Positions 1-30,140 of a stretch of 30,140 bases of DNA are shown here, one piece after another (position 1 is the first letter of the stretch; each line of letters begins with the position of its first letter). The DNA lies in IMG/VR virus record IMGVR_UViG_3300027679_000026, positions 1 through 30,140 of that record. One strand, given 5' to 3'. Below the pieces are notes generated by a model. It searched no databases. It saw only the letters and a list, made by a program, of their open reading frames with translations, and was not told the DNA's origin. Position numbers and translations under genes: made by a program. This DNA is from a virus (lineage: Duplodnaviria > Caudoviricetes).

Positions 1-118
1 CTTTTTAGCTCGTTTTGCACGGGCTAATTTGGCTCGCTTCTTAGATCGAATCAAGCGTTCTTCTGGTGTCTTATGCGATGGATGTATGTACAGTCTATGT
101 GTGTTAACATATATTTGA
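1..118. repeat. Terminal direct repeat, left copy (circular assembly overlap)
   Basis: 1-118 matches 30023-30140. The first 99 nt are identical, with mismatches only at positions 100 (T/C) and 118 (A/G). Confidence 0.95.
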
Positions 119-366
119 AAATTGTTTAAAATGGCTTGAAGTCGGTTGGGGTTAATCAAATTCCTAGCCAGATTGTTTTCCATGTGTCCAATATAAGCGT
201 TGCACCCTCTATGCAGTACTGCCCGAATGTATCCTGTCTTGTGACAGTGATCTAGCACAGCTTCTTCTGGCAAGACCTGTTCATTGCATATAGCGCATAA
301 GCCTCGCTGTTCAAGCAAAATTTGCTCTCGTATGGGCTTAATATCTCGAAGTTTTAATTTAGTCAA
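1..366 (-). CDS. Recombination endonuclease VII (T4 gp49-like Holliday junction resolvase); gene continues across the circular join to a stop at 30017-30019
   Basis: Missing from the ORF track; translated by hand from TTG at 366: MTKLKLRDIKPIREQILLEQRGLCAICNEQVLPEEAVLDHCHKTGYIRAVLHRGCNAYIGHMENN...RAKKT* (123 aa). It has the CxxC...LDHxHxxGxxRxxLxxxCN signature. Confidence 0.88.
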   Translation of the reverse strand, partial: MTKLKLRDIKPIREQILLEQRGLCAICNEQVLPEEAVLDHCHKTGYIRAVLHRGCNAYIGHMENNLARNLINPNRLQAILNNFQIYVNTHRLYIHPSHKTPEERLIRSKKRAKLARAKRAKK

Positions 367-458
367 ATATCTTCTCGTCTTGCAAAGCCAGCCATGAATG
401 TGTTTTAGATCCTTTTAGAATAAAAAAACATTCATAGTCCGGCCGCCATTCCGCATCA

Positions 459-647
459 TCAGCTTGATGTAACCAATTGAGTAAAAGATTCTTCTCTATC
501 AGTTTGAGCATGTCTATCCTCAAATATTCTAACGGCATCTAGTTCCTTGATCAGTTGGCATAAAGTATTTACTGTTTGCTCTTGTGTTTGTGTAATTTCC
601 GAATCAGCTAGTTGTGTGTTGGCTTTGAGTTGGCTTAGTAAAGACAT
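459..647 (-). CDS. Hypothetical protein (62 aa)
   Basis: ATG at 647 (MSLLSQLK...) is preceded by an AGGA RBS (tttAGGAatacaATG) and a sigma70-like promoter. This start is preferred over the track's start at 710. Confidence 0.65.
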   Translation of the reverse strand: MSLLSQLKANTQLADSEITQTQEQTVNTLCQLIKELDAVRIFEDRHAQTDREESFTQLVTSS

Positions 648-664
648 TGTATTCCTAAACAACA

Positions 665-693
665 AGTATAGCAAACTTAGTGTTCTATTACAA
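665..693 (-). promoter_or_regulatory. Sigma70-type promoter for the 647 ORF / endonuclease VII unit
   Basis: Minus strand TTGTAA-N17-TATACT with an extended -10 TGn. Confidence 0.6.
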
Positions 694-713
694 ATCCTTT
701 GATTAAACAAGTC

Positions 714-721
714 TATAAATA
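714..721 (+). promoter_or_regulatory. T4-late-like promoter box TATAAATA before the glycosyltransferase (leaderless start)
   Basis: TATAAATA-ttca-ATG(726), with no Shine-Dalgarno sequence. Confidence 0.6.
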
Positions 722-725
722 TTCA

Positions 726-1793
726 ATGAAAAAGAAAATTGCTGTCTATGCTATTAGTTTAAATGAAGAGTCTTTTGTTCAAAGATTCTATGAGTCCTGC
801 AAGGATGCAGACTTGATTGTCATTGCTGACACTGGGTCAACTGATGGTACAGTTGAGCTTGCTCGTAGTTTAGGTATCCAAGTCTATACAATAACTGTAA
901 GTCCTTGGCGCTTTGACACAGCTCGTAACATAGCCTTAGGATTGATTCCTAAAGATATTGATATCTGCATTGCATTAGATCTAGATGAAGTAATGACTCC
1001 TGGTTGGTACGCAAGCGTACAAAACAACTGGAAGAGTGACATTACTCGCTTGCAGTACAGATTTGACAATCAAGGCGATATCTACAACTGCACCAAGATA
1101 CATTTACGCACAGGCTATCAATGGCGGCACCTAATACATGAAATGATTGAACCTGATGCTCGTATGACTGAAGTCTGGGCCATCACCGAAGACATACTTT
1201 CAGAGCATCATCCGGATCTGACTAAATCAAGAGGACAGTATTTGCCCATGCTGAATGCCAGCATTGCTGAGAATCCTTATGATCATAGAGACAGTTGGTA
1301 TTTGGGCAGAGAATTCTTTTATCACCAGCAATGGCTTAGAGCTATCAAGGAATGGGATAGATACCTAACCTTACCTGGTGCTACTTGGCATCATGAGCGT
1401 AGCTTTGCTCTGCGTCATATGGGGCGAGCTTACATGCATCTGGGTCAGCATGAACTAGCACTCAAGCATTTTAGAATGGCTGTAGACACTAGCCGTTTGA
1501 TCCGTGATACTTGGGTAGATCTAGCACAGGCCTGCTATGAACTTAAACAATGGCATGAATGCTATTACGCGGCCACACAGGCTTTGACCATCACAAGTAG
1601 AGAATATGTGTTTACCAGCACAGGTGAGCCTTGGTCATTTAAAACTTATGACCTAGCGGCATTATCAGCTTATAACCTAGGACTGCGTGAACAGGCTGTT
1701 GCTAATGGCACACAAGCTCTTGAACTAAATCCTGATGATGCTAGATTGTTTAACAACTTAGAATACTATTTGGCCTTGGCTATTAAGTCCTGA
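726..1793 (+). CDS. Glycosyltransferase family 2 with C-terminal TPR repeats
   Basis: N-terminal GT-A motifs (IAVYAISLNEE, ADTGSTDGT, FDTARN, DxD in LDLDE), then helical TPR-like repeats (YLGREF, ALRHMGRAY, DLAQACY, ALELNPDDARL). It is the only convincing plus-strand gene. Confidence 0.9.
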   Translation: MKKKIAVYAISLNEESFVQRFYESCKDADLIVIADTGSTDGTVELARSLGIQVYTITVSPWRFDTARNIALGLIPKDIDICIALDLDEVMTPGWYASVQNNWKSDITRLQYRFDNQGDIYNCTKIHLRTGYQWRHLIHEMIEPDARMTEVWAITEDILSEHHPDLTKSRGQYLPMLNASIAENPYDHRDSWYLGREFFYHQQWLRAIKEWDRYLTLPGATWHHERSFALRHMGRAYMHLGQHELALKHFRMAVDTSRLIRDTWVDLAQACYELKQWHECYYAATQALTITSREYVFTSTGEPWSFKTYDLAALSAYNLGLREQAVANGTQALELNPDDARLFNNLEYYLALAIKS

Positions 1794-2005
1794 AGACTAT
1801 TGCGTGTTTCTGGAAATACTGTTCTAGTCAAATGAAACATTTGCTTTTGGCTTAGAAATCCTCTATTACACCAAAAGTCATACAATTGATTGATGTATGG
1901 ATTATCGGAACAGTTATCCCTGGCTGCTAGCCAAATTTCTAACCATTCTTCTTCTGTTGGTGCATAAGCGTAGTTACTGCGTTTTAATATATCCTGGATT
2001 GCCAT
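1766..2005 (-). CDS. Hypothetical protein (79 aa)
   Basis: ATG with an upstream AAGGGG RBS, co-oriented downstream of the polymerase-like gene. Confidence 0.65.
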   Translation of the reverse strand: MAIQDILKRSNYAYAPTEEEWLEIWLAARDNCSDNPYINQLYDFWCNRGFLSQKQMFHLTRTVFPETRNSLQDLIAKAK

Positions 2006-2119
2006 TGTTTTTCCCCTTTTGAGTAGTTTAACATACTTGCGTATAGATGCCTAGCGAACTGGTTTTCTTGAGAACCGTAGCAGTATAATAGTAATATATA
2101 GAATAACAGTTAAGCAAGG

Positions 2120-3160
2120 TCACATGTCCTCATACTTGTTCCATTCAAGTTTGATAGAGTAACCAGTAGCTCTCCTTACTTCAAGTTCAACATCTAAAGG
2201 ATCAATGAAACCATCACTACACCAGCCATCATGTATCCAAAGACATTTGATCTTTCTCTTACGCAATAGCTTACGAATCACATCACCTACTTGATTTTCA
2301 AGTTCTCTGTAAAGCTGACTCTTTTCCTTTGAACTTAACCTCTGAGAGATCAATACTCCATTTTTATTTGTCACATACCTCTTAGGGAATTCCTCTTTAA
2401 GAACTTTCCATAAACTACGGATATCTGTTTGGATTCCTTGGAATACAGGATCATGCTTGAGATTAGTAATTGCGTTATATGAGTAGTTCAAACTTTGAAA
2501 TATCTTACCTCCTTGCCAGCAGGTAACAACTCCTCCTTGGAGAACTCCATTGATTACTAGTTTGACTTGACTGTTAGTGATTGCACAGTTAACAGCTATT
2601 TGATCACGGATTGCTGTACGGTTTAGGTTATATGCATCTAGGTCAGGTAGTGCTAGGTCAGGTGCTAGTTTTCTTGCTTTTTGCACTAGGAGATTTGACG
2701 CGGCGGCCTCTATGTCATAATGGTATCTGTAACCCTTATTGGCCATTAGACTACCACGGACTTGCTTGGGGATGTATTGTAGGTTATTGTATAATCGATC
2801 ACTCTTTTCAAGATAATCAAAGTCACCTGTTTCTAATTGCTGTTCTTGCAGATCCGTTAGCTTGGGCATGTGATTAGCCAATCCAGCGGCTTGTTCTACA
2901 AGTAGGATACCGGGTGAATTTTTTGTATACTTCTTACAAGTGCCTGTTTGTGCATTGTAGTAACTGTCTGCTTCTATTAGTAAATGCTCTTTAAGGTACT
3001 TGCCAAGAGGTCTACTGGTATTACCAAAGTGACGGTATAGTTCATTACGACTAATCCATACTTTCTGTAAATCCTTTGTATATAGTGCTACGAAACTCAA
3101 TGCTCGTTTTGTAGTTGCTAGTACACGAGGATCAGAGAACTTAGGAGTATATTGTTCCAT
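2120..3160 (-). CDS. Minimal family-A-polymerase-like protein (TV-Pol-like putative primase-polymerase / replication protein)
   Basis: Motifs in PolA order: DRLYNNLQYIPKQVR (cf. GRLSS..NLQNIP), motif A YDIEAAASNLL, motif B R..VK.VINGVLQG, motif C WIHDGW. No exonuclease domain. AAAGGA RBS. Confidence 0.65.
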   Translation of the reverse strand: MEQYTPKFSDPRVLATTKRALSFVALYTKDLQKVWISRNELYRHFGNTSRPLGKYLKEHLLIEADSYYNAQTGTCKKYTKNSPGILLVEQAAGLANHMPKLTDLQEQQLETGDFDYLEKSDRLYNNLQYIPKQVRGSLMANKGYRYHYDIEAAASNLLVQKARKLAPDLALPDLDAYNLNRTAIRDQIAVNCAITNSQVKLVINGVLQGGVVTCWQGGKIFQSLNYSYNAITNLKHDPVFQGIQTDIRSLWKVLKEEFPKRYVTNKNGVLISQRLSSKEKSQLYRELENQVGDVIRKLLRKRKIKCLWIHDGWCSDGFIDPLDVELEVRRATGYSIKLEWNKYEDM

Positions 3161-3210
3161 TGTTATTTCCTTTTGTTTAGAAGATTACTCAGCCATTTCA
3201 TCTCTCAGTG

Positions 3211-3218
3211 TATTTATA
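3211..3218 (-). promoter_or_regulatory. TATAAATA box upstream of the polymerase-like gene
   Basis: Minus strand AGTGT-TATAAAT-ACACT; the box sits inside a 5-bp inverted repeat. Confidence 0.6.
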
Positions 3219-3228
3219 ACACTCTTTG

Positions 3229-3257
3229 ATTATACACTTAAAATCTGGTAAAAACAA
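3229..3257 (-). promoter_or_regulatory. Sigma70-type promoter upstream of the polymerase-like gene
   Basis: Minus strand TTGTTT-N17-TATAAT, immediately after the 3271-3300 terminator. Confidence 0.55.
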
Positions 3258-3270
3258 ACAATTTGACAGC

Positions 3271-3300
3271 CAAAGAAAAAGCCCACTTATAGCGGGCTTT
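3271..3300 (-). terminator. Intrinsic terminator
   Basis: Minus strand AAAGCCCGC-TATAA-GTGGGCTTTTTCTTT. Confidence 0.8.
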
Positions 3301-3428
3301 GGAAAGGGTGTAGGGGAGTATGAGAATATGTCAATGGCTGTAGACAAAAGAAAAGGAATACATGATACTATACTAAGGAGCACCATGCAACATAACTTAT
3401 TGCAAGTTATGTGTTCTCCCCTACACTT
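3271..3428 (-). ncRNA. Candidate structured small RNA
   Basis: TAAATA at 3430-3435 upstream and a terminator downstream. An 11-bp closing stem pairs 3308-3318 with 3416-3426. Internal hairpins lie at 3390-3412 and ~3358-3388; the latter needs G-U pairs that form only on the minus strand. Confidence 0.55.
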
Positions 3429-3432
3429 TTAT

Positions 3433-3939
3433 TTATTTGTATCTGCGAATAATTCCATCATTAGTGACTGTTTCACTACAGGGTTGATTAGTTGGATTTG
3501 GTACTGCACAAATTGGTTTGGGTTTTGGCTTTTCACAACCTTCTACTCGAAAGTATTGAGTATAAGCTACTTGTACGGCATGTCCTCCAGAAACAAATCC
3601 TTCACCATCCGGGCTAACATAACGCTTACAAGTATTACAGCGTGTACGCCAATGCGGCAGCGGAGTTTCACAATAGCGTTGTTCAATAATTTGGTTAGGT
3701 ATAATGTCTCCGCAACCCAATTCACAACTTCGATGTTGGTCTTTTATTTTAACCAAATCAAAACCCAATGTTGGATTATCTGTAATCTCAACTGGCATTT
3801 GATATTCTTCACCAAACTCATCTACTTCTGTAATGTACTCAATCGCGGCTCTATGGTTAGCACTTTTGATTGGCTTACGATCTTTGAGTTCAGCAACTTG
3901 TTCGAGTCGCGCTCTAAATTCATCTTTGTTCATGCTCAT
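3433..3939 (-). CDS. Hypothetical Cys/His-rich, probably Zn-binding protein (168 aa; alternative start 3933)
   Basis: CELGC...YC...HW...CNTC pattern. The start lies in a palindrome containing TAAATA. Confidence 0.75.
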   Translation of the reverse strand: MSMNKDEFRARLEQVAELKDRKPIKSANHRAAIEYITEVDEFGEEYQMPVEITDNPTLGFDLVKIKDQHRSCELGCGDIIPNQIIEQRYCETPLPHWRTRCNTCKRYVSPDGEGFVSGGHAVQVAYTQYFRVEGCEKPKPKPICAVPNPTNQPCSETVTNDGIIRRYK

Positions 3940-3953
3940 ATTTAAATATGAGC
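3934..3953. repeat. Perfect 20-bp palindrome GCTCATATTTAAATATGAGC
   Basis: Self-complementary; contains TAAATA on both strands. Confidence 0.9.
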
Positions 3954-4044
3954 CTTAAATTAGACCTTAGATGTGAAGCCATTGGTCTATGTACTCTGCG
4001 GTCTATAAACAATAAATTATTTTTTTGGTACTGAAAAACCACTG

Positions 4045-4078
4045 AAAAACCTAGCCTGCTGACATCAACAAGCTAGGT
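4045..4078 (-). terminator. Intrinsic terminator ending the structural/fibre operon
   Basis: Minus strand ACCTAGCTTGTTG-ATGT-CAGCAGGCTAGGT followed by TTTTC. Confidence 0.8.
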
Positions 4079-4106
4079 AAATCAGTGTTCAAAACCTAGA
4101 TGAGTC

Positions 4107-4430
4107 TTAAGCTGAACGGTTCTCTATCTTAACTCTAAAATTTCTAGCATCCACAAGTCCATCAGTAGTAGTTACTTTGACTGTGACAACATAACTTTTA
4201 CCTAGTTGTCCATTTTTAAGTTCAATGTAAGTCTTAGTACCTTGTATGCCTGAAGTTACTCTTAGCAATGGGTCTGGATCATTTACACGAGCTTGTATTG
4301 AATAAACGGCTGTGCTTAATGCGTCGCCTGTTGGCAACCATTCATTCCATTCAAATGTATAAGTTAGTTCAGCTTCTGGGTCTTTGGTGATCCATAAATT
4401 TTGGTTGATTACTTCAAATCCTGTAGTCAT
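4107..4430 (-). CDS. Virion fibre adaptor-like small beta protein
   Basis: KDPxAxLxYxxxWxxWLxxGD...GxxGxxYxVTVxxxTxxG...RxFxV pattern, typical of small phage structural proteins that follow fibre genes. Confidence 0.6.
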   Translation of the reverse strand: MTTGFEVINQNLWITKDPEAELTYTFEWNEWLPTGDALSTAVYSIQARVNDPDPLLRVTSGIQGTKTYIELKNGQLGKSYVVTVKVTTTDGLVDARNFRVKIENRSA

Positions 4431-4435
4431 AATTG

Positions 4436-6958
4436 TTATCCTTTAATTGTATATGTTCTATCTTCGCCAGCAATAGTCCATAATCTGTTATCATTTTGTA
4501 TAATCCAAACTCTAGTATCTGCCGGAATAATCCAAGTATCACTGTAGTCTAAGTTAATAACTCTACCAGTAGATACTTCAAATGCACCAACAACTAAGTT
4601 AGCAGTAGCTCGCTTGACATTACGAGTACTAGCAAACAGAATTGATGTTGTAGATAGTGATGCACGAATAATTCTGCTTTGGCTAGCATTAACAACAATG
4701 TTGGCTTGGCAACTTATAGTTGCAGTACCATTTCTTCTTCTTGTTGCTGTTGTAGATAATGTAGCAGTAGTTGTTAATGTTGCACTAGTTCTACTTGTCT
4801 TTTGGTCAACTGTTAGTTTACTTGCGCCAACAACTAAACTTGCGCCAAATTGTTTAATGCTTCCAATAGTTGCTGTTTGTGTTGCTGTTGTAGATAATGC
4901 AACAGCAGATGTTCTATTTCTAACAGCACTAGATGTTAATACGGCTGTTACTGATAATGAAGCACTGTCACCGCGTGTTCTTGTATCAGCAATTAATGTT
5001 GAACCAATGGTTTCTAAGCTAACACTAAATTGTTTAACTCTAACTAAGTTAGCTGATAGGCCACTAGTAGATGTTAACGCCGCGGTGAATACACCAAACT
5101 GTTTAGTTGGAATAGAATTCAAGCTAGCACTAGTTGTTAGTACTGCACCAAATCCTCTTGTTCTAACATCTACTGTTAATTCACTGGCATCTACTGTTAA
5201 ATTACTACTAAAGCGTTTAATTCTTCCTAAGTTTGCTGTTATTGCGGCAGTTGTATTAAGAGTTGAACTAGTATTAACAGCCTTGGTAACATTGGTATTT
5301 AGGCTTGCAGTTGTTGTTAAAGCCGCCGGAGTTTTAACAGTTTTATTGGCATTGGTTACTTGTGTGAATATTGCTGGAACAGTTGCACTACCATTTCTAA
5401 TTGGTGTACTTGGATCATCATTAAAGTCAGTATCAAAATGCAATAAGATACTGGTGTAATCATTATTTCGCCATGGTGCGGTTGGAACTGTAATTGTAGT
5501 ATCAGTAGTTACATTGATTAACTCATCAGTCAGCATTACTTCGTCAATGTAATAATCAACAGGACGAGCATATTGACTTTCAGCGACTGAGCTTGAACTA
5601 CCAACAATTAATGGACCTGTATTGGTGCGCCAAGTTGTATTACTTGTACTTGTACCATAAGCAACCCTAGTACCATTAATATATCTTGCGTAATGGCTTC
5701 CATCATCTAAAAAGCGGTAATGATTCCAAGCACCATAATTAAAAGCACTACTATCGCTACGGAAACTTGTATCAAAGGTATTAGCAACGGCTTGGCCTGC
5801 TGTTGGAGTAATACTAATTAAACCAAATATTGTAAAGTCAGCAGGTTGGCTATCCACATAAAACCAAAAGTCTAAAGTCTTCCAAGTAGTCCAGCCTGGT
5901 TGGTAATCATACCTTAAGAATGGTTGTTGATTTGGAACTTGATAATCATAGATAGTCCAAGTAGCCGCATCTGTACTGGTATAGTTACCTACATGCCATT
6001 TTGAATTAGCGTAGATTGCTCGGGTAGTTGAACTTGCCCAAACACCGTTAGCACGGTATAGTATATTATTAGTTTCAATTAATGGAGTTGATCGTACAGT
6101 CCAAGTAGTTCTATTAGTACTGGTTAAGATAGTTGTAATAACACTATTATTACTATAAGCAACCCATAGACTGTTAGCATAGGTAATGCTTAATAAATCA
6201 ACAGAGGTTCCGCTAGTCTGCAATGTCCATGTAGTAATATTTGAACTGGTATAAACCATACCAGCAAGACCACTGATAACCCAATTAGTACCATCTGTTG
6301 CAATGTCAGTAGGTTGTTTGCTTGTTCCACTGACTATAGTTGCATTAGTCCAAGTTGATCCGCTGTTAGTACTATAATGATAGTGAATTACATATCTGCT
6401 GTTACTGGTTTGTAAGGCTTCAGCAACTACGACCATATTTGCGCCGGCGACAGCTGATGACTTAACTACATATCCACTATAACCTGTTAATGTTGGGCCG
6501 CTAGATCTTAATGACCATGTTGATAAGTCAGAACTTCTGTAGACATCGCCTGTTTGTAATAAAATTACATAAAATCCATTAACATAGTTAATTTCATATA
6601 TGGTTCCGCCAATCGATGAGTTAGACCAATTAGTCCAACTAGTACCATTAGCACTGTAACTAATATAAATTGAACTACCATCACTACCAATGACAAAATA
6701 CATGCCATTGAGGTAAGTTAATTTATTAATAGATGCAAATGGCATTGTAATGCCACTACTAGTTTCTGTCCAATTAACACCATCTGTACTTTTATGCAGA
6801 TAAATGTTAGTATCATTAAGGTTTTGGTTATCTAAGCGTAAGGCAAGATATCCAGCTGATCCATATACAGGCCCATGACTTAACCCATGCCCTGAACCAC
6901 GAGCCTCAAACTTAAGACCATTGTTAAATTCGCCGTTATTGGAAATTAAAATTGTCAT
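4436..6958 (-). CDS. Fibre/receptor-binding protein: Asp-box/beta-propeller-like N-terminus, LamG-like domain, Ser/Thr/Ala-rich repeat shaft
   Basis: Repeated SxD/NGxxWT boxes. TLDFWFY..WNHY..YINGTR..IDEV resembles ConA/LamG. Roughly 19-aa A/S/T-rich repeats follow, and the C-terminus has WIIxxDxR repeats. Confidence 0.7.
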   Translation of the reverse strand: MTILISNNGEFNNGLKFEARGSGHGLSHGPVYGSAGYLALRLDNQNLNDTNIYLHKSTDGVNWTETSSGITMPFASINKLTYLNGMYFVIGSDGSSIYISYSANGTSWTNWSNSSIGGTIYEINYVNGFYVILLQTGDVYRSSDLSTWSLRSSGPTLTGYSGYVVKSSAVAGANMVVVAEALQTSNSRYVIHYHYSTNSGSTWTNATIVSGTSKQPTDIATDGTNWVISGLAGMVYTSSNITTWTLQTSGTSVDLLSITYANSLWVAYSNNSVITTILTSTNRTTWTVRSTPLIETNNILYRANGVWASSTTRAIYANSKWHVGNYTSTDAATWTIYDYQVPNQQPFLRYDYQPGWTTWKTLDFWFYVDSQPADFTIFGLISITPTAGQAVANTFDTSFRSDSSAFNYGAWNHYRFLDDGSHYARYINGTRVAYGTSTSNTTWRTNTGPLIVGSSSSVAESQYARPVDYYIDEVMLTDELINVTTDTTITVPTAPWRNNDYTSILLHFDTDFNDDPSTPIRNGSATVPAIFTQVTNANKTVKTPAALTTTASLNTNVTKAVNTSSTLNTTAAITANLGRIKRFSSNLTVDASELTVDVRTRGFGAVLTTSASLNSIPTKQFGVFTAALTSTSGLSANLVRVKQFSVSLETIGSTLIADTRTRGDSASLSVTAVLTSSAVRNRTSAVALSTTATQTATIGSIKQFGASLVVGASKLTVDQKTSRTSATLTTTATLSTTATRRRNGTATISCQANIVVNASQSRIIRASLSTTSILFASTRNVKRATANLVVGAFEVSTGRVINLDYSDTWIIPADTRVWIIQNDNRLWTIAGEDRTYTIKG

Positions 6959-6967
6959 TATAGATCC

Positions 6968-7567
6968 TTATTCCGGCTGAGCCAAAGTAACCTTGGCATA
7001 GTTTGGATACAAATCTGCTTGCAATATTGCACCTGTTGGCGCAATGATCTGTCCTTGTACTTGAGCAGTAACACCTATACGGATGGCACGGATAGCTGTA
7101 GCTGTTAATGTTGCTGTTGTTGATAAACTAATTACTTCATTAGCTGTTACTCTAGCTGTTAAGGTTGATGAAAAAGCCGCAGTAACAGCGGCTTGATTGT
7201 TTCTAACACGGCTATTGCCGATAGAGATTGTGAAAGATGCATCTTCACTTGCACTAACATGGAATACTCTGCTGGCACTTGTTGCCACACTGAATACACT
7301 TGCAACAGCAATATTATTACTTCTTATTCGTCCTGCTGAGGCAGTTAAGGTTGCGCTGGAAGTTAATAAACTTTCATCATTGCGTATTGGACGAGCTGTA
7401 ATATTAGTTGTAAATGCACTAGTAATGGCTACAGCCGCTTGCTTAATAACTCCGCAAGTTGCAGACATTGTAGTACTAGTTGAGATAGAAGTTTCAGCAT
7501 CGGCCAGACGGACAAAATAACTTTCGTCTATGTAGCCTATCTCAAAATAACTAATATCTTGTGTCAT
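6968..7567 (-). CDS. Ser/Thr/Ala-rich virion fibre-associated protein
   Basis: N-terminal YFEIGYIDESYF motif, then the same type of A/S/T-rich repeats as the 840-aa protein. Confidence 0.65.
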   Translation of the reverse strand: MTQDISYFEIGYIDESYFVRLADAETSISTSTTMSATCGVIKQAAVAITSAFTTNITARPIRNDESLLTSSATLTASAGRIRSNNIAVASVFSVATSASRVFHVSASEDASFTISIGNSRVRNNQAAVTAAFSSTLTARVTANEVISLSTTATLTATAIRAIRIGVTAQVQGQIIAPTGAILQADLYPNYAKVTLAQPE

Positions 7568-7576
7568 TGGTTGTCC

Positions 7577-9748
7577 TTAATATTTCATAATCTTAACTGT
7601 ATACTTGCCGTTGGTAGTATAGCCCATGTTTGCTTGGAATGAGTTAGCATTAGTTCTAAACATGAAAGTCTTTGAGGCCGCAATGGTAAAATGTGTTTGG
7701 AATTGCCAATAAGCATATTTGTTTACACCACTAAATGCCATTTGGTTACTGGTAATTAATGCGGTATCTACGCTATCAGTTACATTACGCAATCTAAAAT
7801 CATAGCCGGCTGATCCATTTGAAAATGTCCAAGGAAGTTCTAAAAAGTATGTGCCAGCGGGTAATGTAAATGTATTTGTTGATACACTAACTCCGCTAAT
7901 ACCGCCAGCAGTTGCTAATGTCCATGATTCACTTGTGCCTGTTGTGCCAATAGTGATATATTCTTGTCCGCTATGGATAAGGATTATATTATTGCCACCA
8001 CCACTTGCTGATGCCCACTGAACACCGGTGCCAGTTGATGTCAATACTTGTCCACTTGTACCATTACTACCACCAGCATTAATAGGGCCAGCGGAGATTT
8101 TTAAACCATCCGCACCAATTAATAATCCCCATTTATTAGTAAGTGTTGTATTAGTACCTGCTACTGGGCCAGCGGCAATATACATTGTTGCGGCATCAGT
8201 AACTGTAATTACATTAGTACTAGACATAACTGGTGCGGCAAAGGCATTAATATGACTTGCAGCCACGGTACCAGTTGTTGAACTTGTATCAGTAAAAGTT
8301 GCTTGTTGACTGCGAATATTAATACCAGTAGTAGTCCAAGCAGTTGAACTTACAGAACCAGTTGTTAATAGTAATTTAGGCTTATTTGTAGCACCAAGGC
8401 CAGCTATACCTGTAAAGTAGCCTAAGTCAGCAGTTGTTACACCTATTGAAGTATTATTAATTGTTGATGCCGCAGTTGGGTTAATTGTTAATGCACCTGC
8501 TGGGCTAATAGTCACGGTGCCCGTACCAGTTGGACTAATAGCAATATTAGCACTAGCTGGACTTAATGTAACTGTTGAACTTGCTGTAAGTGTAGTAAAA
8601 GCACCTGTTGCTGGAGTAGTAGCACCCACAGTTCCGTTTAATGCTCCAGCAAAGGCTGTTGAGGTTAAAATATTTGTTGAACCATTAAAACTTAATGCAG
8701 AACTATCAATATGGGGTAATTGATTACCTGTTGATGCCGCGCCAACTAACACTGGATAAAGTGTAGTATCACTAGTATTACCATCTGTTGTTGAGATGTT
8801 GATGTTGGTAGCACCAGTTGCTGTTGTAGCAGTTGATGCCGCACTAACTGTTAGAGTATTAGCCGCAGTATCAACCCAGTTAGTACCGTTGTAAACTAAA
8901 ACATCATTTGTTGCGGCTGCTGTAATTACAACATCGGTTAATCCATCTAATGTTGTTGCTCCAACAGTTCCGTTACTTGCTGAAGTAATACGGCCTTGGG
9001 CATCTACCGTAATATTTGTTGCTGTATATGAACCTGCGGTAACTGCGGTATTGTCTAAATTGATTGTTATTGTATCTGTTGCTGATGCGACTGAACTTAA
9101 TCCAACACCACCTGCGATTGTTAAGGTATTACCATCACCAACAGTTTGGCTTGTACCACTATCACCTGCGGCAGTAAATGATGTCATGCCGCTACTAGCT
9201 GCCGACCAAGACATAGCACTGGTACCGTTAGTTGTTAGTACATACCCGTTGGTACCTGTACCTGTTGGAAAGTCTAATGCTCCAAGAATAATTTTACCTG
9301 TTGCTGGCGCTAAAGCAATGTTTCCACTTCCATTAGGGCTAATATTAATATTACCATTGCTGACTGAAACAATGCTGTTGCCGTTAACATCCAAGGCTCC
9401 ACCAAGTTGGGGTGTTGTATCATTAACAATATCACTACTACCACCTGAGCCATTTGCCGCGGCAGTAATACGGCCTTGTTGATCAACTGTAATGTTGGCC
9501 GCTGTATATGAACCCGGTGTTACCGCGGTATCATTTAAATCTATAATTAAGGCGTCAGCAATAACTTGGCTAGTTGTAGCAACGCCTCCTGAAATTTGGA
9601 ATGACTCATTAAGGCTATTGGTAATTGAACCAGTATCCCCCGTGACTATAATCACAGCGTCATTAATGTTTGTAAAGTTGTTGTCTAACTCTGTACGAGT
9701 TAATGGACTACCCTTTGTTTGTCTTGTTACTATTACTGGCTTAGTCAT
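7577..9748 (-). CDS. Gly/Ser/Thr-rich tail or capsid fibre protein
   Basis: N-terminal KGSPLTxxExDxNFxN anchor, two copies of LxxTAVTxGSYTAxNITVDxQGRITxAxNG, and DTTPQLGGALDVNG and GxxGxVLTxxG fibre motifs. Confidence 0.8.
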   Translation of the reverse strand: MTKPVIVTRQTKGSPLTRTELDNNFTNINDAVIIVTGDTGSITNSLNESFQISGGVATTSQVIADALIIDLNDTAVTPGSYTAANITVDQQGRITAAANGSGGSSDIVNDTTPQLGGALDVNGNSIVSVSNGNINISPNGSGNIALAPATGKIILGALDFPTGTGTNGYVLTTNGTSAMSWSAASSGMTSFTAAGDSGTSQTVGDGNTLTIAGGVGLSSVASATDTITINLDNTAVTAGSYTATNITVDAQGRITSASNGTVGATTLDGLTDVVITAAATNDVLVYNGTNWVDTAANTLTVSAASTATTATGATNINISTTDGNTSDTTLYPVLVGAASTGNQLPHIDSSALSFNGSTNILTSTAFAGALNGTVGATTPATGAFTTLTASSTVTLSPASANIAISPTGTGTVTISPAGALTINPTAASTINNTSIGVTTADLGYFTGIAGLGATNKPKLLLTTGSVSSTAWTTTGINIRSQQATFTDTSSTTGTVAASHINAFAAPVMSSTNVITVTDAATMYIAAGPVAGTNTTLTNKWGLLIGADGLKISAGPINAGGSNGTSGQVLTSTGTGVQWASASGGGNNIILIHSGQEYITIGTTGTSESWTLATAGGISGVSVSTNTFTLPAGTYFLELPWTFSNGSAGYDFRLRNVTDSVDTALITSNQMAFSGVNKYAYWQFQTHFTIAASKTFMFRTNANSFQANMGYTTNGKYTVKIMKY

Positions 9749-9775
9749 CGTTTTTCCTTTGTTATAAACGGGATA

Positions 9776-9795
9776 GTAGGGACCGAAGTCCCTAC
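9776..9795 (-). other. Intergenic C(UUCG)G tetraloop hairpin
   Basis: Minus strand GTAGGGAC-TTCG-GTCCCTAC, a perfect 8-bp stem with no U-tract. Confidence 0.8.
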
Positions 9796-9818
9796 CCTTG
9801 TTTGCCTATACTTCTATC

Positions 9819-11246
9819 TTATTGATATAATGGAATCCAATAAGCCGCCCCTGCGATTGTCACTTTACTCCACTTGGTAGGAGTATCTAATGTACCTTCA
9901 AAGTATCCAGTATCATAAACAGTTGGAGCATCTGTCGCTACAGTTGTAGTGAAGTTTGCACCAGTAGCACCAGTAGCACCAGTAGCACCTGTAGGTCCTT
10001 GTGATCCAGTTGCACCATTAGATCCATTAGATCCATTTTGGCCAGTAGCACCTGTAGCACCAGTAGCACCAGTTGGTCCCTGTGCGCCCGGAGCACCTTG
10101 CTCACCAGTAGCACCTGTACTTCCAGTTACACCTTGTGAACCCTGAGCACCTGTAGGTCCTTGAGCACCAGTTGCACCATTAGCTCCAGCATTACCTGTA
10201 GCGCCAGTAGGCCCAGTATCACCTTGAGCACCAGTTGCACCAGTAGGTCCTTGTGCGCCAGGAGCGCCTTGCTCTCCAGTAGCACCGGTTGAGCCTGTAG
10301 CACCAGTTGCTCCATTGCTTCCGTTTGTACCGTTAGTTCCGTTAGTACCTGTTGCACCTGTTGGTCCAGTACTTCCTGTTGCTCCAGTTGCACCTGTTGA
10401 ACCAGTTGCGCCTTGAATACCACTAGCACCTGACAAGTCAATTACATAAGAATAGGTTGCGCCATTCCACAAGTATAATTTACCTGTTTCAGCATCTTGA
10501 ACACTACCAGTATCAATTAAAGCAAATTGGCCAGCATTGATGCCTGTTGGTGCTGTGTCTGCTGTTAATGCGGCAACACTTGCGTAGGTCTTGGCAATAA
10601 TAAAGCCCATACCTGTATCGCCCTGAGCACCTTGTGATCCAGTAGCACCAGTACTACCTGTAGGGCCTTGTGCTCCAGTTGCGCCAGTACTTCCAGTTGC
10701 TCCTGTAGGGCCTTGGGCACCCGGGGCACCTTGGTCGCCAGTTGCACCAGTTGAACCAGTTGCGCCTGTTGCTCCATTGCTTCCGTTATTACCAGTAGCA
10801 CCTGTACTACCAGTAGGTCCTTGTGAACCTGTAGCACCAGTTGCGCCTGTATTACCAGTTAAGCCTTGATCGCCTGCTGGTCCCATTGGACCTTGTGCGC
10901 CTGTTGCACCAGTGCTTCCAGTACTTCCAGTTGCACCTGTTGATCCAGTTGGGCCTTGAGCTCCGGGAGCTCCTTGTTCGCCTGTTGCACCAGTAGCGCC
11001 AGTAGCGCCAGTAGCACTATAAGGAGCATTGATTGTAATTGTTTTTGCTGTGTTGTCACCTGAGATTGTGACATTAGAGCCTGCTACAAAATTAACGGCA
11101 CCGTTAAGATCGCTTGTTACAGTTGTGCCGCCATTAGCTTGGAAGCCAACGGTTGCGTCTTTTAAGTTTGTAAAATTATTATCGCCTTCCGTACTTGTTA
11201 AGGGTGTTCCCTTGCCAGCACGGGTGACTATTAATGGTTTTGTCAT
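9819..11246 (-). CDS. Collagen-like (Gly-X-Y) fibre protein
   Basis: Two long GXY tracts rich in [12 protein letters not shown], split by a small globular insert ([12 protein letters not shown]...KLYLWNG). It has the same N-terminal anchor as the 723-aa fibre. Confidence 0.9.
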
Positions 11247-11273
11247 GTTTCGCTCCTAGTTAGGTTATGACGA

Positions 11274-11675
11274 TTAATCTAAGCTAACTGTTAAGTTGCC
11301 TGATGTAATTTGAAAAGTATCGCCTGAATCGATTGTCTTACTAGTTGTAACAGCACCATAAAATAATTGGTTGCCTGCACCAGCAGTTGCACTATCACAA
11401 ACAGCGATATGCGTAATAGTACCCCAACTTGAAGTTGCGGCATCAAAAGTGACTGTTGAATTACTTGCGGCACTTCCACTTGAAGCGGCTGCAAATGTTA
11501 CTGATTTACGAGAATAAGCAGTACCTGAAGTTCCTACTTCAGCAGTAAAGCTACTTGCTTCACCTGGATCTGCTGTGAACAATGCTACATAAACAGTTGT
11601 TGGTTTGGTAAACGATGTTGTACCTAATGCGTGATCTAGAAGTTTAGCTTCTAGGTAATTACTGGCTGCGCCCAT
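11274..11675 (-). CDS. Conserved small virion structural (fibre-associated) protein
   Basis: SNYLExxLL...YVALFTxDP...YxR...WGTITH...GN...KTIxxGD pattern widespread in phages. TAAGGAG RBS. Confidence 0.75.
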   Translation of the reverse strand: MGAASNYLEAKLLDHALGTTSFTKPTTVYVALFTADPGEASSFTAEVGTSGTAYSRKSVTFAAASSGSAASNSTVTFDAATSSWGTITHIAVCDSATAGAGNQLFYGAVTTSKTIDSGDTFQITSGNLTVSLD

Positions 11676-11734
11676 ATTAATTCTCCTTAAGGGTTATATT
11701 TGGTTAATAACTTGCGTTATGCGATTCGCACTAG

Positions 11735-11740
11735 TATTTA
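11735..11740 (-). promoter_or_regulatory. TAAATA box upstream of the fibre operon
   Basis: Minus strand GCACTA-AATAC-TAGTGC; the box is in a 6-bp inverted repeat within an intergenic gap. Confidence 0.55.
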
Positions 11741-11779
11741 GTGCAAACTTAAAAAATCATTGAAAAAAGGGGAAAAAAG

Positions 11780-11968
11780 TTACCACTTGCCTAATGGACA
11801 TTTCATGAGGGGCACCAAAACTTTTATCTTCATGTTACATCCGCATTGCTGGCAAGTTAATGTATCTTTAATTAGACTAGGACAAGTACTACATACCCCA
11901 AGGCGTTCTAAGCTCTTAGGGTATTGTATGTAATCGGCTAGTTTTTGAATAGCTATATTAATTTCCAT
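11780..11968 (-). CDS. Small Cys-rich protein (DUF6171-like)
   Basis: RLxxCxxCP...CxxCGC...K...CPxxKW pattern. Confidence 0.7.
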   Translation of the reverse strand: MEINIAIQKLADYIQYPKSLERLGVCSTCPSLIKDTLTCQQCGCNMKIKVLVPLMKCPLGKW

Positions 11969-14157
11969 TAGCTAATTAATTTAATTACAATTATACCATG
12001 TGCTGGATATGACTTAGGATTAGAATTATCAACTGCACCACATGCACCATGTCCTGCATCACGAGGATATGACCAAGTTGAAGCCTCATCTAAGTTCCAA
12101 CTACCACCAGCACCAAGTTTACTAGCACCTAATGCACCTAGTATAGTACTATCAATACCGTAGGCTTCAATATTGCCACCAAAGGCTGCGGTTGTAGCAT
12201 TAGTTGGATACCCTGTAGTTGATGCCCCCATAGCCCAACCATTCTGTCCAGCACCACCACCCGAACCACCAGTACTAGCATTACCATTTATAATCTGTGA
12301 TCCGGATCCAGCGGTATGGGTTGTTGGAGCTCCACTGGTTCCATTTGATCCAGCATAAGCTGTCAAGCTAAACATAGTTGTATCTGTAGTATTTCCAACA
12401 GTATAACCATATCCCGTATTAGTTATAGTAATACCGCTTTGTTCTAGTACGCCACCACCGCCACCACCAACATAGTTACGAGTACTATTATTATAAGTTG
12501 CATTACCTCCAGCCCCAACTAGCAATACTGTTGCATTAGGAAAATAACGCAATTGTTCAAAAGTTGGAGTCCAAGTACCTGTACCAGCGGAGTAAAAAGT
12601 AACTAAGTCAGCCGTTGTCCGTGTTGTACCTGAATAAGCTAAACTATAAGTTGAACTGCCAATAACTGTTGCGCCTTGTTTAAGTGTAACTGTATATGTT
12701 CCGCTAGTTGCAAAGTTCTTAGTAGGATAAAATTTAATAGAGTTAGAATTAACTGAAGTAGCAATAGCATTTCGTGTACCTGTTAAAGTTAAGGTGCTAA
12801 CTGCGGCGGCTGTACCTAATCCAAATAGTCCATTAGCACTGGTTAGCTCATATGTATATGTGTTTGAACTGTTTAAGATCTTTGGATAATAATTTGGCAA
12901 TGTTGAACCAAAGCTGTACACAGTATTACCTGCGTAAGTAATTGTTTCAATACCATTAAATCCATGCTCGGTGTTGAATGTTAGCACAGTTGTCTTTGTA
13001 TTAACTCCAGGGATAAACAAGTTAGTAGCACTATTATAATACGCACCTTCATCAATAGTAAAGAAGTATTCATTTTCATAATCTATGTATGGAACGCAGT
13101 TAATAGTAATACCATTGCCTGTTAGATCAGCATCTAATCCGTCATAGAATGTATGTATAAGTGTATTTGATGATCCTACTAACCAAAGTTTAATACCTTT
13201 GGTACGGTTGGTACGATTATCAGTACTGGCAATAGGCGTTGTAGTATTAGGGAATGTAATGACAGCATAGTTATTAACATAAATGCGCCAATCTTGTAAT
13301 GCAGTAGCAATACCACCAGTAGCAGTTGTAAAGTTAAGTGCAGTTGTTGAACTAATACCAGCATACGGTAATCCACTACTTGAAGTAAACGCTGTAGAAC
13401 CAATCTTAATATAATATGCTGTGTCACTATCTAATATGAAAGTAGTATTGATAGTAACAACACTGCTAGAAATGGTAACACGGCTATCAGTTACATTGAT
13501 TCGATAGTATAACTCATCATCGGCACTGGTATAGATATCAATATTGCCAGCTCCTTTTTTCATATTCTTATCAAAGGTTAAGGTCAGTGCAGTTGGATTG
13601 ACATTGCTAGCATTATCAGTTGGACTTGAACTGACTAATACTGGCGCAGTTCCGGTTGAAAAAGTAATAATGCCGGATCCCACGGCCGGACAGTCAAATC
13701 CATCATAGTCACGGAATGCATCAGCATCAACAGTAAAGTAATAACTAGTGCTGGCTAGTTGAAGTGCACCAACAAGGTTAAAGCTAACACTATAACCGCT
13801 ACCTTCAAGGTAAACATCTGTTTCCGCTACATTAAGTGTTTGAATAAGCACAGCGCCCGTAGTTTTATAAAACTTTATTGAGCCAGTATTCTTAATAACT
13901 TTTCTATCAAAGTTTAAGGTAACCTTAGTGTAATTTTCGATATTACTAGTACCACTAGTAGGAGTAGTATCAACTAATACAGGACCAGTTGCATTGGTAG
14001 TAAATGATAATAAATCCGGAATTGCTGGACAAGGCTGTTGATCGCCACCGTCCTCATGCACAAAGTCAGCTTGAACTTCAAACCGATAACTGGTGTTCTT
14101 TTGCCAAGCGATGCCAAGCGCCGAAGCATCTATTTCTACTTTTGTTCGAATGCCCAT
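11968..14157 (-). CDS. Tail-associated protein with tandem Ig-like (Big_5/SbsA-type) domains and a Gly-rich C-terminal domain
   Basis: Repeats of PxLxxxxPxxxxxNV...LxLxFD...G.G.I..Y...YY..I...AF......G......FTT. The C-terminus has VLLVGAGG...GGGGGG. Confidence 0.75.
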   Translation of the reverse strand: MGIRTKVEIDASALGIAWQKNTSYRFEVQADFVHEDGGDQQPCPAIPDLLSFTTNATGPVLVDTTPTSGTSNIENYTKVTLNFDRKVIKNTGSIKFYKTTGAVLIQTLNVAETDVYLEGSGYSVSFNLVGALQLASTSYYFTVDADAFRDYDGFDCPAVGSGIITFSTGTAPVLVSSSPTDNASNVNPTALTLTFDKNMKKGAGNIDIYTSADDELYYRINVTDSRVTISSSVVTINTTFILDSDTAYYIKIGSTAFTSSSGLPYAGISSTTALNFTTATGGIATALQDWRIYVNNYAVITFPNTTTPIASTDNRTNRTKGIKLWLVGSSNTLIHTFYDGLDADLTGNGITINCVPYIDYENEYFFTIDEGAYYNSATNLFIPGVNTKTTVLTFNTEHGFNGIETITYAGNTVYSFGSTLPNYYPKILNSSNTYTYELTSANGLFGLGTAAAVSTLTLTGTRNAIATSVNSNSIKFYPTKNFATSGTYTVTLKQGATVIGSSTYSLAYSGTTRTTADLVTFYSAGTGTWTPTFEQLRYFPNATVLLVGAGGNATYNNSTRNYVGGGGGGVLEQSGITITNTGYGYTVGNTTDTTMFSLTAYAGSNGTSGAPTTHTAGSGSQIINGNASTGGSGGGAGQNGWAMGASTTGYPTNATTAAFGGNIEAYGIDSTILGALGASKLGAGGSWNLDEASTWSYPRDAGHGACGAVDNSNPKSYPAHGIIVIKLIS

Positions 14158-17100
14158 TAAGCAACTCCTTGCGTGTATGTTACTGCTGGACTATTGCTAG
14201 CTACTGTAGCTACAGTTGTCCCTGCACCATTTTTAATTAATACATTACCTGCACCGCCTACAACAGGACGATCAAATGTCATTGCAACGGGGCTTTGTTG
14301 TATACTACCTCCGGATGGTAAACTTGCTACTGATGCCCCCGGCCCTGCATCAACGGTAAATGCAATAGTACTAGTATTAGTTACTGCCGGATTTAAATTA
14401 CCACAAGCATCTTTAACAACACCTGACTCAATAGTGACATAAACACTTGCACCTACAGCAAAGTCTACGGTAGGATCAATATACAAGTAATTACCGCTTA
14501 CCCATAATAGTTCACTAACCTTCTGAGCAGTAAATGTATCATTAGCATCAATAGTTTGTACTAAACTACTGTTTGCATATATTTTAACTTTACCAGTAGT
14601 TCCTAAAGTTAATGTATTACCAAAGTTAACACGGATATCAGTTTGTCTCGAAGCTTTGGTTAATTCACTTCCACTAAATTTGCTACGGACACCAAAGCTG
14701 ACAAATGATAATCCTGAACATCCTGCAGGCAATGTTTCAAGCGTGCCAGTTAGATCATAAGCATTAGGATTATCCCATGGAGTATTAAAGTTCCATACCC
14801 TAGGATCACTAATAGTAGGGCTTAAACAACCTTGTGCATTTTTAACAACACCACCATCCATTAGAATATAATAGTCAGTACCTTTGGTTCTATCAGCAAA
14901 TGGAATTTTCATTAAATTCTTATCAATCTGTAAAGTACTAGCGGCTTTAGTATCAACTAATGTACCATCACTCTTATAAAGATAAATGTTACCTGATCCT
15001 TTAATCAAATTAGCATAAACGCCACCACCGTACTTGACACCATAATAACCTGTAATAGGCGCATGGTCAGCTGAGTAATATCCACCATTAGCTGTGTAAG
15101 CATCTTCGGGATATGATTCTGCATTTGAACTTTTATCTGGAGGATATAAGTAACCTTGTGTTAAGAAGCAAGTAGTTGCAGTATCACCACCAGTGCCGCC
15201 AGTACCTCCACCACCGTCAGTAGTTCCGTTAATTGTTACTGTGATATTATTACCTGAACCTGTGACAGTTACTCCATCACCAACAAAGTTAAGGCTAGCA
15301 GTCTGAGTTGTTAAGGTATTGCCTTCGTCTTTAGTAATAATATTACTGGCAACTACAAGACTTCCACCTTGAGCACTACCTACTAGATCAACGCCAGTCT
15401 TTTCATTAAACAGGTCAAAGATTTTATCAAACAATCCGCCTGCACCAGTGTTACCACCAAACAAACTATCTAAGTTATTCAATAATGTTAACAAGCCAAG
15501 GCCCATTAACTGTCCACCAATGCTTACTGGTTCGTCGCTGACTGTATCAGCAACAACAATTGGTACATAAGCAATTAATCCACTTGGATCACTATATGGC
15601 CCTACGGTAACACTATTTGTGCCACGGATCTTAACATAGAAATCACTTTGTTGTAATCCTGTATAGGTATAAGTGTATGTTGCATCTTCTGTTAAGGTTG
15701 CGCCGGATGGATTAGAGTACTGTCCAATCTTAATATAATTCCTGCTGGCTTCACTAACACCTGTATCAAATGTAATCCAATATTCAAGTGTGTCAACAAC
15801 ACCGCTTGGAACAACACCGCTAATAACAATTCTGGGTACATTGGCTTGTTCTGTTTTAGTTACTGTTGGAGTATTAGGCTTGCCAATGCTGCCAATGCCA
15901 AGTATGCCACCATCTGTTTCTACATCAAATTCTGTAATATTGTAAGTGTAAACAGCCGCATCGTATTCTAACGCAGTAATGTCCATACTAAGTATGCCGT
16001 CATCATCAAATGACTCAGCAATAGTAATAATACGAAATACCTTGCTGGTAAATCCGTAAACACTAGTAGTAACATCAATTAAATCACCAGCTTTTAATGC
16101 TAGGTAACTAAAGTCACTCTTAAATTTAATAATCTTATCAACACGGCCTTGCTTTAATTGTACCAATCCTATCTTTGCCGCAATCACTTGGCTATTGGTA
16201 AATGGTAAACTGATCTCAATAGTCTTTCCAGGCTCATTAGCATATTGATCTACTTCTGGAATTTCAATTTTGATAAAGTCAGTCTTATCTAGTATATCTG
16301 TATTTTGATATTTGACATCAGCGGCACTATTCAATTGCGTTAGGCTTGTTCCACTAATTGAAATATCACCGATGATATTGCTGTCCGTGAATGATGCAAT
16401 ACTAGAACCTGCGCGGTTAATAACAACAGTCCATTTACCAGCTACAGTATCATAACTGATCCATGCGTTGGCTGCATCAGCCAACTTCTTCATATTATCT
16501 AATACAGGCTGTGTTGTATCTATTAAACCATTAATTGTAATTGCGCTTGTTACTGATTGGCTACTTAAATTAGTATAAGTGAATCCAGTATCAGCATAAG
16601 TGTTTAGGGTAATAAAACTTGAATCAAGATCGTAAACACTAATACCTGCACCATAACGATCATTAAGCATATAATCAACAAGTACATCACCAGGCTTTTT
16701 CATATTTGTATCCATATGAAAAATACAATCTGGCAAGCCTGTTACATTTTTATCTTTGTTGTAAGTTACTTCAACAATGGCATAACATAAGTCAGTCATT
16801 GGGTGTGTGCCACTTGTCCAGCCTGGCATTACTGTATGTGCGGCTGGAGTTGTTCCACTATACCCTTGAGGTTGCAACGGAGCATCAATGTAGCAATAAA
16901 TTTTAATTAAATCACGATAACTAATATCTTGATTGCCGCTTGGATCTAGTGTGTAGTCAACAGTAAATCCATCTGCCTTAAACACCACGCGATTATTGTT
17001 AAGGTAAACGCCTACAAAAGCATAACCAGTAACATACGGGGGAGTATTTTGACTGAGTCTATCGCCAGTAAGTTCTGCTAGCGTCAAGCAGTAAGTCATC

Positions 17101-17363
17101 TTCTTGTAGTCAGCACTTAGTTGGGCATCAGTGATGTTACCACCAAAGTACGCTTCACCATACAGCACAGGTATTTGATTATCTGTACTTGGATCTAATT
17201 GTAAACGCACACCTTTATCTGGTTCAGGAGTTGTACCTGTTGAACCAGGATCAGTGTTACCACCTAGTAACCTTGAAGCATAAACTAATAAGGCTGTTCT
17301 TGCTAGGCTTCCAGCAATACCACTGCCGCTTACCCAACTCCATACTGATGAAAAGAATCCCAT
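14157..17363 (-). CDS. Tail tip / central fibre (host-specificity J-like) protein with C-terminal Ig-like domains
   Basis: IPVLYGEAYFGG N-terminal motif, PGDVLVDYMLNDRYGAG, LKAGDLIDVT...KVFRII...ITALEYD, an FN3-like segment and Big_5-like repeats. It follows the hub gene. Confidence 0.8.
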   Translation of the reverse strand: MGFFSSVWSWVSGSGIAGSLARTALLVYASRLLGGNTDPGSTGTTPEPDKGVRLQLDPSTDNQIPVLYGEAYFGGNITDAQLSADYKKMTYCLTLAELTGDRLSQNTPPYVTGYAFVGVYLNNNRVVFKADGFTVDYTLDPSGNQDISYRDLIKIYCYIDAPLQPQGYSGTTPAAHTVMPGWTSGTHPMTDLCYAIVEVTYNKDKNVTGLPDCIFHMDTNMKKPGDVLVDYMLNDRYGAGISVYDLDSSFITLNTYADTGFTYTNLSSQSVTSAITINGLIDTTQPVLDNMKKLADAANAWISYDTVAGKWTVVINRAGSSIASFTDSNIIGDISISGTSLTQLNSAADVKYQNTDILDKTDFIKIEIPEVDQYANEPGKTIEISLPFTNSQVIAAKIGLVQLKQGRVDKIIKFKSDFSYLALKAGDLIDVTTSVYGFTSKVFRIITIAESFDDDGILSMDITALEYDAAVYTYNITEFDVETDGGILGIGSIGKPNTPTVTKTEQANVPRIVISGVVPSGVVDTLEYWITFDTGVSEASRNYIKIGQYSNPSGATLTEDATYTYTYTGLQQSDFYVKIRGTNSVTVGPYSDPSGLIAYVPIVVADTVSDEPVSIGGQLMGLGLLTLLNNLDSLFGGNTGAGGLFDKIFDLFNEKTGVDLVGSAQGGSLVVASNIITKDEGNTLTTQTASLNFVGDGVTVTGSGNNITVTINGTTDGGGGTGGTGGDTATTCFLTQGYLYPPDKSSNAESYPEDAYTANGGYYSADHAPITGYYGVKYGGGVYANLIKGSGNIYLYKSDGTLVDTKAASTLQIDKNLMKIPFADRTKGTDYYILMDGGVVKNAQGCLSPTISDPRVWNFNTPWDNPNAYDLTGTLETLPAGCSGLSFVSFGVRSKFSGSELTKASRQTDIRVNFGNTLTLGTTGKVKIYANSSLVQTIDANDTFTAQKVSELLWVSGNYLYIDPTVDFAVGASVYVTIESGVVKDACGNLNPAVTNTSTIAFTVDAGPGASVASLPSGGSIQQSPVAMTFDRPVVGGAGNVLIKNGAGTTVATVASNSPAVTYTQGVA

Positions 17364-17938
17364 TATGGTGCTCCAAAGTTAAAGTTACTATTAGCTAATG
17401 CGCGAACTCGATCCATGCTGGCTTCACCGGGGAAGTCTGCAGGGTTTGTTCTGCGACCGCTTGTTTTGTTAGCCAATACTTCTACTAAACTTGCACAAGT
17501 TAATGTAATAGTTGAGATAGCAATACCACTACCATTATCAACGCTGTCACTGATTGAATAATTGGTAACAATGCCGGTGAATACTGTAGTTGTATTATTA
17601 AGGGCGCCACCTGGTATAAAATCAATACCTTGATGTGTAGTTGGATCAAAGTAACTACGGTAAACAGTAATATCACTGCCTTTAATTTCTTCGTTTAAAA
17701 TATCAGTAATGCTGCCAGTTGGAATGCCACTAAGGCTAACAGTAATTTCACCCGGTGAGCTAGTTAGTTCGCTAACTGTACTAGTTACACCTAGCAATGA
17801 ACCAATGTTGGTATAAGTGTTAGTACCATCGCTGAGTAATGTTGTATAGTCGCTAATATAGGCAGTATCAAAGTTGGGAACTTCCCATTTGACTAAAGTA
17901 GCAATCTCAATGCTTTTATAAGATCTTAAATCAATCAT
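17363..17938 (-). CDS. Baseplate hub / minor tail protein (DUF2163/gpL-like)
   Basis: Y...GxLLGV....E......ITVSLSGI...VFTG.V...ITLTC pattern; lies between the distal tail and tail tip genes. Confidence 0.65.
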   Translation of the reverse strand: MIDLRSYKSIEIATLVKWEVPNFDTAYISDYTTLLSDGTNTYTNIGSLLGVTSTVSELTSSPGEITVSLSGIPTGSITDILNEEIKGSDITVYRSYFDPTTHQGIDFIPGGALNNTTTVFTGIVTNYSISDSVDNGSGIAISTITLTCASLVEVLANKTSGRRTNPADFPGEASMDRVRALANSNFNFGAP

Positions 17939-18552
17939 ACTCTGTTCTCATAGAATACAAATGGACCACTCCATGCAATTTGATCTCTTTCAGTTAATGT
18001 CCATTTAGGAAACTCTGTACAAATTACAGTCCACACGCAATTACTGCCAACACGCAATGCTACACCGGTAGCAGTTGTTTCTTCTACGGCACGGTTAAGT
18101 GTTACAGAGTTACTATTATAAGCAACATCAGCCGCAACGCGGTAAACTTTGCCTGTTGAACCTAATTGTATGTAATCACCTGCCTTGAACTTATAGCCTG
18201 AACTAGTTGTTGGACTTGTTGTCAAAGTAATTGTAGTACTACCACCAGTAATGCTGGCAACAAATCCTGTTGAGTTAGCCGAATCACCTTGGTACTTGTA
18301 TAACCAAGCATGACCACTGGCGTTGATACTGATTGTACCAGTACCAACACGACCCAATACTTCTGCTTTGCTAATCAAACCACGGTAGTTAGTCCAACTT
18401 AGCCCATCAGGAAGTTTAACTGTAAACCTCCAAATACCGCCTCCTCGGCTAGTAGCACGGACAGTATTGTTGCGACTAATTGATTGGCCAACTATTTGTT
18501 GCGTATCAATTGATAATTGTTCTGAGTTATCTATAATCCATTGAAATGACAT
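17935..18552 (-). CDS. Distal tail protein
   Basis: Immediately after the tape measure gene; beta-rich, with WRFTV and FKAGDYIQ...KVYRV motifs. Confidence 0.6.
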   Translation of the reverse strand: MSFQWIIDNSEQLSIDTQQIVGQSISRNNTVRATSRGGGIWRFTVKLPDGLSWTNYRGLISKAEVLGRVGTGTISINASGHAWLYKYQGDSANSTGFVASITGGSTTITLTTSPTTSSGYKFKAGDYIQLGSTGKVYRVAADVAYNSNSVTLNRAVEETTATGVALRVGSNCVWTVICTEFPKWTLTERDQIAWSGPFVFYENRV

Positions 18553-20822
18553 TATCTTGCTCCTGGTAGGCGTCTACGCCCTTGTTCTGCGACAGCATGT
18601 AAAAATGTTGGATCAGCCGCAAGCATTTGTTTAAAACTGTTTGCATCAACAGCATTGATATTATAAGTTACAGCTTGGCCACCTAGTGCTCCATTAGGAA
18701 TAACTGTTCCTGAAGAGTTTGGTACAAATAATTCTGGGCCACGCTCGCCTACAATATATGGTTTGTTAGCACTGGCAGGGCCGCCGTCAGCTAAGAAGCC
18801 AAAGAGTCCACCGAGGCCAAGTAATCCTGAACCCGACTTACCAGCTCTGCCACTGCCGCCTGTTAGTATGTTCATGGCTAATTGTTTAGTTTCAATGCGG
18901 ATCATTTCTTTAATGATATCATCAGCAAACTGTTTCCAACCAAACTTGCCTGTTGTAAAGAAACGGAATAATGAATCTTCAAGGCTTTGTGAAAGGGCAC
19001 TAAAGATTTTAGTAGCTTTATCTGCGGCATTGGTTGCGGCATCTACATATTCATTGAATGATTTACTCCAGCCAGCACTAAAAGTTCGAGAAGCCGCTAA
19101 TGATCGTTGTTCAAAATCAATAACTGCTTGGGTACTTCCTTTTATTGCAAGCCGTTGACTTGATAGCCCTTCAAAGACCTTTTGGCGTGCTTCTTTGCTT
19201 ATATTCAATCCTTGAGACTCAGCCAAGAATGCTTCTTGGAAAGCCATTTGCAAATCATCTACTTTACCAATTTGGTCGCTAACTTTAATAGTTGCCCGTT
19301 CTAGTACTTGGCTAATATTAAGTTGGTCGGTGGCGCCCATGGTGTTAATTTTTTCAGCAATGGCACTACGCTCTTTTAATACAGCATTGATTTGATTTTC
19401 TAAAGTGATAGTACTATTACTTCTAGCTTGTCCTGCAATTTTATATTTTAACTCATTCTTTAACAAATCATCCTGTGCTGTATTAGTGATTTCAAATGTT
19501 TTCTTTAAGTCATCATAACTACTTTTCTTTTGTTCAACTGCGGTTATCCCACCTTCAATGGCTATTTTTTCAGCGGCAGCTCGTGCTAGTATTCCATTCT
19601 TTTCTTCATTATATAGGCCAGCATTTCTCTTGCGTGAGTCGCCATCCATTGCATTATACTTTTCTTTAAGTTTGTTTAATGCATCTTGGGCCTCTTGCTC
19701 AATTCGTGCTCGCTCTTCTACAATTTTCTTTTGTTCTTGGCTTAGTCCAATAGTTTGATATTCTAAATTAAATTTGGCTGCGGCTTTGGTAAGGTTATCG
19801 TCTAATGCTTTACCAATTTCACGAAGTGATGTTTGTTCTTTCTTTAAAGCCTCATTTAAACCTTCTTGGTTACGAGTGCCTTGCTGTGTTTTTGCATTAT
19901 TTTTATCTTGTTGGTCGCCGGAGTCCTTCATGATGCCAAAATAACTAGCAATACTTGGACCTATGGCAAGTAATGCTGTAGCAATAGCAACAAATGGATT
20001 ACGGGCGGCAACAACTGTTAAGGTTTTAACAAGATTAATTAAACTAGCAAAGCCAGCTAGTACTGCTGGGGCCGCAACTAAAGCAACGCCAATGCCTAGT
20101 AATCTAAATCCAACAACAGCCGCATCAATACTAAATGGTAACTTAGATAGTAACCAAAAGATTGGTTGGAATGCTTCGGCAAATGCTAGTTTTATCTTGC
20201 CAAGAATACCAACAATATTATCCCAAGCGGCGCCAGCAGTTTCAATAGCACCAGCATAGGGTCTCATATCTTCAACAGCTTGCTTTTGTGCGGCCGCAAA
20301 CTTTTCAATATCAACACCAACTAAACTCTTACCAAAAATATCCATTGCTAATGCATTACGCTCAATTGGATCTTTAATGGCCGCTAGGTTTGCCAGTAGT
20401 TTATCTTTTAATTCTGTATTACTAAGCCTGCCAAGTTCGCCAATGCTAACACCTAGCCTATTGAATGTGTTTAATGACTTAAGATTGCCACCGTTGGCTT
20501 CTTCAATCTTATTGCTCATGGTCTGGAACATCTTGCCGACATTCTCAGCCTTGCCACCGTTGGCAACCAAGGCTTTACTTAGGCCAAGGACTTGTTCAAT
20601 AGCAACAGAGTTAGCTGAAGCAATATCGCTAATATCATCAGCGTATGCGGCAACAGCAACACCTGTAGCAACTAATGCCGCTCCAAGGGTTTTGGCATGG
20701 TCTGCCATCTTACCAAACTTATCTTTAAATTCGTTTGAAAGTGTATCAAGCCTTTTAGAAAGTCTATCTAATTCTCTAATCGCAGGATTTGCATCAGCAC
20801 TTAATATAATGGTATCGGCCAT
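18552..20822 (-). CDS. Tail tape measure protein
   Basis: 756-aa Ala/Leu/Lys-rich helical protein with a hydrophobic middle segment and a lambda-type C-terminus (GW..Y...A.NAA; FLADGG...YIVGERGPELFVPNSSG.VIPN). Confidence 0.93.
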   Translation of the reverse strand: MADTIILSADANPAIRELDRLSKRLDTLSNEFKDKFGKMADHAKTLGAALVATGVAVAAYADDISDIASANSVAIEQVLGLSKALVANGGKAENVGKMFQTMSNKIEEANGGNLKSLNTFNRLGVSIGELGRLSNTELKDKLLANLAAIKDPIERNALAMDIFGKSLVGVDIEKFAAAQKQAVEDMRPYAGAIETAGAAWDNIVGILGKIKLAFAEAFQPIFWLLSKLPFSIDAAVVGFRLLGIGVALVAAPAVLAGFASLINLVKTLTVVAARNPFVAIATALLAIGPSIASYFGIMKDSGDQQDKNNAKTQQGTRNQEGLNEALKKEQTSLREIGKALDDNLTKAAAKFNLEYQTIGLSQEQKKIVEERARIEQEAQDALNKLKEKYNAMDGDSRKRNAGLYNEEKNGILARAAAEKIAIEGGITAVEQKKSSYDDLKKTFEITNTAQDDLLKNELKYKIAGQARSNSTITLENQINAVLKERSAIAEKINTMGATDQLNISQVLERATIKVSDQIGKVDDLQMAFQEAFLAESQGLNISKEARQKVFEGLSSQRLAIKGSTQAVIDFEQRSLAASRTFSAGWSKSFNEYVDAATNAADKATKIFSALSQSLEDSLFRFFTTGKFGWKQFADDIIKEMIRIETKQLAMNILTGGSGRAGKSGSGLLGLGGLFGFLADGGPASANKPYIVGERGPELFVPNSSGTVIPNGALGGQAVTYNINAVDANSFKQMLAADPTFLHAVAEQGRRRLPGAR

Positions 20823-20823
20823 A

Positions 20824-21141
20824 TTATTTCTTTCCAGTTAATTGTTGACCAGTAATCTGGCGTACTCTATCACGGATGTATTTTTTAGTTGGCTCAGTCA
20901 TACCTTTACCACCATATTGTTTACTCCATCCAGTATCAAGGCGCTGTGCATATGGATAATCAGCCCGTATGTCGGAACCCCTTAGAGTTGTATTACGGCG
21001 AGCATTTCCAGTATCAACAGGTGTAATAGAAACCCAGTAATTATACGAGTCAACCGGCAGTTTTGCCAATTGGTTCCTAACACCTTTTAATTTATCTAAG
21101 GTTGTTTTTGCTGAAAATTGTACTTTAAATTCAATACTCAT
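20824..21141 (-). CDS. HK97-gp10-like tail completion/neck protein
   Basis: TPVDTGNARR...YA.RL..G.SKQ...GM motif. Confidence 0.7.
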   Translation of the reverse strand: MSIEFKVQFSAKTTLDKLKGVRNQLAKLPVDSYNYWVSITPVDTGNARRNTTLRGSDIRADYPYAQRLDTGWSKQYGGKGMTEPTKKYIRDRVRQITGQQLTGKK

Positions 21142-21356
21142 ACTTCGCCCCTTGCTTGTTTAATCATAGCCAACATTTCGGATTGGCTAGGAAGTTTTTC
21201 CTTTGGTACTGTACCATCAGCTTTAGCCTGTTGGTAATTAATCCATTTGGTACTAACATCAAGCACATATAAGTCAAATGTTGTACCTCTAACTAACACT
21301 TCGCTTGGCAAACACTTATACTTCTCGGCAAGGTTGTTTAGTGTTAGTATCATCAT
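21138..21356 (-). CDS. Tail assembly chaperone, frameshift-extended part (lambda gpT-like)
   Basis: Open -1 frame continuous from the slippery site at 21395-21401; LAEKYKCLPSEV motif. Confidence 0.75.
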   Translation of the reverse strand: MMILTLNNLAEKYKCLPSEVLVRGTTFDLYVLDVSTKWINYQQAKADGTVPKEKLPSQSEMLAMIKQARGEV

Positions 21357-21391
21357 TACATCCTGGTCTTCCCAGTCAGGATCCTCGCCAA

Positions 21392-21688
21392 TTACTTTCC
21401 CAATAAATCTACAATTTTACCAATAACCTTAAGTAATACTCCACTTGGCAACATGTTATCGCCTTGTATAACTTCCTTACCATTTTCATCAAGGATAAGT
21501 GTTTTAACAATGTCAATCATTTTACTAGCATCATTTTGGCTTGAGCTAGCTAGTTTCATAAATGTATCTAATGGTTGGCGATCCCATGTCCAGAATTCAA
21601 TAGCCTCACCGAATTCTTTGATGATTTCTTTGTCGTCAATAACCATTTTAATTAGTTGGGGTTTTGCTGATAGTTGTGATAATTTCAT
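21392..21688 (-). CDS. Tail assembly chaperone (lambda gpG-like)
   Basis: Between the tail tube and tape measure genes; ends TTG GGA AAG TAA. Confidence 0.8.
   Translation of the reverse strand: MKLSQLSAKPQLIKMVIDDKEIIKEFGEAIEFWTWDRQPLDTFMKLASSSQNDASKMIDIVKTLILDENGKEVIQGDNMLPSGVLLKVIGKIVDLLGK
21395..21401 (-). other. -1 programmed ribosomal frameshift site G GGA AAG
   Basis: Same heptamer as the lambda G-T site. The -1 frame reads GKVIGEDPDWEDQDVMMILTL... into the downstream ORF. Confidence 0.85.
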
Positions 21689-21691
21689 CTG

Positions 21692-21865
21692 TTAATCTCC
21701 TTGTCTGTTAATCAGTTTGTTAGTAACTGCTAAAGCGAAACTTAGTCGCCCGGTTACTTTTTCTAAATCTTGTTTAGCGCACCTTAATTCATTGCTAGTT
21801 TTAGCTAGTTCTGCTATTAGGCTACGCAGTAATTCATCATCGGTCTTTTGATCTAAAATATCCAT
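21692..21865 (-). CDS. Hypothetical coiled-coil protein (57 aa, MDILDQKTD...)
   Basis: GGAG RBS before ATG 21865, downstream of a TAAATA box. The track's longer version overlaps the terminator. Confidence 0.65.
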   Translation of the reverse strand: MDILDQKTDDELLRSLIAELAKTSNELRCAKQDLEKVTGRLSFALAVTNKLINRQGD

Positions 21866-21882
21866 AAATCTGTCTCCACTCA

Positions 21883-21888
21883 TATTTA
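21883..21888 (-). promoter_or_regulatory. TAAATA box restarting transcription for the chaperone/tape measure/tail tip genes
   Basis: Minus strand GGTAAATATG, directly after the 21895-21926 terminator. Confidence 0.55.
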
Positions 21889-21894
21889 CCTGCT

Positions 21895-21926
21895 GAAAAG
21901 AAAATAGGGTCAATAAAGACCCTATT
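21895..21926 (-). terminator. Intrinsic terminator after the tail tube gene
   Basis: Minus strand AATAGGGTC-TTTATT-GACCCTATT-TTCTTTT. Confidence 0.85.
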
Positions 21927-21943
21927 CGCTTATCTAACTTAGA

Positions 21944-22432
21944 TTAAGACTCTGTTGCGGCTACTGCGTACTCACCACTTACTGTAATAGTAATAGGTGT
22001 TACCCATACAGGGCTGTCAGCAGATACAGTTGGTGCTAGACCAGTTATGTATCCAACGCCAGACAAGTAACGGTCTGAGCTTGAGTTTTCAACCATCTTC
22101 AAACTAAATTTGATTTTAGTTTTGTTACGGCTTAGACCCATAAGTCCTTGTAATGCCACTGTGTCAGTTTGACCTGCGTTCAGTGTTGTGCCGAAGAAGG
22201 TAGCATCATCAACAACCAAGCTCATTCCTAAGCTGTTTGTTGAAGTTGTTGCCACTTGTTGCTTGGCTGTTGTGTCAAGTTGACTCCATGTGAATACATC
22301 ATTGGCAGCGTTAACAGTAATGTTCTGTAGTCCAGGTACTGTTAAGGCTGTAGTCCAACCGGATGTTCCACTTAATTCGACCTTAAGTACAACTTGACTT
22401 GCTGTACCCGGTGCTGGTGAAATATATGCCAT
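21944..22432 (-). CDS. Major tail tube protein
   Basis: 162-aa beta-rich protein ending G.GYITGLAPTVSADSPVW.TPITITV.GEY, with a strong TAAGGAG RBS, upstream of the chaperones. Confidence 0.8.
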   Translation of the reverse strand: MAYISPAPGTASQVVLKVELSGTSGWTTALTVPGLQNITVNAANDVFTWSQLDTTAKQQVATTSTNSLGMSLVVDDATFFGTTLNAGQTDTVALQGLMGLSRNKTKIKFSLKMVENSSSDRYLSGVGYITGLAPTVSADSPVWVTPITITVSGEYAVAATES

Positions 22433-22442
22433 ATTAGGCTCC

Positions 22443-22838
22443 TTATGTTGTTAGTTTGGTAAATCTGAATTCAAATTCAGTAATCATTAGATCGTTTTCA
22501 AAACTAGTTGAGTTGTTAACTTCTCTACGGAAATAATTCTCCGTAGTCGTAACACCTTTAGCTAGCCTTATGTCAGATACTGTTGTACTATAATCTGATG
22601 GAAGCTGTTTTGCGTCTGTTGAAAAATAAAGTCTGACTGAATGTAGTTCAGAGTCAATGTTGTAGTCGCCAAGTAATTGTATGAATGGTTCATTAGTCAC
22701 TTGTTCTAAGTCTACATACACACGCTTGAGATTTTTCAAATACATTGCTGTACCTGAATTACTAAACGGTAACTCATCGCTGATGTTAAAGTTTTTCAAC
22801 TTTAACCCTTTTAGATAGTCTAGAATCTCTTCTCTCAT
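22443..22838 (-). CDS. Putative tail terminator / neck protein
   Basis: Size (131 aa) and position between adaptor and tail tube genes; inferred from synteny only. Confidence 0.55.
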   Translation of the reverse strand: MREEILDYLKGLKLKNFNISDELPFSNSGTAMYLKNLKRVYVDLEQVTNEPFIQLLGDYNIDSELHSVRLYFSTDAKQLPSDYSTTVSDIRLAKGVTTTENYFRREVNNSTSFENDLMITEFEFRFTKLTT

Positions 22839-23347
22839 CTTACTCTTCTTAAATTAGAATAGCCGGGACTCTTTTCTCCGCTAGCGATTGTGCCGCTATC
22901 ATCGAAATCGTACCAGTCACCTGCTGATATAAGTTCATCAAATAAGCCTGTGCTTTTTTGAGCATAGTAACCCATCTTTTGACGCTCTGCATTGTCCTCA
23001 GTGCCGAAGTCAGCAATCTTTGGCAGGATAAATTCACTAAGTGCTGTGTAAACACAAAGGTCAGTAAAGTCATTCTGTCTTGCTTTGATTCGTTCTGGAT
23101 CTAATGCTGGAATATCTGCGGAGGTGTTAAGGGTAGTATTAGTAGTATCACGCTTGGCGTAATAACTAAACCACCAGCTAGTAGAACGCATCTTTGTAAG
23201 GATGCGTTCTGTAGCTCTTTCAAGTAAAGGTTCTACTACATCTTCAGACAGGCTTTCATTAGTATCAAAAAGTCGTGAATCACGATCCACTACATCTTGG
23301 TACTCAGCAAAACTGATTACAGTTGTTCCGTTGTTAATGAAAGCCAT
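22835..23347 (-). CDS. Putative head-tail adaptor
   Basis: First gene after the capsid gene; helical, with FAEYQDV...LERATERI and a C-terminal DxDxSG..RRVR motif. Confidence 0.6.
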   Translation of the reverse strand: MAFINNGTTVISFAEYQDVVDRDSRLFDTNESLSEDVVEPLLERATERILTKMRSTSWWFSYYAKRDTTNTTLNTSADIPALDPERIKARQNDFTDLCVYTALSEFILPKIADFGTEDNAERQKMGYYAQKSTGLFDELISAGDWYDFDDSGTIASGEKSPGYSNLRRVR

Positions 23348-23360
23348 CTCTATTCTCCGA

Positions 23361-24221
23361 TTAACTCAATGAGCTATCAAACTTCAAATAACGACCTAAT
23401 GCATCTTGAAGTTCACCAACACCATAATGGCAACTTGCTACGATTTCTGTAGACAAGTAATCAATACGACGAGCTGTTTCAATTTGAACATCACCAATTA
23501 AAGCAAGTCCTAAAGCATCACGATGGAACACAGCGCCTGGGAAGTCACCAGCGTTAGTTACATAGTCAATGTTAGCTGTTTCATAAATTGGAATACCAGC
23601 TAATTGCATTACATAACCTTGACGCATTGCTTCGTTACCAACTTCACTGTAAGCACCCATTGAGAACGCGGCAGTTGAACCACCTAATGTCAATGCGGCT
23701 TTTAAGTCATAAGCAACTTCTGGGTGTAATACACAAACCATACCGTCCATGCCAACACCAGCACCACGCAATTTAGCTACGCTATTAAAGATTGAAGCCG
23801 CAGTTGCCGCACCAGTATAGTCACCTACACCAGCTGAGAAACCAGCGAACAAAGCTGTTAAGTCTTTGTCAATCTTACGAGCAATACCTTCACCGAATAA
23901 ACGGCCTAGGTCAGCAACTACATTGCTAGAAGAACTAGCAACTGACAAGTCAGAAACCATAGTACGGATTGCGTTAGTAGCAACAGTTAATGTTGCGCCT
24001 GAAGTTGAAACATCAGTGTTAGAAACAATGTCACCTTCAGTGATAGCGGCTGCTGACACTTGAGGATAGATTGGAACTGTTACTGTCTTACCTTGGCCTG
24101 CGCCAAGTGTATAATTCTTTACGAGACCGCGCATAATAGAACGCTCGTTTGCTACGAACATTGCTTCAGCTACAATAGCTGGCAATAGGTCGTTTAAAGT
24201 TGTTGTTGTTGAACCGGCCAT
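23361..24221 (-). CDS. Major capsid protein (HK97 fold)
   Basis: GKTVTVP..., A..EG, LG..IARKIDKDL, LHP.V..DL, G.PIYET.N, FHRDALGL, YGV.EL motifs. AGGAG RBS; follows the scaffold gene. Confidence 0.9.
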   Translation of the reverse strand: MAGSTTTTLNDLLPAIVAEAMFVANERSIMRGLVKNYTLGAGQGKTVTVPIYPQVSAAAITEGDIVSNTDVSTSGATLTVATNAIRTMVSDLSVASSSSNVVADLGRLFGEGIARKIDKDLTALFAGFSAGVGDYTGAATAASIFNSVAKLRGAGVGMDGMVCVLHPEVAYDLKAALTLGGSTAAFSMGAYSEVGNEAMRQGYVMQLAGIPIYETANIDYVTNAGDFPGAVFHRDALGLALIGDVQIETARRIDYLSTEIVASCHYGVGELQDALGRYLKFDSSLS

Positions 24222-24240
24222 AATAATTCTCCTTTAGTAA

Positions 24241-24924
24241 TTAGGCTATACCGTTAGCTTTGCGGTGTTCCGCATATAGCTTCCGATGTTCTGGTTTAGT
24301 CATATCTAATTTAGATATATCTAATTTTCCGCTAGTCCCTCCAGAGATACTTGACTTCGTATTAGTAGTGCTTGGGCTTGCTAGTTTGAAGTGCGGATTC
24401 GAATCCAAGAATTCTCGCACTAAATCGTCAACACCAATAGGTTCACCCTTATCGTTGTATCGGACACTACCTTTACCGTCTACTACTTCTACATCACCAT
24501 CCATATTCATTCTTACTTGGTTACTTAATAATGCTTTTACCTGTTCCGCATTCACAGCGTTATGCTTGGCCGCGGCACTAAGGATAGGCACATTAACTTT
24601 GTATTCTTGAATAATGCTATCTCTTTTTTGGATTTCGGAATCCTTTTTAGCCGCTAATTCTTGTAGTGTTCTTTCGAACTCGCCACGCTTGATTGCTTGT
24701 TCCTGTTGTTTCTTCTCATGTTCAGTTTTAATTGAACGAAGTTCTTCAGGATCACCCAAGTCTGCATATGGTTTCAGAAGTTTCTTTTCTAATGAGCCAC
24801 GCATACGGGCCATCATATTGTCTACTTCATCTTGACTATAAGTTTTAGTTGCTTGTGCCTGATTTCCTAAATCTAATTCAGCCGCATCAGTTGCGTTTTC
24901 ATTGCCTATGTTTGTATCGCTCAT
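24241..24924 (-). CDS. Capsid scaffolding protein
   Basis: KTYSQDEVD..., charged coiled coil, FL..NPHF...Gly/Ser tail; lies between portal and capsid genes. Confidence 0.8.
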   Translation of the reverse strand: MSDTNIGNENATDAAELDLGNQAQATKTYSQDEVDNMMARMRGSLEKKLLKPYADLGDPEELRSIKTEHEKKQQEQAIKRGEFERTLQELAAKKDSEIQKRDSIIQEYKVNVPILSAAAKHNAVNAEQVKALLSNQVRMNMDGDVEVVDGKGSVRYNDKGEPIGVDDLVREFLDSNPHFKLASPSTTNTKSSISGGTSGKLDISKLDMTKPEHRKLYAEHRKANGIA

Positions 24925-24957
24925 AGTAAGCTCGCCTCCCTTTAGAGTATTGTTGAG

Positions 24958-24965
24958 TATTTATA
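24958..24965 (-). promoter_or_regulatory. TATAAATA box upstream of the scaffold/capsid operon
   Basis: Exact TATAAATA 34 nt before the scaffold ATG, following a hairpin at 24979-24999. Confidence 0.65.
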
Positions 24966-24997
24966 TAGTTCGTAGTAAAACAGCTTAGAAAAGGCTG

Positions 24998-25129
24998 TTA
25001 TCCAGGGGTTGGGTCTGTATTTTCTTCCTGGATAACAGTATCTTCCTCAACAGGGGGGGAATATATTTCAACCTTCTTTAATGTTGACTGACTGTTAATT
25101 ATTAACTGTTCTGCTAGTGTTAATGCCAC
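24998..25129 (-). CDS. Small acidic hypothetical protein (43 aa)
   Basis: Not in the track. GGGAG RBS, GTG start: MALTLAEQLIINSQSTLKKVEIYSPPVEEDTVIQEENTDPTPG*. Confidence 0.5.
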   Translation of the reverse strand: MALTLAEQLIINSQSTLKKVEIYSPPVEEDTVIQEENTDPTPG

Positions 25130-25143
25130 GATTCGCTCCCGTG

Positions 25144-25197
25144 TTAGTACTTTTTAGGAGGCTTCTTACCGCCGCCTTTTTTCTTTCCGTATGCCAT
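25144..25197 (-). CDS. 17-aa Lys/Gly-rich micropeptide
   Basis: Not in the track. TAATG overlap with the portal stop and an AGGAG inside the portal end: MAYGKKKGGGKKPPKKY*. Confidence 0.55.
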   Translation of the reverse strand: MAYGKKKGGGKKPPKKY

Positions 25198-26699
25198 TAG
25201 TACATCTCCTTATGAATCCAACCTTGGTTTGCCAATACAACATGCTCTTCAACAGTAGTAACAGCACGGACTTCTCCCGTCACAGGGTCAGTCATATCGT
25301 GCGGTGTAAACTGATCGTATTCTTCTGGCACAGTATTTGGTGCTATGATACGAGGGTCGCCTAGTGCTCTAAGCTCATCCTCATCTAAGTCTAACCAATC
25401 TAATATTTTCATATCAATTGCGGCTTTAACCCTAGAATCTGCTGGATTAGTATTGGCAGCAATTTGTAGTTGTTCAATCTCTTTGCTGGTATCACGCATA
25501 TTGAAACTGCCGGGATAATCAATACTACCTTCCCATACATAACCCATGTACTCGCACCATAGTTTCCACATCTGCTCTTCAGCAAGTTCCAGATTGTCTG
25601 CTTTTTCGCTTAGTCTAGCATTGAGCAATTGGAATTCTGTTTCCATAGCAACACCAGACATTGAACGGCTTTCAGTAGCACGAACAGCGCCTGTATTGGC
25701 CATTTTATCAATTGAACTTATAGTTGCGGCAATTGATTCGTATATGCTAGTGACTGAAGCACCACTAAACTCTAACAAGTATGGCTTAAGGCCCGGATCC
25801 ATGTTTTCAGGCATGTGTATTAAACTGCCAGCACCAATTCCTGCTTGTGTCTCAGGAGTCTTAACTAGACTTGGATGGCTGTCTAAACGGATTGACTGCG
25901 CTACTTCACTTGTAGCGTTGTAGATAAAACGCTGGGCATCAGCAATGTCAGCAATGTCACTAACACCAATGCCGCGTACTGTTGAACGGCCATTGTAGCA
26001 AACAATAGCAGGTATTTTGCCTAAACCGTTTACTTCATAAATGTCTTCTATGATTAGTGTATTCTTGAGGTCCACAATAGTTGTGCGGATCATTTCTTTA
26101 GTCCATTCTTTAACAGTACGGATGTCACCGTTTACATCTTCTAAGTACTTGAAATAAGTTAATTCAAAGCGTCCACTTGGTTGTCTTGACCAGTTCCAGT
26201 CTAGTACTACCATGGGAGTTAACAATGATGCATATGGACGCACACCCATAGCTTGTTCATCTGCCATAGTAACAGCACCAACATTAGGCTTGGCTAGCAC
26301 AATCCAGCAATGGCCAAACACTGAGCTCCATGTAGCAACATCCTTCATGAATGCATCTAAACTACGGCCATCCATATCAGCATCATTTAAGAAGTCTTGT
26401 AGTTCAGGCAATGGATCAATGCTACAGTATTCACGGTCAGGTTCTTCACGGAAAAGGAAACTGTTATAAACACTAATAACGCTTTGGCAGTGATTGTCTA
26501 ATGGGGTTTCTTTCAAGCGGGCTTGGTATTCCCCATCTGTTTCTAATTGGTAGCGTGTCAAATGCCCTGCTCTGCGGTACTCTTCACCACCTAAGTAGCT
26601 TTCTAACAAGTACTTCCATTGCGGCAAGTATGTTTCTTGTAGCCTGTTGGCACTCATGACTGCGGCTATTTCTGTGCTTAGTGTTTGACTAACATCCAT
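25197..26699 (-). CDS. Portal protein
   Basis: 500 aa, directly after the large terminase. YLGG.EY...YQARL...N, G.IP.., SGVAM..EF..LN..L..KA.NLE.AE motifs resemble SPP1-gp6-like portals. Confidence 0.9.
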   Translation of the reverse strand: MDVSQTLSTEIAAVMSANRLQETYLPQWKYLLESYLGGEEYRRAGHLTRYQLETDGEYQARLKETPLDNHCQSVISVYNSFLFREEPDREYCSIDPLPELQDFLNDADMDGRSLDAFMKDVATWSSVFGHCWIVLAKPNVGAVTMADEQAMGVRPYASLLTPMVVLDWNWSRQPSGRFELTYFKYLEDVNGDIRTVKEWTKEMIRTTIVDLKNTLIIEDIYEVNGLGKIPAIVCYNGRSTVRGIGVSDIADIADAQRFIYNATSEVAQSIRLDSHPSLVKTPETQAGIGAGSLIHMPENMDPGLKPYLLEFSGASVTSIYESIAATISSIDKMANTGAVRATESRSMSGVAMETEFQLLNARLSEKADNLELAEEQMWKLWCEYMGYVWEGSIDYPGSFNMRDTSKEIEQLQIAANTNPADSRVKAAIDMKILDWLDLDEDELRALGDPRIIAPNTVPEEYDQFTPHDMTDPVTGEVRAVTTVEEHVVLANQGWIHKEMY

Positions 26700-26712
26700 A
26701 ATATTTTCCTTG

Positions 26713-27951
26713 TTAAGCTAGGGCATGGCCCCAGCGTTTTGGTATTCTTGTAGCAGGATCAATGTCCCTGCGTACTGGGAACATATAATCTACCATATAG
26801 CCCAGTGCATCCATCATGTGATCATAGCCTGAATCTTTATCAGGCTGTGAACTATTTTCTTTATATGTATGGCGCTCTAATCCTTCGATTGTGTATTTAC
26901 ACTTAGGATGTATAAACAAGCGCCTAATACCGGTTGCATCGCTTAGCCTTGAATTAACAGCATTAATACGATCTCTGACAGGTGTATGTGCTCTAGGACT
27001 CTTAACTATGAATCCTGCGTTTTGTAGTATGGTGTGGTCAGTAGCGCCGCCAGCCGAGGTTTTTCTTGCTGATCCTGCTGGGTCTGGGTAGATCCAGATT
27101 TTACTACTGGGGTACCTGCTTTTAATTTCTTCCACAATCTCTTGGGTGTTAGAAGAAAACATACGGATTTCATCGATGACATACAATACATCTCCTTGGC
27201 GTACAGCAACACAGGCACTACAAGGATCTATGTTAAAGTCCATGCCTATGTATATTACTGATAAGTCTATAGAGTCAGGAGCAATACAATTTAACTTGCG
27301 ATCAAACGCATAATAAATTCTACCTGAATATGTTTCAAATGTTGCCATAAACTCTTGACGGAATGTACGCTCATCAAGGTCCTGCTTGGCCGCTAGTATT
27401 TCTTCTGGTTTAACTTGCCCACCATCAATAGTTGTATATTGGAAGCTGGCCCATACTGTAGGTTGGTCTAAAGGCATTGTGTAAAGATCATGCGCCCAGT
27501 TACCAATGCCTTTTGGTGTGCCTATGAACAAAGCCTTGCCCTGCTTGTCTGCTAGTGTAGGACGCAGTACTTCAGTCCATGCTGTTTCTTCTACATCGGC
27601 AAACTCATCCATTACCATAAAGTCCAAGCCCACACCACGCAATGAATCAGCATTGTCCGCGCCCTTAAGGCTAATCTGACTACCGTTCTTTAATATGATA
27701 GTCAGTTCGCTTTCATTAACCTTTTTGGTCCAATTAAGGTCTTGTAGTTTGTTCTTTAGTTTACGCCAAACAATCTGTTTAGCCTGGCGGTATGTTGGGG
27801 CCACATACCATACTTCTTGATCAGGTACCCGTGCATGAAAACACAATTCTCTAATGCTTAGATGCGTTTTACCAAAACGGCGGCCTGCTACTACTACACG
27901 AAAGCGATGCTGGTCTTTAGCTATGGTATCTTGTGCTAGGCTTAGAGGCAT
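26713..27951 (-). CDS. terL: Terminase large subunit
   Basis: Walker A AGRRFGKT, YVAPTYRQAK, LRG..LDFMVMDE (Walker B), FIGTPKG, nuclease GMDFN and DHMMDALGY. Start at 27951 (MPLS...) by TAATG coupling. Confidence 0.96.
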   Translation of the reverse strand: MPLSLAQDTIAKDQHRFRVVVAGRRFGKTHLSIRELCFHARVPDQEVWYVAPTYRQAKQIVWRKLKNKLQDLNWTKKVNESELTIILKNGSQISLKGADNADSLRGVGLDFMVMDEFADVEETAWTEVLRPTLADKQGKALFIGTPKGIGNWAHDLYTMPLDQPTVWASFQYTTIDGGQVKPEEILAAKQDLDERTFRQEFMATFETYSGRIYYAFDRKLNCIAPDSIDLSVIYIGMDFNIDPCSACVAVRQGDVLYVIDEIRMFSSNTQEIVEEIKSRYPSSKIWIYPDPAGSARKTSAGGATDHTILQNAGFIVKSPRAHTPVRDRINAVNSRLSDATGIRRLFIHPKCKYTIEGLERHTYKENSSQPDKDSGYDHMMDALGYMVDYMFPVRRDIDPATRIPKRWGHALA

Positions 27952-28223
27952 TATTTTAAAATTGTCGACCAATCAATGTGATTGCCTAGGTATCCTATGA
28001 TAGGGCCTAGTATAACAGCGGCAGTTGCTACACGGGCAAGTACGCTATTACGAAATGTTTTTAAATCATCTATATCATCGCTTAGTTTAGCGTGTTGACT
28101 GCATGACGCATCATACATCTTCTTGAGTTCTTGTTTAAGTTCAACATCGTTTGTACGGACTGTTTCCTTAAGCTCGTCTACCTTTGTTTCTAGTACTGCT
28201 ACTCTTTCATTAGTTGAGGCCAT
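27951..28223 (-). CDS. Coiled-coil protein with a C-terminal transmembrane helix (XhlA/holin-like candidate)
   Basis: ERVAVLETKV coiled coil, then hydrophobic VATAAVILGPIIGYLG. Confidence 0.6.
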   Translation of the reverse strand: MASTNERVAVLETKVDELKETVRTNDVELKQELKKMYDASCSQHAKLSDDIDDLKTFRNSVLARVATAAVILGPIIGYLGNHIDWSTILK

Positions 28224-28651
28224 TATTCATCATTCCACGGTAAAGGCTTTTTATCATCAGATTCTTGGCCATTGTCGCTCATGCCTAAGATGTTTTTAGC
28301 TAGGAAGATTTGTACTGCCGCGGAGTTGTTTTTACAAGCATTGTTCAGCATGGCACGCCTTAAAGTTATCTTTAATTCTTCACGGCCTTTTATAAGCCGT
28401 TCCGAGAAATTGTTGCGTAGTGTGTCATATTGAATGCCAAAGTAGTTGGCTATTTCAATATCTTTGCAACCCAAAGCCGCTAGTTTTTCAACATCTTCTG
28501 GGTCTATGACCTTCTTATCGCGTCCAACGGGAATTCCTAAGTAAGTTGCTTCAACTAGTTCTTTGGGTTTGGGGCCGGGCTTGAGTCTTAATGCTTCCGC
28601 TTGTACGATGTTTTCAATCGAGGCGGGGCTATTTGGTGTGTTATCTTCCAT
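28223..28651 (-). CDS. terS: Terminase small subunit (HTH)
   Basis: VEKLAALGCKDIEIANYFGI HTH and KGR...RRA...AVQIFLAKNILG; lies upstream of terL. Confidence 0.75.
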   Translation of the reverse strand: MEDNTPNSPASIENIVQAEALRLKPGPKPKELVEATYLGIPVGRDKKVIDPEDVEKLAALGCKDIEIANYFGIQYDTLRNNFSERLIKGREELKITLRRAMLNNACKNNSAAVQIFLAKNILGMSDNGQESDDKKPLPWNDE

Positions 28652-28655
28652 CTAG

Positions 28656-28661
28656 TATTTA
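28656..28661 (-). promoter_or_regulatory. TAAATA box before terS (leaderless start)
   Basis: Minus strand CTAG-AATAAATA-CTAG-ATG, with no SD, right after a terminator. Confidence 0.6.
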
Positions 28662-28671
28662 TTCTAGTCAT

Positions 28672-28699
28672 GAAAAAGCCCTCGGTAAAGAGGGCTTTT
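28672..28699 (-). terminator. Intrinsic terminator (potentially bidirectional)
   Basis: AAAAGCCCTC-N6-GAGGGCTTTT. Confidence 0.85.
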
Positions 28700-28763
28700 C
28701 ACTCGTTGTATTAAGACGATATAGGATTTTAAATGCCAGAGCCTACTAAAACTCTTGCACAAG

Positions 28764-28771
28764 TATTTATA
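28764..28771 (-). promoter_or_regulatory. TATAAATA box overlapping the stop of the 68-aa ORF and preceding an ORF-free unit
   Basis: Exact TATAAATA on the minus strand. Confidence 0.5.
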
Positions 28772-28973
28772 TGCGCTGTGCTAATTGACCTACAAACTGG
28801 TTAAGGCTTGCTGTTTCTCTTTGGAACTGTCTAATCAATTTATTTTGTTCTTTGACAATCTCAGAGTATTGCAGTTGATTAGCTTGTAGTTCTCTACAAT
28901 GCTGTTCTAGTAACTGACAGCGTACATCTAATTGTACTAACAAGTCATATGGATCCCAATTAGGTTGCATCAT
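28767..28973 (-). CDS. Hypothetical coiled-coil protein (68 aa)
   Basis: ATGA overlap with the upstream gene; Gln/Leu heptads. Confidence 0.7.
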   Translation of the reverse strand: MMQPNWDPYDLLVQLDVRCQLLEQHCRELQANQLQYSEIVKEQNKLIRQFQRETASLNQFVGQLAQRI

Positions 28974-29410
28974 AGTTCTAAGTCGTCCTCTTGAATAACT
29001 TCAATTAGTTCAGCAAACATATTGCTGGGAGCATTGAATGTTTGAACTAAGTCAATAGCATAGTCAGTGTCAGCAAACAGCTTGTTCCAACGCTCTATTG
29101 GTGCTAGTGCGAAGTCTTTGGGCAAAAGCTGTTTGGTCTTGCCCTTGGCTTCATTAACCATGTCTGTCAGTATGTCTGTTGCTGTGCGATTCTGCCCTGT
29201 AGTAGTTTTAAAGCCTTTTAAGGGAGTACGCATAAAGTCTAGTAAATCTGGATCTTGCTCTACTGCTTGGCTAATTTCTGTGATTACTAATTTAACATGT
29301 CGAGTCAGCTGTTTGCGTTGTTCTAGTGTTTGCTTGACATAAGTTGTTGAGTATTTAACTCCGTCACGGGGTTCCATTTTGTTTAACTTTTGGTAGCGTA
29401 TGGTTTTCAT
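28970..29410 (-). CDS. Hypothetical protein (146 aa)
   Basis: ATGA-coupled ORF in the early operon; no motif recognised. Confidence 0.75.
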   Translation of the reverse strand: MKTIRYQKLNKMEPRDGVKYSTTYVKQTLEQRKQLTRHVKLVITEISQAVEQDPDLLDFMRTPLKGFKTTTGQNRTATDILTDMVNEAKGKTKQLLPKDFALAPIERWNKLFADTDYAIDLVQTFNAPSNMFAELIEVIQEDDLEL

Positions 29411-29607
29411 TTTTGTGCCTTTGTAGTAGTTAATATCCTGCCTGTAGTATATTCACGGGTAATATATCTAGTACCAGCACTTGCACCGCAATGCTGGGGA
29501 TATTGATAGTTGGCTTGTTTATAGTAATTTTGGCATAGGTCTTGGCTATCATACATGGCCGCACAGCCGCTAAGTGTTACAACTACAGCCATTAAGAGTA
29601 TTTTCAT
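29407..29607 (-). CDS. Small lipoprotein (possible superinfection exclusion)
   Basis: Signal peptide with a lipobox: MKILLMAVVVTLSG|C. GAGGT RBS. Confidence 0.7.
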   Translation of the reverse strand: MKILLMAVVVTLSGCAAMYDSQDLCQNYYKQANYQYPQHCGASAGTRYITREYTTGRILTTTKAQK

Positions 29608-29951
29608 TTGTTACCTCGGCGTTCTTGGTTCTTTTGTTGTAAGTGAAGTTTGCGTTGGATTAGGTATACATTATCAGCACTCCAAGGGCCTTCGATGTCA
29701 TTTCTAGTCATACACATGTTTTCGCTGGATCTACCCCGATTGTGCCAGTGATCTTTCCATAGTTGATAATAGTCTTCAAACTCTAATGTCCAATCTTCGT
29801 GACGAAAGTTAGCCTGTGCCTTGGCCAGTTGCCAAGGGTGATACATATCGTGTTTGAACTTGCCAGCATCTGAACCAATAATCCAAACATGAGGGCGTTC
29901 TACACCTCTTGCATGGCGGCCTGTTAATCGCATTCCTTTTTTACCTGACAT
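29604..29951 (-). CDS. HNH-fold-like protein (115 aa)
   Basis: AKAQA.FR..DW.L.FE.Y..LW...RGR....CMTR.D..GPWS.DNV pattern of phage HNH-like proteins. Start ATG 29951 with a GAGGAG RBS. Confidence 0.6.
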   Translation of the reverse strand: MSGKKGMRLTGRHARGVERPHVWIIGSDAGKFKHDMYHPWQLAKAQANFRHEDWTLEFEDYYQLWKDHWHNRGRSSENMCMTRNDIEGPWSADNVYLIQRKLHLQQKNQERRGNK

Positions 29952-29970
29952 ATATTCTCCTCTTTGTTCG

Positions 29971-29999
29971 ATTATATACAATGTATTTATACATGTCAA
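29971..29999 (-). promoter_or_regulatory. Perfect consensus sigma70 promoter with a nested TATAAATA box
   Basis: Minus strand TTGACA-tgtataaatacattgta(17 nt)-TATAAT; TATAAATA at 29984-29991. Confidence 0.85.
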
Positions 30000-30022
30000 T
30001 AAATATGGCGCACTAATTAGGT

Positions 30023-30140
30023 CTTTTTAGCTCGTTTTGCACGGGCTAATTTGGCTCGCTTCTTAGATCGAATCAAGCGTTCTTCTGGTGTCTTATGCGA
30101 TGGATGTATGTACAGTCTATGCGTGTTAACATATATTTGG
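30023..30140. repeat. Terminal direct repeat, right copy
   Basis: Matches 1-118 with two substitutions. Confidence 0.95.

Follow-up and report, generated by a model that had tools for sequence, protein, structure and literature searches.

The window analysed here is an entire virus record, i.e., a single contig of 30,140 bases from a small tailed phage, whose genes lie nearly all on the minus strand and include terminase, portal, scaffold, capsid, tape measure and tail genes (identified by Pfam and PHROG scans). Its capsid protein is about 49% identical to those of the HTVC111P group of Pelagibacter phages and 40% identical to that of phage DSL-LC06, whose cluster has been termed orphaned in a report that, in its accessible sections, mentions neither satellites nor promoters (PMC10611076). 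Among 8,000 scored capsid matches, 4,491 were homologs at E <= 1e-30. We found neither a cultured close relative of the phage nor a host for it: blastn of the window against cultured phages gave no relevant match, and a capsid search in genome contigs returned one 16-kb MAG contig and distant Streptomyces prophages, with no usable host. Elsewhere in the window, a glycosyltransferase-TPR gene (726-1793, plus strand) lies on the opposite strand with a TAAATA hexamer of its own, and a small lipoprotein gene (29407-29607, minus strand) matches the Cor superinfection-exclusion family. In one relative (G006), terminase and portal form a single 903-aa ORF (L321:2436-5147, minus strand), which may be a fusion or an assembly error.

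The region studied lies between a Cys-rich gene and a polymerase-like gene, and the minus strand carries the following features, listed in the direction of transcription.

3433..3939, minus strand: gene for a Cys-rich protein of 168 aa, the usual upstream neighbour of the RNA; its ORF ends inside TAAATA in most homologs
3430..3435, minus strand: TAAATA, a T4-late-type promoter element, overlapping the stop codon of the 168-aa gene
3424, minus strand: predicted transcription start, an invariant G, the sixth base after TAAATA
3416..3426, minus strand: 5' strand of the closing stem P1, 11 bp with 3308-3318 in the minimum-free-energy (MFE) fold
3390..3412, minus strand: hairpin P2 (3412-3403 paired with 3390-3399), variable among homologs and missing from minimal ones
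3359..3389, minus strand: hairpin P3, 11 bp including 3 G-U pairs (3389-3379 with 3359-3369)
3347..3358, minus strand: U/C-rich linker, single-stranded in the fold
3329..3346, minus strand: hairpin P4, the conserved core, with a 4-bp stem (3346-3343 with 3329-3332) and the 10-nt loop UACAGCCAUU
3319..3328, minus strand: pyrimidine tract 3' of P4 in anti-Shine-Dalgarno (anti-SD) position, judged by SD-probe energy, which is only moderate in the window itself
3308..3318, minus strand: 3' strand of P1, with ACAC at its end (MFE fold and alignment)
3301..3307, minus strand: CCUUUCC tail, a near-invariant C/U tail in alignment A3
3271..3300, minus strand: intrinsic terminator, with hairpin 3300-3278 and a U tract
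3185..3216, minus strand: leader of the polymerase-like gene, with a second TAAATA (3216-3211) and a 3-codon uORF (3196-3185) whose start region is predicted to pair with P4
2120..3160, minus strand: gene for a protein of 346 aa with a remote family-A polymerase-like fold (structure model and Foldseek), the downstream neighbour, outside the RNA

Folded as minus-strand RNA, 3271-3435 reaches -56.6 kcal/mol (z -7.30; none of 200 shuffles as good), and the plus strand reaches -47 (z -4.13), although across the family folding energy does not tell the strands apart (the sense strand was lower in 13 of 23 cases and the antisense strand in 8, with 2 ties). The original prediction, made from the letters of the window alone, had placed a structured small RNA here, and all its coordinates for the minus-strand unit were correct: both the 11-bp closing stem and an 11-bp hairpin with G-U pairs (3389-3359, three of them G-U) are part of the MFE fold, as is a hairpin at 3390-3412, which has 10 bp counting its closing G-U pair rather than the 9 bp proposed. 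The Rfam search it had called for yielded nothing in the window (0 matches at E <= 1 with the Rfam 15 covariance models, those for 6S, SRP, Y RNA, tmRNA and phage motifs among them), and the same search of 12 homolog loci returned two weak matches, neither on the RNA. A tRNA or tmRNA mimic was rejected (ARAGORN reported 0 genes and the folds have no cloverleaf), as was coding on the plus strand, where the ORF from a conserved ATGGC has 203 codons in the window, 18 in the nearest relative and 3-75 elsewhere. In the RNA runs X2-X5, a fraction of 0.07-0.11 of words was present, with 1-2 read-sized contigs each at depth 2-4; one of these contigs spans 3328-3478, and none of them matches the predicted RNA ends.

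To collect homologs, we searched with a pattern in which TAAATA, three P1 pairs, GCCAT and the tail were set. Of its 32 viral matches, 21 had at least 9 of the 11 P1 pairs and 20 of those were kept, the 11 matches with 8 or fewer pairs being left out; L040 (10 of 11 P1 pairs) was dropped by eye as it lies within apparent coding sequence, without P4 or terminator. L480 and a stem in G017 without GCCAT were also dropped. A covariance model, a stem descriptor and one further pattern added G006, G010, G011, G014, G018 and L481. With identical or near-identical loci counted once, the family comprises 24 distinct sequences including the window, from related small phages of a 25-37 kb clade. The same architecture stands upstream of relatives of the 346-aa gene in L001, L006, L010, L011, L013, L017 and L019; no such RNA was seen upstream of those in L005, L018, L025 and L026, and five more loci had too little upstream DNA. 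The covariance model (R1) is insensitive to short forms, having missed G010 and G018, so that our failure to find the RNA in the relatives G001, G003, G004, G005, G008, G002, G012 and DSL-LC06, several of them complete, means only that they hold no detectable copy. Likewise, 11 records or fragments of large phages gave no credible match. The stem in G017 (L346:19434, plus strand) is a closing stem of 13 bp that comes after a TAAATA and encloses a CUCCUUA tract, and is perhaps a divergent variant or a chance occurrence.

The structure is conserved through covariation, the test that had been set beforehand. In an unfitted MAFFT alignment of 18 sequences (A3), 91.6% of 251 cells of P1 and P4 were paired, with two-sided changes in 48 cells; this pairing score was reached by 0 of 500 shuffles, and slid controls were 37-52% paired. 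P1 taken separately was paired in 96.6% of cells with two-sided changes in 6 of 10 pairs, P4 showed such changes in 4 of 4 pairs, and single folds of all 18 homologs had z from -2.2 to -7.0. Minimal homologs (55-79 nt) keep P1, P4 and the anti-SD tract and are without most of P2 and P3, and in one relative's contig 3275-3350 and 3412-3453 are retained with 3351-3411 replaced by 73 other letters. The RNA family is real and conserved, and it has no counterpart in Rfam.

Several further elements recur around these RNAs. Additional hairpins separate P1 from the terminator in L342:2600-2450 (minus strand; G011), L344 (G014), L321:10575-10440 (minus strand; G006) and L011:2600-2700; they carry a recurring GGCTGTCA motif which, in G010 and just past the terminator of the window, could pair with the P4 loop. 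An ACAAGG loop in P2/P3 of L017, L019, L038, L051, L052 and L053 is complementary to the CCUU tail after P1 and may be part of a pseudoknot or a protein site. Finally, three divergent small phages share a 19-nt motif with flanking similarity (L051:4230-4250 and L135:704-723, plus strand; L319, minus strand, G018), which sits in long ORF-poor regions downstream of TAAATA and is a possible origin or second RNA.

The most constant part of the RNA is the P4 loop. GCCAU lies in the loop or at its 3' edge in 23 of 23 homologs and in L481, and each of the 23 is predicted to form a hairpin around it. It is also present in 10 of the 10 homologs found by queries that did not contain it, with a per-sequence chance of 0.03-0.17, although those homologs are kin, so that the product of these chances is not a probability. 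A pyrimidine anti-SD tract follows 5-12 nt after GCCAU in the homologs, and the mean energy of an SD probe over the 23 peaks (-3.8 kcal/mol) 6 nt past CAU, which is the spacing of a real start region. In the window, the conserved look-alike of a ribosome-binding site plus ATG is AATGGCTG (3333-3340), and the loop UACAGCCAUU is complementary to A-AUG-GCU-GUA, its complement AATGGCTGTA standing at 3333-3342. The loop A behind Val/Ile/Leu at codon 3 is equally explained as part of an A-U pair closing the loop, and four lineages read Lys, Asn, Tyr or His. By fold and sequence, the GCCAU loop and the anti-SD tract form a conserved, exposed seed complementary to start regions, as expected of an antisense sRNA.

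This changes how the anti-start segments of the original prediction are to be read. Four look-alikes had been listed, at 3313, 3322, 3351 and 3374; the strings exist, but none is kept across homologs, and those at 3313 and 3322 leave only 1-3 nt between SD and ATG. Since only P4 is kept, a hairpin that the prediction did not list, the four reduce to one conserved module outside that list and a lineage-specific one in P3, where a CAU lies on the stem and CUCCUUA in the loop. Outside P4 we counted 9 modules of CAU plus anti-SD in 23 RNAs, 5 of them in the window and its nearest relative L001, compared with 4.7 expected from shuffles for all modules.

An invariant loop might instead be held by a protein. 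In such a decoy or scaffold, GCCA (or CAU with the C/U tracts) would be bound by a protein such as a repressor of translation or a defence nuclease that cuts anticodons or anti-SD sequences, and the complementarity to starts would be incidental. A multi-hairpin RNA clamped by a stem such as P1 is typical of protein-binding RNAs, GCCA keeps a fixed place in the loop, and other loops (ACAAGG) recur without any anti-start sense. However, the anti-SD signal is strongest at the distance from CAU that a start region would have; the stem sequence varies freely, and so does the loop, which measures 3-14 nt in MFE folds; and no tRNA-like gene is detected by ARAGORN. P4 also lacks the 7-nt loop with a centred CAU of initiator tRNA. 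We consider a decoy improbable, and antisense action on start regions, taking helper, own and host targets together, appears fairly probable.

The RNA gene has promoter and terminator motifs of its own and no conserved ORF. Of 23 homologs, 22 have G as the sixth base past TAAATA and 21 have GT there; P1 pairing upstream of this position is broken in several homologs, i.e., dispensable, and a terminator-like hairpin occurs within 160 nt in 19 of 24. The distance from TAAATA to P1 is the same in all homologs, which for pattern hits is so by construction as it was an element of the search. T4 late promoters have no -35 element and consist of one TATA-like box, placed roughly a helical turn before the start; they are read by a phage sigma, gp55, which they require (PMC2988020). 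The G six bases past TAAATA fits a T4-type late start, with the predicted +1 at 3424; a start near this position is suggested because the G is conserved, the pairing upstream is dispensable and the distance from the T4-type late box is about one helical turn.

The overlap of TAAATA with the upstream stop codon in most homologs, and the lack of a terminator between the two, would also suit an element that yields no free RNA, either a cis-acting structure in the 3' UTR of the Cys-rich gene or a signal at the DNA level. For this gene itself we found no family match, and an atlas search yielded sub-threshold matches only. Against a cis-acting or DNA element, in six homologs (L006, L011, L013, L017, L046 and G010) no ORF ends in TAAATA, yet its distance to P1 is kept within one base; moreover, the invariant G fits a start site, and G-U pairs are present in P1 and P3. 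We regard a cis-acting or DNA element as very unlikely. In this revised form, the proposal of a small RNA that has a late promoter and carries segments against start codon and SD is supported by the covariation, the constancy of GCCAU, the spacing of the anti-SD tract, the geometry of the promoter and the terminators.

TAAATA occurs rarely in these genomes and stands in front of gene starts. In the window, 8 of 16 sites lie just upstream of starts, whereas nine control hexamers reach 0-21%, with the top values in those that overlap TAAATA; the TAAATA sites that head transcription units are at 29989, 28769, 28661, 24963, 11740, 3944, 3435 and 3216 (minus strand) and at 716 (plus strand). The same position was seen for 85 of 180 sites in 14 RNA-bearing small genomes, for 41 of 103 in 7 small genomes without detected RNA and for 158 of 491 in five large-phage fragments; control hexamers gave 7-19% in the RNA-bearing small genomes and the large fragments. 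No sigma factor, clamp, helicase or primase was detected among 36 window ORFs searched with PHROGs, of which 16 were searched with Pfam as well. A large fragment that uses TAAATA encodes a late sigma factor (L297:8579-9502, phrog_12791, E 1.6e-76; 87 of about 700 large-phage proteins scanned), and completeness estimates for the large fragments with TAAATA imply genomes of about 350 kb. Because the small phage has a TAAATA regulon without a sigma of its own, and a large phage using the same motif has a late sigma, we infer that the small phages borrow late transcription from a large T4-like phage, which is a candidate helper only. The two kinds of phage have in common one short tape-measure match and no other gene that we found. 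The likeness to T4 late transcription lies in the single TATA-like box upstream of the start without -35 (PMC2988020), with the 6-mer TAAATA as the shared core; the difference is that the promoter here stands on a genome without a detectable gp55 or sliding clamp. Many other 25-37-kb relatives also have TAAATA-led units and, like the window, no detected sigma factor, clamp, helicase or primase, which suggests a virion-complete clade dependent on a large T4-like helper.

We then considered which starts the RNA might act on, beginning with the phage's own genes. The 346-aa protein next door has no Pfam or PHROG match; its model (pLDDT 90.3) has T7 DNA polymerase as best Foldseek match (E 1.4e-4, TM 0.38), and its family of 47 proteins has an invariant D149 and H310-D311-G312. 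With a Cys-containing N-terminal part and no exonuclease domain, it may be a minimal polymerase or an initiator. The predicted binding of P4 to its leader is -16.4 to -18.1 kcal/mol, the best among 52 own start regions. The complementarity reported earlier at 3190-3197 is thus real and, with an 8-nt core match, the best own-genome site, whereas two further matches proposed with it, at 3167-3174 and at the gene start at 647, are weak (-8.4 each) and the 647-type segment is lost in L001.

The same antisense chemistry could accordingly be directed mainly at own promoter-proximal non-structural genes, a late RNA turning off the replication or early operon, here via the leader uORF. In strength the leader site is on a par with the best 5% of 109 Met-Ala starts of large phages; in 8 of 14 genomes, the strongest own site belongs to a gene or uORF that begins directly after a TAAATA; and the RNAs of L011 and L013 each have 10 nt in common with their own downstream start. 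Tests of RNAs against their own and other starts were significant or marginal: RNAs fitted the first start downstream of themselves better than those of other RNAs (p 0.002 for 7 pairs and 0.0004 for 11 pairs, with one related pair included and starts picked by hand), and in an unselected whole-genome self-match test p was 0.0009 over 14 genomes and 0.04-0.06 over the 9 lineage representatives. However, own-start matches end at or just past codon 2, and the full loop complement is at no own annotated start in 12 genomes. Own sites are only weak (-8 to -11.5) in G031, G026 and G027, the matched genes belong to several families rather than one, and a start-region style common to small phage and helper could yield the same self-match signal. 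Own targets have solid support and are a close rival to those in a helper, although as the main targets they seem to us unlikely, if less so than a decoy. Action on the replication gene, as originally proposed, is possible in the window genome, where it has the best own site, but control of the polymerase-like neighbour is not the general role, because in at least 8 of 23 homologs the next gene downstream has convergent orientation, with no polymerase-like gene behind the RNA. A cis-antisense RNA controlling replication was rejected for the same reason, and as the RNA lies on the same strand as the leader and upstream of it, with only the 8-nt core match. Short uORFs initiated by ATGGC (3-24 codons) stand directly behind TAAATA at L032:967, L338:6010, L474:8405 and L473:2846 (minus strand), L051:4138 (plus strand) and position 3216 of the window (minus strand).

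For targets in large phages, a scan for TAAATA, SD and the loop complement returned 120 loci, of which the T4-like tail tube was the largest family. In energy calculations, the tail tube ranked first for 19 of 23 RNAs among 20 large-phage families near the tail module, a ranking that is partly circular because the family was found via the AATGGCTGTA pattern and the loci were ranked by likeness to the MAV seed. Specifically, 53 of 75 tube genes start with MAV or MAI and 72 of 75 have TAAATA, and 24 of 69 sheath genes start with MAL; across 50%-identity representatives, only 18 of 110 start with MAV, MAI or MAL. Once opening costs are counted, it is rare for a tube gene to be the one best site of a large fragment. 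Met-Ala-Val made up 0 of 103 Met-Ala starts in RNA-bearing small genomes compared with 7 of 109 in five large fragments that were selected for tube homology rather than for the motif (Fisher p 0.014, in a test that treats orthologous genes as independent), and 3 of 61 in small genomes that lack the RNA. The suggestion that a helper's mRNAs are targeted has thus gained independent support from the late sigma, the tail-tube ranking and the Met-Ala-Val counts, for what is a candidate helper only.

SD followed by AUGGC is a generic consensus, common in bacteria, and the targets might be host mRNAs with Met-Ala starts, for a general shut-off of translation. Yet expression is tied to a late phage promoter, and a fully generic repressor would hit the small phage's own Met-Ala capsid and tail genes; mainly host targets are the least probable of the readings considered here. 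Our preferred reading, to which we give a probability of roughly 0.4, is that the RNA is a multi-target antisense repressor of Met-Ala starts, induced by the helper's sigma and directed mainly at tail and other virion genes of the helper.

Under this helper-directed reading, the late sigma of a co-infecting large T4-like phage would switch on the RNA gene and transcription would begin at 3424. The P4 loop would nucleate on AUGGC and the short P4 stem would open; the pyrimidine tract would then cover the SD, with the spacer looped out, and initiation would be blocked on many Met-Ala genes. As loop and tract would pair with AUGGC and SD, one RNA would read the consensus and not a single mRNA. 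P1 would clamp and protect both ends of the RNA, and P2/P3 would be exchangeable extras. The weakest step is the choice of targets, for which helper genes with Met-Ala-Val/Ile/Leu starts may come first and the leader of the own polymerase-like gene second.

The closest known system is SviR, the sRNA of the Vibrio cholerae phage satellite PLE (10.1101/2022.04.08.487710), and it was the only sRNA of a satellite against its helper that our literature search returned. SviR is likewise intergenic, of similar size (160-300 nt) and ended by a rho-independent terminator; its promoter is activated by the helper phage, as that of the RNA here may be; and it is predicted to occlude the ribosome-binding site of a late helper gene and to act on own transcripts also, as we propose here (10.1101/2022.04.08.487710). 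Because SviR acts on both genomes, helper and own targets are not mutually exclusive. The same description sets SviR apart by its separate, target-specific seeds, whereas the RNA here displays the start-codon/SD consensus in a loop. Furthermore, PLE is a chromosomal island that borrows virion parts from its helper (10.1101/2022.04.08.487710), whereas the phages here encode capsid, portal, terminase, scaffold, tape measure and tail, i.e., they are not satellites without virion genes of their own, and would borrow only transcription and probably also replication factors.

Trans-acting bacterial sRNAs that cover the SD or AUG, including multi-target anti-SD sRNAs, resemble the RNA here in a C/U-rich single-stranded seed, an intrinsic terminator and a predicted block of translation. 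The RNA here differs from them in that its ends are locked in a long closing stem, its anti-AUGGC is displayed in a loop, its promoter is of phage late type and it has no Rfam match. A survey of candidate structured RNAs lists IMG/VR intergenic motifs with covariation, among them about 8,500 unnamed candidates from DNA viruses (PMC10690425). None of four motifs sought was found in its tables; the search covered the survey tables, with the alignment archives, one table and the PDFs outside it, and the family may therefore stand among the unnamed candidates. A literature search returned no description of the RNA family or of small phages with TAAATA and no sigma.

Taken at its widest, the helper-directed reading would make these virion-building phages of 25-37 kb transcription parasites of T4-like phages of about 350 kb, armed with a helper-triggered, generic jammer of start regions whose loop reads AUG-GCN-NUA and whose tract reads the SD, so that the helper's tail tube, sheath and other late genes would be silenced and own genes would avoid that start; we put this forward as a tentative and, in its entirety, rather doubtful proposal. 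If the inferred action is true, the RNA would be a natural antisense RNA seeded on the consensus of translation starts and not on one gene, which is a simple way to silence late genes as a whole class. It would point to an unrecognised life style, in which abundant aquatic phages with complete virion modules seemingly depend on the late sigma factor of a large phage.
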